Below, piece by piece: positions 1-64,000 of a stretch of DNA of 64,000 nt (positions are counted from its first letter, which is position 1; each line of letters begins with the position of its first letter). The DNA is from Alphaproteobacteria bacterium (GTDB lineage Bacteria; Pseudomonadota; Alphaproteobacteria; UBA828): positions 146,749 to 210,748 of the forward strand of contig CBDCRW010000002.1 of NCBI GenBank assembly GCA_965221125.1, written 5' to 3'. The translations under genes and the position numbers were made by a program. Below the pieces are notes generated by a model. It was not told the DNA's origin and did not search any database. It saw only the letters and a list, made by a program, of their open reading frames with translations.

Positions 1-51
1 GGCGGGCGCGGCCCGCTACTCTTGCGCCCTCTTCAAGAGCGGGAGCGGACG

Positions 52-867
52 ATGGAAATTTCGTGTGAGGGCCGGCGCGCGGTGGTGACCGCAGGCGGGT
101 CGGGGATCGGGCGGGTCATCGCGGAGACGCTGGCGGCCAACGGCGCCGCCGTCTTCACCTGCGACGTCCAGCCCGGACTGGTCGAGGACGTGCGGAGCAG
201 GAGGATCGGCGCGATCGAGGCCGACGTCGCCGATCCGGCCCAGGTGGACCGGCTGTTCGAGGTCGCGGCGGAGGCCATGGGCGGCGTCGACATCCTCGTC
301 AACAACGCCGGGATCGCCGGCCCCACCGCCCACGTCGAAGCCATCGAGCCCGCCGACTGGGACCGCACGATCGCGGTCAACATCTCCGGCCAGTTCTATT
401 GCGCGCGCCGCGCGGTGCCGCTCATGCGCGCGGCCGGACAGGGCGCCATCGTCAACATCTCGTCCACCGCAGGGCGCATGGGCTTCCCGCTCCGGCTCCC
501 CTATGCGACATCGAAGTTCGCCATCACCGGGCTTACCAAGACGCTCGCCATCGAGCTGGGCCCGGCCAACATCAGCGTCAACGCGATCCTGCCGGGCTAC
601 ATCCTGAACGAGCGGGGCAGACGCGTGGTCCGCGCCAAGGCCGAGGCCGCCGGGCGCACGGTGGAAGAGATGCAGGCGACCATCCTGCGCAACATCGCCA
701 TGCGGACGGGCATCACGGAGCAGGAGATCGCCGACCTCGCGCTCTACCTCTGCTCCGACTCCGGCCGCCACATCTCGGGCCAGCTCCTCGGCGTCGACGG
801 CATGTTCGACACCTACATGGGCATGGACAACCTCGACGACCCGCCGTCCGGCGCGGCCGGCGCGTGA
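52..867 (+). CDS. SDR family oxidoreductase
   Basis: VVTAGGSGIG, NNAG and YATSK motifs; ATG at 52 preceded by GGGAG. Confidence 0.9.
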   Translation: MEISCEGRRAVVTAGGSGIGRVIAETLAANGAAVFTCDVQPGLVEDVRSRRIGAIEADVADPAQVDRLFEVAAEAMGGVDILVNNAGIAGPTAHVEAIEPADWDRTIAVNISGQFYCARRAVPLMRAAGQGAIVNISSTAGRMGFPLRLPYATSKFAITGLTKTLAIELGPANISVNAILPGYILNERGRRVVRAKAEAAGRTVEEMQATILRNIAMRTGITEQEIADLALYLCSDSGRHISGQLLGVDGMFDTYMGMDNLDDPPSGAAGA

Positions 868-1604
868 TCGTCCTCTTCACGGATTTCGGGCCGGGCGGGC
901 CGTACACGGGCCAGATGAAGGCCGTGCTCGCGCGCGAGGCGCCGGGCGTCCCCGTGGTCGACCTCGCGGACGACCTGCCCGCCTGCGATCCCGAGCCCGC
1001 CGCCTATCTGCTCGCGGCCTTCGCGCCGGCCTTCCCGCCGGGCGCGGTCTTCGTCTGCGTGGTCGACCCCGGCGTGGGCAGCGCGCGGGCGCCGGTGGCG
1101 GTGAGCGCCGGCGGTCGCTGGTACGTCGGCCCCGACAACGGCCTCCTCGCCATCGTCGCCCGGCGGGCGGACGACGCGCGCTGGTTCGCCATCGACTGGC
1201 GGCCACCCACCCTCTCCGCCTCCTTCCACGGCCGCGATCTCTTCGCGCCGGTGGCGGCGCAATTGGCGCGCGGGGACGCGCTGCCGGGCACGCCGCTGGA
1301 CGGCGCCCCGGCCGGCGCCGACTGGCCGGACGACCGGGCCGCGATCGTCTACATCGACCCCTACGGCAACGCGATGACCGGAATCCGCGCGGCCCGGCTG
1401 GCGGAGGACGCGGTCGTCGTCGCAGGCGGCCGGCGGCTCCAGAAGCTGCGCACGTTCTCCGACGCCGCAAGGGGCGCGGCCTTCTGGTACGAGAACGCGA
1501 ACGGGCTCGCCGAGGTCGCGGTCAACCGGGGCCGCGCGGACCGGGTTCTGGGTCTCGGCGTGGGAACGCCGGTCCGCATCGAGACGGCGGGCGGCGCGGG
1601 ATGA
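864..1604 (+). CDS. DUF62 SAM hydrolase / SAM hydroxide adenosyltransferase family protein
   Basis: LFTDFG, VVDPGVGSAR, GPDNG, SFHGRDLF and IDPYGN motifs; GTG start overlaps the upstream TGA (GTGA). Confidence 0.88.
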   Translation: MIVLFTDFGPGGPYTGQMKAVLAREAPGVPVVDLADDLPACDPEPAAYLLAAFAPAFPPGAVFVCVVDPGVGSARAPVAVSAGGRWYVGPDNGLLAIVARRADDARWFAIDWRPPTLSASFHGRDLFAPVAAQLARGDALPGTPLDGAPAGADWPDDRAAIVYIDPYGNAMTGIRAARLAEDAVVVAGGRRLQKLRTFSDAARGAAFWYENANGLAEVAVNRGRADRVLGLGVGTPVRIETAGGAG

Positions 1605-2332
1605 CGGGCTGGCGGCCGAACGGAGACCAGATTCGCGCGGGCGCGCTCGCCGGCGCCGACCTCTCGGGCTTCGACCTGCAGGGCTTCCACTTCCGCCAGG
1701 CCGACCTGCGCGGTGCCAGCTTCGCCGGCAGCATCCTGCGCGAGGTCGACCTCTGGGCCGCCGATCTCACCGGCGTCGACCTCACCGGCGCGAACCTGCG
1801 GCTTGCCACCTTCAAGGGTGCAAAGCTGCAGGGCGCGCGGCTCGCCGGCGCGGACCTCTGGAGCGCCGATCTCAAGGTCGCCGACCTGGACGGCGCCGTT
1901 CTCTCGGAGTGCAATCTCGCCCAGGCCGAGCTTGCCGGTGCGAAGTGCCGGGGCGCGGACTTCAGCGGCGCCGAGCTCTACTGCGCCGACCTGCGCCTCG
2001 CCGACCTGGAGAACGCCAACCTCGGCCGCGCCGACGGGCGCCTCGCCAAGCTGGAGGAGGCGGTGCTGATCGGCGCCAACCTGCGCGAAGCGAATTTCTC
2101 GGGCGCGAGCTTCAAGCGCGCGCGCCTCGCCACTGCCGACTTCGCCGGCGCCTACCTGCGCGAGGCGAACTTCCGCGAGGCCGATCTCATCCGCGCCGAC
2201 TTTCGCGGGGCCGAGGTGGCGGACGCCTTCTTCGGCCAGGCCAACCTCGACGGCACGGTGATGCCCGACGGCACCATCGAGTCCGCGGCGCTGCGCCACT
2301 GGTCCCCGCCGCCGGAGCCGGACGAGGATTGA
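1601..2332 (+). CDS. pentapeptide repeat protein
   Basis: long run of A(D/N)L/Fxx repeats ending in MPDG; ATGA overlap with the upstream gene. Confidence 0.9.
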   Translation: MTGWRPNGDQIRAGALAGADLSGFDLQGFHFRQADLRGASFAGSILREVDLWAADLTGVDLTGANLRLATFKGAKLQGARLAGADLWSADLKVADLDGAVLSECNLAQAELAGAKCRGADFSGAELYCADLRLADLENANLGRADGRLAKLEEAVLIGANLREANFSGASFKRARLATADFAGAYLREANFREADLIRADFRGAEVADAFFGQANLDGTVMPDGTIESAALRHWSPPPEPDED

Positions 2333-2504
2333 AGCGCGTCCGTCATGCACGGACGCGCTTCAGGCCGCGACCGCGGCCCGCCGCGAATGCGGCGCGCCCG
2401 CATCGTGCGCTCCGCGCGCGTTCCGCGCGACGGCGCCGGTCGAAGACCGGCTGCCGTGAGCGATAAAGGCATAGAGCGTTTCCGTGCAATACGGATACGC
2501 CCTA
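2329..2504 (-). repeat. dispersed two-hairpin intergenic repeat (RIME-like), family A copy 1
   Basis: reverse complement aligns with 33619-33767, with terminal palindromes and the shared core GCCTTTATC..CGGCAGCCGGTCTTCGACCGGCGCC. Confidence 0.85.
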
Positions 2505-4187
2505 CCGCCCTTCGTTCCCGAAGCCGTCGTCGACGACGACATCGAGGAGCGTCGGCCCGTCGCGCCGGGTGGAGTCGGCGAGGGCCGGCGCGATGTCGTC
2601 CGCATCCGTGATCCGCAGCGCGGTCACCCCGAGCGAGCGGGCGAGGCCGGTGAAGTCGATCGCCGGGTCCTTGAACTCCATGCCGGCGTAGTGCTCGACG
2701 CCGTGAAACGATTTCAGGCGCTCCTTGATGATGCGGTAGCCGCCGTTGTTGGCGATGACGTAGGTGATCGGCAGCCTGGCGTTCGCGGCGGTCCAGAGCG
2801 CCTGGATGCTGTACATCGCGCTGCCGTCGCCGACGACGGCGACGACGGGCCGGTCGGGAAGCGCCAGCTGCACGCCCACCGCGCCCGCCATAGCGAAGCC
2901 GATGCCGCCGCTGCCGAGGCCGAAGTACGCCCTGGTGTCGCGGAAGGGATAGAGCGCGGGGAGCGCGCGGGCGCTCAGGATCCCCTCCTCCACGATGACC
3001 GCGTCGGCGGGCAGGGCGTCGACGAGCCGGAGCATCGCGAGGTCCGGCGCCATCGGCGTCTCGCCCGCGCGCGCACACGCGGTGGCGCGGACGGCCTCGC
3101 GCTTCGCGGACCAGTTGGAGGGCCCGAGCGCCGCAATCGCGGCTTCTGCCTCGGCGGCTCCTGCAGCGCCCCGCCTGCTCGCGATCAGGCCGGCGAGGGC
3201 GGCGAGCGTCTCCTTCACGTCGGCGCGCAGCGCGATCTCCGCCGGGTAGTTCTTGCCCATCTCCCAGTCCCGGAGGCCGATCTGGACCACGGCCAGGCCG
3301 TCGGGCATCGGGTCGGTCTCGCTGAACACCGACATGCGCAGCACGTCCGAGCCGATGCAGAACATCAGGTCGTGGGGCGCAAGGGTCTCGCGGATCTCGC
3401 GCTGATCGCGCGTGAGCGCGCCCATGAAGGCCGGGTGCTCGGAGAGGAAGTGCGCCCCGTCGCACACCGTCTGCTGGTAGACCGGCGCGCCCAGCGCCTC
3501 GGCAATCCTCGCCGCTTCCGCAAGGGCGCCCGAGGTCGCGACTTCGTGCCCGGCCACGATGACCGGGCGCCGCGCCGCGAGCAGGCGGTCCGCCAGGCGA
3601 CCGAGCGCCGCGTCGCTCGGCCTGCCGGCCGCATCCACCCGCGTCGGCTGGCCGAGCTCGAGCGCGTCCTGCTCGTTGAGAATGTCGCCCGGCAGCGAGA
3701 TGAACACCGGGCCGGTGGGCGGCGTCGTCGCGATCTTCGCGGCACGGCGCAGGATGCGCGGCAGGTCGCGCAGCCGGCTCACCTCCACCGCCCACTTCAC
3801 GAGCGGCTGCGCGATCGGCACCAGGGGCGCGTAGAGCAGCGGCTCGGTCAGCCCGTGGCCCTGCTCCTGCTGCCCGGCGGTGACGATGACCGGCGAGCCC
3901 ATCCACTTCGCGTTGTAGAGCGAGCCCATGGCGTTGCCGAGCCCCGGCGCGACGTGGACGTTGCAGGCGCTGAGAGCGCCCGAGGCGCGCGAGTAGCCGT
4001 CCGCCATGGCGACCACCAGGGCCTCCTGCAGCGCCATGACGTATCTGATCGCAGGCCGGCCGGGGAGCGCCGCCATGATCGGCAGCTCGGTGGTGCCGGG
4101 GTTGCCGAAGAGATGCGATACCCCCTCGCTCTCGAGCAGCGCGAGGAAGGCGTCGCGGCCGAAGATTGTGTTCATGGCGTCGGACAT
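2502..4187 (-). CDS. ThDP-dependent enzyme, benzoylformate decarboxylase-like
   Basis: FGNPGTTELP, LQEA and the GDGS..NN ThDP-binding motif; start MSDAMN at 4187. Confidence 0.88.
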   Translation of the reverse strand: MSDAMNTIFGRDAFLALLESEGVSHLFGNPGTTELPIMAALPGRPAIRYVMALQEALVVAMADGYSRASGALSACNVHVAPGLGNAMGSLYNAKWMGSPVIVTAGQQEQGHGLTEPLLYAPLVPIAQPLVKWAVEVSRLRDLPRILRRAAKIATTPPTGPVFISLPGDILNEQDALELGQPTRVDAAGRPSDAALGRLADRLLAARRPVIVAGHEVATSGALAEAARIAEALGAPVYQQTVCDGAHFLSEHPAFMGALTRDQREIRETLAPHDLMFCIGSDVLRMSVFSETDPMPDGLAVVQIGLRDWEMGKNYPAEIALRADVKETLAALAGLIASRRGAAGAAEAEAAIAALGPSNWSAKREAVRATACARAGETPMAPDLAMLRLVDALPADAVIVEEGILSARALPALYPFRDTRAYFGLGSGGIGFAMAGAVGVQLALPDRPVVAVVGDGSAMYSIQALWTAANARLPITYVIANNGGYRIIKERLKSFHGVEHYAGMEFKDPAIDFTGLARSLGVTALRITDADDIAPALADSTRRDGPTLLDVVVDDGFGNEGR

Positions 4188-4201
4188 CGGGCCGGCCCCT
4201 C

Positions 4202-5296
4202 CTAGGCGCCCACGTCCACGATGGCCACCACCGGGCCGCCGCCCTGCGGCCCCTGGTGCATCGCATCGACCGAGACGAACACGGCGGGATCGCCGATGGC
4301 CGCCGCCGCGACGCCGCCGACCGCGCCCTTGGAATGGCGGTGGTGGTGGACGTCGGAATCGTCCAGCATGATCTGGCGGCGGCCGCGCAGGCGCGCGGTG
4401 CGGTCGGCCTCGCACTTGATGAAGCAGTTGACGAGCTTGCCGCCGAGATCGGCCGCGCGCGCGCGCTCCGGCAGGTCGAGGCCAGCGTTGCGGATGCCAT
4501 CGTAGATGCCGTCGATGTCGAGCGCGTCCTGCATGACGCCGTGGCCGATGCGGAAGCGCCCGCCGGCGCCGCGCGCGTTGCCGAAGAGGACGATCTGCCC
4601 GCGGTCGAGCTCCACGCCGGACGAGCACGAGGCGACCGAGGAGTAGAGGTCGAGGTTGCGGCAGATTTCCTCCGCCCGCGGCATGGCGACTTCGCCGAGA
4701 GCGACCGCGATGCCGAGCCCGGTGGTGCCGTTGGAGACCCCCATCGATTCGTGGACCTCGCAGGCCGCGCTCTCGCCCCGCCCGTGGGCGTCCTGCACCG
4801 TGTCGATGGTGAGCAGCGGCGTCTTGGTCTGCACGTAGTGGACGTCCGCCGCATCGGCGATGCCGGCGTCGGCCATGGCGGCGCGGACGCCGTCCGCGAT
4901 CTTTTCCACCATCGCCGGCCGGCCGATGTCCTCGGGCAGGATGGGCGCGCTCATGGCGGTCCCCATGGCGAGGCGGAGCGCATCCGGGGGCCCGGTCTCG
5001 TCGTTGCGGGCGAAGACGGTGGCGTGCGGGGTGAGCACGCCGTCGCAGCCGCCCGACCAGACCATGGGGATCTCGCCGACCTCCGCTTCGCTCCGCGCGC
5101 CATGCGCGAGGAGGACGCCGCGGAAGGCGTTGTCCGACAGGATCCGGGTGAAGTCGTTGACCCCGCCGTTGCCCTCCGTCTTGCCGATCACGGCGACGAC
5201 GGAATCCGCCGCCATGCGGCCCGACGCGATGAGTTCCTCAAGCCCTGAGGCGTCCGAGACCGACTTGATCTCGACCTTCGCGACGTCGATGGCCAT
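4202..5296 (-). CDS. ring-opening cyclic amide hydrolase, barbiturase-like (AtzD/Bar family)
   Basis: [44 protein letters not shown] and [12 protein letters not shown] motifs. Confidence 0.9.
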
Positions 5297-5316
5297 GTCT
5301 CCCTCCCCTGCCGCTC

Positions 5317-6570
5317 TCAAGCCCAGGCCGTGCGCCGCTGCGTCACGGTCTCGGCGACGACGCGGCCGCGCTTGATGACGTGGGTGCGGTCGGCCCGCCG
5401 GGTCAGCGCCTGCAGCGGGTCGGCCGCGTCGATGACGACCAGATCGGCGACGCAGTCGGGCGCCGCGCCATAGTCGGCGAGCCCCATGGTGCGCGCGGCG
5501 GCGCCGGTCTGCATGTCGAAGACGGTCTCGATCTCGTGCGGGCGGCTCATGTGCGCGGCGTGGCTCGCGAGGAAGGTCACCTCCAGCGGATCGCCGGTGC
5601 CGAAGGGGTAGAACGTGTCGCGGATGCAGTCCTGACCGCAGGAGACGTTGACGCCCGCCTCCAGCAGCTCCTTCACGCGGGTGATGCCGCGCCGCTTGGG
5701 CTGCGCGTCGCCCCGCCCCTGCAGCATCAGGTTGGTCGCCGGGTTCACGATCATGTGGATGCCGGCGTCCCGCACGAGGCCGATGACGCGGTTGGCGTAG
5801 TTCTCCTCGTAGCCCGCGAGCGCGCAGGTGTGGCCGGCGGTGACGCGCCCCTGCCAGCCGTTCTCCATCGTCTGCTCGGCCAGCATCTCCAGCGTCTTGG
5901 CGTCGGGGTCGTCGGTCTCGTCCACGTGCATGTCGATATCGGCATCGTGGTGCTTCGCGATCTCGAAGGCGAGCGCAATGTGGCGCGCGCTCTCCGCCGG
6001 CGAGGCCTCGTTGAAGGGCATGCCGCCCACCAGATCGCAGCCGGCCTCCATCGCCTTCCACATGAGGTCGTGGGTGCCCTTGTCCTTGAAGATGCCCTCC
6101 TGCGGGAAGGCCACGATCTGCACGTCGGCGATGTCGCGGGTGCGCTCGCGCGCTTCGAGAACGCCTTCGAGGGGGCGCAGGCCGCCGATGCTGTCCACGT
6201 CGACGTGGCTGCGAAAGCGCGTGACCCCGTGGGCGACGGCGGAGCGGATGGTGCGCACCGCGCGCGCGGCGATTTCCTCCACCGTGTAGGCGCGCTTCCG
6301 CGCCCAGATGATCTCGATGGCCTCGTCGAGCGTGCCCGACGCGTTGGGCCTCACGTCGTCGTTGATCTGCGCCTTGTCGAGGTGGATGTGCGGCTCCAGA
6401 AAGCCGGCCACGCAGAGGCGCCCGCCGGCATCGACGGTGCGCTCGGCCGCAGCCGCGCCGCCCGGAGGCGCGTCGACGAAGCGGCCGTCTCGGGCGAAAA
6501 GGTCGCAGGGCGCGTCCTCCCGCCAGAGGCGCGCGCCTGTGATCGCGAGGTCGACCCGGTCGTCCGTCAT
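5317..6570 (-). CDS. metal-dependent deaminase, cytosine/creatinine deaminase (CodA/AtzC)-like
   Basis: [26 protein letters not shown] and [13 protein letters not shown] motifs. Confidence 0.88.
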
Positions 6571-6584
6571 CGTTCGCTCCTTCC

Positions 6585-7994
6585 TCAGCCGCCAGCGTCC
6601 GCAAGGCGGGCCAGAGTCTCGTCCCGGCCAAGCGCCGCCATGACGGCGAAGATTCCGGGCGACGCATGGGAGCCCGTGAGCGCCGCCCTGAGCGGTTGCG
6701 CGACCTTGCCCAGCCCGACCCCTTCGCCTTCGGCGAAGGCGCGGACGGCACTCTCAAGCGCCGCCTGGTCCCACGCCGCGCCATGCTCCAGGGCGGCCTT
6801 CAGGCGGGCAAGACGGGCGCGCGCCTCGCTGCCCGCGTCGCCGATCAGCTTCGCCGCCTTGGGCGTCATGGCGTCTCGCGGATCGCGAAACAGGAACGCG
6901 AGGTTGTCCGCCAGCTCGACCAGGGTCTTGGCGCGCGCCTTGGCCTCGGGCAGCAGGGCTGCGATGCGCCGGCGCCCCTCGGCGGTGGCGGCCAGCGGGT
7001 ACGTTGCGGCGAGGCGGGGCTCGACCTCGGCCAGCAGGTCCGAGTCCGCGCTCTCGCGGATGTAGTGGCCATTCAGGCTCTGCAACTTCTCCATGTCGAA
7101 GCGGGCGGCGCCCCGGTTCACCGCCCCTAAGTCGAACCAGGCGATGGCCTGGGCGGTGTCGATGATCTCGTCGTCGCCGTGGCTCCAGCCCAGCCTCAGC
7201 AGCGCGTTGCGCATGGCGGCGGGCAGGATGCCGTCATCGGCATAGGCGCCGATGGCGACCGCGCCGTGCCGCTTGGAGAGCTTCGCGCCGTCGGCGCCGT
7301 GGATCAGCGGGATGTGCGCGTAGGCCGGCGGCTCCCAGCCCAGCGCGCGGAAGAGCTGGGTCTGGCGAAAGGCGTTGCTGAGGTGGTCGTCCCCCCGGAT
7401 CGCGTGGGTGATGCCCATGTCGTGGTCGTCGACGACCACCGAGAGCATGTAGGTGGGCGTGCCGTCGGCCCTGAGCAGCACCATGTCGTCGAGCGCGCTA
7501 TTGTCGATTTTGACTTGTCGTTGTACCAAATCCGATATGACTGTCTCCCCCTCCTGCGGCGCCCGGAAGCGGATGACGGGGTCTGCGCCGGGCGGCGCGT
7601 CCGCCGGATCGCGGTCGCGCCAGCGGCCATCGTAGAGCGCGGCCCGGCCCTCGGCGCGGGCCTCGGCGCGCATGGCCTCCAGCTCCTTCGGCGAGCAGTA
7701 GCAGCGGTAGGCCCCGCCGGCGGCGAGCAGCCCGTGCGCGACCTCCACATGGCGCTGCCGGCGCTCGGACTGCCGCACGATCTCGCCGTCCCAGTCGAGG
7801 CCGAGCCAGCCGAGCCCGTCGACGATGGCGGCGATGGCCTCGGGAGTCGAGCGCTTGCGGTCGGTATCCTCCAGGCGGAGCAGAAAACTGCCGCCGTGGT
7901 GGCGCGCGTAGAGCCAGTTGAAGAGGGCGGTCCGCGCGCCGCCGAGATGCAGCATGCCGGTCGGCGACGGCGCGAAGCGCGTGACGACGCTCAT
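6585..7994 (-). CDS. gltX: glutamate--tRNA ligase
   Basis: [15 protein letters not shown] (HIGH) and KLSKR (KMSKS) motifs. Confidence 0.97.
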
Positions 7995-8128
7995 GTGCGG
8001 TCTCACCCCCGGCAGGCGGCCCGGCGCTTGGCCGCGGATCGGAACGGTCGAGCGTTTAGCATATCGCCCGGCGGCAGGCGACCGGCGGCGGCACGTGCAA
8101 GGCGCCTTCGCTGCGCGAGCTTGCCCGC

Positions 8129-10186
8129 GTGCTGAGGCGCCTGGCCGGGCTGCGCCTCCATCTCGCCTCGGTGTGGGCTGCCGAGCGTCAGCGCGTGTTC
8201 CTCTGGGTGCCGGTGCTGTTCGGCGCGGGCGGCGGCCTCTATCTCACCCTGCCGGCGGAGCCGGTGGGCTGGATCGCGCCGGCGGCCGCCGGGATTTTCG
8301 TGTCGGGCGCGCTGCTCGTGCGCCGGCACACGGCGCCGGCCCTCGCACTTGCGGCGCTGGCGCTGCTCGCCGCCGGCGTCGCCGCCGCCGACTGGCGCAC
8401 CGGGCGGGTCGCCGCGCCGGTGCTGGAGGAGCCGATCGGCCCGGTCGATGTGACAGGGCGCGTGGTTTGGGTCGGCGCCGGCGACGGCCCGCAGCGCTAC
8501 CTGCTCGACCGCGTGCGCATCGAGCGCCTGGCCCCGGAGGCAACGCCCGCGCGCGTGCGCCTCAGCGTGCGCAGCACGGGCCCGGACGGCCTGGCCGCGC
8601 CCGGATCGTGGCTCACGGCGCTCGCCTCGCTCAGGCCGCCGCCGGCGCCGGCGGAGCCCGGCGCGTGGGACTTCGCGCGGCAAGCGTGGTTCCAGCGGAT
8701 CGGCGCGGTCGGCTTCGTCTACGGCGCGCCGCAGCCGTTGGCGGCGTCTGAGGGCGAGGGCGGCGGGCTGCTCTCGCTGCTCTCCCAGGTGCGCCACTGG
8801 GTCTCGGCGCGGATTCTGGCACACACCACGCCGTCTGCAGGACCCTTCGCGGCGGCGCTGCTCACCGGCGACCGGAGCGCCATCGAGAAGACGACGCTGC
8901 AGGCCATGCGGGACTCCGGCCTGGCTCATCTGCTGGCGATCTCCGGGCTTCACGTCGGCCTCGTCGCCGGGTTCATCTTCTTCGCCGCGCGCGGGGCGCT
9001 GGCGCTGATCGAGCCGGTGGCGCTGCGGATGCCGATCAAGAAATGGGCGGCGGGATGCGCGCTGCTCGGCGGTGCCGCGTACCTGTTGCTGTCCGGCATG
9101 AGCGTGCCGACGCAACGGGCGTTCGTCATGGTCGGTTTCGTGCTGCTCGCGATCATGCTGGACCGGGCGAGCATTTCCATGCGCCTGATCGCCCTGGCGG
9201 CGCTCCTGGTGCTCGCGCTCGCGCCCGAGAGCATGCTGGGCCCGAGCTTCCAGATGTCCTTCGCCGCGGCGACGGCGCTGATCGCGACCTACGAGGCGGC
9301 GCGCCGCCCCTTCGCCCGGCTGGCGGCGCGGGGCGGCCTCGCGCTCCGCCCCCTCGTCTACGCGGCGGGCGTGGCGCTCACCTCCCTCGTTGCCGGCATC
9401 GCCACCGGCCCGTTCGCGGTCTACCACTTCAACCGCATCGCCGACTACGGGCTGGTCGCGCTCGTCCTCATGCCGCTCGGGCTCGAAGGGCTCGCGCTCG
9501 CACCCATGGGCTGGGGCATCGACGCGGTGGTGTGGATCGCGAGCCGGGTCGCCGAACAGCCGGGCGCGGTCACGCTGGTTCCGGCGATGCCGGCGGCTGC
9601 GCTGCTTGCCATCGTGGTCGGCGGCCTCTGGCTCTGCCTCTGGCGCAGCCGCTGGCGCTTTCTCGGGATCGCCGTGATCGGCGGCGGCATGGTGATCGCG
9701 GGCCTGGACCGGAGGCCGGACATTCTGATCGACGGCGAGGCCAAGGTGATGGCGGTGCGGGGCGAGGACGGGCGGCTCTGGGTCTCCACCCGCAAGCGCG
9801 GGCGCTTCGTGAGCGACGTCTGGCTCAGGCGGGACGGACAGGCGGAGCCGCTGACCTGGCCGCGCGCCGGCGAAGGCGCGCCCGCCGCGGGCCTCCGCTG
9901 CGATACGCTCGGGTGCATTCAGCAGCGGGGCGAGAGAATCATCGCCTTCGTGCGCGACCCCCGCGCCTTCGCGGAAGACTGCCGCCGGGCCGATCCCGTC
10001 ATCGCCGCCGTCCCCGCCTGGGATCTCTGCCCGAGCCCTGAGACCGTGGTGGACCGCTTCGACCTGTGGCGGGCCGGCAGCCACGCCATATGGTTCCTGC
10101 CCGACGGCGTCCGCGTGGAAAACGTGACCGAATTGCGCGGAGAGCGGCCGTGGGTCGCACGGCGCACTCCGGCCTGGGAGAAATAG
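8129..10186 (+). CDS. comEC: ComEC/Rec2 competence membrane protein (possible internal in-frame deletion)
   Basis: [18 protein letters not shown] and SFQMSF motifs; lies between gltX and lexA. Confidence 0.9.
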
Positions 10187-10216
10187 AGCGCGTCCGCAAG
10201 AGTCGGACGCGCTCTA
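10184..10216. terminator. 13-bp perfect hairpin between convergent comEC and lexA; lone family A palindrome
   Basis: TAGAGCGCGTCCG-caagagt-CGGACGCGCTCTA, containing both TAG stop codons. Confidence 0.75.
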
Positions 10217-10921
10217 GTAGCGGCGGAGGATGCCCTTGAGCTGCCCCTGCACCTTGACGCGGCCGGGGCCGAAGATGCGCGTCTCCAGCCGCTTGTTCGC
10301 GGGCTCCAGCGCGATCGACTCGCCCTTGCGGCGCAACCGCTTGAGCGTCACCTCGCTGTCGTCGACCAGGGCGACCACGATGGCGCCGTTCTCCGCCGTG
10401 TCGCAGCGCTCGATCACGGCGGTGTCGCCATCGAGAATCCCGGCTTCGATCATCGAATCGCCGTCGACCTCGAGCGCGTAGTGCTCGCCGGACCCCAACA
10501 TGGCGCCGGGGACATCGGTCTGGCTGGTCTCGTCGCGCAACGCCTCGATGGGCGTGCCGGCGGCGATGCGGCCGTAGAGCGGCAGCGCCACGCTCGCCCG
10601 GTCGTCGGACGGGCGCTCGGTCCCCCGCCCGGAGCGGAAATCGCCCTTGATGACGCTCGGCCGGAAGCGCCGGTTGGGCTGCCGTTGCGGCACGCTCTCG
10701 ACCCGCGACGGCGGCGGCCGCAGCACCTCGAGCGCCCGCGCCCGGTGCGGCAATCGTCGCAGAAATCCACGCTCCTCCAGTGCTTTGACCAGCCTGTGAA
10801 TGCCGGACTTGGACTTGAGGTTGACCGCCTCCTTCATCTCTTCGAAGGAAGGGGCGATCCCCCGTGTCTCCAGATACGAATCGATGAAGAGCAGAAGCTC
10901 TTTCTGTTTCTTGGTCAGCAT
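10214..10921 (-). CDS. lexA: SOS repressor LexA
   Basis: [30 protein letters not shown] cleavage site, GDSM and TLKR catalytic motifs. Confidence 0.97.
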
Positions 10922-10940
10922 CGGACGAACTCCAGGAGCC

Positions 10941-10995
10941 GAACAAAGGGGCAACTGACGCGCCATGTTCTAGTTTGGTTCGCCCGCTATGTCAA
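10941..10995 (-). promoter_or_regulatory. lexA promoter with LexA boxes
   Basis: perfect GTTC-tagtttg-GTTC at 10967-10981 overlaps minus-strand TTGACA-N17-TAGAAC; a second near-box GAAC-N7-CAAC at 10941-10955. Confidence 0.88.
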
Positions 10996-11092
10996 GAGGC
11001 GCAGTTCTCCCGCGCCCGCGGTCATGCCGGAACGACCTCGGCCAGAGCCTGTCCCGGACCTTCCCGGCCGCGAAAGGCGTCCGCGAACTGCA

Positions 11093-11121
11093 TTGAACCT
11101 GCTTCGGCCAAGGGCTAGCAT
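11093..11121 (+). promoter_or_regulatory. sigma70-like promoter of the nitrile hydratase operon
   Basis: TTGAAC-N17-TAGCAT. Confidence 0.55.
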
Positions 11122-11153
11122 TTACCGAAGGATGCGACGGGGGGACCTCCGAC

Positions 11154-11762
11154 ATGGCACACGATCATGCTCACAATGCGCCTCCATCCGATACCGCGAT
11201 GAGGGTGAAGGCGCTGGAGACGCTGCTCACCGAGAAGGGCCTGCTCGATCCGGCCGCCATCGACGCCCTGGTGGAGACCTACGAGACCAAGATCGGCCCG
11301 CGCAACGGCGCCAAGGTGGTGGCCAGGGCGTGGACGGACCCGGACTACAAGGCAAGGCTGCTGGAGAACGGCAGCGCGGCGATCGCCGAGCTCGGATTCA
11401 GCGGCGTGCAGGGCGAGGACATGGTCGTCGTGGAGAACACCGACGACGTGCACAACATGGTCACGTGCACGCTCTGTTCCTGCTACCCGTGGCCGACGCT
11501 CGGCCTGCCGCCCATCTGGTTCAAGAGCGCGCCCTACCGGGCCCGCTCGGTCATCGACCCGCGCGGCGTGCTCGAGGAGTTCGGCGTCGAACTCTCCGAC
11601 GACGTCGAGATCCGCGTGTGGGACAGCAACGCCGAGCTCCGCTACCTGGTGCTGCCGCAGCGGCCGGCAGGCACCGAGGGCATGAGCGAAGACGCGCTGG
11701 CGGCGCTGGTGACCCGCGATTCGATGATCGGCACGGCGCTGGCCGAAGCGCCCGCCGCCTAG
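11154..11762 (+). CDS. nthA: cobalt-type nitrile hydratase alpha subunit
   Basis: [10 protein letters not shown] claw motif (Thr/Tyr, Co-type), [17 protein letters not shown]. Confidence 0.95.
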
Positions 11763-11784
11763 CAGGTCGCAAGGGAGCAGAGCG

Positions 11785-12099
11785 ATGAACGGCATCCACG
11801 ACATGGGCGGCATGCAGTGCATGGGCCCGATCGTCCGCGAAGAAAACGAGCCCCAGTTCCACGAAGAGTGGGAGGGCCGGGTCTTCGGCATGTTCTTCAC
11901 CAACTTCGCCGAGGGCCACTTCAACGTGGACATGTTCCGCCACGCCATCGAGCGCATGGGCCCGGCCGAGTACCTGGAGACCTCGTATTACGAGCACTGG
12001 CTGCACGTCTACGAGACCGTGCTGGTGGAGCGCGGCGTGCTGACCAGGGAAGAACTCGACGAGAAGCTCGCCAGCCTTCGCGAAGCGGGAGGATCGTGA
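11785..12099 (+). CDS. nthB: nitrile hydratase beta subunit, N-terminal domain (split gene)
   Basis: MNGIHDMGG, FRHAIERM and SYYEHW motifs; ends after 104 aa. Confidence 0.88.
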   Translation: MNGIHDMGGMQCMGPIVREENEPQFHEEWEGRVFGMFFTNFAEGHFNVDMFRHAIERMGPAEYLETSYYEHWLHVYETVLVERGVLTREELDEKLASLREAGGS

Positions 12100-12452
12100 T
12101 GCCGACTCTGACGCCTGACATGGTGCCGGGCCTGGTGGCCGGCGGCGCCTCCTGCCGGATGGACGTGGACGTGGCGCCCAGTTTCAAGGTGGGCGACGCG
12201 GTGACCGCCCGCGACATCAACCCCGTGTCCCACACGCGCCTGCCGCGCTACATCCGCGGCAGGACCGGGCGGATCATGCGCGATCACGGCGTCTTCGCGT
12301 TTCCGGACACGTCGGCCGCGTCCGGCACCCACTGCGACCCGCAGCACGTCTACAGCGTGCGCTTCGAGGGGAGCGAGCTTTGGGGGGCGCATGCGAACGC
12401 CAACGCCTGCGTCTACATCGACCTCTTCGACGACTATCTCGAGAGCGCATGA
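12099..12452 (+). CDS. nitrile hydratase beta subunit, C-terminal SH3-like domain (split gene)
   Basis: HTRLPRYIRGRTG, YSVRF..ELWG and DLFDDYLE motifs; TGATG overlap and own GGGAGGA RBS. Confidence 0.85.
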   Translation: MPTLTPDMVPGLVAGGASCRMDVDVAPSFKVGDAVTARDINPVSHTRLPRYIRGRTGRIMRDHGVFAFPDTSAASGTHCDPQHVYSVRFEGSELWGAHANANACVYIDLFDDYLESA

Positions 12453-12823
12453 GCGACGCGCCGTCGGCCGACGATCTGCCGCAGCTTCCCTGGGAGGCCG
12501 AGGACGGGCCTGTCTTCAAGGAGCCGTGGGAGGCGACCGCCTTCGCCATGGCGGTGCGGCTGTCGGAGGCCGGCACGTTCACCTGGTCGGAGTGGGTTGA
12601 CTACCTCTCCGCCGAGATCGCGGCGGCGAAGCGCAGCGGCGAGCCCGACCTCGGCGATCGCTACTACGAGCACTGGCTGCGCGCGCTGGAGAAGCTCGTG
12701 GTCGACAAGGGGCTGGGTTCCGAAGCGGAGCTTGCCCGCCTCAAGCACGACTGGACCGAGGCGGCCGTCCATACGCCCCGCGGCAAGCCCATCGCGCTGA
12801 AGAAGCGCACGCCCGCCGATTAG
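12449..12823 (+). CDS. nitrile hydratase accessory/activator protein (P14K-like)
   Basis: PVFKEPWEA.AFAMAV.L, FTWSEW, YYEHWL.ALE, HTPRGKPI; ATGA overlap. Confidence 0.88.
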   Translation: MSDAPSADDLPQLPWEAEDGPVFKEPWEATAFAMAVRLSEAGTFTWSEWVDYLSAEIAAAKRSGEPDLGDRYYEHWLRALEKLVVDKGLGSEAELARLKHDWTEAAVHTPRGKPIALKKRTPAD

Positions 12824-12847
12824 CGCGGGGCGGGCGATGGCCTCGCC

Positions 12848-13699
12848 CTAGATCACCCTCACCGCATCGCCTCGCTTTACCGTCCCGCCCTGGATGACGA
12901 AGGCGTAGACGCCCGCGCACGGCAGCGACTCGCCGTCGAGCAGCGGGACCGGGAGGCGGTTGTGCTCGACGATGGTGCGGAGTATCTGCGGGTCCTTCGC
13001 GAGGTCCTCCTGCGCGAGGGTTGGGATCGAGCAGCGGGGCGTGGGATCGGAGATGCGGAGCCGCACGTCCGCGCCGATGGCAAGCTCGCGGCCGACCCAG
13101 TCGTTCTCGACGAAGCCGGTTTCGCCCTCCGGCGTCGCGATCGTCACGTTGGGGCGAAAGCGGCGCGCGTTGAACTTGGACTCAGGGCGGAGTTCCGCGA
13201 GGCGCGCCATCGTCGCCGTGGTGATGAGGTGCAGCGCCGCGTAGTCCGAGAACCGGCCCGCCATCATCAGCTCGCCGATGTCGACGATGGTCTCTTCGTC
13301 CGCGAGCGGGTCGAGGCGCTCGAGGCTCACGGTCTCGGGCCGCTCCGCGGTGAGCGTCACCGGCCGCCCCAGGGTATCGGAGAGGCGCGCGTCGGCGTCG
13401 CCGCCGTCGCTGGCGGCCTCCGCGCCGTCGGGCCAGACGATGCGGACCGGCGGCAGCGGCGCGCCGGCCTGGGGCGGGCTCGTGAAATCAGCGGCAAGGG
13501 CCATCAGCGCGGCCCACTTCTTCGGGGTCTTGGCGCTCCCCACCCGGCCGCTGGTCCTGTCGATCACGGCGTAGGCGCGATCCCCCAGGATGCCGCCCTC
13601 GGCAATCACGGCCTCGTCGAGCTTGTTGCCGGCCATCGACTTGACCGGATAGCGCCAGAGCGCCTTGACCGTGCCGCCGTTGGTACCCTGTGATGCCAT
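12848..13699 (-). CDS. MOSC domain protein (mARC/YcbX-like)
   Basis: RYPVKS, GDR, RFRPN and RC motifs. Confidence 0.88.
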   Translation of the reverse strand: MASQGTNGGTVKALWRYPVKSMAGNKLDEAVIAEGGILGDRAYAVIDRTSGRVGSAKTPKKWAALMALAADFTSPPQAGAPLPPVRIVWPDGAEAASDGGDADARLSDTLGRPVTLTAERPETVSLERLDPLADEETIVDIGELMMAGRFSDYAALHLITTATMARLAELRPESKFNARRFRPNVTIATPEGETGFVENDWVGRELAIGADVRLRISDPTPRCSIPTLAQEDLAKDPQILRTIVEHNRLPVPLLDGESLPCAGVYAFVIQGGTVKRGDAVRVI

Positions 13700-13748
13700 G
13701 ATCGATCCCTCCGTGATGTCCGCGCGCCGTGGCCGGGAGTGTCTCACA

Positions 13749-14225
13749 CTACTGATCGAGCAGTCCGCGGCTCCGGTGCCAGTCCTCCAGCGACTGGTCG
13801 GGATACGCGGCGAAGTGCGGGTCGCGCCTGCCCGACGGGATCCTGACCCAGCCGGGCGCGAATTCCGCCATGATATGGCAGCGCTCGGGCGGCGTCGGCA
13901 GGGCGGTGTCGATAGCCGAGGCGAAGGGGTGGATCAACTCGGGCCAGCGCGGGTCCCAGACCCAGAGCGCGCTGCCGCAGCGGCCGCAGAACCGCCGCTC
14001 GGCCGGGCTCTCGCTGCCGTCCTCCAGCGTGGCCCGGTAGACCCTGAGATGCCGCCTACCCTGAACGCTCAGCGTTTCCGCCTCGCCGCCGAGATTGATG
14101 GCGTAGCCGCCGCCACCGGCGGTCTTGCGGCAGATCGAGCAGTAGCAGTGCATGTAGGGGCGCGGCGTCCTGGACCGGAGCGAGAACCGGACGGCGCGGC
14201 AGTGGCAGGAGCCTTCGAGCAGCAT
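13749..14225 (-). CDS. GFA/CENP-V family zinc protein
   Basis: GSCHC, CYCSICRK and FCGRCGS motifs. Confidence 0.88.
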   Translation of the reverse strand: MLLEGSCHCRAVRFSLRSRTPRPYMHCYCSICRKTAGGGGYAINLGGEAETLSVQGRRHLRVYRATLEDGSESPAERRFCGRCGSALWVWDPRWPELIHPFASAIDTALPTPPERCHIMAEFAPGWVRIPSGRRDPHFAAYPDQSLEDWHRSRGLLDQ

Positions 14226-14378
14226 GGAATCCCCCGTGGGGCGGTTGGGCGTCGCGGGCACTTCGGCACAGTGTCGCGCGCTTCTGCCCTGAAAGCGATT
14301 TCGGCCGCTCCCGTTCCGCATCCTGGACAATTCAGGCGTTGGAAGGGACAGTCTTGCCTCCTCGGGAGACCCTCGGCC

Positions 14379-15599
14379 TTGAGCGACACGCCGCCCACAA
14401 CCAGCGAATCCGCCACAGCGCCGCCAGTCGAGCTTCGCTTCTCGCGCGACGAGTACGCGGCGCGGATCGCGAAGACCCGCCGCGCGATGGCGGAGAGGGG
14501 GCTCGAGCTGCTCGTCGTCTCCGACCCCTCCAACATGGCGTGGCTCACCGGCTACGACGGCTGGTCCTTCTACGTACACCAGTGCGTGCTGCTCGCCCAC
14601 GACGGCGATCCGGTGTGGTTCGGGCGCGGCATGGACGCGAACGGCGCGAAGCGCACCGTGTTCATGGCCCACGACGACATCGTGGCCTACGCGGATCACT
14701 ACGTGATGTCCACCGAGCGCCACCCGATGGACTACCTGAGCGAGGTCATCGCCGCGCGCGGGTGGGGCGCGTCGCGGATCGGCGTCGAGATGGACAACTA
14801 CTACTTCAGCGCCGCCGCCTACCGCGCGCTGGAGACGCATCTCCGCGATGCGACGCTGCGCGACGCGACGGGCCTCGTGAACTGGCAGCGCATCGTGAAG
14901 TCGGAAGCGGAGATCGCCTGCATGAGGAACGCGGCGCGCATCGTGGAGAAGATGCACGCGCGCATCCTCGACGTGATCGAGCCCGGCATGCGCAAGAACG
15001 ACCTGGTGGCGGAGATTTTTCACGCGGCGATTACCGGCGTCGACGGCGCCGGCGGCGACTACCCCGCCATCGTGCCGATGCTGCCGACCGGCATCGACGC
15101 ATCGGCGGCCCACCTCACCTGGGACGATAAGCCGATGCGCGCGGGCGAGGCGACCTTCTTCGAGATCGCGGGCGTCTATCAGCGCTATCACTGCCCGCTC
15201 TGCCGCACGGTGTTCCTGGGCAAGCCGTCGGCCCGCGAGCTGAACGCGGAAGGCGCGCTGCTGGAGGCCATCGAGGCGGGGCTCGAAGCCGCGAAGCCGG
15301 GGAACCTGTGCGAGGACATCCACCGCGCGTTCGCGGCCTCGCTCGCGCGCCACGGGCTCACGAAGGAGAGCCGCTGCGGCTACTCCATCGGGCTCAGCTA
15401 TCCGCCGGACTGGGGCGAGCGCACCATCAGCCTGCGCCCCGGCGACCGCACCGTGCTGCAGCCCAACATGACCATCCACTTCATGCCGGCGCTCTGGTTC
15501 GAGGACTGGGGCCTCGAGATCACCGAGAGCATCCGCATCACCGAGACCGGCGCGGAGACCCTCGCAAACTGGCCGCGCAAGCTGCAAGCGAAGGGGTAA
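14379..15599 (+). CDS. doeA: ectoine hydrolase (M24 fold)
   Basis: DPSNMAWLTGYDGWSFYVHQ, GGDYPAIVP, AHLTW and GYSIGLSYPPDWGERT motifs; TTG start after GGGAG (start approximate). Confidence 0.85.
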   Translation: MSDTPPTTSESATAPPVELRFSRDEYAARIAKTRRAMAERGLELLVVSDPSNMAWLTGYDGWSFYVHQCVLLAHDGDPVWFGRGMDANGAKRTVFMAHDDIVAYADHYVMSTERHPMDYLSEVIAARGWGASRIGVEMDNYYFSAAAYRALETHLRDATLRDATGLVNWQRIVKSEAEIACMRNAARIVEKMHARILDVIEPGMRKNDLVAEIFHAAITGVDGAGGDYPAIVPMLPTGIDASAAHLTWDDKPMRAGEATFFEIAGVYQRYHCPLCRTVFLGKPSARELNAEGALLEAIEAGLEAAKPGNLCEDIHRAFAASLARHGLTKESRCGYSIGLSYPPDWGERTISLRPGDRTVLQPNMTIHFMPALWFEDWGLEITESIRITETGAETLANWPRKLQAKG

Positions 15600-15609
15600 G
15601 GGGTAGCGC

Positions 15610-16293
15610 CTACACCTTAGAAGGGTCGGGCTGCTTGCCGTAGGTCTTCATGAACGCCAGGACCTCGGCCATCTTGCGCTGGGAGACGACCTTCGGGTCC
15701 TTGCCGGTGGCGGCGCCGATGGCGAGCGTGCGGATATAGAGCTCGGCCAGGTACTCGACCTCGGCGAGCAGGTTCACGCAGGCCTCGGGCGTCTCGCCCA
15801 GCACGATGCACCCGTGGTTCTGCAACAGGCAGGCCCTGCGCCCTTCGAGCGCGGGGAGTGCCACGTCGGAGAGCGCCTGGGTGGTGGGCGTGCGGTAGGG
15901 CGCGCAGCGGATGGTGGTGCCGCCGGCGGCCGCGACCATGTAGTGCACCGCCGGGATCTCCATCCCGTGCACGGCGAGCGCGGTGCAGTGGACGGCGTGG
16001 CTGTGCAGCACGGCGTCCACCTCCGGCCGCGCGGCCAGGATGTCGCGATGGAAGCGCCATTCACTGGTGGGGCGGCGGGCGCCGACGTGCGTGCCGTCGA
16101 AGCGCATCTCCACGATGTCGGCCGGCGTCATCGCGTCGTAATCGAGGCCGGAGGGCGTGACCAGGAAGCGCTCGCCCACGCGAAAGCCGACGTTGCCGGA
16201 GGTCCCATGATTGAGGCCGAGCGCGTTCATCCGCCGCGCGGCGTCGATGATGGCGCGCCGCGCCCTGAGATGCGTCGGTCTCTTGCCAGGCAT
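15610..16293 (-). CDS. class II aldolase/adducin family protein (fuculose-phosphate aldolase-like)
   Basis: GTSGN, TPSG, PTSEWRFH, HSH and NHG motifs. Confidence 0.88.
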   Translation of the reverse strand: MPGKRPTHLRARRAIIDAARRMNALGLNHGTSGNVGFRVGERFLVTPSGLDYDAMTPADIVEMRFDGTHVGARRPTSEWRFHRDILAARPEVDAVLHSHAVHCTALAVHGMEIPAVHYMVAAAGGTTIRCAPYRTPTTQALSDVALPALEGRRACLLQNHGCIVLGETPEACVNLLAEVEYLAELYIRTLAIGAATGKDPKVVSQRKMAEVLAFMKTYGKQPDPSKV

Positions 16294-16316
16294 GGAGGCC
16301 GGCCGGCGCTCTCGCG

Positions 16317-16981
16317 CTAACGCCCGCCCGCCGCGCCGGCGCCTTCGAGGGCCGCGACGATGGCCGCCGAGATGGCCTCGATGCCGCCGGAGCCGTCGAC
16401 CCGGGCGAAGCGCCCGCCGGCCTCGTAGTGAGGGATGATCGGGGCGGTCTGCTCGCGGTAGGCGGCGAGCCGAGCTGTCATGGTCTCGCGGTTGTCGTCG
16501 GCGCGGCGCGTGAAGTTCGTGCTCCCGCAGTGGTCGCAGACGCCTTCCGTGCTCGGCCGGTTGAACTGGTCGTGGTAGCCGGCGCCGCAGTCGGCGCAGG
16601 AGAAGCGGCCGACGATGCGCTGGATCAGCGCCTCCTCGTCCACCTCGATCGCGACCACCTTGTCGAGCGCGAGCCCGCGCTCGGCCAGCATGCGGTCCAG
16701 CGCTTGCGCCTGCGCCACGGTGCGCGGGAAGCCGTCGAGGATGAAGCCGGTGGCGCAGTCGGGCGCGTCGATCCGCTCGGCGATGAGCGCCACCATCAGG
16801 TCGTCCGGCACCAGCTCGCCGGCCTCCATGATCGCCTTGGCCTGGGTGCCGAGCGCGGTGCCCGCCTTCACCGCCGCCCGCAGCATGTCGCCCGTGGAGA
16901 GCTGGACGATGCCGAAGCGCTCGACCAGCCGCTGTGCCTGTGTGCCCTTGCCCGCGCCCGGAGGGCCGAGAAGGATCAGGT

Positions 16982-16985
<4 letters not shown>
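16317..16985 (-). CDS. adk: adenylate kinase
   Basis: [19 protein letters not shown] and LDGFPRT motifs; CxxC..CxxC LID; TTG start overlaps the secY stop. Confidence 0.96.
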
Positions 16986-18325
<1,340 letters not shown>

Positions 18326-18330
18326 GTTCG

Positions 18331-18834
18331 TCAGGCGTCCTTAGCCGTTTCCTCGGCCGTGGTGTCGGCCTTTGCCGGTGCGCTGAGGGCCACCGAGCCG
18401 CCGGCCGCCTCGACCGCGGCGATGGCGGCCTTCGATGCGCCGGTCACCTCGACGGCGACCGCGCTCTCGATCCGGCCCTTGGCGAGCAGTCGCACGCCGT
18501 GGCGCCCGCGCGTGAGGCCGGCAGCCGCGAGCGCAGCCTCGGTCACGGTTGCGCCCGCGTCGATGCGGCCGCGCTCGATCGCCTCCTGCAGGCGGCCGAT
18601 ATTCACGGTCTCGAAGGTCTTGCGGAAGCGCGCGTTGGTGAAGCCCCGCTTCGGCAGGCGCCGGTAGAGCGGCATCTGGCCGCCCTCGAAGCCCTTGAGG
18701 GCGACACCGGCCCGCGACTTCTGGCCCTTGTGGCCGCGGCCCGAGGTCTTGCCCGTGCCGGAGCCGATGCCGCGGCCGAGCCTGCGGCCCTTCCGGGACG
18801 CGCCGGCGCGGTCAGCGAGTTCGTTCAGCCTCAT
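18331..18834 (-). CDS. rplO: 50S ribosomal protein L15
   Basis: [27 protein letters not shown]. Confidence 0.97.
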
Positions 18835-19055
18835 CACTCAGCCTCCGCGTCCACCGGCTCGGCCCGCACGAGGTGCGGAATCTTGTCGATCATGCCGCGC
18901 ACCGAGGGCGTGTCCTCGAGCACGCGGCTGCGGTGCATCTTGTTAAGGCCGAGGCCGACGAGCGTCGCGCGCTGATCCGCCGGCCGGCCGATGGGGCTGC
19001 CGATCTGGGTGACCCGCACCTTAGGCGCCGCGCTGCCTGCCTTGCTCCCAGCCAT
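18834..19055 (-). CDS. rpmD: 50S ribosomal protein L30
   Basis: SPIGR..QRATL.GLGL, position in spc operon. Confidence 0.95.
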
Positions 19056-19058
19056 GGC

Positions 19059-19637
19059 CTACGCCTGCTCCGTCCGCTCCCTAGCGGACTCGTCCTGGCC
19101 GAAGATCTGGCCCACCGTGCGGTTGCGCTTGGCGGCGACGGCGCGGGGCGAATGGCAGCGCCCGAGCGCGTCGAAGGTCGCCTTGACCATGTTCTGCGGG
19201 TTGGACGTGCCGACCGACTTCGCGACCACGTCCTTCACGCCCAGCATCTCGAACACGGCGCGCATGGGGCCGCCCGCGATGATCCCGGTGCCGGGCGGTG
19301 CTGCGCGGACGATCACCTTGCCCGCGCCGAAGCGGCCTTCCACGTCGTGGTGGAGCGTGCGCCCCTCGCGAAGCGGCACGCGGACCATGCGCCGCCGGGC
19401 CTGCTCGGTGGCCTTGCGGATCGCCTCCGGCACCTCGCGCGCCTTGCCCGAGCCGCCGCCCACGCGCCCGCGCTGGTCGCCGACGACGACGAGCGCCGAG
19501 AAGCCGAAGCGCCGGCCGCCCTTCACCACCTTGGCGACGCGGTTGATGCTGACCAGCTTGTCGAGCAGCTCGGGCTCTTCGCGGTCGCGGTCGCGCCCGC
19601 GGCCGCCGCGATCGCGATCCATGGATGGTCGTGCCAT
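19059..19637 (-). CDS. rpsE: 30S ribosomal protein S5
   Basis: [22 protein letters not shown]. Confidence 0.97.
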
Positions 19638-19652
19638 ACCGGGCCCTTCCCC

Positions 19653-20003
19653 CTAGAAAGAGAGGCCGCCTTCGCGGGCTGCCTCGGCGAGCGCCTTCAC
19701 GCGCCCGTGATACTGGTATCCGCCGCGGTCGAACACGACCTCCTTGTGACCGGCGGCCAGCGCGCGCTCGGCGATGAGCGCGCCGACGCGCCCGGCAGCC
19801 TCGCGGTCCGCCCCGCTGGTGCTGCGCAACGCGCCTTCCACCGTCGAGGCCGCGGCCACGGTCCTGCCCTCCCTATCGTCGATGAGTTGGGCGTAAATGT
19901 GGCGGTTGGAGCGGAAGACCGAGAGCCGCGGCCTGCCGCCTGCGGCGGTGCGCAGCTTGAACCGCACCCGCTGCTTGCGCTTGTCGAATTCGCTGGTGCT
20001 CAT
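19653..20003 (-). CDS. rplR: 50S ribosomal protein L18
   Basis: [20 protein letters not shown]. Confidence 0.96.
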
Positions 20004-20005
20004 CG

Positions 20006-20539
20006 CTACTTCTTCTTGCCCTCCTTGCGCCGGACGTACTCGCCGACGTAGCGGATGCCCTTGCCCTTGTAGGGCTCGGGCTTGCGGAAGGCACGAATCT
20101 CGGCGGCGACCTGGCCGACCGCCTGGCGGTCGTAGCCGGCGACCCTGATCGCCGTCGGCCGTTCGCACGTGATCTCGATGCCGTCGGGAATGGGATAGCG
20201 CACCCGGTGGCTGAAGCCGAGATCGAGCGTGAGCGTGCGGCCCTCGACCGCGGCGCGGTAGCCCACGCCCTCGATCTGCAGGTTCTTGTGGAAGCCCTGG
20301 CTCACGCCCACGACCATGTTGTTGATGACGCTCCGGGTCAGCCCCCACATCTGGCGCGCGCGCTTGGTCTCGCCCCTGGGCGTGACCACGACCGCGCCGT
20401 CCGCGAGTGCGGCGTCCACCTCCGGCGCGATGGTGGCGGCGAGGCTGCCGAGCTTGCCGCTCACGCTGACCGCGGCGCCGTCGATGGAGACCTCGACGCC
20501 GTCCGGGATGGCGACCGGGTTCTTGCCGACGCGAGACAT
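20006..20539 (-). CDS. rplF: 50S ribosomal protein L6
   Basis: [21 protein letters not shown]. Confidence 0.97.
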
Positions 20540-20540
20540 C

Positions 20541-20936
20541 TCAGAACACCCGGCAGAGCACTTCGCCGCCGACATTCTGCTTGCGCGCCTCGTTGTCCGA
20601 GAGCACGCCGCGCGGCGTCGAAAGAATGGAGATTCCGAGCCCGCCGTAGTGCTTGGGCAGGTCCTTGATGCCCGAGTAGACCCGGCGGCCGGGCTTCGAT
20701 ACCCGGTGAATCTCGGCGATCACCGGGCGGCCTTCGTGGTACTTGAGCTCGACGGAGAACGCCGGCTTGCCGGTGTCCGATTCCGCCGCCGCGTAGCCGC
20801 GGATGTAGCCCTCGCGCTCGAGCACGTCGAGCACGGAGCCGCGCAGCTTCGACGCCGGCGTGAGCACGGAGGACTTGCGCGCCTGCAGCCCGTTGCGGAT
20901 GCGGGTCAGCATGTCCGCCAGAGGGTCAGTCATCAT
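20541..20936 (-). CDS. rpsH: 30S ribosomal protein S8
   Basis: [20 protein letters not shown]. Confidence 0.97.
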
Positions 20937-20946
20937 GGCGTCAGCC

Positions 20947-21252
20947 TCACCAGCTCGATTTCACCATGCCCGGCACCTGGCCCGCCGAGGCCAGCTCCCT
21001 GAGCGCGATACGCGACAGCCCGAACTTGCGGTAGGTGCCGCGCGGCCGGCCGGTGAGCCCGCAGCGGTTGCGCACCCGCACCTGCGCGCCGTTGCGCGGC
21101 AGCTCTGCCAGCTTGAGCTGCGCCGCGAAGCGCTCCTCCGCCGGGCGCGAGCGGTCGCGCACGATGGCGCGGAGATCCGCCCGCTTGGCCGCATCCCGCT
21201 TCGCCATCCGCTGGCGCCGCTTGTTCTTCTCGATCGTGCTCTTCTTCGCCAT
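20947..21252 (-). CDS. rpsN: 30S ribosomal protein S14
   Basis: [18 protein letters not shown]. Confidence 0.97.
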
Positions 21253-21275
21253 CTCTCAGCCCGGCCCCTCCGCAC

Positions 21276-21860
21276 TCACTGGCCGACGAACGGCATCTGA
21301 AAGCCGGCAAGCAGCGCGCGGCCCTCGTCATCGGTCATCGCCGTCGTGCAAATGACGACGTTCATCCCCCGCACCTGGTCGACCTTGTCGTAGTCGATTT
21401 CCGGAAAGACGATCTGCTCCTTGAGGCCCAAGGCATAGTTGCCCCGGCCGTCGAAGGCGCGCCCGGAAAGGCCGCGAAAGTCGCGCACCCGTGGCAGCGC
21501 GATGGTGATCAGCCGGTCGAGGAACTCGTACATCCTCTCCCGCCGAAGCGTCGTCTTGCAGCCGACCTGCATGCCCGTGCGCACCTTGAACGCGGCCACG
21601 GACTTGCGCGCCTTGGTGATGATCGGCTTCTGCCCCGCGATCAGGGTCATGTCCTGAAACGCGGCGTCGACCTTCTTGCCGTCGGTGGCACCTTCGCCCA
21701 CGCCCATGTTCAGCACGATCTTCTCGAGCCTGGGCGCCTGCATGGCGTTGGTGTAGCCGAACTGCTCCATGAGCTGAGGCCTGATCTCGCTCTCGTAGAG
21801 CAGTTTCAGCCGGCTCGGCTCCCTGGCGCCGCCGTTCGGCTGGCCGTTGGTCTCAGACAT
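21276..21860 (-). CDS. rplE: 50S ribosomal protein L5
   Basis: [23 protein letters not shown]. Confidence 0.97.
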
Positions 21861-22176
21861 CGATCACTTCCCCCGAGCGGGCGGCGACGCGCACCTTGCG
21901 CCCGTCCTCGAGCGTCTTGTAGCGGACGCGGGTGGGCCGGTCGCTTTCGGGATCGATCAGCGCCACGTTCGATATATGGATCGGCGCCTCGCGCTCGACA
22001 ATACCGCCTTGCGGATCGCCCTGTGTCGGCTTGACGTGGCGCTTGGTCACGTTGACGCCCTCGACGAGCACGCGGTCGGTCCTGGTCACGACCCGCAGCA
22101 CGGCGCCGCGCTTGCCCTTGTCCCGCCCGGTGAGGACGATGACTTCGTCATCCTTGCGTATCTTTCGCTTGCGCAT
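21853..22176 (-). CDS. rplX: 50S ribosomal protein L24
   Basis: GRDKGK.G KOW motif, EAPIHISNV. Confidence 0.97.
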
Positions 22177-22182
22177 GGCGGC

Positions 22183-22551
22183 CTACAGCACCTCGGGCGC
22201 GAGTGAGATGATCTTCATGTACTGGCGCTGCCGGAGCTCGCGGGTCACCGGCCCGAAGATGCGGGTCCCGATCGGCTCTCCCTGCGCGGTGATGAGCACG
22301 GCGGCGTTGCGGTCGAAGCGGATCGCGCTGCCGTCCGGCCGGCGGATCTCCTTCGCGGTGCGCACGATGACGGCGCGGTGAAGCTCGCCCTTGCGCACCT
22401 TGCCGCGCGGGATCGCCTCCTTGACCGTGACGACGATGGTATCGCCCACCGAGGCGGTCTTGCGCTTGGACCCGCCCAGCACCTTCACGCATTGCACGCG
22501 CCTGGCACCGGAATTGTCGGCGACGTCCAGATTCGTCTGCATCTGAATCAT
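22183..22551 (-). CDS. rplN: 50S ribosomal protein L14
   Basis: [22 protein letters not shown]. Confidence 0.98.
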
Positions 22552-22584
22552 GGGACCCGGCCTTTCCGCTGCCTGCCGTGCCGC

Positions 22585-22833
22585 TCAGCGCTGCTCGGCG
22601 CCGGCATCGTCGAGGACGATCCAGCGCTTGCGCTTGGAGATGGGGGCGCATTCGCGAATCTGCACGATGTCGCCGACCTTGTGCTTGTTGCCGTCGTCGT
22701 GCGCGGCGTAGCGCTTCGAGCGGCGCACGACCTTCTTGTAGAGCGGGTGCATGACGCGGCGGTCGATGCGCACGATGACGGTCTTGTCCGCCTTGTCGCC
22801 GACCACGGTGCCTCGCATTACGCGGCGCGGCAT
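22585..22833 (-). CDS. rpsQ: 30S ribosomal protein S17
   Basis: HPLYKK, AHD, PISK.K.W. Confidence 0.96.
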   Translation of the reverse strand: MPRRVMRGTVVGDKADKTVIVRIDRRVMHPLYKKVVRRSKRYAAHDDGNKHKVGDIVQIRECAPISKRKRWIVLDDAGAEQR

Positions 22834-22864
22834 GTCAGCCCTCCTTCACCCATCGCTCTCACCC

Positions 22865-23071
22865 TCAGGCCTCGCCGCCGGCAGCGCTCCTGCGCTCGGC
22901 GACGATCGTCTTGATGCGGGCCACGTCGCGCCGGACGGCGCGCATGCGCGCCGTGTTCTCGAGCTGGCCCGACGCCCGCTGGAAGCGCAGGTTGAAGGCC
23001 TCCTTCTTCAACGCGAGCAGCATGGTCTGGAGCTCGTCGTCGGTCTTGAGGCGGATCTCCACGCCGTTCAT
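22865..23071 (-). CDS. rpmC: 50S ribosomal protein L29
   Basis: [21 protein letters not shown]. Confidence 0.95.
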
Positions 23072-23493
23072 CAGGTCGCCCCCTCGCCGAGCCGGGTCAC
23101 GACCCTGGTCTGCACCCGGAACTTGGCCGAGGCGCGGCGGAAGGCCTCTTCCGCCACCGCGCGCGGCACGCCGTCGACCTCGAACATGATGCGTCCGGGC
23201 TTGACCCGCGCAACCCAGTATTCCGGCGAGCCCTTGCCCTTGCCCATCCGCACCTCGGCGGGCTTGGTCGAGACGGGCACGTCGGGGAAGACGCGGATCC
23301 AGATCTTGCCGGCGCGCTTCATGTGACGCGTGATGGTGCGCCGCCCGGCCTCGATCTCGCGTGCCGTGATGCGGCCCGGCGTGATCGCCTTCAGCCCGTA
23401 GGCGCCGAAATTGAGCTGCGTGCCACCCTTGGCCGCGCCGTGGATGCGGCCCTTGTGGGCCTTGCGGTACTTGGTGGACTTCGGCTGCTGCAT
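23071..23493 (-). CDS. rplP: 50S ribosomal protein L16
   Basis: [19 protein letters not shown]. Confidence 0.97.
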
Positions 23494-23514
23494 GATCCGG
23501 CTCCGATCCCGGCC

Positions 23515-24192
23515 CTAGCGCGGCGTCGCCTGCTCCATGGCGCGCTTGTCCTGCGCCATGGGGTCGTGCGCCATGATCTCGCCCTTGAACACCCAGACCT
23601 TGACGCCGCAGGTGCCGTAGGCGGTGCGCGCCGTGGCGATGCCGAAGTCGACGTCGGCCCGGAGCGTGTGCAGCGGAACCCGGCCCTCGCGATACCACTC
23701 GGTCCGCGCGATCTCGGCACCGCCGAGCCGGCCGCCGCAGTTGATGCGGATGCCCTGCGCGCCCAGCCTGATCGCCGACTGCACCGCCCGCTTCATGGCG
23801 CGGCGGAAGGCGACGCGGCGCACGAGCTGCTGGGCGATGTTCTCCGCCACCAGCTTGGCCTCGATCTCGGGCTTGCGGATCTCGACGATGTTGAGGTGGA
23901 CGTCGCTCCCCGTCATCGAGGTGATGTCGGTGCGCAGCCGCTCGATGTCCGCGCCCTTCTTGCCGATCACGACGCCGGGGCGGGCGGTGTGAATGGTGAT
24001 GCGCGCCTTCTTGGCCGGCCGCTCAATGACGATGCGCCCGATGCCCGCCTGGTTCAGCCGCTTGAACAGGAATCCCCGGATCTGCAGGTCCTCGTGCAGC
24101 AGCCGGGAGTAGTCGTCGTCGGCGTACCAGCGCGAGTCCCAGGTGCGGTTGATGCCGAGGCGCAGCCCGACGGGATTGACCTTCTGACCCAT
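23515..24192 (-). CDS. rpsC: 30S ribosomal protein S3
   Basis: [22 protein letters not shown]. Confidence 0.97.
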
Positions 24193-24572
24193 CAGGCCCC
24201 CTTCGCGCGTTCGCGCACCACGATGGTGAGGTGGCTGAACGGCTTCATGATGCGCCCGACCCGCCCGCGGGCTCTCGGCCGCCAGCGCTTCATCACCAGA
24301 CCCTTGCCCACCGTCGCTTCGGCGACGATGAGCCGGTCCACATCGAGCTCGTGGTTGTTCTCGGCGTTCGCGATGGCCGACTGCAGGCACTTGCGCACGT
24401 CGCCCGCGATGCGGCGGCGCGAGTTGGCGAGCGTGACAAGCGCCTCGTCCACCGGCCGCCCGCGGATGGTGGCGGTCACAAGGCCGAGCTTCTGGGGGCT
24501 GATCCGGAGGTTCCGGATCCTGGCCTGGGCTTCCGTCTCGCCCAGCTGCCGGGGTCGTGCCATCTTGCCCAT
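24192..24572 (-). CDS. rplV: 50S ribosomal protein L22
   Basis: [22 protein letters not shown]. Confidence 0.96.
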
Positions 24573-24574
24573 GC

Positions 24575-24853
24575 TCAGACCCGCCGCGCCCGCTTGTCGC
24601 CGGCATGGCCGTGGAAGACCCGCGTCGGCGAGAACTCGCCGAACTTGTGGCCGACCATGTTCTCGTTCACCAGCACGGGCAGGAACTTGCGCCCGTTGTA
24701 GACGCCGAAGGTGAGGCCGACGAACTGCGGCAGGATCGTGGACCGCCGCGACCACGTGCGGATGATGTCCTTGCGCCCGCTCGCCCGCGCCTGCTCGGCC
24801 TTCTTGAGCAGGTAGCCGTCGACGAAGGGGCCTTTCCATACGGATCGCGCCAT
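24575..24853 (-). CDS. rpsS: 30S ribosomal protein S19
   Basis: [21 protein letters not shown]. Confidence 0.98.
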
Positions 24854-24868
24854 CGCTCGTCCCCCGCC

Positions 24869-25696
24869 CTACTTCTTGCCCCGACGCCGCATGATGAAGC
24901 GGTCGGTTCTCTTGTTGCTCCGCGTGCGCTTGCCCTTGGTCGGCACGCCCCAGGGGGTGACCGGATGCCGCCCGCCCGAGGACTTGCCCTCGCCGCCGCC
25001 GTGGGGATGGTCCACCGGGTTCATGGCGACGCCACGCACCGAGGGCCGGCGGCCCTTCCAGCGCATGCGGCCGGCCTTGCCCTGGTTGGTGTTCTGGTTG
25101 TCCGGGTTGGAGACCGCGCCGATGGTGGCCATGCAGCGCCCGTGCACGATGCGCTGCTCGCCCGACGGCAGCCGAAGCTGGGCATAGCCCTGGTCCTTGC
25201 CCACGAGCTGCACGTAGTTGCCGGCGGAGCGCGCGATCTGGCCGCCCTTGCCGGGCTTCATCTCGACATTGTGGATGATGGTGCCGACCGGGATGTTGCT
25301 CATCGGCATCGCGTTGCCGGGCTTGATGTCGCAGCGCTCGCCGGAGACCACCTTGTCGCCGGGCGAGACCCGTTGCGGGGCCAGGATGTAGGCCTGCTCG
25401 CCGTCCTCGTAGCGCACCAGCGCGATGAAGGCCGAGCGGTTGGGGTCGTACTCCAGCCGCTCCACCGTCGCCGGCACGTCGAACTTGCGGCGCTTGAAGT
25501 CGACCTTGCGGTAGCGGCGCTTGTGGCCCCCGCCGCGGTGGCGCACGCTGATGCGGCCGTCGTTGTTGCGCCCGCCCTTCTGGCTCAACCCCTCGGTGAG
25601 CTGCTTGACCGGCTTTCCCTTCCAGAGGTCGGAGCGGTCCACCAGCACGAGCTGGCGGCGCCCCGGCGTGGTCGGCTTGTAGTTCTTGAGTGCCAT
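24869..25696 (-). CDS. rplB: 50S ribosomal protein L2
   Basis: [22 protein letters not shown]. Confidence 0.98.
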
Positions 25697-25699
25697 CGC

Positions 25700-26005
25700 C
25701 TAGAGCCCGGTCATCACGTCGATGGTGTCGCCCTCGCCGAGCGAGACCGTTGCCTTCTTCCAGTCCGAGCGCTTGCCCAGCCGGCCGCGCCGGCTGCGCT
25801 TGACCTTGCCCTTGACCACGCTCGTGTTGACCTTCCTCACCTTGACCTCGAAGAGCCCTTCCACGGCCTCCTTGATCTGGGGCTTGGTCGCGTCCGTGCG
25901 CACCCTGAAGGTGACCTGGTTGTTCTCCGAGCCCTGGGTCGACTTCTCGGTCACCACGGGGCCGAGGATCGTGTCGTACCAGCGCTCCTTGGGCTCGACG
26001 CTCAT
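25700..26005 (-). CDS. rplW: 50S ribosomal protein L23
   Basis: PVVTEKS, ATKPQIK.AVE, KKA.V. Confidence 0.96.
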
Positions 26006-26622
26006 GCGAGCCTCGCTTGCAGGCTTTCCACCGCCTTGCGCGTCAGCACCAGGCGATCGCGGCGGAGGATGTCGTAGACGTTGGCGCCGAGCTGCGGGAG
26101 CACCTGGATTCCGGTGAGGTTGCGCGCCGCCTGGGCGAAGCCGGCATCGATCTCGTCGCCGTCGATCACCAGCGCCGACGACCAGCCGAGGCCCGCGAGA
26201 CGCTCGGCAAGCACGCGGGTCCTGGCCGAGCCGAGGTCGAGGGAGTCGACGATCGCGAGCTTGCCGTCGGCCTGCTTGCTGGAAAGCGCGGACTTGAGCG
26301 CGAGCTTGCGGACCTTCTTCGGCAGCTTGTGGGCGTGGTCGCGCAGCACCGGGCCGAACTGGGCCACGCCGCCCCGGTGGTGCGGCGCCCGGCGCGAGCC
26401 CGCGCGGGCGCGGCCCGTGCCCTTCTGCTTGAAGGGCTTGCGCGTGGACCCCCTGATCTCGGCGACCGACTTGGTCTTGTGCGTGCCCGCGCGGCGCTTG
26501 GCGAGCTGCCAGCGCACGGTGCGGTGCATCAGGTCGGGCCGCACGTCGACGCCGAACACCTCGTCGGCAAGGTCGATCTTGCCGACCTTCTTCGCGTCGA
26601 AGTCGATGACGTCGACCTTCAC
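26002..26622 (-). CDS. rplD: 50S ribosomal protein L4
   Basis: [17 protein letters not shown]. Confidence 0.97.
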
Positions 26623-27452
26623 GAGGACTCCTCCTCGCCGCTCTCCGCAGCGTCCTCTGCTTCGGGTGCGGCCTCCTCGGCCTCCGCCTCCGCTTCAGGC
26701 GCAGCGTCCTCTTCGGCCTCGGGCTCTGGCTCTTCGGCCGGCTCCGGCTCCGGCTCGGCCATCAGCCCGGCCGGAAACGGAACGTCGTCCGGCAGGCTGC
26801 GCTTCTTCGCGTCCGAGAGCAGCACGACGCCGCCCTTGGGGCCGGGCACGCCGCCCTTCACCATGATGAGCCCGCGCGCGGCGTCCGTCGCCACGACCTC
26901 GAGGTTCTGCACGGTCGCCCGCGCGTTCCCCAATTGGCCGGCCATCTTCTTGCCCTTGAACACCTTGCCGGGGTCCTGGCACTGGCCGGTCGAGCCGTGG
27001 GAGCGATGCGAGACGGAAACGCCGTGGCTCGCACGCAGACCCGCAAAGTTGTGCCGCTTCATGCCCCCGGCGAAGCCCTTGCCGATGGACGTGCCGACCG
27101 CATCGACGAACTGGCCCGTGGCGAAGTGGTCAGCGCCGAGCGTGGCGCCCACGTCCACCAGTGCATCCTCGCTCACGCGGAACTCGAACAGATGGCGCTT
27201 GGGCTCGATCCGCACCTTCGCGTAGTGGCCGCGCACGGCACGCGTCGTGTTCTTCACCTTCACGCCGCCGGCGCCGAGCTGGAGCGCCGTGTAGCCGCCC
27301 TGATTCTGCGTCCGCTGGCCGATGACCTGGCAGTTGTCGACGCGCAGCACGGTCACCGGCACGTGCTCGCCGGCATCGTTGAAGACGCGCGACATGCCGA
27401 GCTTCTCGGTGATCACGCCCGTGCGCCTGCGCTCTGCGGCCTGGCCCGCCAT
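26619..27452 (-). CDS. rplC: 50S ribosomal protein L3 with acidic C-terminal tail
   Basis: [27 protein letters not shown]. Confidence 0.97.
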
Positions 27453-27461
27453 GACGCCCTC

Positions 27462-27776
<315 letters not shown>

Positions 27777-27812
27777 TGTGGCTTCCCGGCCCCTTCCCCT
27801 GCGCGCTCTGGT

Positions 27813-29003
<1,191 letters not shown>

Positions 29004-29041
29004 CGGTGCTCTCTCAGGGGGTTCTTGTCGCGGCTGCGCGT

Positions 29042-31117
<2,076 letters not shown>

Positions 31118-31147
31118 GATCTTCTTCTTGTCCGCGGACGCCTTCGC

Positions 31148-31618
31148 CTACCAGCGGTAGTGCGAAAAGGCCCGGTTGGCCTCGGCCATGCGGTGGGTAT
31201 CTTCCCGCTTCTTGACGGCAACGCCGCGGTTTGCCGCGGCGTCGAGGAGTTCGTTGCTGAGACGGTCGACCATCGTGGTCTCGGAGCGGTCCCGTGTCGC
31301 GCCGATGAGCCAGCGGATCGCCAGCGTCTGGCGGCGGTCGGGCCGGACCTCGGTCGGCACCTGGTAGGTGGCGCCGCCGACGCGGCGCGAGCGCACCTCC
31401 ACCGCCGGTTTCACGTTGTCCAGCGCCTCGTGGAACACCCGGACGGGATCCTGCCCGGTCTTGTCCCGGATGCGGTCGAGTGCGCCGTAGACGATGCGCT
31501 CGGCCGTCGACTTCTTGCCGTCGAGCATCAGCGAGTTCATGAACTTCGCCAGCACCATATCCCCGTGGCGGGGATCGGGGTTGATGGTTCGACGCTCTGC
31601 AGCGCGACGGCGAGACAC
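31148..31618 (-). CDS. rpsG: 30S ribosomal protein S7
   Basis: [21 protein letters not shown]. Confidence 0.98.
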
Positions 31619-31639
31619 CGGCCAGCTCCCTCTCTTGCT

Positions 31640-32011
31640 CTATTTGGGGCGCTTGGCGCCGTACTTGGAGCGCCGCTGGCGGCGGTCCTGGATGCCCTGC
31701 GTGTCGAGCGAGCCGCGAATGATGTGATAGCGCACGCCCGGCAGATCCTTCACCCGGCCGCCGCGGATCATGACCACCGAGTGCTCCTGAAGGTTGTGGC
31801 CCTCGCCGGGGATGTAGCTCGTCACCTCGAAGCCGTTGGTGAGGCGGACGCGCGCGACCTTGCGCAGCGCCGAGTTCGGCTTCTTCGGCGTCGTCGTGTA
31901 GACCCTGGTACAGACGCCGCGCTTCTGCGGGCAAGCCTGCAGCGCCGGCACCTTGTTGCGTGCGGCAGGCGCCGTGCGCGGCTTGCGAATCAACTGGTTG
32001 ATCGTCGGCAT
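31640..32011 (-). CDS. rpsL: 30S ribosomal protein S12
   Basis: [25 protein letters not shown]. Confidence 0.98.
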
Positions 32012-32214
32012 CGCGGCGGTTCCATGTTCACGAGCGTGGTCAACAGCGTGTTCAACAGGCAGTGCGGCGCGTGCAGGTGGACCGGGGCAAGCGGACCCGG
32101 CCCGCTTCCCCGCCGCCGGCCTGCGCCGACACATCGGAAACTCTCTCGAACACGGGGCATGACAGCGGGCGCCCTGGCACGCGCCGAACAGCCCCGTCGG
32201 CAAGAGGGTGGCGC

Positions 32215-32243
32215 ATCCTAGTGACGCGCCTACCCACCGTCAA
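32215..32243 (-). promoter_or_regulatory. sigma70 promoter of the str operon
   Basis: minus-strand TTGACG-N17-TAGGAT about 200 bp upstream of rpsL. Confidence 0.65.
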
Positions 32244-32351
32244 GCGGCAAGAACGGCCTAATTTACGGGAATTTCCCTGAGAGAATCGCGGGCTGGCGGG
32301 GGCCCGAGCGTGTATCGTAACGCCCGAATCGGCGGGCGCGGAGAGGCGCAC

Positions 32352-33614
32352 ATGAACGTTCTGGTGGTGGGCTCGGGCGGGCGCGAGCACGCGCTCTGTT
32401 GGCAGCTTGCAGCGTCGCCGCTGCTGGAGACGCTCTGGTGCGCGCCGGGGAACGCCGGGATCGAGGGCGAGGCGCGTTGCGTCGCGCTCGACCCCATGGA
32501 TTTCGCGCGCGTGGTCGCCTTCTGCCGCGAACACGCGATCGATTTCGTCGTCGTGGGGCCGGAAGCGCCGTTGTGTGCGGGCCTCGTCGACCGGCTCGAG
32601 GCGGAGGGCATCGCGGCCTTCGGCCCGCGCAGGGCCGCCGCGCGGATCGAGGGCTCCAAGGGCTTCATGAAGGACCTGTGCGCCCGCCACGGCGTGCCGA
32701 CCGCCGCCTACCGGCGCGCGGACTCGCTCGCGGACGCGGAAGCCTTCATCGCCGCACACGGCGCGCCGCTGGTGGTCAAGGCCGACGGCCTCGCCGCCGG
32801 CAAGGGCGTCGTGCTCGCGCAGACGGAGGACGAGGCCCTCGAAGCGGCGCGCGCGGCGCTGGGGGGCGCCTTCGGCGAGGCTGGCGCGGAACTCGTCATC
32901 GAGGAGATGATGGCGGGCGAGGAAGCCAGCTACTTCGCCCTGGTCGACGGCGAGACTGTGCTGCCGCTGGAGACGGCGCAGGACCACAAGGCCGTGGGCG
33001 ACGGCGATACCGGGCCCAACACCGGCGGCATGGGCGCCTATTCGCCTGCGCCCGTCATGACTCCGGCGCTCTGCGAGGAGGCGCGGACGCGGATCGTCGA
33101 GCCGCTGGTGCGCGCCCTGGCGGAGGAGGGCGCGCCCTATACCGGCGTCTTCTACGCCGGGCTGATGCTGACCGCCGACGGGCCGAAGCTGCTCGAGGTC
33201 AACGCCCGCTTCGGCGACCCCGAGTGCCAGGTCCTCGTGCCCCGGCTCCGGTCCGACCTGCTGGCGGCGCTGGTGGCGGCGCACGACGGCGAGCTCAGGG
33301 ACTTCGACCTGCGCTGGCGCGACGAGGCCGCGCTCTGCGTCGTGCTGGCGACCGAGGGCTATCCCGGCGCCTACGAGAAGGGCAGCGCGATCCGCGGGAT
33401 CGACGCGGCCGAGGCCCTGGGCGACGTCACCGTGTTCCATGCCGGCACGGCGCTGGGCGAGGAGGGCATCGTGGCCGCAGGCGGGCGCGTGCTCGGCGTG
33501 ACCGCGCTGGGTGCCGACGTCGCCGCAGCCCAGCGACGCGCCTACGACGCCGTGGATCGCATCGACTGGCCGGAGGGCTTTTGGCGCCGCGACATCGGCT
33601 GGCGGGCGGTCTAA
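32352..33614 (+). CDS. purD: phosphoribosylamine--glycine ligase
   Basis: [34 protein letters not shown]. Confidence 0.98.
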
Positions 33615-33618
33615 ACCC

Positions 33619-33767
33619 TGGAGCGTTTCCGTTTTGCACGGCAACGCTCCAGGCCTTTATCCCTCGCGGCAGCCGGTCTTCGACCGGCGCCTCCGCGAGG
33701 GCGCCGCATACGCGGCGGGCCGCTGTCGCGGCCTGTCGCGCGTCCGTCAAAGTCGGACGCGCTCCAA
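33619..33767 (+). repeat. dispersed two-hairpin intergenic repeat (RIME-like), family A copy 2
   Basis: matches the reverse complement of 2329-2504; the hairpins GGAGCGTT.CCG..CGG.AACGCTCC and GCGCGTCCG..CGGACGCGC flank the core. Confidence 0.85.
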
Positions 33768-33773
33768 CCCCTG

Positions 33774-33802
33774 CTTGGCGAACGTGGGCGCGGCCCTATA
33801 AT
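33774..33802 (+). promoter_or_regulatory. promoter for bpt (sigma70- or RpoH-like), probably leaderless
   Basis: TTGGCG-N16-TATAAT with the ATG 7 nt downstream; also reads CTTG-N17-CCTATA. Confidence 0.5.
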
Positions 33803-33809
33803 CCCAGCG

Positions 33810-34640
33810 ATGACCAACGAGATACGCCCGATTCAGAGCCGGGACCCGGCGCGGCCAGGCGTGCCGCGTGCCGGCGGGCTGAGCTTCCTGGGCGTGACCC
33901 CGCTCCGCCCCTGCCCGTACCTGCCGGGACGGCGGGAGCGCTCGATCGTCACGACGCTCACCGGCCCGCAGGCGGACACCGACTACGACGCGATGCTGCG
34001 CGCGGGCTTCCGCCGCAGCCACCTCGCGGCCTACCGGCCGGCCTGCCCCGGCTGCCGGGCCTGCGTCTCGGCGCGGGTCCGGGTCGGTGCGTTCGTGCCG
34101 AGCCGCTCGCTGAAGCGCGTCGGCGCGCGCAACGAGGGTGTCGCGCTGCGGGTGATGCCGGCGCTGGCCCGGCCCGATCACTACGCGCTCTTCCAGCGCT
34201 ACCTGGCGGCGCGGCACGCGGACGGCGCGATGGCGGGAATGGGGCGCGAGGGCTACGGCGCCCTCGTCGAGGAAAGCGCCGTCGAGACCCGGCTCGCCGA
34301 GTTCCGCAGCCCGGACGGGCGCCTCTACGGCGTCTGCGTGTTCGACGTCGTTGCCGACGGGCTCTCGGCGGTCTATTCGTTCTACGAGCCTTTGCGGGTC
34401 AAGGACAGCCCGGGCAGCTACATGATCCTGCGCCTCCTGGGCGAGGCGCGGTCGCGGGGCCTGCCCTACCTCTATCTCGGCTACTGGATCGACGGCTGCG
34501 ACAAGATGGACTACAAGGCGCGCTTTCGACCGCTCGAGGTGCACGGCACGGGCGGCTGGACGCTGCTGGACGCGCGGGAAGGCGGCCGAGACGTCTCGAA
34601 TCACCGACTGCAACCACGCAAGGGAGACCCAAGGAAATGA
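33810..34640 (+). CDS. bpt: Asp/Glu leucyltransferase (ATE-like arginyl-tRNA-protein transferase family)
   Basis: CPYLPGR.ER, GFRRSH..YRP.C..C..C, GLSAVYSFY, YLYLGYWI, KM.YK. Confidence 0.9.
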   Translation: MTNEIRPIQSRDPARPGVPRAGGLSFLGVTPLRPCPYLPGRRERSIVTTLTGPQADTDYDAMLRAGFRRSHLAAYRPACPGCRACVSARVRVGAFVPSRSLKRVGARNEGVALRVMPALARPDHYALFQRYLAARHADGAMAGMGREGYGALVEESAVETRLAEFRSPDGRLYGVCVFDVVADGLSAVYSFYEPLRVKDSPGSYMILRLLGEARSRGLPYLYLGYWIDGCDKMDYKARFRPLEVHGTGGWTLLDAREGGRDVSNHRLQPRKGDPRK

Positions 34641-35743
34641 GCACGAAGATCGGAAGACGCAGCCTCCTCAAGGGAACGGCCGTCGCAGGAGCCGCCGTGG
34701 CGGCCGCCGCGGCATCGAGCTTCCCCGCGCCCGCGATCTCGCAGGGCAAGATGGAGCTCAAGCTGGCGACCTCCTGGCCGAAGCAGTTCCCCGGCCTCGG
34801 CACCGGCGCGCAGCGGCTCGCCGACCGCATCACCGACGCGACCGAGGGCCGCATCACGGTCAAGCATTACGGCGGCGGCGAGCTGGTGCCGCCTCTCGGC
34901 TGCTTCGATGCGGTCTCGGAGGGTGCTGCGGACATGTACCACTCCGCCGAGTACTACTGGCAGGGCAAGTCCAAGGCCTTCAACTTCTTCGCCACCGTGC
35001 CCTTCGGGCTCACGGCAGACGAGGTCAACGCCTGGATTTACCACGCAGGCGGACAGGAGCTCTGGGACGAGCTCTCGGCCGACTTCAACGTGAAGCCCTT
35101 CCTCGCCGGCAACACCGGTGTCCAGTGGGGCGGGTGGTTCAACAAGGAGATGAACACGCTCGAGGACTACAAGGGCCTGAAGATGCGCATGCCGGGCCTC
35201 GGCGGCGAGGTGCTGCGCCGCATCGGCGCCAACGCCCTGCTGCTGCCGGGCGGCGAGATCTATCCCGCGCTCGAGGCCGGCACCATCGACGCCACCGAAT
35301 GGGTGGGGCCGTGGAACGACCTCGCCTTCGGCTTCTACAAGGTGACCAAGTACTACTACTGGCCCGGCTTCCACGAGCCCGGCACGGTCCTGACCTGCGG
35401 CGTCAACCGTGGCGTGTGGGAGGGACTCAGCGCCGCGGACCAGAGCCTGATCGAGAGCTGCTGCGCGGCGGACAACGCCGCCATGCTGGCCGAGTTCAAC
35501 GCGCGTAACGCCGGGGCGCTGGACACGCTCATCAACGAGCACGGCGTCCAGGTTCGCCGCGTGTCGGACGAGATGCTGAAGGCGCTCGGAGAGAATTCGG
35601 CCGACGTGGTCGCCGAGGTCGGCGCCGAGGGCGGCATCACGCAGCGCGTCTACGACAGCTTCAGCGCCTTCCGCAAGACCGCGGTGCCCTACCACGAGCG
35701 CTCGGAGCTGGCTTACGGCAACGCCCGGCTTCTGACCGCATAG
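34637..35743 (+). CDS. TRAP transporter substrate-binding protein (TakP/DctP type, Tat signal)
   Basis: GRRSLLK twin-arginine signal, YYW.GK, GNTG.Q.GGWF, KMRMPGLGG, EWVGP. Confidence 0.92.
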   Translation: MSTKIGRRSLLKGTAVAGAAVAAAAASSFPAPAISQGKMELKLATSWPKQFPGLGTGAQRLADRITDATEGRITVKHYGGGELVPPLGCFDAVSEGAADMYHSAEYYWQGKSKAFNFFATVPFGLTADEVNAWIYHAGGQELWDELSADFNVKPFLAGNTGVQWGGWFNKEMNTLEDYKGLKMRMPGLGGEVLRRIGANALLLPGGEIYPALEAGTIDATEWVGPWNDLAFGFYKVTKYYYWPGFHEPGTVLTCGVNRGVWEGLSAADQSLIESCCAADNAAMLAEFNARNAGALDTLINEHGVQVRRVSDEMLKALGENSADVVAEVGAEGGITQRVYDSFSAFRKTAVPYHERSELAYGNARLLTA

Positions 35744-35760
35744 TACGCTGGCGAGACGTG

Positions 35761-35795
35761 CGTTCGGGGCGGGCGGTCGTTGCCCGCCCCGAACG
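35761..35795 (+). terminator. 14-bp perfect hairpin after the SBP gene (terminator or mRNA stabiliser)
   Basis: CGTTCGGGGCGGGC-N7-GCCCGCCCCGAACG. Confidence 0.6.
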
Positions 35796-35914
35796 GCGCC
35801 GCCGCAACGGAAATAGCCCGGCGCCGCCACAGGGCGCCGGAGAGGCGGGCATGAGGGCCGCCGCCGCGCTTGAGCGCTGGCCGCCTGAAAGGAGCGCCGG
35901 CCGGCTGAAATGAG

Positions 35915-36478
35915 ATGCAGGCGTCTCTCTCCGCATTAGCCGCGCTCACACGCGCAATCGACGTGGTCAACGAGCACGTCGGGCGCGTCGCCTCGTGGCT
36001 CGCGCTGCTCATGGTGCTCCTCCAGTTCGTCGTCGTGGTGATGCGCTACATCTTCGGCGCGGGCTTCATCGCGATGCAGGAGGGGGTGATCTACCTCCAC
36101 GCCACCCTCTTCCTCGTGGGTGCGGGCTACACGCTGCTGCACGGCGGCCACGTCCGCGTCGACATCTTCTACCGGGATGCGCGCCCGCGCCTGCGCGCCT
36201 TCATCGATCTCATGGGCGTGATTCTCTTTCTGATGCCGGTCTGCGTGATCATCGGCTGGGCGAGCTGGCCCTATGTGGAGCAGTCCTGGTCAGTGTTCGA
36301 AAGCTCGGCGGAAACCAGCGGCATACCGGCGATCTACACGCTCAAGTCGATGATCCTCGCGTTCGTGGTGCTCATCGCCCTCCAGGGCCTTTCGCTCGCG
36401 CTCCACGCGGTCCTCACGCTGGCCGGCCGCCAGAGGCGCCACGACGCCATCGCCGATCCCGGCGGCGGGACCGCCTGA
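35915..36478 (+). CDS. TRAP small permease DctQ
   Basis: 4 hydrophobic segments, HVRVDI motif. Confidence 0.9.
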   Translation: MQASLSALAALTRAIDVVNEHVGRVASWLALLMVLLQFVVVVMRYIFGAGFIAMQEGVIYLHATLFLVGAGYTLLHGGHVRVDIFYRDARPRLRAFIDLMGVILFLMPVCVIIGWASWPYVEQSWSVFESSAETSGIPAIYTLKSMILAFVVLIALQGLSLALHAVLTLAGRQRRHDAIADPGGGTA

Positions 36479-36484
36479 TCCGCC

Positions 36485-38077
36485 ATGCCCATCGGCGAAG
36501 TCCTCGTCATCGTCATGTTCGTGACGACCTTCGCCTGCCTGCTGGCGGGCTTCCCGGTCGCCTTCACGCTGTCCGGCGTGGCCGCGCTGTTCGGCCTCTT
36601 CTCGTACGCCTTCGGCGTCTTCGACGTCAGCTTCCTGCGCGCCATGCCGCAGCGCATCTTCGGCAACGCGATGTGGAACGAGGTGCTGATCGCCGTGCCG
36701 CTCTTCATCTTCATGGGCGTGATGCTGGAACGCTCGAAGGTGGCGGAAGAGCTGCTGGAGGCCATGGGGCGGCTCTTCGGCGGCCTGCGCGGCGGCATCG
36801 GGCTCTCGGTGATCGCGGTGGGCGCGCTGCTCGCCGCCTCCACCGGAATCGTCGGCGCCACGGTGGTGACCATGGGCCTGCTCTCGCTGCCGACGATGCT
36901 CAGGCGCGGCTACGACCCCAAGCTCGCGACCGGGACGATCTGCGCCTCCGGCACCCTCGGCCAGATCATCCCGCCCTCCATCGTCCTCGTGATCCTGGGC
37001 GAGCAGATCTCCAACGCCTACGTCGATGCTCAGCGCGCCATCGGCAACTGGTCGCCGGAGCCGGTCTCGGTGGGCGACCTCTTCGCCGGCGCTCTCTTGC
37101 CGGGGATGGTGCTGGTCGGCCTCTACATGCTCTATCTGATGGTCGTCGCCTGGTTGCGGCCCAATGCGGCGCCGGCGATTCCGCGCGGCGAGCTGGGCGG
37201 CGACTGGCGCGAGGTGTGGCGGCGCACCGGCCGCGCACTGGTGCCGCCGATCGTGCTCATCATCGCCGTGCTCGGCTCCATCCTCGGCGGCATCGCGACC
37301 CCGACCGAGGCTGCGGCGGTGGGCGCCGTCGGCTCGCTGATCCTCGCCGGCGCACGGCTCGCGCCCGAAGGCGGCACCAGGCTCGAACGCAGCGTCGGCA
37401 GCGCACCGCTCTACCTCGCGGGCGGCGCCTTGATCCTGATGATGATCCTCGCCGGCCAGTTCGATCTCGTGATCACGCGGGCCGGCATCGGCGCGCCGGC
37501 CATCGCCGCCTTCGTCTGCTGCGGGCTGCTTGTCTACGGGATCTGGACGAGCCTCTGGCGGGTCTGGCGCGCCGGCGTGCTCGTGCCGGTCATGCGGTCG
37601 ACCATGCAGATCAGCGCCATGGTCTTCGTCATCCTGATCGGCGCCGCCTTGTTCTCGCTGGTCTTCCGGGGCCTCGGCGGCGACGAGATGGTCCACCAGG
37701 CGCTGTCGAACGTTCCGGGCGGGGTCATCGGCGCGATGCTGGTGGTCATGCTGATCATGTTCGCTTTGGGCTTCTTCCTCGATTTCATCGAGATCACCTT
37801 CGTGGTGGTGCCGATCATCGCGCCGGTGCTGCTGCAGATGGACATCAACCCGATCTGGCTCGGGATCATGATGGCGGTGAACCTGCAGACCTCGTTCCTG
37901 ACGCCACCCTTCGGCTTCTCGCTCTTCTACCTGCGGGGCGTGGCGCCGCGCACGGTGCGCACCGGCGAGATCTACCGGGGGGTCATCCCCTTCGTCATCA
38001 TCCAGCTCGCGGCGCTTGCGGTACTCGGCCTCTTCCCCGAGCTCACCACCTGGCTGCCGTCCGTCGTCTTCGATTGA
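36485..38077 (+). CDS. TRAP large permease DctM
   Basis: GTLGQIIPPS, TPTEAA, SFLTPPFG. Confidence 0.93.
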   Translation: MPIGEVLVIVMFVTTFACLLAGFPVAFTLSGVAALFGLFSYAFGVFDVSFLRAMPQRIFGNAMWNEVLIAVPLFIFMGVMLERSKVAEELLEAMGRLFGGLRGGIGLSVIAVGALLAASTGIVGATVVTMGLLSLPTMLRRGYDPKLATGTICASGTLGQIIPPSIVLVILGEQISNAYVDAQRAIGNWSPEPVSVGDLFAGALLPGMVLVGLYMLYLMVVAWLRPNAAPAIPRGELGGDWREVWRRTGRALVPPIVLIIAVLGSILGGIATPTEAAAVGAVGSLILAGARLAPEGGTRLERSVGSAPLYLAGGALILMMILAGQFDLVITRAGIGAPAIAAFVCCGLLVYGIWTSLWRVWRAGVLVPVMRSTMQISAMVFVILIGAALFSLVFRGLGGDEMVHQALSNVPGGVIGAMLVVMLIMFALGFFLDFIEITFVVVPIIAPVLLQMDINPIWLGIMMAVNLQTSFLTPPFGFSLFYLRGVAPRTVRTGEIYRGVIPFVIIQLAALAVLGLFPELTTWLPSVVFD

Positions 38078-38091
38078 GGGGTGGGCGGAAG

Positions 38092-39390
38092 TTAACGCTC
38101 CTTCGACCACGCCGTCACGACATCGATGAGCGCGTCCGTGAGGCAGGCGAGGTCGGCCTCGTCGATGGTGAGCGCGGGCGTCACATAGACGATATCGCCG
38201 AAGGGGCGGACCCAGACGCCCGCGTCGACGAAGCGCGCCTTGAGCCAGCCGATGCGGCTCATGTCATCGAGCTGGATGACGCCGATCGCGCCCCGCACGC
38301 GCACGTCGACCACGCCCGGCAGCGCCCGCGCCGGCTCCAGCGCGGCCTCGAGACGGCCTTCGATGGCGCGCGCCTGGGCGAGGCGGGGCTCCCGCTCGAA
38401 CAGGTCGAGCGAGGCGTTGGCGGCGGCGCAGGCCAGCGGATTGGCCATGAAGGTCGGTCCGTGCATGAGGGCCGCGTCGGGATCGTCGGAGAGGAAGGCC
38501 TCGAAGATGCGCTCGCTCGCGACGGTCGCGGCGAGCGCCATGGTGCCGCCGGTGAGCGCCTTCGACAGCGTCACGATGTCCGGCACGACGTCTGCCTGCT
38601 CGCAGGCGAACATCGTCCCGGTGCGGCCGAAGCCGGTCATGATCTCGTCGGCGATCAGCAGCAGGCCGTGCCTGTCGCAGGCCGCGCGCAGCGCGCGCAG
38701 CGTCTCCGGCGCGTGGAAGCGCATGCCGCCCGCGCCCTGGACCAGCGGCTCGACGATGACCGCCGCCACGTCCTCCCGATGCCGGGCGAGGTAGGCATCG
38801 AAGGCGGCGCCACCCGCCTCGTCCTGCGGCAGCGGCACGACGTGCTGCTCCGGCAGCGCGCCCGCGAACAGGCTGTGCATGCCCTCCTCGGGGTCGCAGA
38901 CGGACATCGCGGCGAAGGTGTCGCCATGATAGGCGCCCTGGAAACTCACGAAGCGGTGGCGCCCGCGCACGCCCTGGTTGAGCCAGTACTGCAGCGCCAT
39001 CTTGAGCGCGATCTCCGCCGCCACCGAGCCCGACTCCGAGAAGAACACCCGGCTCAGCGGATCCGGCAGCATGGCGGCGAGGCGGCGGGCCAGCGTGAGC
39101 GCGGGCTCGTTGGCGAGGCCGCCGAACATCACGTGTGGCATGCGGTCCAACTGCGCGGCGACGGCGGCGCGGATGTGGGGGTGGTTGTAGCCGTGGCAGG
39201 CGGTCCACCACGAGGCGATGCCGTCGATCAGCTGGCGGCCGTCGGCAAGCACGATGCGCGTGCCCCTGGTCTCGGCCACCGCAAGCGGCGGCGGTACGGC
39301 GGCCATCTGGGTGTAGGGCAGCCAGACGTGGCCGTAGCCCTCGGCGAGCCAGTCTGGCTCAGAAGGGGTGCTTTGGGGGCGGCACGCCAC
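38092..39390 (-). CDS. bioA: adenosylmethionine--8-amino-7-oxononanoate transaminase
   Basis: WLPYTQM, SWWT..HGY, YHGDT, DEIMTGFGRTG, SKALTGG. Confidence 0.95.
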   Translation of the reverse strand: MACRPQSTPSEPDWLAEGYGHVWLPYTQMAAVPPPLAVAETRGTRIVLADGRQLIDGIASWWTACHGYNHPHIRAAVAAQLDRMPHVMFGGLANEPALTLARRLAAMLPDPLSRVFFSESGSVAAEIALKMALQYWLNQGVRGRHRFVSFQGAYHGDTFAAMSVCDPEEGMHSLFAGALPEQHVVPLPQDEAGGAAFDAYLARHREDVAAVIVEPLVQGAGGMRFHAPETLRALRAACDRHGLLLIADEIMTGFGRTGTMFACEQADVVPDIVTLSKALTGGTMALAATVASERIFEAFLSDDPDAALMHGPTFMANPLACAAANASLDLFEREPRLAQARAIEGRLEAALEPARALPGVVDVRVRGAIGVIQLDDMSRIGWLKARFVDAGVWVRPFGDIVYVTPALTIDEADLACLTDALIDVVTAWSKER

Positions 39391-39420
39391 GGCGAACGCT
39401 GGGAGCGCCGCGGCCGCGGC

Positions 39421-40416
39421 CTAGACCGGCATCGGCTGGATGCCGAGGCGGGCGAAGAGCCGGCTGTCGCGGTCGCGCTCGGGATTGGGCGTCGTCAGCA
39501 GCTCCGGCCCCACGAACACCGAGTTCGCGCCGGCGAGGAAGGCCAGAGCCTGCATCTCGTCGGACATCTGCTCGCGCCCGGCGGAGAGCCGGACCATCGA
39601 GCGCGGCATGGCGATGCGCACCGCCGCCACCGTGCGCACGAACTCGAAGGGGTCGAGCGCGTCCGTGCCGGCGAGCGGCGTGCCCTCGACCTGCACGAGC
39701 ATGTTGATGGGCACGCTCTCAGGGTGCGTCGGCAGGCTCGCGAGGGTCGCGATCATGTCCGCCCGGTCGCGCGTCGATTCGCCCATGCCGACGATGCCGC
39801 CGCAGCAGACGTTGATGCCGGCGTCGCGCACGTGACCCAGGGTGTCGAGGCGATCCCGGTAGGTGCGCGTGGTGATGATCTCGCCGTAGAACGATTCCGA
39901 GGTGTCGAGGTTGTGGTTGTAGTAGTCGAGGCCGGCGTCCGCGAGCCGCGCCGCCTGGGGCGCGCTCAGCATGCCGAGGGTGACGCAGGTCTCCATGCCG
40001 AGCGCCTTCACGCCCTCCACCATGTCGGCGACCGCGTCGAGGTCGCGGTCCTTCGGGCTGCGCCACGCGGCGCCCATGCAGTAGCGCGTGGCGCCGGCGT
40101 CGCGGGCGCGCCGGGCCGCGGCCAGCACCTCGTCGAGCGACATCATCTTCTCAGCCGTGAGCCCGGTGTCGTAGCGCGCGCTCTGCGGGCAATAGGCGCA
40201 ATCCTCCGGGCAGCCGCCGGTCTTGATGCTGAGCAGCGTCGACATCTGCACCTGGTTCGGGTCGAAATGGCGGCGATGCACGGCCTGGGCGCGAAACATC
40301 AGCTCGGCGAAGGGCAGCGCAAGCAGCGCCTCGACCTCCGCCACCGACCAGTCATGCCTGAGCGCGCCCACCGCCCCGGAGTGCGCGTCCGCGCCGATCG
40401 CCTCGACAGCTTCCAT
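39421..40416 (-). CDS. bioB: biotin synthase
   Basis: [11 protein letters not shown] radical SAM motif, [19 protein letters not shown]. Confidence 0.97.
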
Positions 40417-40601
40417 GATCGTTCGCCCCCGGCCCTGGATCGGCGCAGGATAGGCCGGACCGCCGCCGGGTCAAGGAATGCGGCCCGGAGACGGCTGATC
40501 GCGGCCCAACCCGCACAGTCATGTTGGGCCGCTATGCTGCATTGAACATACAATATGTGGCGTTCCGTTAGAGCAATTGGCTACAAGACCGGCAATATCC
40601 A

Positions 40602-40630
40602 TTGACGGACGGCCCTGCCGGCATCATGCT
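40602..40630 (+). promoter_or_regulatory. sigma70-like promoter of kdsD-lptCAB
   Basis: TTGACG-N17-CATGCT. Confidence 0.5.
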
Positions 40631-40659
40631 TGCCACGAAATAGACAAAATTCGAATTCC

Positions 40660-41652
40660 GTGGGCCCGACTGCAATATCTGCCGCGCTCGACATCATCGA
40701 GCATGCCGATCTCGCCGCCGCCCGGCGCGTGGTGAGCCAGGAATCGCGCGCGCTCGCGCGGCTCTCCGAGTCACTGACCGAACGCTTCGTCGTCGCGACC
40801 GAGATTCTCGCGGCCACCCGGGGCCGGATCGTGGTCTCCGGCATGGGCAAGAGCGGCCACATCGCCAACAAGATGGCGGCCACCTTCGCCTCGACCGGGG
40901 CGCCGGCGCTCTTCGTTCACCCGGCGGAGGCGAGCCACGGCGATCTCGGCATGATCACCGATGCCGACACGCTGCTGATGCTGTCGAACTCCGGCGAGAC
41001 GCCGGAATTGGCCGACCTCGTGAATTACGGAAAGCGCTTCCGCATCCCACTCGTCGCGATCGTGGGGAGGGCGCCGAGCACGCTTGCCGAGGCGGCCACG
41101 GTCGCGCTCGTTCTGCCCAACGAGCCTGAGGCCGGCACCCTCGGCCTCGCGCCGACCACGTCGACCATCATGATGCTGGCGCTGGGCGATGCGCTGGCGG
41201 TCGCCCTGCTGGAGCGCAAGGGGCTCACGGCCGACGACTTCAAGATTTACCATCCGGGCGGCAAGCTCGGCCGGCGGCTGGTCCGGGTCGCCGACATCAT
41301 GCACGCGGGCGACGACTTGCCTTTGGTGCCTGCCGATACGGCGATGGCGGAGGCGCTGATCGTCATGACCGCGAAGCGCCTCGGCTGCGTCGGCGCCGTC
41401 GACGGCGACGGCACGCTGGCCGGCATCGTCACCGACGGCGACCTCAGGCGGCACATGGACGCGCAGCTTCTGCAACGATCCGTCTCAGAGGTCATGACCA
41501 CCGATCCGATCACGATCCATGCCGGCGCGCTCGGCGTCGAAGCGGTGCACCTCATGAACCGCTGCCAGATCACCAGCCTCTTCGTGACCGAGGAGAAGCG
41601 GCCGGTCGGCGTCGTCCACGTCCACGATTGCCTCCGGGCGGGTCTCGCATGA
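40660..41652 (+). CDS. kdsD: arabinose-5-phosphate isomerase (KpsF/GutQ family)
   Basis: GMGKSGHI, HPAEASHGDLG, APTTST, HPGG.LG, CBS pair; start approximate (GTG). Confidence 0.93.
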   Translation: MGPTAISAALDIIEHADLAAARRVVSQESRALARLSESLTERFVVATEILAATRGRIVVSGMGKSGHIANKMAATFASTGAPALFVHPAEASHGDLGMITDADTLLMLSNSGETPELADLVNYGKRFRIPLVAIVGRAPSTLAEAATVALVLPNEPEAGTLGLAPTTSTIMMLALGDALAVALLERKGLTADDFKIYHPGGKLGRRLVRVADIMHAGDDLPLVPADTAMAEALIVMTAKRLGCVGAVDGDGTLAGIVTDGDLRRHMDAQLLQRSVSEVMTTDPITIHAGALGVEAVHLMNRCQITSLFVTEEKRPVGVVHVHDCLRAGLA

Positions 41653-42383
41653 CCACCGAGGTGGGCGGAACCACGCCGGCGGGCACCACCGAGGTGGGCA
41701 GGCTCCGCTACTACCGGGCCGGCGCCGGCACGGGCGGAGGGGCTCCGAGCCGGTACAGCGGCTTCGTCGGCCTCATGCGCTATCTGCTGCCGGCGGTGGC
41801 CGCATGCCTGCTCGGACTCGTGGTCGGGTGGCCGCTGGTCAGCGACGGGGGAGAGGGAATCCACATCCCGCTGGCCACCGACGCGGGCATCGACGGCCGC
41901 CTGACCATGCTGAACGCGAGCTATCTGGGCACGGACGCGAAGAACCGGCCCTTCGCCGTGCGGGGCAAGGAGGCGTTCCAGCCGGAGAGCGATTCGCCCA
42001 TCGTGCATCTCTCCGGCGTGGAGGCCGACATCTTCACTGATCCGGCGCAGAACGGCGTGCTGGCGCTGTCGGCGAACGAGGGCCTTTACCAGCGCGATGC
42101 CGAGAGCCTCGACCTTGCCGGCGATGTCACGGTGCGCTCGGACGCGGGGCACGAGTTCGTCACCACCGAGGCGCATATCGACCTGCCGGCAGGCGTCGCG
42201 ACGGGCCGCGAGCCGGTGAGCGGCAAGGGCCCGCACGGGCTGCTCGATGCGGGCAATTTCGCGCTCCTGGAGCGCGGAGAGGTCATGACCTTCGGCGGCC
42301 GGGTGCGGGTGACCCTGTTCCCGCATGCGCTGGAGGAACTGGATGGCTCGTCGGGAGGACAAGACGATGAGAGCCGGGGATAG
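41649..42383 (+). CDS. lptC: LPS export protein LptC
   Basis: single N-terminal TM helix then beta-rich domain; lies between kdsD and lptA. Confidence 0.8.
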   Translation: MTTEVGGTTPAGTTEVGRLRYYRAGAGTGGGAPSRYSGFVGLMRYLLPAVAACLLGLVVGWPLVSDGGEGIHIPLATDAGIDGRLTMLNASYLGTDAKNRPFAVRGKEAFQPESDSPIVHLSGVEADIFTDPAQNGVLALSANEGLYQRDAESLDLAGDVTVRSDAGHEFVTTEAHIDLPAGVATGREPVSGKGPHGLLDAGNFALLERGEVMTFGGRVRVTLFPHALEELDGSSGGQDDESRG

Positions 42384-42921
42384 CCGACGCAGGCGGGCGC
42401 TCGACCTGTCGCGGGCCGCTCTGATCGCCGCGGCGCTCGCGGTATCGGTCGCCCTCGCCGGCGCGGGCGCGGCACAGGAGGCCGATGACGGGGCCGGCGC
42501 GGCGAGCGAAGCCATCGAGATCACCGCCGATACGCTCGAGGTGCGGCAGTCGGAGAACGTCGCCATCTTCGAAGGCGCCGTCAACGCGGTCCAGGGCGAC
42601 CTGGTGCTGAACGCGGACATGCTCACGGTCCACTACCGCGAGGCGGAGGGCGGCGCGGGCAACCTCGGCGTCTCGCGCATCGAGGCCCAGGGCAACGTCG
42701 TGGTCACCTCGGCAGGCGAGATCGCGCAGGGGCAGCGCGGCATCTACAACGTGGAAGACGGGACCATCGACCTGACCGGCGGCGTGGTGCTGAACCAGGG
42801 CAACAACGTCGTCGAGGGCGAGACGCTGACGATGAATCTCGAGACCGGGGTGAGCAAGGTTTCCGGCGCGGGCGACACCCGCGTGCAGGGTCTCTTCGTG
42901 CCGGAGGAGGAAGGCGAGTAA
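42367..42921 (+). CDS. lptA: LPS transport periplasmic protein LptA
   Basis: signal peptide, IEITAD.LEV, F.G.V...QG, RV.GLF.P. Confidence 0.85.
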   Translation: MRAGDSRRRRALDLSRAALIAAALAVSVALAGAGAAQEADDGAGAASEAIEITADTLEVRQSENVAIFEGAVNAVQGDLVLNADMLTVHYREAEGGAGNLGVSRIEAQGNVVVTSAGEIAQGQRGIYNVEDGTIDLTGGVVLNQGNNVVEGETLTMNLETGVSKVSGAGDTRVQGLFVPEEEGE

Positions 42922-42950
42922 CGCGTGACGGCAGGCAGGGTGAGAGCCGC

Positions 42951-43736
42951 ATGACCGCGCCGGCGACCGTGGGCCCCGGCGGCAGCCCTGCTGCGCCCGT
43001 CGTCCATGCCGGCAATCCGGGCCTGCGGGCGGAGAACCTCGGCAAGAGCTTCAGGAAGCGGCCGGTCCTGCGCGGCCTCAGCCTGAGCGTGCAGCGCGGC
43101 GAGGCGGTCGGCCTGCTCGGCCCCAACGGCGCCGGCAAGACGACCTGCTTCTACCTGATGACCGGCCTGATGGCGGCGGACTACGGCCGTGTCTTCCTCG
43201 ACGGGCACGACATCACCGGGCTCCCCATGTATCGCCGTGCCCGCCTCGGCCTCGGCTACCTGCCGCAGGAGGCCTCGATCTTTCGCGGGCTCACGGTGGA
43301 GAACAACATCCGCGCGGTGCTGGAAGTGACGATCGAGGCGCGCGACGAGCGCGAGCATGTGCTGGACGAGCTGCTCGCCGAGTTCTCGATCACCCATCTG
43401 CGGCGCACGCCGTCGCTCGCGCTCTCGGGCGGCGAGAGGCGGCGGGTGGAGATCGCCCGCGCGCTCGCGTCCAAGCCCCGCTTCATGCTGCTGGACGAGC
43501 CGCTGTCGGGGATCGACCCCATCGCGGTGGCGGAAATTCGCGACCTCGTCGCCCACCTCAAGGACCGCGGCATCGGCGTGATGCTGACGGATCACAACGT
43601 GCGGGAGGCGCTCGACATCGTCGACCGCGCCTTCATCATCAACGAGGGCGCCGTGCTGATGGAGGGCCCGCCCTCGGAGATCGTCTCCCACGACGAGGTG
43701 CGGCGCGTCTACCTCGGCGACCGCTTCCGGCTGTAG
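42951..43736 (+). CDS. lptB: LPS export ABC ATPase LptB
   Basis: GPNGAGKTT, YLPQE.SIF, LSGGERRR, TDHNVRE, VYLG. Confidence 0.96.
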   Translation: MTAPATVGPGGSPAAPVVHAGNPGLRAENLGKSFRKRPVLRGLSLSVQRGEAVGLLGPNGAGKTTCFYLMTGLMAADYGRVFLDGHDITGLPMYRRARLGLGYLPQEASIFRGLTVENNIRAVLEVTIEARDEREHVLDELLAEFSITHLRRTPSLALSGGERRRVEIARALASKPRFMLLDEPLSGIDPIAVAEIRDLVAHLKDRGIGVMLTDHNVREALDIVDRAFIINEGAVLMEGPPSEIVSHDEVRRVYLGDRFRL

Positions 43737-43811
43737 GGCACGATCCGACCGGATCGAACCTTTCTCAGTTGCCGCACGCTCGCGTCGTCGCCTGCGACGC
43801 GGCCCGCGGCT

Positions 43812-43928
43812 CCCCCTCCTCACCCCGGCCCTCTCCTCCCCCGTGGGGAGGAGAGGGAGAAAAGGCTGGTTCGGCTTGCGTCCCCTCTCCGCCCCTGGGG
43901 GGCGGAGAGGGACAGGGAGAGGTGGGGG
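43812..43928 (+). repeat. CCCTCTCC/GGAGAGGG double-hairpin intergenic repeat (CIR/REP-like), family B copy 1
   Basis: first 50 nt match the reverse complement of 49081-49130 with 3 mismatches. Confidence 0.8.
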
Positions 43929-43968
43929 ATGTTCGAGCCGCCGTGAGCCGGCAGGGTCGAAACTCGCT

Positions 43969-45741
43969 CTAGGCCGCCTGTTTCGCCATCTCGGCGCGGC
44001 GCGCCGCGGTCGCGGCGACGTCGATCTCCAGCGCCTCGGTGAGAACCACGCCGTAAGCGTCGCGCGCATGCTCGCGGGTGCAGAAGTCGTCGAGCACGTC
44101 TTCGCGCACCTGCTCGGCCGTGCGCTCCAGCGGGTCGCCGTAGCCGCCGCCGCAGGGGCCGAGGAAGCCTATGCAGTCGCCGGTCTGGTTGCGCAGCCCG
44201 TGGATCTTGGCCGGCAGGTCCTCGACGCGCTCAGGCTCGGCCACGTTGTACTTGATGAGGCGCCCGCCCTGGCCGGTCGTGCCGCCGCGAAAGCCCCAGG
44301 GCGGGTCGTCGTGGCGGTCCGCCTCGTGGGTGAGGAAGCCGGGCGTGAGGTAGCGCTGCACCTTGATCACGCCGATGCCGCCGCGATGGCGGCCCGCGCC
44401 CGGCATCACGTCGTCGCGCAACTCGTAGCGATCGCAGAGCAGCGGCAGGTGCATGCCGAGGTCCTCGATGGGGTTGTTGCGCGTGTTGCGCATCAGCTCC
44501 TCGATGGTGTCCGGCCCGTCGGAATGGGGCCTGCCGCCGCAGGCGCCCTCGTTGACCTCGATGAAGACCCAGTACTGGCCGTCCGGCCTGACGCCGGAAT
44601 AGGCGATCGCGGAGACGTCGGCGGAAGAGCCCGCCGTCACCTTCTCCGGGATCACCGGGGCAAGCGCCTTGGCGATGCAGTCGACCACGCGCTGGATCTG
44701 GTTGAAGCGCGCCTCGGCTGACGCCGGATACTCGGGGTTGAAGATCGTGCCCTTGGGCGCGGTGACCTTGATGGGGCGGAACGAGCCCTCGTTCTGCGGC
44801 ACGTGCTCGCTGATGGTCGCCGTATCGAGCAGCAGCGCGCGGAAAGCGAAGTAGCAGGCGACCTTGGTCGAGCCCTCGAAGGGCACGTTGAAGGCGGTCG
44901 GCACCTGGGGGGACGAGCCGGTGAGGTCGACCTCGGCGGAATCGCCCTCGATGCGGACCGCGACCTTGACCGGGAGTGGCTCCTTCCGGTTGCGTCCGTC
45001 GTCGTCCAGAAAACCCTCGGCCCGGTACTCGCCGTCGGGGATCGCCCCGATCTGGCGGCGCAGCATGCGCTCGGAATAGTCCATGAGCTGCTCGGTGGCG
45101 GCGAACACCAGGTCCTTGCCGTGCTGGTCGATGAGCTCGACGAAGCGCTTGACGCCGAGCTCGGCGGAGGCGACCTGGGCCTCGATGTCGCCCATCACCT
45201 GGCTCGGCACCCGCGTGTTGGTCTCGATGAACTGCCAGAGCGCACGGTTGAGCTTGCCGCCCTCGTAGAGCTTCACGCCCTTGAACAGCATGCCCTCGGC
45301 GAAGACGTCCGGCACGTCGATGATGAGGCCGGGCGTGGCTGCGCCGATATCCACGTGGTGCGCGGTGTTGGCCGAGTAGCCGACCAGCTCGCCGTCGTAG
45401 AAGACCGGCGCCACGGCGGCGATGTCCGGCGAGTGGCTCGCGCCGTAGTAGGGGTGGTTGTGGATGACGATGTCGCCCGGCTGCCAGGGGTCGTGCAGGG
45501 TCTCGTCGATCCCGCGCAGGTAGGCGGGGATGGAGCCGATGTGCATCGGCGTCGAATCCGATTCGCAGAGCGTGTTGAAGCTGCGGTCGAAGAGCCCGGC
45601 GCCGAGATCCTCCGATTCCCGGATGATGGACGAGTAGGACATGCGGTAGAGCACATGCCCCATCTCCTTGGCGATGGTGTGCAGCGCACCGCCGATCACC
45701 TGCAGGGTGATCGGGTCGACGTCGATCCTCTCGGCGGTCAT
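43969..45741 (-). CDS. hydantoinase B/oxoprolinase family protein
   Basis: SSIIRE, HIGS, N.PY.GASH.PD, HHVDIG, GGGYGDP. Confidence 0.92.
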   Translation of the reverse strand: MTAERIDVDPITLQVIGGALHTIAKEMGHVLYRMSYSSIIRESEDLGAGLFDRSFNTLCESDSTPMHIGSIPAYLRGIDETLHDPWQPGDIVIHNHPYYGASHSPDIAAVAPVFYDGELVGYSANTAHHVDIGAATPGLIIDVPDVFAEGMLFKGVKLYEGGKLNRALWQFIETNTRVPSQVMGDIEAQVASAELGVKRFVELIDQHGKDLVFAATEQLMDYSERMLRRQIGAIPDGEYRAEGFLDDDGRNRKEPLPVKVAVRIEGDSAEVDLTGSSPQVPTAFNVPFEGSTKVACYFAFRALLLDTATISEHVPQNEGSFRPIKVTAPKGTIFNPEYPASAEARFNQIQRVVDCIAKALAPVIPEKVTAGSSADVSAIAYSGVRPDGQYWVFIEVNEGACGGRPHSDGPDTIEELMRNTRNNPIEDLGMHLPLLCDRYELRDDVMPGAGRHRGGIGVIKVQRYLTPGFLTHEADRHDDPPWGFRGGTTGQGGRLIKYNVAEPERVEDLPAKIHGLRNQTGDCIGFLGPCGGGYGDPLERTAEQVREDVLDDFCTREHARDAYGVVLTEALEIDVAATAARRAEMAKQAA

Positions 45742-47843
45742 GGCTGGGCGACCTCCCTCACGTGCAGATTGCCCGATTGCGCGACCGTCGCCTCGTGGCC
45801 GGGCGGGACGATGGTGGTCGAATCGGTCTGGATGACGATGGCCGGGCCGTCGATGTGCTGGCCGGCCCGGAGCCCGCCGCGGTCGAAGCGCGGCGTCTCG
45901 TAGGTCTTGCCGTCGTCGAAGGTGGTGGCGCGGCGGTAGAGCAGCGCGTCCTCCGGGTTGCGGCCGTCGCCCGCCGGCGACTCCGGCCAGCTCAGCGCGC
46001 CGATCCCGGCCGAGGCGACGACGCGGAGCGTGATGACCTCGACCTCCTGGTCCTCGAAGGCGTGGCCGTAGTCCTGCCGGTGGCGTTCGTGGAAGCTCGC
46101 CAGCAGCGCCGCCCGGTTGTCCAGCGTGAGCGGGCCGTCCGGCATGGTGCCGCGCAGCTCGAAGCCCTGCCCCTGGTAGCGGCACTCCGCGATCCTGACG
46201 ACGCGCTGGTGCTCCGGCGCCACGCCGTCCGCCGCGAGCGCGTCGCGGGCGCGCTGCACGAGGGTGTCGGTCTCGGCGTTGAGCGCGTCGATCTCGTCCT
46301 GGCTCGCCTGGGTGAGCACGCAGAGCACCGAGCGGGTGAACTCGTAGCGCATGTCGGTGGCGAGCAGGCCGGTCGCGGCGTTGATCCCCGGCGCCGGCGG
46401 CACGATCACCTCGCGGGCGAAGACCGAGCGCGCGAGCGCCACGCCGTGCAGCGGGCCGGCGCCGCCGAAGGCGACGAGGGCGTAGTCGCGCGGGTCGACG
46501 CCCTTGGCGACGGAGTTGGCGCGGATCGCGAGCGACATGTTGGAGTTGATGACGCGGATCACGCCGAGCGCCGCCTCTTCCAGCGACATGCCGAGCGGGC
46601 CGCAGAGGTTGTCTTCCAGCGCCTTGCGCGATTTCGCCGGGTCGATCTCCAGCCCGCCGCCGAGGAACTGCTCCGGGTCGAGCCGGCCGAGCACCACCTG
46701 CGCGTCGGTCACGGTGGGCTCGGTGCCGCCCCGGCCGTAGCAGGCCGGCCCCGGAGCGGCGCCGGCGGAGCGGGGGCCCACGCGGAAGGCCCCGCCCTCG
46801 TCGACGTAGGCGATGGAGCCGCCGCCCGCGCCGATGGTCGCGAGGTCGATCATGGGGGCCAGGATCGGGTAGCCGCCCACCTGCGTGTCTCTCGGGTTCA
46901 TGATGCGGACCTCGCCGCCCGGCACGACGCTGATGTCCGCCGAGGTGCCGCCGATATCGACGGTGATGAGGTTGCGCACGCCGGACATGTCGCCCGCCCA
47001 CTGGCCGCCGATGACGCCGCCGGCGGGCCCGGACATGAGGATCGTCACCGGGCGCTCGGCGGCGCCGGCGAGCGTGGTCACGCCGCCGTTGGACTGCATG
47101 ACGCGGATCTGGGCGTCGACACCGTTCTCCTTCAGCGCCCGGTCCAGATTGTTGAGATAGAAGGACGTGCGCGGGCCGATGAAGGCGTTCATCGCGGCGG
47201 TCGAGAAGCGCTCGTACTCGCGGATGACGTCGACCACCTCGGAGGAGCGGCTGACGTAGGCGTCCGGGATCACCTCCAGGACGATCTCCTTGGCGCGGCG
47301 CTCGTGCGCATCGTTGAGGAAGGCGAAGAGGAAGCAGACGATGATCGCGTCCACGCCGCGCGCCTTGAACAGCTCGGCCGCAGCGCGCACCTCGTCCTCG
47401 TCGAGCGCGGTCTCGATGCTGCCCTCCGGCGGCAGGATGCGCTCGGTGATCGGCACCCGGTTGCGGCGCTTGACCAGCGGGCGCGACTGCCAGGGCACGT
47501 CGAACTGCACCGAGAAGTTGTGCGGGCGCTTGTGCCGCGCCATGTGCAGGATGTCGCGGAAGCCGCGCGTGGTGAGCATGCCCACCTCGGCGCCGGAATA
47601 CTCGATCACCGTGTTGGTCGCGATGGTCGTGCCGTGAACGATCTGCTCGATGGCGCCGGGCGCGACGCCGGCCTCGGCGCAGATCTCGAGCACGCCCCGG
47701 ATGACGCCCAGCGACTGGTCCTCCGGCGTGCTCGGCACCTTGTGGACGAAGACCCGGTCGGCGGCGGCGGCGCTCGCGTCGCCATCGGTCTCCAGGATGA
47801 GGTCGGTGAACGTCCCCCCGACATCGACGCCGATTCTCGCCAT
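45738..47843 (-). CDS. hydantoinase A/oxoprolinase family protein (ATP-dependent)
   Basis: DVGGTFTD, HGTT, SGPAGG, DIGGTS, GAGGGS, PGPACYG. Confidence 0.93.
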   Translation of the reverse strand: MARIGVDVGGTFTDLILETDGDASAAAADRVFVHKVPSTPEDQSLGVIRGVLEICAEAGVAPGAIEQIVHGTTIATNTVIEYSGAEVGMLTTRGFRDILHMARHKRPHNFSVQFDVPWQSRPLVKRRNRVPITERILPPEGSIETALDEDEVRAAAELFKARGVDAIIVCFLFAFLNDAHERRAKEIVLEVIPDAYVSRSSEVVDVIREYERFSTAAMNAFIGPRTSFYLNNLDRALKENGVDAQIRVMQSNGGVTTLAGAAERPVTILMSGPAGGVIGGQWAGDMSGVRNLITVDIGGTSADISVVPGGEVRIMNPRDTQVGGYPILAPMIDLATIGAGGGSIAYVDEGGAFRVGPRSAGAAPGPACYGRGGTEPTVTDAQVVLGRLDPEQFLGGGLEIDPAKSRKALEDNLCGPLGMSLEEAALGVIRVINSNMSLAIRANSVAKGVDPRDYALVAFGGAGPLHGVALARSVFAREVIVPPAPGINAATGLLATDMRYEFTRSVLCVLTQASQDEIDALNAETDTLVQRARDALAADGVAPEHQRVVRIAECRYQGQGFELRGTMPDGPLTLDNRAALLASFHERHRQDYGHAFEDQEVEVITLRVVASAGIGALSWPESPAGDGRNPEDALLYRRATTFDDGKTYETPRFDRGGLRAGQHIDGPAIVIQTDSTTIVPPGHEATVAQSGNLHVREVAQP

Positions 47844-47937
47844 CGTCCCCTGTCCTCGAACGTGCGCTTCGCGGCCATGACGGCCGCGGGCGGGTCATCT
47901 TAGCGGGCGGACGATGCGAAGAAAGGGGGGATTCCCG

Positions 47938-48987
47938 TTACCGAGCCTGGGCGAGCGCGCGGACCCTAGGGGCTCGGGCCGTGTCCCGTCGCCGACCATC
48001 CGGGGACGCGTCGGGCTCCGGCACCAGCGCCAGCGCCGCCTCGATGATCTCGGCGCCGGCGCCGGGGCGGTGGCCGCCGCCGCCGAGCGCGCGGCGCCAG
48101 GCACGCCCGCCGGGCCGGCCCGCGAAGAGACCCAGCATGTGCCGGGTGACGTGGTGGAGCGGCACGCCGTCCGCGCACGCCCGGCGCGCGTAGGGCAGCA
48201 TGGCGCGGGCGATGTCGTGCCGGCTCGGCCGCGCGCTCACGGCTGCGCCGAAGATGCGCCGGTCGGCATCGCGCAGCATGGCGGGGTCGGCGTAGGCCGC
48301 GCGGCCGATCATGGCGCCGTCGACCCGGCCGAGGTGCGCGGCCGCCTCGTCGAGGCTGGCGACGCCGCCGTTGATGACCACCTCCAGACCCGGCAGCTCC
48401 CGCTTCAGGCGGTAGACGGCGTCGTAGCGGAGCGGCGGGATCTCCCGGTTTTGGGCCGGACTGAGCCCGTCGAGCACGGCGATGCGCGCATGCACGGCGA
48501 AGCTCGTCACGCCGGCGGCGGCGACAGTCTCCACGAAGCGCCTCAGGTCCTCGTACTCGCCCCGCCCGTCGATCCCGATACGGCACTTCACGGTGACGGG
48601 GATGTCGACCGCGCCGATCATCGCGCGCGCGCAGTCGGCCACGACTTGGGGCGTCTCCATGAGGGCGGCGCCGAAGCGCCCCTTCTGGACGCGGGGGCTC
48701 GGGCAGCCGATGTTCAGGTTGATCTCGTCGTATCCGAAGGCCTGGCCGACCTCCGCCGCGCGGGCGAGCGCGTCCGGCTCCGCGCCGCCGAGCTGGAGGC
48801 CCACGGGATGCTCCGCCGCGTCGAAGCCGAGCAGGCGCTCGCGGTCGCCTCGCAGCACCGCCTCCGCATGGATCATCTCGCTGTAGAGGAGCGTGCGCCG
48901 GCTGATCTGCCGCAGGAAGTAGCGGCAGTGCCGGTCGGTCCGCGCCATCATCGGCGCGACGCTCAGCCTGCGGTCGAGCCCAGCCAC
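47938..48987 (-). CDS. dusA: tRNA dihydrouridine synthase DusA
   Basis: VAPMM..TDRHCRYF, NLNIGCPS, KCRIG, VHAR, NREIPPL. Confidence 0.92.
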   Translation of the reverse strand: MAGLDRRLSVAPMMARTDRHCRYFLRQISRRTLLYSEMIHAEAVLRGDRERLLGFDAAEHPVGLQLGGAEPDALARAAEVGQAFGYDEINLNIGCPSPRVQKGRFGAALMETPQVVADCARAMIGAVDIPVTVKCRIGIDGRGEYEDLRRFVETVAAAGVTSFAVHARIAVLDGLSPAQNREIPPLRYDAVYRLKRELPGLEVVINGGVASLDEAAAHLGRVDGAMIGRAAYADPAMLRDADRRIFGAAVSARPSRHDIARAMLPYARRACADGVPLHHVTRHMLGLFAGRPGGRAWRRALGGGGHRPGAGAEIIEAALALVPEPDASPDGRRRDTARAPRVRALAQAR

Positions 48988-49022
48988 GAGTCCTCCAGCG
49001 GCGGCGTAGCGATCCGACGAAA

Positions 49023-49130
49023 CCCACCTCCCCCTGCCCCCTCCTCCCAGGAGGAGGGGGAACGAATGCGGTGCCGCCCCTTCTCCCTCTCCTCCCCTCG
49101 GGGGAGGAGAGGGTCGGGGTGAGGTGGGGG
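49023..49130 (-). repeat. family B intergenic repeat copy 2 (inverted relative to copy 1)
   Basis: CCCTCTCCTCCCC.CGGGGGAGGAGAGGG.CGGGGTGAGG. Confidence 0.8.
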
Positions 49131-49228
49131 CGCTTTGGACCGAAGGGTGCCACAGGGCGGGGGCGAGCGACAGCTTGCGGGTGTGCCGGAATTGCGGCTA
49201 AAGCGATGGCTCTGCCAGGGAGGGACCG

Positions 49229-49984
49229 ATGAGCCAGATGCAGGCCGACTTCAGCGGGCGCAACGCCTTCGTGACCGGGGCCGGCGGCGGCATGGGGCTG
49301 CAGATCGCGCGCGACCTGCTTGCGGCCGGCGCGGAGGCCACGCTCTTCGACGTGAAGCCGCAGCCGAACGACCTGCCCGCCGACGCGCGCTACGTCCAGG
49401 CCGACCTGCGCGATGCCGACGCCGTCGCCCAGGCGCTGGCGGAATGCCACGAGGCGGCCGGCCGGCTTGACTACCTGGTGAATGCCGCCGGCGTGCTCTG
49501 GTTCGGCCGCGACCGCTCGCTGGTGGATATCGACCTCGGCGTCTGGGACGACGTGCTCGCGATCAACCTCAAGGGCGCGGCGCTCTGCGCCCGCCACGCG
49601 GTGCCGCTGATGAGGCGGACCGGCGGCGGCGCCATGGCGCACATCTCGACCATCCAGTGCGTGCGCGGCGACGACGCGCCGCAGGACGCCTACCAGGCCT
49701 CCAAGGCCGGGCTCATCGCCATGTCGAAGTCCATCGCGATCCAGTTCGCGGGCGACGGCATCCGCTCCAACACGATCCTGCCGGGGCCGACGCAGACGCC
49801 GATGCAGCAGCGCTGGATCGACAACCCGGAGCAGGGGGACGCGATCGCCGCGGTGGTGCCGCTCGGGCGCGTCGGCACGCCGCGCGACATGGCGAACGCC
49901 GCGCTGTTCCTGCTTTCTGACGCGGCGTCCTTCATCACCGGGACCGAGCTGATCGTCGACGGCGGGGTCCTGGCGAAGCCTTAG
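49229..49984 (+). CDS. SDR family oxidoreductase
   Basis: TGAGGGMG, NAAG, YQASK, VDGG. Confidence 0.9.
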   Translation: MSQMQADFSGRNAFVTGAGGGMGLQIARDLLAAGAEATLFDVKPQPNDLPADARYVQADLRDADAVAQALAECHEAAGRLDYLVNAAGVLWFGRDRSLVDIDLGVWDDVLAINLKGAALCARHAVPLMRRTGGGAMAHISTIQCVRGDDAPQDAYQASKAGLIAMSKSIAIQFAGDGIRSNTILPGPTQTPMQQRWIDNPEQGDAIAAVVPLGRVGTPRDMANAALFLLSDAASFITGTELIVDGGVLAKP

Positions 49985-49999
49985 TGGCGGACCTCTCCC

Positions 50000-51052
50000 C
50001 TACTCCAGCGGGAGCGGCGGCAGCTCGGCGAGCTTGATCGTCGCCACGGTCAACGTGCCGTCCTGCGCCGTCACCGGCACGCCGCGCAGCACCGGCGCGC
50101 TGCCGTCCTCCGGCCTCTCGGCCAGCATGTTGAAGGCGACCTTGGCGATGAAGCCGTCGCCGAGCGGGATCAGGTTGCTCATGATGAGCGCGTCGATCAC
50201 GTCGCCGTAGCCGATGATGTCGGCCGTGAGCGCGGCGATGGGGCGCATGGCGCCGTCGAGCGCGATGGTGCCGCTGGTCTCGATCCCGAGCGGCCCCCAG
50301 CGGACGCGGAAGCCCGTGAGCTCCAGCGTGCCGCCGGCGTCGCGCCAGGCGGTGATCGCCGCGTTGGTGCCGCGCTCGCTCGGGATCGAGCCCACCACAC
50401 TCGCGTCGATGTCGAGGAAGTCGAGGGTCTCGCCCAGCCCCTCGGCGAGGTCGCTCGGGAGTGTGGCGTCGCGCACGGCGATGGACGTCTTCAGGACCTC
50501 CTCGCCGGTCCCCTCGTCCTCGAGGGCGACGCCGTTGGCCTGCAGGCTGCCGATCCGGGCGAGGCCCTCCGGCCAGATGCCCGCGACCTCGACTCCCTGC
50601 AGGTCGAGCGTGATCTCCTCGAAGCGCCGCTCGTCGTCCAGCCGGACGACGAGCTGGCCGCCTGCCAACGCCGCCTCGATGGCGCGCCATTCACCGCCTT
50701 CGACGAGGACCTGAACCGCGTTGCGGGGGTGGGGGAAGACGGTGACCTCGCTGAAGTTCCAGGCGGAGGCCTCGGCCCGCAGCGAGGCGGCAGCCCAGCG
50801 CCAGCCGTTGCGCGTGTCGTGGATGCGGGGCTCGCGCAGCGTGACCTCGAAGCGGGTGGGGAAGCCGGCGACCTCCGTGCCCGCGCTCTCGATCTCGAGC
50901 CCTTCGGCCCGCTGCGTCTCGGCCCACTCGTCGATGCGGTCGCCGATTTCGCCCGCGGCGATGAACCAGTAGCCGGCATAGCCGGCCACGGCGATCACGA
51001 TCGCGCCTGCGGCAAAGGCGGCCAGGAGGACGAGTCTCATCGGTCTTCTCAT
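50000..51052 (-). CDS. DUF2125 domain protein
   Basis: N-terminal TM Y..YW, GFP.R, W...GG.L; usual neighbour of plsC. Confidence 0.75.
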   Translation of the reverse strand: MRRPMRLVLLAAFAAGAIVIAVAGYAGYWFIAAGEIGDRIDEWAETQRAEGLEIESAGTEVAGFPTRFEVTLREPRIHDTRNGWRWAAASLRAEASAWNFSEVTVFPHPRNAVQVLVEGGEWRAIEAALAGGQLVVRLDDERRFEEITLDLQGVEVAGIWPEGLARIGSLQANGVALEDEGTGEEVLKTSIAVRDATLPSDLAEGLGETLDFLDIDASVVGSIPSERGTNAAITAWRDAGGTLELTGFRVRWGPLGIETSGTIALDGAMRPIAALTADIIGYGDVIDALIMSNLIPLGDGFIAKVAFNMLAERPEDGSAPVLRGVPVTAQDGTLTVATIKLAELPPLPLE

Positions 51053-51097
51053 GGACGGACTCGGTCCGAAGAACGGTAAACGGGGTGCCTTACGGGT

Positions 51098-54000
51098 TCA
51101 AGCGCACTTGGAGTAGCCGCAGGCCGGGCACATGTCGCAGCCCTCGCGATGCAGGAGGCCCGGCTGCCCGCAGCGCACGCAGAACCGCGCCGAGCCCGCC
51201 GGCGCCCCGCCGCCTTCGACCGTGGGCGGCTCCAGCCGCGCGGCCTCGGCCTCCGGGGCTGCGAGCGCGCCGATGGTCACCAGGTGCTGCTCGATCACGC
51301 CGCCGATGGCGGCGAGGATGGACGGCACATAGTGGCCGCCGACCCACTGGCCGCCGCGCGGGTCGAAGACGGCCTTCAGCTCTTCGACGATGAAGGACAC
51401 GTCGCCGCCCCGGCGGAAGACGGCGCTGATCATCCGCGTGAGCGCCACCGTCCAGGCATAGTGCTCGGTGTTCTTGGAGTTGATGAAGATCTCGAAGGGC
51501 TGACGCCGGCCGTCGCGGACGATGTCGTTGATGGTGATGTAGATGGCGTGGTCGTGCTCGGGCCAGCGGATCTTGTAGGTGCTGCCCTGCAGCGCCTCGG
51601 GCCGCTCCAGCGGGCGGGTCATGTGGATCACGCCGCCCGCCTCGAAGGCGTCTGCGGGCCTGGCCGGCGGCGGATCGAGCGGAAGCTCGCTCTGCCGCGC
51701 GGCGGGGAGACGCGTTGGCGCCTCTGCCTGCGGCGGGGCGGCGCCCTCGGCCCCGGCTGCGGGCGTGCTGCCGGCAGCCCTGCCGGATGCGCCCTCTAGC
51801 ACCGCGCCGGTCACCGGGTTGGGCCGGTAGGTGGTGCAGCCCTTGCAGCCGAGGTCGTAGGCCCGCATGTAGACGTCCCTGAAATCGTCGAACGCCATCT
51901 CCTCCGGGCAGTTGATGGTCTTGGAGATGGAACTGTCGACGAAGGCCTGCGCCTGCGCCTGCACGGCGAGGTGATCGGCCGGGCGGAGCGACTGGGCGTC
52001 GACGAAGTAGTCCGGCAGCGCCGCCGCATCGCCCTTGAGGCGGCGGAACAGCAGGTAGGCGTGGTCGTCCACGGTTTCCGCCCGGCGCGAGCCGTCGGGC
52101 ATGAGCACGTTGCGCGTGTACGAGTAGCTGAACACGGGCTCGATACCGGACGAGACGTTGCCGGCCAAGAGCGAGATCGTGCCCGTCGGCGCCACCGAGG
52201 TGAGCAGCGCGTTGCGGACCCCGGATTCGGCGATCGCCGCCCGCACGTCGTCGTCGAGACCCTGGATCGTCGGGCTCTCGGCATAGCGCGCGGCGTCGTA
52301 GAGGGGGAAGGTGCTCTTCTCCGCCGCGAGCCGGGCGGAAGCGAGGTAGGCCGCCCGCTGCAGGCCGCCCATCCACTGGGCAATCAAGCCGTTCGCCGTA
52401 GCGCCGCCGTAGCGCGCCCGGCACATGATGAGCGCGTCGGCGAGCCCGGTGACGCCGAGCCCGATGCGCCGCTTGGCCTGCGCCTCCTCCCGCTGCGCCG
52501 CGATGGGGAAGCGCGAGCAGTCGATCGCGTTGTCCAGCATCCGGACGGCTGTGGCGGTGAGCGCCTCCAGCGCCGCCATGTCGAGGGCCGCATCCTGCTC
52601 GAAAGGGTTCCGCACCAGGCTCGCGAGGTTGATGGAGCCGAGCAGGCACGCGCCGTAGGGCGGCAGCGGCTGCTCGCCGCAGTTGTGGACGACGAGGCCG
52701 TTGGCATCGAAGGCGTTGACCCCGGGAATTGCTACGTCGAAGACCTCCTCTTCGCCCATCGGCTCCATGGCGCGCACGGTGACCGCGAAGCGTTCGCGAT
52801 TCAGCCGTCGGCGATAGCCCGCCAGCGCAATCTCCAGCTTTCGCGCCTTGTCGCGGTCATGGAACCCGATCAATCGATGAAAACGCAGAATGTTCTCGCG
52901 GCTGATGACGAGTTCGTGGTTGGCCCTGACACTGTACTCGCGCAATCCACCGCGACCGTCGGGGAGGCGTTTTTGGCCTTCGGCCCGTCGGTTTCGGTAC
53001 AGGCGCGAGGCGACGCCCAGGCGCAGGAGCATGCGCTGAACCTCGACCAGGAGCTGCTCGTCGCTCTGCGCCAGGCGCACGCTGATGCCCTTGCCGTGAT
53101 TGCCCTGCACGCTGCCATCCGAATCGAAGAGTCCACGAAGGAAGCCGACATGAAAGGCGGCGGATGTGCGATGCATGACAGGCGTGACCGCCTTGCGAGC
53201 GGGCCGTAGACCCAGGTCCTTCGCCAGGTGCCTGAGCGCGCCGAGCTTCATTCGATACTCGCCGCGGCCGGGTATCGCGTGCCAGCCGCGAAAATCGGCA
53301 CGGTGGCGCAGCGTTCGCGCCGCGTCGTGGGCGGCGTCCATAACGGCGTGCACTCCCGGACGCTCATAGCCGCCATTTGCCGCCAAGGCACCCGGCCATG
53401 CGGAGAGGACGGCGGCGTCGTCCTTCAAGGTTCCGTCGCCGATCAGGAGACCGATCAGATAGCCTTCGGATTCCGTATGGGGGCCGGACCAGCCTGGCGT
53501 GCCGCGGTGATCGTGCACCAGGATTTCATCGCCGGGCCGGAGATGGCGTGTCTCAACCCATTCTGTTTCGATTATGCGCCGAAGCGAGCGGGTAACGCGA
53601 CGAACCCGATGATTCGGGGTGAGGGACAGGCGATAGCCTTCCTCGGTCAACAGGTTGAGAACCTGGCGGCGCCCGGTCGGGAAAAAGCCACGCGGGTCCG
53701 ACTGCGAGACGGCGCCGTTCACGATGGCTTCAAAGGGTCGGCCGACCAGTTCCCTGACTTGTCGCGGGCCATTCGATGTCTGGATCCAACCATCGGCCGT
53801 GATACAGGGGTTGGTCGCAAAAATCTCCTCGCAGTAGGCGAGGTTGTTGGCCCGGTTGATGCGGTCGATGAAGATCACGCCGGGCTCGGCATAGGCGTAG
53901 GTCGAGCGGATGATCCGCTCCCACAGCGCGCGGGCCTGGACGGTGCGGTAGACGACGCCCTCGAAGGCGAGCTCCCACGGCGCGTTGTCCTTCACCGCCT

Positions 54001-54604
54001 GCATGAACGCGTCCGTCACCAGCACCGAGAGGTTGAACATGCGCAGCCGGCCGGGATCGCGCTTGGCCTCGATGAAGGCCTCGATGTCGGGGTGGTCGCA
54101 GCGCAGGCAGCCCATCATCGCGCCGCGCCGGAAGCCGGCGCTCATGATGGTGCGGCACATCGCGTCCCAGCAGTCCATGAAGGGGAGCGGGCCCGAGGCA
54201 TCGGCGCCCACGCCCTTGACCGGCGCGCCCTTGGGCCGGAGCGTCGAGAAGTCGTAGCCGATGCCGCCGCCCTGCTGCATGGTGAGCGCGGCTTCCTTCA
54301 GGTTGTCGAAGATCGCGGTCATGTCGTCCGCGACCCGGCCCATCACGAAGCAGTTGAAGAGCGTGACCTGCCGCTCCGCCCCGGCGCCGGCGAGGATGCG
54401 CCCGGCAGGCAGGAACCTGAAGCCGGCGAGCGCGTCGTAGAACGCGGGCTCCCAGCGCGCGGGCTCCGCCTCGGCCGCGGCGAGCGCGCGGGCGACGCGG
54501 CGCCACGTGTCCTCGATGGTGCCGTCGACGGGCGTGCCGTCCGCCGCCTTCAGGCGGTACTTCATGTCCCAGATGCGGGACGAAATCGGCAGCATCTCGG
54601 TCAT
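51098..54604 (-). CDS. nrdJ: adenosylcobalamin-dependent (class II) ribonucleotide reductase, intein-containing, with C-terminal TSCPD-like domain and Zn ribbon
   Basis: FLPAGRI, NCFV, RRGAMM, EPG..FID, TNP|..|CGEQPL, APTGTIS, SISKTIN, KGCTTYR, C..CGYSKC. Confidence 0.93.
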   Translation of the reverse strand: MTEMLPISSRIWDMKYRLKAADGTPVDGTIEDTWRRVARALAAAEAEPARWEPAFYDALAGFRFLPAGRILAGAGAERQVTLFNCFVMGRVADDMTAIFDNLKEAALTMQQGGGIGYDFSTLRPKGAPVKGVGADASGPLPFMDCWDAMCRTIMSAGFRRGAMMGCLRCDHPDIEAFIEAKRDPGRLRMFNLSVLVTDAFMQAVKDNAPWELAFEGVVYRTVQARALWERIIRSTYAYAEPGVIFIDRINRANNLAYCEEIFATNPCITADGWIQTSNGPRQVRELVGRPFEAIVNGAVSQSDPRGFFPTGRRQVLNLLTEEGYRLSLTPNHRVRRVTRSLRRIIETEWVETRHLRPGDEILVHDHRGTPGWSGPHTESEGYLIGLLIGDGTLKDDAAVLSAWPGALAANGGYERPGVHAVMDAAHDAARTLRHRADFRGWHAIPGRGEYRMKLGALRHLAKDLGLRPARKAVTPVMHRTSAAFHVGFLRGLFDSDGSVQGNHGKGISVRLAQSDEQLLVEVQRMLLRLGVASRLYRNRRAEGQKRLPDGRGGLREYSVRANHELVISRENILRFHRLIGFHDRDKARKLEIALAGYRRRLNRERFAVTVRAMEPMGEEEVFDVAIPGVNAFDANGLVVHNCGEQPLPPYGACLLGSINLASLVRNPFEQDAALDMAALEALTATAVRMLDNAIDCSRFPIAAQREEAQAKRRIGLGVTGLADALIMCRARYGGATANGLIAQWMGGLQRAAYLASARLAAEKSTFPLYDAARYAESPTIQGLDDDVRAAIAESGVRNALLTSVAPTGTISLLAGNVSSGIEPVFSYSYTRNVLMPDGSRRAETVDDHAYLLFRRLKGDAAALPDYFVDAQSLRPADHLAVQAQAQAFVDSSISKTINCPEEMAFDDFRDVYMRAYDLGCKGCTTYRPNPVTGAVLEGASGRAAGSTPAAGAEGAAPPQAEAPTRLPAARQSELPLDPPPARPADAFEAGGVIHMTRPLERPEALQGSTYKIRWPEHDHAIYITINDIVRDGRRQPFEIFINSKNTEHYAWTVALTRMISAVFRRGGDVSFIVEELKAVFDPRGGQWVGGHYVPSILAAIGGVIEQHLVTIGALAAPEAEAARLEPPTVEGGGAPAGSARFCVRCGQPGLLHREGCDMCPACGYSKCA
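52682..53806 (-). mobile_element. intein with LAGLIDADG homing endonuclease (375 aa)
   Basis: begins CITADGWI and ends VVHN followed by Cys; block B TPNH; two dodecapeptides YLIGLLIGDG and FLRGLFDSDG; more A/T-ending codons than the exteins. Confidence 0.95.
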
Positions 54605-54655
54605 GATCGGTCCACCGTCACCGCGTCCTCATCCAGCGGCTTGTCATGCGCCGAT

Positions 54656-54670
54656 GTTCGCACTTTGTTT
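54656..54670. promoter_or_regulatory. near-consensus LexA box upstream of nrdJ
   Basis: GTTC-gcacttt-GTTT. Confidence 0.5.
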
Positions 54671-54704
54671 CTCGCCTGCTCACTCTACCAGCCGGGCTCG
54701 CTTC

Positions 54705-54720
54705 ACGCAATATAGTGCGA
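54705..54720. promoter_or_regulatory. NrdR box
   Basis: ACGCAATATAGTGCGA matches the acaCwAtATaTwGtgt consensus at 12 of 16 positions, 100 bp upstream of nrdJ. Confidence 0.65.
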
Positions 54721-54756
54721 TCGGACGACCGACGGATCGACGAATCCGACGCCGGC

Positions 54757-55590
54757 CTAGGCCGCGTCGGCTTGGCCGGGCCGGGCGTCCTCGGCCTGCG
54801 GGGGCGCGGCGTCCTCCGGCGGCCCGTAGAGCTCGGCGAAGAGCCGCTGCGCCGCCTCTTCCATCGTCGATTCGAGGCGCTGCATGAATTCGCGGCGCGG
54901 CAGCCCCGGCGGGATCGGCGGCAGGTACTCCATGACGATGGTGCCGGGATAGCGCCGGAAGGAGCCCTTGGGCCAGTGCATGCCCGAGTTGAGCACCACC
55001 GGAACCACCGGCACGTCGAGGGCGCCGTAGAGGGCTGCCACGCCGGGCCGGTAGGGCAGCTTCTCGCCGGGCAGGACCCGCGTGCCTTCGGGGAAGATCA
55101 CCACCGGGCGGCCGCGCGCCACCGCCTTCTTCGCGCCCCGGATGAGGCCGCGCAGGGATTTTCCGCCGCCCTCGCGGTCGACGAAGATCATGTTCACCTT
55201 GGCCGAGAACCAGCCGTAGCCGGGGACGTAGGAGAGCTCCTTCTTGATGACGTAGGCGGGGTCGTCGAGCTCGTGCAGGAAGACGTGGGCCTCCCACTCC
55301 GACTGGTGCTTGGACGCGATGATCGCGGCCCCCGTGGGCCGGTGCTCGCGGTTGCGGATTTCGGAATGGACGCCCGCGATGATCCTGAGCAGGAACCCGT
55401 TGCCGGCGGACCAGGTGATGACGAATTGGCGGAACCAGGCGCGCGGCAGCACCAGCATCGGCACCATGACGGTGCCGATCATCACGCCCCAGGTATAGAA
55501 GGCGACCGTGCAGAGCGCCGAGCGCAGCGTGTTGCCAAGCGTGTGCGCCGGCGCAGGCCGATACCGAGAGTCCGGCGCGCCAGTGCCCAC
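54757..55590 (-). CDS. plsC: 1-acyl-sn-glycerol-3-phosphate acyltransferase
   Basis: KHQS.WE, K.EL, FPEGTR; start uncertain (GTG 55590 or 55485/55482). Confidence 0.85.
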   Translation of the reverse strand: MGTGAPDSRYRPAPAHTLGNTLRSALCTVAFYTWGVMIGTVMVPMLVLPRAWFRQFVITWSAGNGFLLRIIAGVHSEIRNREHRPTGAAIIASKHQSEWEAHVFLHELDDPAYVIKKELSYVPGYGWFSAKVNMIFVDREGGGKSLRGLIRGAKKAVARGRPVVIFPEGTRVLPGEKLPYRPGVAALYGALDVPVVPVVLNSGMHWPKGSFRRYPGTIVMEYLPPIPPGLPRREFMQRLESTMEEAAQRLFAELYGPPEDAAPPQAEDARPGQADAA

Positions 55591-56171
55591 AGATACTTGG
55601 TGAACTCGCTCGCGATCAGGGCCGCGGTCCCGCGATAGCGCCACCAATGCTCGACCTTGACGTGCTCCGGAAACACAGGGTGTGCCACGAGAGTAGCATT
55701 TGGCATGGCGCTTCGGAACTCCATCATGGCGCGCAGCATGTGATAGCCGCTGGTGACCAGGCGCAGGCTCGTGAAGGCGCGGCTCTCCATCCAGGCGGCG
55801 GCTTCCCGCGCGTTCGCCTCGGTGTCCTCGGCCTCGTAGCCAAGCTCCACGCAGCAGGCCCAGAGGGCGGGATCGTGGCGCTCGCGCAGCTCCTCCCGTT
55901 CGACTCCCTCGCCCACGCCGGTCACGAAGAGCGCCTGCGCGCGGCCCTCCTCCAGCAGGCGCAGGCCCTCCTCCAGCCTGCCCGAGCCGCCGGTCGGCAC
56001 GACGATGGCCTCTGTGACGAGGTCCGGCCGGTCGGAGGCCTCGCGCGAGGCCTCGGCGAACCACGCGAGCCCGCCGGACCAGAGCAGGGCTGCGACGGCG
56101 AGCGCCGTCAGCACCACGCGCGCAACGCGGAGCGCCCATCGCCGGGTTCGTTCTCTCGCGCTAGACTCCAT
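55482..56171 (-). CDS. YdcF/DUF218 family protein
   Basis: AIVVPTGG..R, T..NA.E, LVTS.YHM.RA, EF.KY. Confidence 0.85.
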   Translation of the reverse strand: MESSARERTRRWALRVARVVLTALAVAALLWSGGLAWFAEASREASDRPDLVTEAIVVPTGGSGRLEEGLRLLEEGRAQALFVTGVGEGVEREELRERHDPALWACCVELGYEAEDTEANAREAAAWMESRAFTSLRLVTSGYHMLRAMMEFRSAMPNATLVAHPVFPEHVKVEHWWRYRGTAALIASEFTKYLWALARRTLGIGLRRRTRLATRCARRSARSPSIPGA

Positions 56172-56331
56172 GCCGGGCTGCCGAGTCGGCCACCGCCTGG
56201 CGGGTACGCGGGCCGTGCGCCCCAGCACCGCCGGACCATCCGGGGTTGACAGAGCGGGTATAGAGGGTACTTGGTCCCGCCGCCCATGCCATGGGTATTG
56301 ATTCGGAGAGAGGGCGCCTGCCCGTTCCCCC

Positions 56332-56967
56332 ATGATCATACGCTGCTTCGCCTGCTCGACGCGCTTTCGGATCGATCCGGCCGCCCTCGGCGACTCCGGC
56401 CGCCGCGTGCGGTGCTCGAGCTGCGGTCATGTCTGGCTCGAGCTGCCGCAGCGGAGCGTGGCCCCGCGGCCTGAGCCGAACGTGCCCCCGCCGGCGCCTT
56501 CCCCGCCGCCCGCGCCTGAGCGCAGCGGGGTGTGGATCGGCTGGCTTGTCGCCGGCTTCGTCGTCGCGGTCGTGCTGACCGGGCTTGCGCTCGGCCGCAA
56601 CACCATCGTCGCCGCCTGGCCGGACACCGTGGGGGCCTACGATTCCGCCGGGCTGCCGATCAGGGTGCCACACGCCGACGGCCTTCGCATCGCCGGGATC
56701 GAGTCGGAGCGCGTGCAGGGGGGCAACGGCGCGGTCCTGCTGGTGCGCGGGGTCATCGAGAATACCATCGAGAACAGCCGCACGGTGCCCACCCTGCAGG
56801 CGGTGCTTGTCGACGAGGCCGGCACGGAGCTGCATCGCTGGCGCGTGGCTGCGGTTGCGACCGTTCTCGACGGCGGTCGGACGACGACCTTCGAGAGCTG
56901 GCTCGCGGAGCCGCCGGAGGGAGCCGCGCGGGTCACCGTGGGCTTCGTCGTCGAGGATCGAGGGTAG
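56332..56967 (+). CDS. zinc-ribbon (MJ0042-type) / DUF3426 membrane protein
   Basis: CFAC.TRF..GRRVRCSSCGHVW, Pro-rich linker, TM helix, G.I.N. Confidence 0.85.
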   Translation: MIIRCFACSTRFRIDPAALGDSGRRVRCSSCGHVWLELPQRSVAPRPEPNVPPPAPSPPPAPERSGVWIGWLVAGFVVAVVLTGLALGRNTIVAAWPDTVGAYDSAGLPIRVPHADGLRIAGIESERVQGGNGAVLLVRGVIENTIENSRTVPTLQAVLVDEAGTELHRWRVAAVATVLDGGRTTTFESWLAEPPEGAARVTVGFVVEDRG

Positions 56968-56988
56968 CGCGGCACGGCCGGGCGGCTC

Positions 56989-58257
56989 TCAAGCGAGCCA
57001 GGAGGGGACCAGGTTGCGCGCCAGCAGGGCCTCGTGATCCTGGCGCGGTCGGATGGACGAGAGCGCGTCGCCCCGCACCATGACCTCAGCAGGCAACGGG
57101 CGGCCGTTGTAAGTTGATGCCATGACGGAGCCGTAGGCGCCCACGTCGCGCACCGCCAGCAGGTCGCCGGCGGCAAGAGGCGGTAGCCGCCGCCCCCGCC
57201 CCAGCACGTCGCCGCTCTCGCAGACCGGGCCGGCAATGTCGGTCTCCACGGTTTCGGCGCCCGGCGCGGGTTCCGCCACCGGCTCGATGCCGTGCCAGGC
57301 GTCGTAGAGCGCGGGCCGCAGCAGGTCGTTCATGGCGGCGTCGACGATGGCCCAGCGGCGCGCGCCCGCCTGCTTGACCGCGATCACGCGGGTGAGCAGC
57401 ACGCCTGACGGCGCCACCAGCCAGCGGCCGGGCTCGATCGCCACGGTCACGCCGAGACGCTGGCGGACGCGCTCGACCAGCGCGCCGTAGGAATCGACAT
57501 CGGGCGGCGTCTCGTCCCGGTAGCGGACGCCGAGCCCGCCGCCGAGGTTGAGCCGCGTCACCGGATGGCCGGCCGCGCGCAGGCTGTCGACCAGCGCGAC
57601 GAGGCGGTCGAAGGCGGCCTCGAACGGCGCGAGGCGCGCGAGCTGCGAGCCGATGTGGACGGCGAGGCCCACGGGCTCGATCCCTGCCAGCGCCGCCGCG
57701 CGGGCGTAGAGCGCCGGAATCTCCGCGTCGTCGATTCCGAACTTGTCGCCGCGCCGGCCGGTGGCGATCTTGTCGTGGGTCTCGGCATCGACGTCCGGGT
57801 TGACGCGGAGCGCGACCGACGCGCGCGTGCCCTGCGCCTGGGCGGCCGCGTCGAGGGCGTCGAGCTCGGCGGGCGATTCGACGTTGAACTGCCCGACCCC
57901 GCTGGCGAGCGCGAAATCCATCTCCTCCCGCGTCTTGCCCGGCCCGGCGAACACCAGGCGGTCCGGCGCCATGCCGGCGCGGAGCGCGCCACGCAGCTCG
58001 CCGCCCGAGATGATGTCCGCGCCCGCGCCGAGGCGGGCGAAGGTGCGGATCACGGCGAGGGTGTCGTTGGCCTTGACCGCGTAGCAGACGAGCGCGTTCG
58101 GCGCGGCGGCGGCGAGCGCGCGGTAGCGGGCGACCAGGGCCCCGTTGGCATAGCAGTAGGTGGGCGTGCCGAACTCGGCAGCTATGGCCGCGAGCGAGAC
58201 CCCCTCGGCGTGCAGGACGCGGCGGCCCTGCTCCCCCCGGTAGACGAACGCGTCCAC
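56989..58257 (-). CDS. lysA: diaminopimelate decarboxylase
   Basis: YAVKAN, HIGSQ, GGGLG, EPGR, GPVCESGD, GAYG. Confidence 0.95.
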   Translation of the reverse strand: MDAFVYRGEQGRRVLHAEGVSLAAIAAEFGTPTYCYANGALVARYRALAAAAPNALVCYAVKANDTLAVIRTFARLGAGADIISGGELRGALRAGMAPDRLVFAGPGKTREEMDFALASGVGQFNVESPAELDALDAAAQAQGTRASVALRVNPDVDAETHDKIATGRRGDKFGIDDAEIPALYARAAALAGIEPVGLAVHIGSQLARLAPFEAAFDRLVALVDSLRAAGHPVTRLNLGGGLGVRYRDETPPDVDSYGALVERVRQRLGVTVAIEPGRWLVAPSGVLLTRVIAVKQAGARRWAIVDAAMNDLLRPALYDAWHGIEPVAEPAPGAETVETDIAGPVCESGDVLGRGRRLPPLAAGDLLAVRDVGAYGSVMASTYNGRPLPAEVMVRGDALSSIRPRQDHEALLARNLVPSWLA

Positions 58258-58269
58258 GTGGCGCGCGCC

Positions 58270-58410
58270 TCAGGCCCGGTACGGGAGCGAGGCGGCCCGC
58301 GCCTCTTCCGGCGGCGGCTCGAGCGGCGCCTTTCTGCCGCAGCTCGAGAGCGCCACGACCAGGCCGATGGCGGCGACGATCGTCATCAGGAGGCTGAGCT
58401 TGCGTATCAT
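58270..58410 (-). CDS. small lipoprotein, LptM/LppL-like (46 aa)
   Basis: own translation MIRKLSLLMTIVAAIGLVVALSSCGRKAPLEPPP...; lipobox plus CG.K.PL..P motif, between argH and lysA. Confidence 0.8.
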   Translation of the reverse strand: MIRKLSLLMTIVAAIGLVVALSSCGRKAPLEPPPEEARAASLPYRA

Positions 58411-58458
58411 GTGATCCGGCCCTCCGCGCGGCCCCGGCACGCGGGCCGGGGCGCGCCT

Positions 58459-59895
58459 CTATAGGAAACGCCGCCGGGCGCGCGCAACCTGTTTCGCGAC
58501 CTCGCCGGGCGCGGTGCCGCCCTCGCTGGTCCGCCGCGCGATGGCCTGGGCGGGGTCGAGCAGCGCCAGCGCGGCCGCCGTGATGCGGGGCTCGACGGCC
58601 TGCAGGTCGGCGAGCGGCAGGTCCTTGAGATTGCAGCCCTTGTCGTCCGCGAGCCTGACCACCCGCCCGGTGATCGCGTGGGCCTCGCGGAAAGGCACGC
58701 CCGCCTCCTGCACCAGCCAGTCGGCGAGGTCGGTCGCGGTCGCGTGGCCCGTGCCGGCGGCGCGCGCCATGGCATCCGCGTTCACGGTCATGTCGCGGAT
58801 CATGCCGGTCGCCGCCGCGAGACAGAGCGCGAGCGAATCGAAGGCGTCGAAGAGGGGCTCCTTGTCCTCCTGCATGTCCTTCGAATAGGTGAGCGCGAGA
58901 CCCTTCATCATGGTGAGCAGGCCGATGAGCGCGCCGACGACGCGCCCGGTCTTGCCGCGCACCAGCTCGGCGGCGTCCGGGTTGCGCTTCTGCGGCATGA
59001 TGGAGCTGCCGGTCGAGAAGCGGTCGGAGAGCGCGATGAAGCCGAACTGCGCGCTCGACCAGAGCACCAGCTCCTCCGCCAGCCGCGAGAGGTGCATGAC
59101 GATCAGCGCCGCCGCCGCCAGCGCCTCCACCACGAAGTCGCGGTCCGAGACCGCGTCGATGGAGTTGGCCGCCGGCCGGTCGAAGCCCAGCAGCGCGGCG
59201 GTCATGGCGCGGTCGATGGGAAACGAGGTGCCGGCGAGCGCCGCGGCGCCCAAGGGCGATTCGTTGAGGCGCTCGCGGCAGTCGGCGAGGCGCCCGCGGT
59301 CGCGGCCGATCATCTCGACGTAGGCGAGCAGGTGATGGCCGAGGGCGACCGGCTGCGCCACTTGCAGGTGGGTGAAGCCCGGCATGACGGTGGCCGCGTG
59401 CTCCTCGGCCCGGTCGATCAGCGCGGCCTGGAGGTCGCGGCACGCCGCGTCGGCCTCGTCCAGACGCGCGCGCAGCCAGAGCCGCAGGTCGGTCGCCACC
59501 TGGTCGTTGCGCGAGCGCGCGGTGTGCAGCCGGCCGGCGGCCGGGCCGATGAGCGCGGCAAGCCGGGCCTCGATGTTCATGTGGATGTCTTCCAGCGCGC
59601 GGTCGAAGGGGAAGCCGCCGGTCTCGATCTCGCCCTGCACCCGGTGCAGGCCCTGCGTGATCGCGTCCGCGTCCTCCCGCGACACGATCCCCTGCTTCGC
59701 CAGCATGGTGACGTGCGCGACGGAGCCCGCGATGTCCTCCGCGTAGAGCCTGCGGTCGAAGTCGATGGAGGCGTTGATCGCCTCCATCACCGCGTCGGGC
59801 GATGCGTCGAAGCGGCCGCCCCACATGCGGTTGGGGGCGTTCGTTGTGTCCGCCTCGGACACCGGCGGCTCGGCCGGAGGTTTCTTGCGTGTCAT
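58459..59895 (-). CDS. argH: argininosuccinate lyase
   Basis: [27 protein letters not shown]. Confidence 0.97.
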
Positions 59896-60004
59896 GAGTC
59901 GGCGACTCCACCGCTTCCTCGACTAGTATTGCAGAGTCCCGCGGGAATAGGAGCCGAACGCAGGGTTCTGGAACCCCGCGCAAGGGCGTGGCACCCTGCG
60001 CGCC

Positions 60005-60898
60005 ATGAGCGACGCGCGGCAATTCATGGTCAAGCCGGACCCGGACGACGGGCGGCTCACGCGCCTGCTTGGCGGCGTGGATCAGGAGGGCGCGGCCATC
60101 GAGGCGCGGGTGGTGGAAGAACGGCCGCTCACGCTCTTCCTCAATTCGCAGGAGATCGTCACGGTGATGACGATCCGCGACTACCCGGAATATCTCGCGC
60201 TCGGTTACCTGCTCAACCAGAACATGCTGCGCCACGACGACGAGGTGACGGGCATCGACTACGACGAGGACATCGAGACCGTGGTCGTCCGCACCCGCCG
60301 CGCGACGGACTACGAGGCGACGCTGCGGAAGAAGACGCTGACCTCCGGCTGCGCCCAGGGCACCGTGTTCGGCGACCTGATGGAGCGCTTCGAGGCGACC
60401 GTGCTGGACCCGGAGGCGAAGCTCAGGACCTCGTGGCTCTACGCGCTGAGCCGGGCCATCAACATGCAGCCGAGCCTCTACCTCGCAGCCGGCGCCATCC
60501 ACGGCTGCGTGCTGTGCCAGGAAGCGCGGCCGCTGGTCTACATGGAGGATGTCGGCCGGCACAACGCCATCGACAAGATCGCGGGCTACATGTTCCGCGG
60601 CGGCATCGGGGCAGCGGACAAGATCATGTACACCACCGGGCGGCTCACCAGCGAGATGGTGATCAAGACGGTAACCATGGGGATTCCGATCCTGATCTCG
60701 CGCTCGGGCTTCACCGCCTGGGGCGTGGAGCTCGCCCGCGAGGCCGGGCTCACGCTGATCGGGCGTGCGCGGGGCAAGCGCTTCATCGCGCTCGCCGGCG
60801 CGGACCGCCTCGTCTTCGACGCCGATGCGTCCGCCGTCGCCGAGGAGGCGAGGCACCATCGGCGCAAGGGCAGCGTCGCGGCCGAGGACGCGGCCTGA
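60005..60898 (+). CDS. fdhD: formate dehydrogenase accessory sulfurtransferase FdhD
   Basis: TSGC.QG, G.IHG, EDVGRHNA.DK, TGRL.SEMV.K. Confidence 0.9.
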   Translation: MSDARQFMVKPDPDDGRLTRLLGGVDQEGAAIEARVVEERPLTLFLNSQEIVTVMTIRDYPEYLALGYLLNQNMLRHDDEVTGIDYDEDIETVVVRTRRATDYEATLRKKTLTSGCAQGTVFGDLMERFEATVLDPEAKLRTSWLYALSRAINMQPSLYLAAGAIHGCVLCQEARPLVYMEDVGRHNAIDKIAGYMFRGGIGAADKIMYTTGRLTSEMVIKTVTMGIPILISRSGFTAWGVELAREAGLTLIGRARGKRFIALAGADRLVFDADASAVAEEARHHRRKGSVAAEDAA

Positions 60899-60939
60899 CG
60901 GGTCAGCGCGGCGCCGGCTGTTTCCGACAGAGGAGCCCG

Positions 60940-61407
60940 ATGATCGAGATCAACGGCATGGCCCACGTCGTGCTCACCGTGAGCCGCTTCGACGAGGCGC
61001 GGGCCTTCTACTGCGAGCTGCTGCCCTTCCTCGGCATGCACAAGGTCTTTGACGGCAACGACTTCGTCTACCACGTGGGCGGGCGCACCGCGCTCGGCGT
61101 GCAGCGCGCGGCCGCGGAGTACGAGGGCGAGCGCTTCGTCCAGGGCCGCGTGGGGCTGCACCACCTCTGCCTGCGCGCACGCTCCCGCGAGGACGTGGAC
61201 ACGGCGGCGGCCAAGCTACGCGAGATGGGCGCCGTGATCGACCGCGGGCCGATGGAGCGGGAGTGGGCGCCCGGCTACTACTTCGTGGTCTTCGAGGACC
61301 CGGACGGCATTCGCCTTGAGATCAACCACATTCCGGGCAAGGGGCTGCTGGCGGGTGAGACGCCGGCCGCGCCGAGCGACGACCCGGACTGGGGGGCGAA
61401 TCCGTGA
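60940..61407 (+). CDS. VOC/glyoxalase family protein
   Basis: HVVLTV, GLHHLC, FEDPDG.RLE. Confidence 0.85.
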   Translation: MIEINGMAHVVLTVSRFDEARAFYCELLPFLGMHKVFDGNDFVYHVGGRTALGVQRAAAEYEGERFVQGRVGLHHLCLRARSREDVDTAAAKLREMGAVIDRGPMEREWAPGYYFVVFEDPDGIRLEINHIPGKGLLAGETPAAPSDDPDWGANP

Positions 61408-61430
61408 GTCACGCCGCTGGAGAGGGCCGG

Positions 61431-61877
61431 ATGCTGACCGGGGAGATGCAGACGCTGATCGGGCGGTTCTCCGCCGGGGCCGTCGCGACGGTGAACGCCG
61501 ACGGCACGCCCTCGGTCTCGCCCAAGGCGACGTTCGTGATCCTCGACGAGCGCACCCTTGCCTTCGGCCACATCCGCTCGCCGGGGACGATTGAGAACCT
61601 GCGCCGCAACCCTGCGGTGGAGGTCTGCTTCACCGACGTGGTCGCCCGCCGGGCAGTGCGGGTGACGGGCCGGGCCACGATCGTCCGCCGGGCGGATGCC
61701 GATGCCGCCCTCGATAAGGCCTTCGATGCGGCGTGGGGACCCTACTGCCCCCGCATGGGCGCCTACGTGAAGATTGCCGTGAGCGCCGCCGAGATGATCC
61801 TCTCGCCGGCCTACGACCTCGGCTTCACCGAGGATGAGCTGCGCAAGACCAACCTCGAGAAGCTGAACACCTACTGA
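61431..61877 (+). CDS. pyridoxamine 5'-phosphate oxidase family protein
   Basis: VATV..DG.P.VSPK, S..T..NL..NP; alternative GTG start at 61404. Confidence 0.82.
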   Translation: MLTGEMQTLIGRFSAGAVATVNADGTPSVSPKATFVILDERTLAFGHIRSPGTIENLRRNPAVEVCFTDVVARRAVRVTGRATIVRRADADAALDKAFDAAWGPYCPRMGAYVKIAVSAAEMILSPAYDLGFTEDELRKTNLEKLNTY

Positions 61878-61926
61878 CCGGGCGCCGGGACCGTTTCGGT
61901 CGACCCCGGTCCGGCGCCAGAGGGCG

Positions 61927-62217
61927 TCACGCGGCAGGCGCGAGACGCTCGACCTTGATCCGATCCGCCTTCTTCAGGGCCTGGGCCAGTTCCCAGGTCG
62001 ACTGCAGCCGGTACCAGGTATCGGCACCGCCGCCGAACGCCTTGTCGAGGCGAATCGCCATCTCCGGCGAGATGCCGGCGCGGCAGTTCACGACGTCCGA
62101 GAGCTGCTTGCGGCTGACGCCGAGCTTGCGCGCCGCTTCCGTCACGCTGAGGCCCAGCGGCTCGAGGCAGTCATGACGCACCGAGAGACCCGGATGCGGC
62201 GGGTTCTTCATTGGCAT
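61927..62217 (-). CDS. higA: HigA antitoxin
   Basis: PPHPG, HTH, ISPEMA.RL, W.RLQ. Confidence 0.9.
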
Positions 62218-62233
62218 GGTGCGGTCCTCCCCC

Positions 62234-62512
62234 CTAGTGGTAGTCGACCAGATCGACATCCGTCACGTCACTGCCTTCGAAGCGGAAGACGATGCGCCAG
62301 TTGCCCGAGACGCTGACGGCCCAATGATCGGCGAGATCGCCCCTCAGGAGATGCAACTGGAATCCGGGCAGGTTCATGTCGCCAAGCTCGGACGCTTCGT
62401 CGAGGCGGGCAAGGACACGTTCAATCTTGGGCATCAACTCGGGCGAGACCCGTCGACCGTCACCCTTCTCGAACAGGCGCCTGAGGCCCGCATGACGGAA
62501 ACGAAGAATCAT
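62234..62512 (-). CDS. higB: HigB toxin (RelE/ParE family)
   Basis: F.H.GL, PG..LH.L.G, VSGNWRI.F.F, DYH; toxin gene precedes antitoxin. Confidence 0.9.
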
Positions 62513-62871
62513 GAGCGATCATGTCACCTGTCACGGGGCACTTTACACCATGAGATATGATTCGTCGCCTCGAATCTTCAATCCCTTCACGGCCGGATTG
62601 GCAGGGTCGTGGCCCCGCCAGTTGCCCGGACCATGGTGCGGTGCACCGCGCGGGGCGTGCGCGCGATCATCGTGCCATGTGGCAGTCGGAAAACCCCGCG
62701 TGTGCCGGCGGGACGGAGAGGGCGCGCGCAGCAGAAGGAGACCCGAAGAGTGGGGATTCGTGGCGCGGGGCGTTGCCCAGGGCGGTCCGCTTCGTCGCCG
62801 GCGGCCGGCGCCACAAATGCGCCGCCGCGGCTTCTGTTGCCGCCACTCGGAAGCGCGGCTGCCCGTTTTGT

Positions 62872-62960
62872 CGTATCTCACCTTGTCTCGGCTTGTCTCG
62901 GCTTGTCTCGGCTTATCTCGGCTTTTTCGGCAAAAAAAGTTGGCGGACAAGTGAGATACG
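62872..62960. repeat. 10-bp tandem array (CTTGTCTCGG x3 + CTTATCTCGG + degenerate unit) within a 15-bp inverted repeat
   Basis: tandem units at 62882-62930; IR arms CGTATCTCAC(C)TTGTC at 62872-62887 and GACAAGTGAGATACG at 62946-62960. Confidence 0.85.
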
Positions 62961-62978
62961 CTGCCGGAATTCTTGCAT

Positions 62979-62993
62979 GTTCAGCATATGTTC
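62979..62993. promoter_or_regulatory. LexA box
   Basis: perfect GTTC-agcatat-GTTC; minus-strand TTGACC at 63019-63024. Confidence 0.75.
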
Positions 62994-63123
62994 CATGTGA
63001 GGAAGACAGGGATTCGGCGGTCAACGTGGCATCGCGCGCTGCGTCGCGGAGGCGCTGCGCGAGGGGGTGGATGACGTCCGCGACTCTTGATTTTGCCTGC
63101 GCGAGCCTGTGGGCGCGCAGGAC

Positions 63124-64000
63124 TCAGGCGATGGCGGCGACCGGCTCGCGGTCGAGGTCGCGCAAGCCCGCATCCTGCTCCGCGCCGACGAGCCGCCATG
63201 CGTCCGCATCGTCCAGGAGAGCGGAGAGGAGCGCGTGATTCATGCCGTGGCCGGAGCGCAGGCAGCGCACGTGGCCGAGGATCGGCGCCCCGGCGAGGTA
63301 GAGGTCGCCGAAGCAGTCGAGCGCCTTGTGCCGCGCGCACTCGTCCGGGAAGCGCAGGCCCTCTTCGTTGAGAGGCCCGTCGTCGCCCATGACCACGGTG
63401 TTCTCCAGCGACCCGCCGCGGCCCATGCCGGCGGCGAGGATGCTTTCCACATCCGATTCCCGGCAGAAGGTCCGCGCCCGCGCAAGCTCGCTGCGGAAGC
63501 CGGTGCGCGACGGATCGAAGAGGATCGACTGATGCCCGAGCGCGGGATGGTCGAAGTCGATGTCGCAGCGAATGGAGAAGGCGTCCGCCGGGGCGATGCT
63601 GATGTAGCGCTCCTCGTCGCCGAGGTGGATGGGCTTCAGCACCTGGATCGTGCGCCGGGGGGCGCACTGCTCGACGATGCCGGCGCACTCGATGAGGAAG
63701 ACGAACGGGGCGGCGCTCCCGTCCATGACGGGGACCTCCTCGCCGTCCAGCTCGACCACCGCGTTGTCGATCCCGCAGCCGGCGAAGGCGGCCATCAGGT
63801 GCTCGATGGTCCGCACCGAGACGTGGCCGTTGCCGATCGCGGTGCACAGCCTGGCGTCGACGACGTTCCCGTAGACGGCCTCGATCGTCCGGCGGGAGCC
63901 GGCCGGCCGGTCGGTGCGGCAGAACACGATGCCGGTGCCGGGCGGCGCCGGGCGCAGCTCCATGCGCACCTTGCGGTTGCTGTGGACGCCGATACCGGCA
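63124..64000 (-). CDS. lpxC: UDP-3-O-acyl-N-acetylglucosamine deacetylase (5' end outside the window)
   Basis: TIEHLMAA, PVMDGSA, ARARTF, HKALD..GDL. Confidence 0.95.
   Translation of the reverse strand, partial: AGIGVHSNRKVRMELRPAPPGTGIVFCRTDRPAGSRRTIEAVYGNVVDARLCTAIGNGHVSVRTIEHLMAAFAGCGIDNAVVELDGEEVPVMDGSAAPFVFLIECAGIVEQCAPRRTIQVLKPIHLGDEERYISIAPADAFSIRCDIDFDHPALGHQSILFDPSRTGFRSELARARTFCRESDVESILAAGMGRGGSLENTVVMGDDGPLNEEGLRFPDECARHKALDCFGDLYLAGAPILGHVRCLRSGHGMNHALLSALLDDADAWRLVGAEQDAGLRDLDREPVAAIA

Follow-up and report, generated by a model that had tools for sequence, protein, structure and literature searches.

Of the routes by which pyrimidines are degraded, the oxidative one, which passes through barbiturate, is understood least. 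It consists of uracil dehydrogenase, barbiturase and ureidomalonase, is known from actinobacteria, and in its classical description includes a cytosine deaminase step. Barbiturase converts barbiturate to ureidomalonate, and cyanurate is an inhibitor of the enzyme, not a substrate. To our knowledge, no published sequence is assigned to uracil dehydrogenase or ureidomalonase; in our literature search, the accessible literature treated barbiturase as rare and actinobacterial, and we found no paper assigning genes to either of the other two activities. Four described systems can be compared with the locus studied here. These are the barbiturase of Rhodococcus erythropolis (Bar, EC 3.5.2.1, Group VI; structure 5hwe); the AtzC-AtzD(-AtzE) system of s-triazine catabolism in Pseudomonas sp. 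ADP, where likewise a CodA-family aminohydrolase gives a trioxo ring, a Toblerone-fold enzyme opens it, and an amidase acts on the open-chain product; E. coli cytosine deaminase CodA (1k6w, 3o7u); and benzoylformate decarboxylase MdlC (BFD; 1bfd), a three-domain ThDP enzyme. In contrast to AtzC-AtzD-AtzE, our locus has a hydrolase without the RTRGG signature, a deaminase nearer to CodA than to AtzC, and no amidase.

Genes at the locus and status of the ThDP gene

We found three minus-strand genes following gltX in the window (the whole 64,000-nucleotide stretch of DNA analyzed). Gene coordinates and Pfam matches confirmed their positions as given in a preliminary description of this DNA:

6585-7994, minus strand: gltX (Pfam tRNA-synt_1c and Anticodon_2), the upstream neighbor, 14 bp off, and conserved anchor of the locus
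5317-6570, minus strand: CodA-paralog aminohydrolase ("group A" deaminase), 417 aa (Pfam Amidohydro_3, 147.8 bits)
4202-5296, minus strand: barbiturase-clade ring-opening amidohydrolase (Toblerone fold), 364 aa (Pfam Amido_AtzD_TrzD, PF09663, 454.4 bits)
2502-4187, minus strand: BFD-like ThDP enzyme, 561 aa (three Pfam TPP_enzyme domains), outside the conserved module
2334-4201, no strand: 1868-bp insertion relative to syntenic relatives, containing only the ThDP gene and 168 bp
1601-2332, plus strand: convergent pentapeptide-repeat gene (Pfam Pentapeptide), closing the row and forming the downstream boundary in relatives

The gaps between gltX, deaminase, hydrolase and ThDP genes are 14, 20 and 14 bp. 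This spacing suggests that the ThDP gene is co-transcribed with the other two, and in this genome it probably is. The preliminary description had noted that uracil dehydrogenase and ureidomalonase are missing from the window; in agreement, no amidase or obvious uracil dehydrogenase adjoined the trio among the annotated genes around the locus.

The same description had proposed a pathway of all three enzymes, deaminase first, then hydrolase and ThDP enzyme, for a 5-oxygenated pyrimidine of the alloxan or dialurate type, with a 2-oxo acid as product. On this reading the ThDP enzyme would decarboxylate a 2-oxo acid such as mesoxalate. Apart from the short gaps, what speaks for it is that the ThDP enzyme departs from canonical benzoylformate decarboxylase. 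Its best PDB matches reach ~263 bits, and it shares with MdlC the three-domain architecture, the cofactor-activating Glu and His70, but it scores 414.7 against an NCBIfam equivalog cut-off of 493, carries Thr for Ser26 and Ser for His281, and has no mandelate-pathway neighbors. Ser26, His70 and His281 are presumably the catalytic residues of BFD. Because of these departures the ThDP enzyme may act on a substrate other than benzoylformate.

Comparison with related loci showed that the ThDP gene came in recently as a clean insertion of one gene; we regard it as a hitchhiker outside the pathway. In 10 syntenic loci the pentapeptide-repeat gene comes right up to the stop codon of the hydrolase gene, and the ThDP gene is absent from the site in all 10. 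Synteny by blastn (loci L010, L016, L017, L008, L012, L020 and L025) ended at 4202-4208 and restarted at 2302-2333, with break points 5-7 bp apart in L010, L016 and L017. DNA similarity to the loci of ThDP orthologs was limited to the ORF, and orthologs at 84-90% identity had unrelated, heterogeneous gene neighborhoods. The ThDP gene was beside the hydrolase in none of 80 proteobacterial and none of 80 actinobacterial hydrolase loci, and neither deaminase nor hydrolase was present in any of 80 loci of ThDP homologs. Only 3 of 20 congeneric genomes had a ThDP ortholog, in none of them beside the hydrolase: one (G004) had it far off on the same chromosome, another (G010) on a different contig, and in G007, which is 67% complete, no hydrolase was found.

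Since the ThDP gene is a hitchhiker, the three-step chemistry lacks comparative support. The preliminary description had named beforehand, as one outcome that would speak against a three-enzyme pathway, that the trio is not conserved together elsewhere, and we found it in no other genome examined. The 2-oxo-acid product and the 5-oxygenated ring lose their support along with the ThDP enzyme. Moreover, this genome carries a second intact deaminase-hydrolase pair, which lies beside a malonyl-CoA decarboxylase gene of divergent orientation and so points to malonate and hence to an unsubstituted C5, not to alloxan or dialurate. We therefore regard the three-enzyme pathway as scarcely credible.

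A barbiturase-type hydrolase in a proteobacterial clade

That the ring-opening enzyme is of barbiturase and not of cyanurate type, as previously proposed, was borne out. Residues 5-361 match PF09663 far above its cut-off of 25 bits, making the enzyme a family member, and the score against TIGR02714 is 472.5 bits (cut-off 153.1). It aligned over its full length with Rhodococcus barbiturase 5hwe at 486.7 bits, compared with 284.6 for the best cyanuric acid hydrolase, 6bum. [quoted passage not shown] In the structure alignment, Rhodococcus barbiturase carries HWHRQIKS and VSVSAAHQGP, and cyanuric acid hydrolase carries QIKCPLLT and VYVSGGAEHQGP. The hydrolase motifs quoted in the preliminary description are all in the translation, and this alignment agrees with the contrasts to cyanuric acid hydrolase that it drew.

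According to Peat 2013 (PMC3758960), Asn194, His324, Lys328, Val348 and Ser/Ala349 (Bar numbering) form the barbiturase specificity signature, and Arg195, Thr321, Arg325, Gly345 and Gly346 (RTRGG) that of cyanuric acid hydrolase. We mapped these positions by residue counting in the 5hwe alignment (chain number minus 20). The window hydrolase has N189/H319/K323/V343/D344, so that it shares the Asn, His, Lys and Val of barbiturase, four of the five residues, together with its fold family and dyad blocks, while the fifth is Asp344 and not Ser or Ala. None of its five residues is of the cyanurate type, as compared with the RTRGG of 19 representatives. A substitution flagged earlier (VDAMHQ) thus falls on a published specificity position, at which all 77 proteobacterial relatives have Asp like the window enzyme and all 79 actinobacterial enzymes have Ser.

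In a tree of the AtzD/Bar family, a check that had been proposed with the first description (FastTree, midpoint root, 224 sequences), the hydrolase fell within a joint clade with the actinobacterial barbiturases (support 0.96), inside which the proteobacterial enzymes formed a separate, monophyletic sister clade (support 0.78). Identity was 60-66% to the 79 actinobacterial orthologs (~64% to the Rhodococcus enzyme, from which ours also differs in being paired with a CodA paralog) and ~40% to RTRGG-type representatives. Judged by sequence, then, the locus and its relatives reveal a large, uncharacterized proteobacterial sister clade of the actinobacterial barbiturases; the accessible literature reports no assayed members of it. 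The hydrolase was found in 19 of 20 congeneric genomes, being near-universal and multi-copy in the genus.

Because the fifth specificity residue is Asp, the ring substrate may be a somewhat different one, in line with the earlier suggestion. In its strongest form, the NHKVD enzyme would open another cyclic amide or ureide, such as a 5-substituted barbiturate, an amino-substituted ring, a triazine or a creatinine-derived ring, which the deaminase would prepare as, for example, a creatinine or ammelide deaminase. The fixed Asp fits this proposal, as do three TRZ/ATZ-family amidohydrolases and a creatininase (358 bits, above the cut-off of 235) upstream of the pair in locus L027, creatinase-like M24 genes preceding the hydrolase in 5 marine loci, and an isochorismatase resembling RutB or BiuH in 5-6 loci. 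However, the M24 genes matched no NCBIfam creatinase model, the malonyl-CoA decarboxylase neighbor fits malonate, and both the identity to barbiturase orthologs and the remaining four signature residues are of the barbiturase type. We consider this proposal improbable.

Public records give members of the proteobacterial clade inconsistent names, and the clade scores above the threshold of NCBI's "cyanuric acid amidohydrolase" model. For that equivalog (NF052395, cut-off 360) the window hydrolase scored 435.4, but orthologs of the crystallized barbiturase also passed (469.4 and 477.9), so a pass does not tell cyanuric acid hydrolase from barbiturase.

The conserved pair and its CodA-like deaminase

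The conserved unit after gltX is a two-gene catabolic module of deaminase and hydrolase. Of the three-gene neighborhood proposed earlier, this pair stood, whereas the ThDP gene adjoined the hydrolase in none of the 160 hydrolase loci. Among 27 loci whose deaminase is at least 64% identical to ours, 24 also contain the hydrolase, and the pair is kept across lineages at 64-94% deaminase identity. Conversely, the deaminase lies inside 35 of 80 hydrolase loci, in 18 of them immediately upstream of the hydrolase with a spacing of ~20-45 bp, and the order gltX-deaminase-hydrolase is kept in 11 related loci. This conservation across lineages ties the deaminase functionally to the hydrolase. In 80 actinobacterial loci no such CodA paralog was found. 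Conserved partners of the proteobacterial clade are this dedicated CodA paralog, an amidase, HyuA/HyuB and malonyl-CoA processing; the wider barbiturase clade likewise has loci with amidase, HyuA/HyuB, and malonate or malonyl-CoA processing.

The deaminase shares the amidohydrolase fold with E. coli cytosine deaminase, to which it scored 266 bits, compared with 201 bits to AtzC. It fell below both NCBIfam cytosine-deaminase cut-offs (PRK07572, 378.4 against 438; PRK09230, 310.7 against 483). Alignment to 1r9y and 38 relatives showed that it keeps His61, His63, His214, Asp313, Gln156, Glu217 and His246 of CodA, which we take to be the metal ligands (His61, His63, His214, Asp313) and catalytic residues (Glu217, His246, Gln156). 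Three CodA residues are altered, Asp314 to Cys, Phe316 to Arg and His312 to Gln; the group-A relatives in the alignment all have Cys at 314, and Arg, Lys or Gln at 316. In CodA, D314 sits near substrate C5, according to a review (PMC9081823), and substitutions at position 316 have served to alter the affinity for 5-fluorocytosine (PMC4282525).

A separate canonical CodA paralog, closer to CodA than the locus deaminase, is encoded elsewhere in the same genome. In three related loci (L027, L029 and L037) a canonical CodA stands in tandem with the group-A deaminase. The L027 copy reaches 489.3 bits against the PRK07572 cut-off of 438, and a score of 356 bits was obtained to E. coli CodA. At the corresponding place, L038 carries a copy that has diverged further. 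Because both enzymes occur in one genome, or in tandem, they probably differ in substrate.

Candidate routes for the pair

Our preferred reading, which we hold tentatively, is that the pair provides the cytosine-deaminase and barbiturase steps of an oxidative pyrimidine route, in an uncharacterized proteobacterial sister clade. The CodA paralog would remove the exocyclic 4-amino group from a cytosine-type pyrimidine, and an enzyme encoded elsewhere would oxidize C6 to yield a 2,4,6-trioxo ring, barbiturate. The Ser-Lys hydrolase would open this ring to ureidomalonate, an unlinked amidase would convert ureidomalonate to malonate and urea, and malonate would exit via malonyl-CoA decarboxylase. 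Our data show the identities of the genes, the placement of the clade, the conservation of the pair, the insertion and the malonyl-CoA decarboxylase neighbor, whereas all substrates, the oxidation at C6 and the enzyme that hydrolyzes ureidomalonate are inferred. Among the activities of the oxidative route, only the barbiturase-type gene was identified; the candidate amidase and molybdenum hydroxylases both lie off this locus, and no gene in this genome was assignable to the C6-oxidizing enzyme or the ureidomalonate hydrolase.

Neighbors in related loci bear on the later steps. The third gene in sister lineages encodes an amidase-signature enzyme, and an amidase is present in 40 of 80 related loci; its scores for the AtzE subfamily, 207-214 bits, fall short of the required 425.75. 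Malonyl-CoA decarboxylase is present in 4 of 80 loci, and actinobacterial hydrolase loci contain a CoA-transferase in 43 of 80 cases and a carboxyltransferase in 22 of 80. The locus of the sponge-associated clade lacks the amidase, and the closest proteins in this genome to the amidase and HyuA of hydrolase loci reach only 42% and 41%. The missing amidase would fit a deaminase that acts after ring opening, on the ureido group of ureidomalonate. Against this, many loci contain an amidase as well as the deaminase, 8 of the 33 in the deaminase scan among them, and the deaminase keeps the full ring-binding and catalytic set of CodA and lies upstream of the hydrolase in operons, making such a role very improbable.

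A possible, though rather unlikely, alternative to the oxidative route is a hydrolytic one free of oxidation, in which the deaminase would turn 6-aminouracil (6-hydroxycytosine) or 2-amino-4,6-dihydroxypyrimidine into barbiturate for the hydrolase to open; the preliminary description had proposed such a direct step from 6-aminouracil. If true, this route would do for pyrimidines what AtzC-AtzD-AtzE does for s-triazines and would be widespread among marine, soil and sponge-associated Proteobacteria, with the amidase of sister operons as a candidate ureidomalonase, and it could also take input from an ATP-dependent HyuAB module; this genome has no orthologs of the hydrolase-linked HyuAB, a point in favor of the hydrolytic route. 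Several observations support it, count against our preferred reading, or do both. Minimal operons without an oxidoreductase exist (deaminase-hydrolase-amidase order in 7 loci), the spacing of the pair is tight, and a canonical CodA paralog is present, in tandem with the group-A deaminase in the three loci named above. Furthermore, the deaminase scores below both cytosine-deaminase cut-offs and lacks Asp314: it keeps the metal, catalytic and N1/O2-face residues of CodA and changes two residues near C5/C6 (314 and 316).

We know of no abundant natural source of 6-aminouracil, which weighs against the hydrolytic route; so does the near-universal, multi-copy occurrence of the hydrolase in the genus, which suggests a common substrate. 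Other observations support the oxidation step of the oxidative route. This genome encodes more than 10 xanthine-dehydrogenase-family large subunits, and in L236, L244 and L252 fragments of such a subunit are found a short way upstream of the actinobacterial clusters. Deaminase relatives that keep the GQDC-K active-site motif (L191 and L199, 56-57% identity) adjoin a cytosine/uracil-type permease and a three-subunit molybdenum hydroxylase, and in marine loci an FAD monooxygenase lies between hydrolase and deaminase. That motif-sharing relatives adjoin such oxygenating enzymes argues against the hydrolytic route and for an oxygenation step in the wider pathway, one that could precede deamination.

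Gene row downstream of gltX

Because the window has a G+C content of ~72%, we used codon-position G+C to call its genes and verified them by translation; genes in other loci were called de novo with an in-house codon-bias caller. The preliminary description had placed a three-gene row after gltX; its genes, gaps and all quoted motifs were borne out, and Pfam and NCBIfam agree on the three families. The four genes are co-oriented, with intergenic gaps of 14, 20 and 14 bp, and a convergent gene closes the row:

6585-7994, minus strand: gltX
5317-6570, minus strand: amidohydrolase of the CodA-paralogue type ('group-A', the deaminase), 417 aa (Pfam, NCBIfam, translation)
4202-5296, minus strand: AtzD/Bar-family ring-opening hydrolase, 364 aa (Pfam, NCBIfam, translation)
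2502-4187, minus strand: ThDP enzyme, 561 aa (Pfam, NCBIfam, translation)
1601-2332, convergent: pentapeptide-repeat gene

A scan of 1500-8300 detected nothing promoter-like and a single terminator-like site, which lies on the wrong strand; these counts are below those in shuffled sequence and are uninformative at 72% G+C. Two RNA runs matched only 6-7% of sampled words from the stretch and were counted as no evidence. Several DNA runs labelled sponge metagenome matched 26-32% of sampled words from window 2300-8100, and the close relatives among genome contigs are metagenome-assembled genomes (MAGs) titled Alphaproteobacteria or Rhodospirillales.

A barbiturase-type hydrolase and its clade

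When compared with solved structures, the hydrolase scored 486.7 bits with the Rhodococcus barbiturase (5hwe) and at most 284.6 bits with five cyanuric acid hydrolases. Five specificity positions are given as R195/T321/R325/G345/G346 in the cyanurate enzymes and N194/H324/K328/V348/S349 in barbiturase (Peat et al. 2013, PMC3758960). Residue counting in the alignment with the solved structures mapped these positions to N189, H319, K323, V343 and D344, four of barbiturase type plus an Asp; what Ser349 does in the barbiturase structure is taken here from a 2013 homology model (PMC3758960). The scores and residues agree with the preliminary assignment, and the ring-opening hydrolase is barbiturase-type. 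The hydrolase also passed the NCBIfam equivalog NF052395, 'cyanuric acid amidohydrolase' (435 bits, cut-off 360), as did two orthologues, at 469 and 478 bits: one that scores 685 bits to 5hwe and one from Rhodococcoides. Since close orthologues of the crystallised barbiturase pass too, this name is non-diagnostic, and automatic annotation therefore likely gives barbiturase-type genes the name cyanuric acid hydrolase. Public-record names for close relatives vary among 'ring-opening amidohydrolase', 'barbiturase' and 'cyanuric acid amidohydrolase'.

We aligned 224 sequences: the window hydrolase, 77 proteobacterial sequences (77-97% identity), 79 actinobacterial relatives of the anchor P0124 and 67 full-length representatives. 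The five specificity positions read NHKVD in the window hydrolase and all 77 proteobacterial sequences, NHKVS in all 79 actinobacterial sequences and RTRGG in 19 representatives, the remaining representatives carrying many other combinations. In a midpoint-rooted FastTree phylogeny, support was 0.78 for the proteobacterial clade, 0.92 for the actinobacterial clade and 0.96 for the two joined. The window hydrolase shared 60-66% identity with the actinobacterial sequences and ~40% with the RTRGG representatives. Group VI, as its membership was described in 2013, held actinobacteria only (PMC3758960).

The hydrolase gene moves about within the genus. Several congeneric genomes carry two to three copies, and stand-alone copies lie at L018:8001-9095 and L019:7953-9095, loci from two congeneric genomes whose surroundings are otherwise syntenic with the source genome at G000:C6:~610600-613500, where G000 has no hydrolase gene.

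Conservation of the deaminase-hydrolase pair and insertion of the ThDP gene

The deaminase-hydrolase pair is conserved. Of 80 proteobacterial hydrolase loci, 35 had a deaminase no more than 8 kb away, in 18 cases immediately upstream. A scan with the deaminase yielded 33 loci, with the hydrolase present in 24 of the 27 whose deaminase had at least 64% identity and in none of the six at 61% or below; these counts are not independent, because many of the loci recur in both scans and the genomes are related. Two of the three exceptions (L170, L171) have a hydrolase elsewhere in the genome, and the third (L195) is a truncated contig. Eight deaminase-scan loci also contain an amidase, seven of them reading deaminase-hydrolase-amidase in one direction. 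The source genome holds a second intact pair on another contig (91% and 94% identity), divergent from malonyl-CoA decarboxylase, and a third hydrolase copy that has decayed, with a frameshift, stop codons and a split by an IS110-family transposase:

G000:C4:990832-994839 (L086:6832-10839): second deaminase-hydrolase pair
G000:C5:80231-82566 (L087): decayed barbiturase-type gene

A 2Fe-2S and molybdopterin-binding oxidoreductase pair lies ~8 kb from the second pair, past mreB. Next to the decayed copy lie genes for a RutR-like TetR regulator, a GMC oxidoreductase and a NIPSNAP protein, as well as a Bmp-type ABC transporter.

Compared with syntenic relatives, the window carries the ThDP gene as an insertion. 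Ten related loci lack it: after gltX, deaminase and hydrolase, the convergent pentapeptide gene comes next. Nucleotide synteny with these loci ends at window 4202-4208 and restarts at 2302-2333; in L010, L016 and L017 the break points are 5-7 bp apart, so that the window has 1868 extra bases. None of the hydrolase loci, 80 proteobacterial and 80 actinobacterial, held a ThDP orthologue, a 32% match in L018 being rejected as a different enzyme. Neither deaminase nor hydrolase occurred near ThDP homologues of 58-88% identity (80 loci), whose neighbours were mixed (aldehyde dehydrogenase, SDR, GMC oxidoreductase, luciferase-like monooxygenase, OYE, M20 peptidase). The closest ThDP orthologue loci had no synteny or flanking DNA in common with the window, the similarity being confined to the ORF. 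Among 20 congeneric genomes, the hydrolase was present in 19 (the exception is 67% complete), and a ThDP orthologue (86-90% identity) in only three, beside the hydrolase in none. The preliminary description had joined deaminase, hydrolase and ThDP enzyme in one pathway; because the ThDP gene is an insertion, found beside the hydrolase in none of the other loci and genomes examined, the three do not form a conserved unit. This is an outcome that the preliminary description had itself named as refuting the trio, and a shared pathway is extremely improbable. The ThDP enzyme itself is not a canonical benzoylformate decarboxylase.

Partner genes and pathway readings

De novo gene calls in the 80 proteobacterial loci were clustered into recurrent partners. 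These were an amidase-signature enzyme of ~460 aa (40/80 loci), an ABC transporter with an NMT1-type binding protein, HyuA (17/80), HyuB (20/80), an FAD monooxygenase (8/80), UPRTase and others. The 80 actinobacterial loci read CoxG-amidase-HyuA-HyuB-NmrA-(CoA-transferase, carboxyltransferase)-amino-acid-kinase-family-hydrolase, the kinase-family gene lying immediately 5' of the hydrolase in 71; none of the 80 contained a CodA-like gene. HyuA/HyuB, of the ATP-dependent hydantoinase/oxoprolinase family, and the amidase are tied to genes of barbiturase type in Actinomycetota as well as in Pseudomonadota, with identities between the phyla of 51% (HyuA) and 43% (amidase). The best G000 matches to hydrolase-linked HyuA and amidase reached only 41% and 42%, so the source genome seems to be without these partners. 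The window does hold a HyuB/HyuA pair at 43969-47843 on the minus strand (590 and 701 aa), 39% identical to the hydrolase-linked HyuA and probably one of several unrelated paralogues in G000.

The recurrence of CodA-like, HyuAB, isochorismatase, creatininase and M24 genes near the hydrolase prompted us to consider a creatinine route (creatinine deaminase, N-methylhydantoinase HyuAB, carbamoylsarcosine amidase). It was dropped because the hydrolase is barbiturase-type, the M24 genes near it matched no creatinase model, and malonyl-CoA decarboxylase fits malonate. The malonate-processing genes found in the two phyla are in line with malonate as an end product.

In the deaminase, all residues aligned with the CodA metal and catalytic set are kept, and Gln-Asp-Cys-Ile-Arg stands against His-Asp-Asp-Val-Phe in E. 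coli CodA. According to a review (PMC9081823), CodA D314 excludes 5-methylcytosine, and F316 is described as one of three positions altered for higher 5-fluorocytosine affinity (PMC4282525). All deaminase relatives of at least 62% identity carry GQDC-[IV]-[RKQ]-D; a second subgroup (53-58%), in marine loci with FAD monooxygenase, carries GQDN-L-[RQ]-D. G000 has a canonical CodA type (GHDS) at another site; in L027, L029 and L037 one stands in tandem with the group-A gene, and in L038 a more divergent copy takes that position. Relatives of 56-57% identity with the group-A motif, in two anaerobe MAGs (L191:372-6576, Halanaerobiales; L199:3-8959, Zixibacteria), adjoin a cytosine/uracil-type permease and a three-subunit molybdenum hydroxylase of the xanthine-dehydrogenase family, a candidate pyrimidine hydroxylase context; G000 has more than ten hydroxylases of that type.

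We tentatively favour an oxidative pyrimidine route, although with less than even confidence. A cytosine-type base would be deaminated, oxidised at C6 by an unlinked enzyme and opened by the hydrolase; an unlinked amidase and then malonyl-CoA decarboxylase would follow. It is rather unlikely that the deaminase itself releases barbiturate: its tight adjacency to the hydrolase, its altered C5/C6 pocket and the co-existence of canonical CodA speak for such a direct step, but the ecology is unfavourable and oxygenases lie near deaminase relatives. Lesser possibilities, besides the three-enzyme pathway, are a different ring substrate for the hydrolase, which is improbable, and a 'deaminase' acting downstream, which we consider still more doubtful.

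The oxidative pyrimidine pathway is not new. The value of the locus lies in a proteobacterial barbiturase clade that is uncharacterised and frequently misnamed, and in partner genes that can be tested for steps which, to our knowledge and as far as the literature was searched, lack assigned genes. Searches on barbiturase, ureidomalonase, uracil dehydrogenase, HyuA and 6-aminouracil found no account of the deaminase-hydrolase pair and no description of a HyuAB-barbiturase cluster.

One operon, L027:4-10516, combines three TRZ/ATZ-family amidohydrolases, a creatininase scoring above cut-off, canonical cytosine deaminase, group-A deaminase, hydrolase and amidase; it resembles a pathway that deaminates a nitrogen-rich heterocycle in several steps.

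The window also contains a nitrile-hydratase cluster at 11199-12823. The alpha subunit (11199-11762) is followed by a beta subunit in two ORFs of different frames (NHase_beta_N, 11785-12099; NHase_beta_C, 12120-12452) and a 124-aa NHase_beta_N-like protein. The split reflects either a frameshift or a natural subunit division; thiocyanate hydrolase has a split of this kind.
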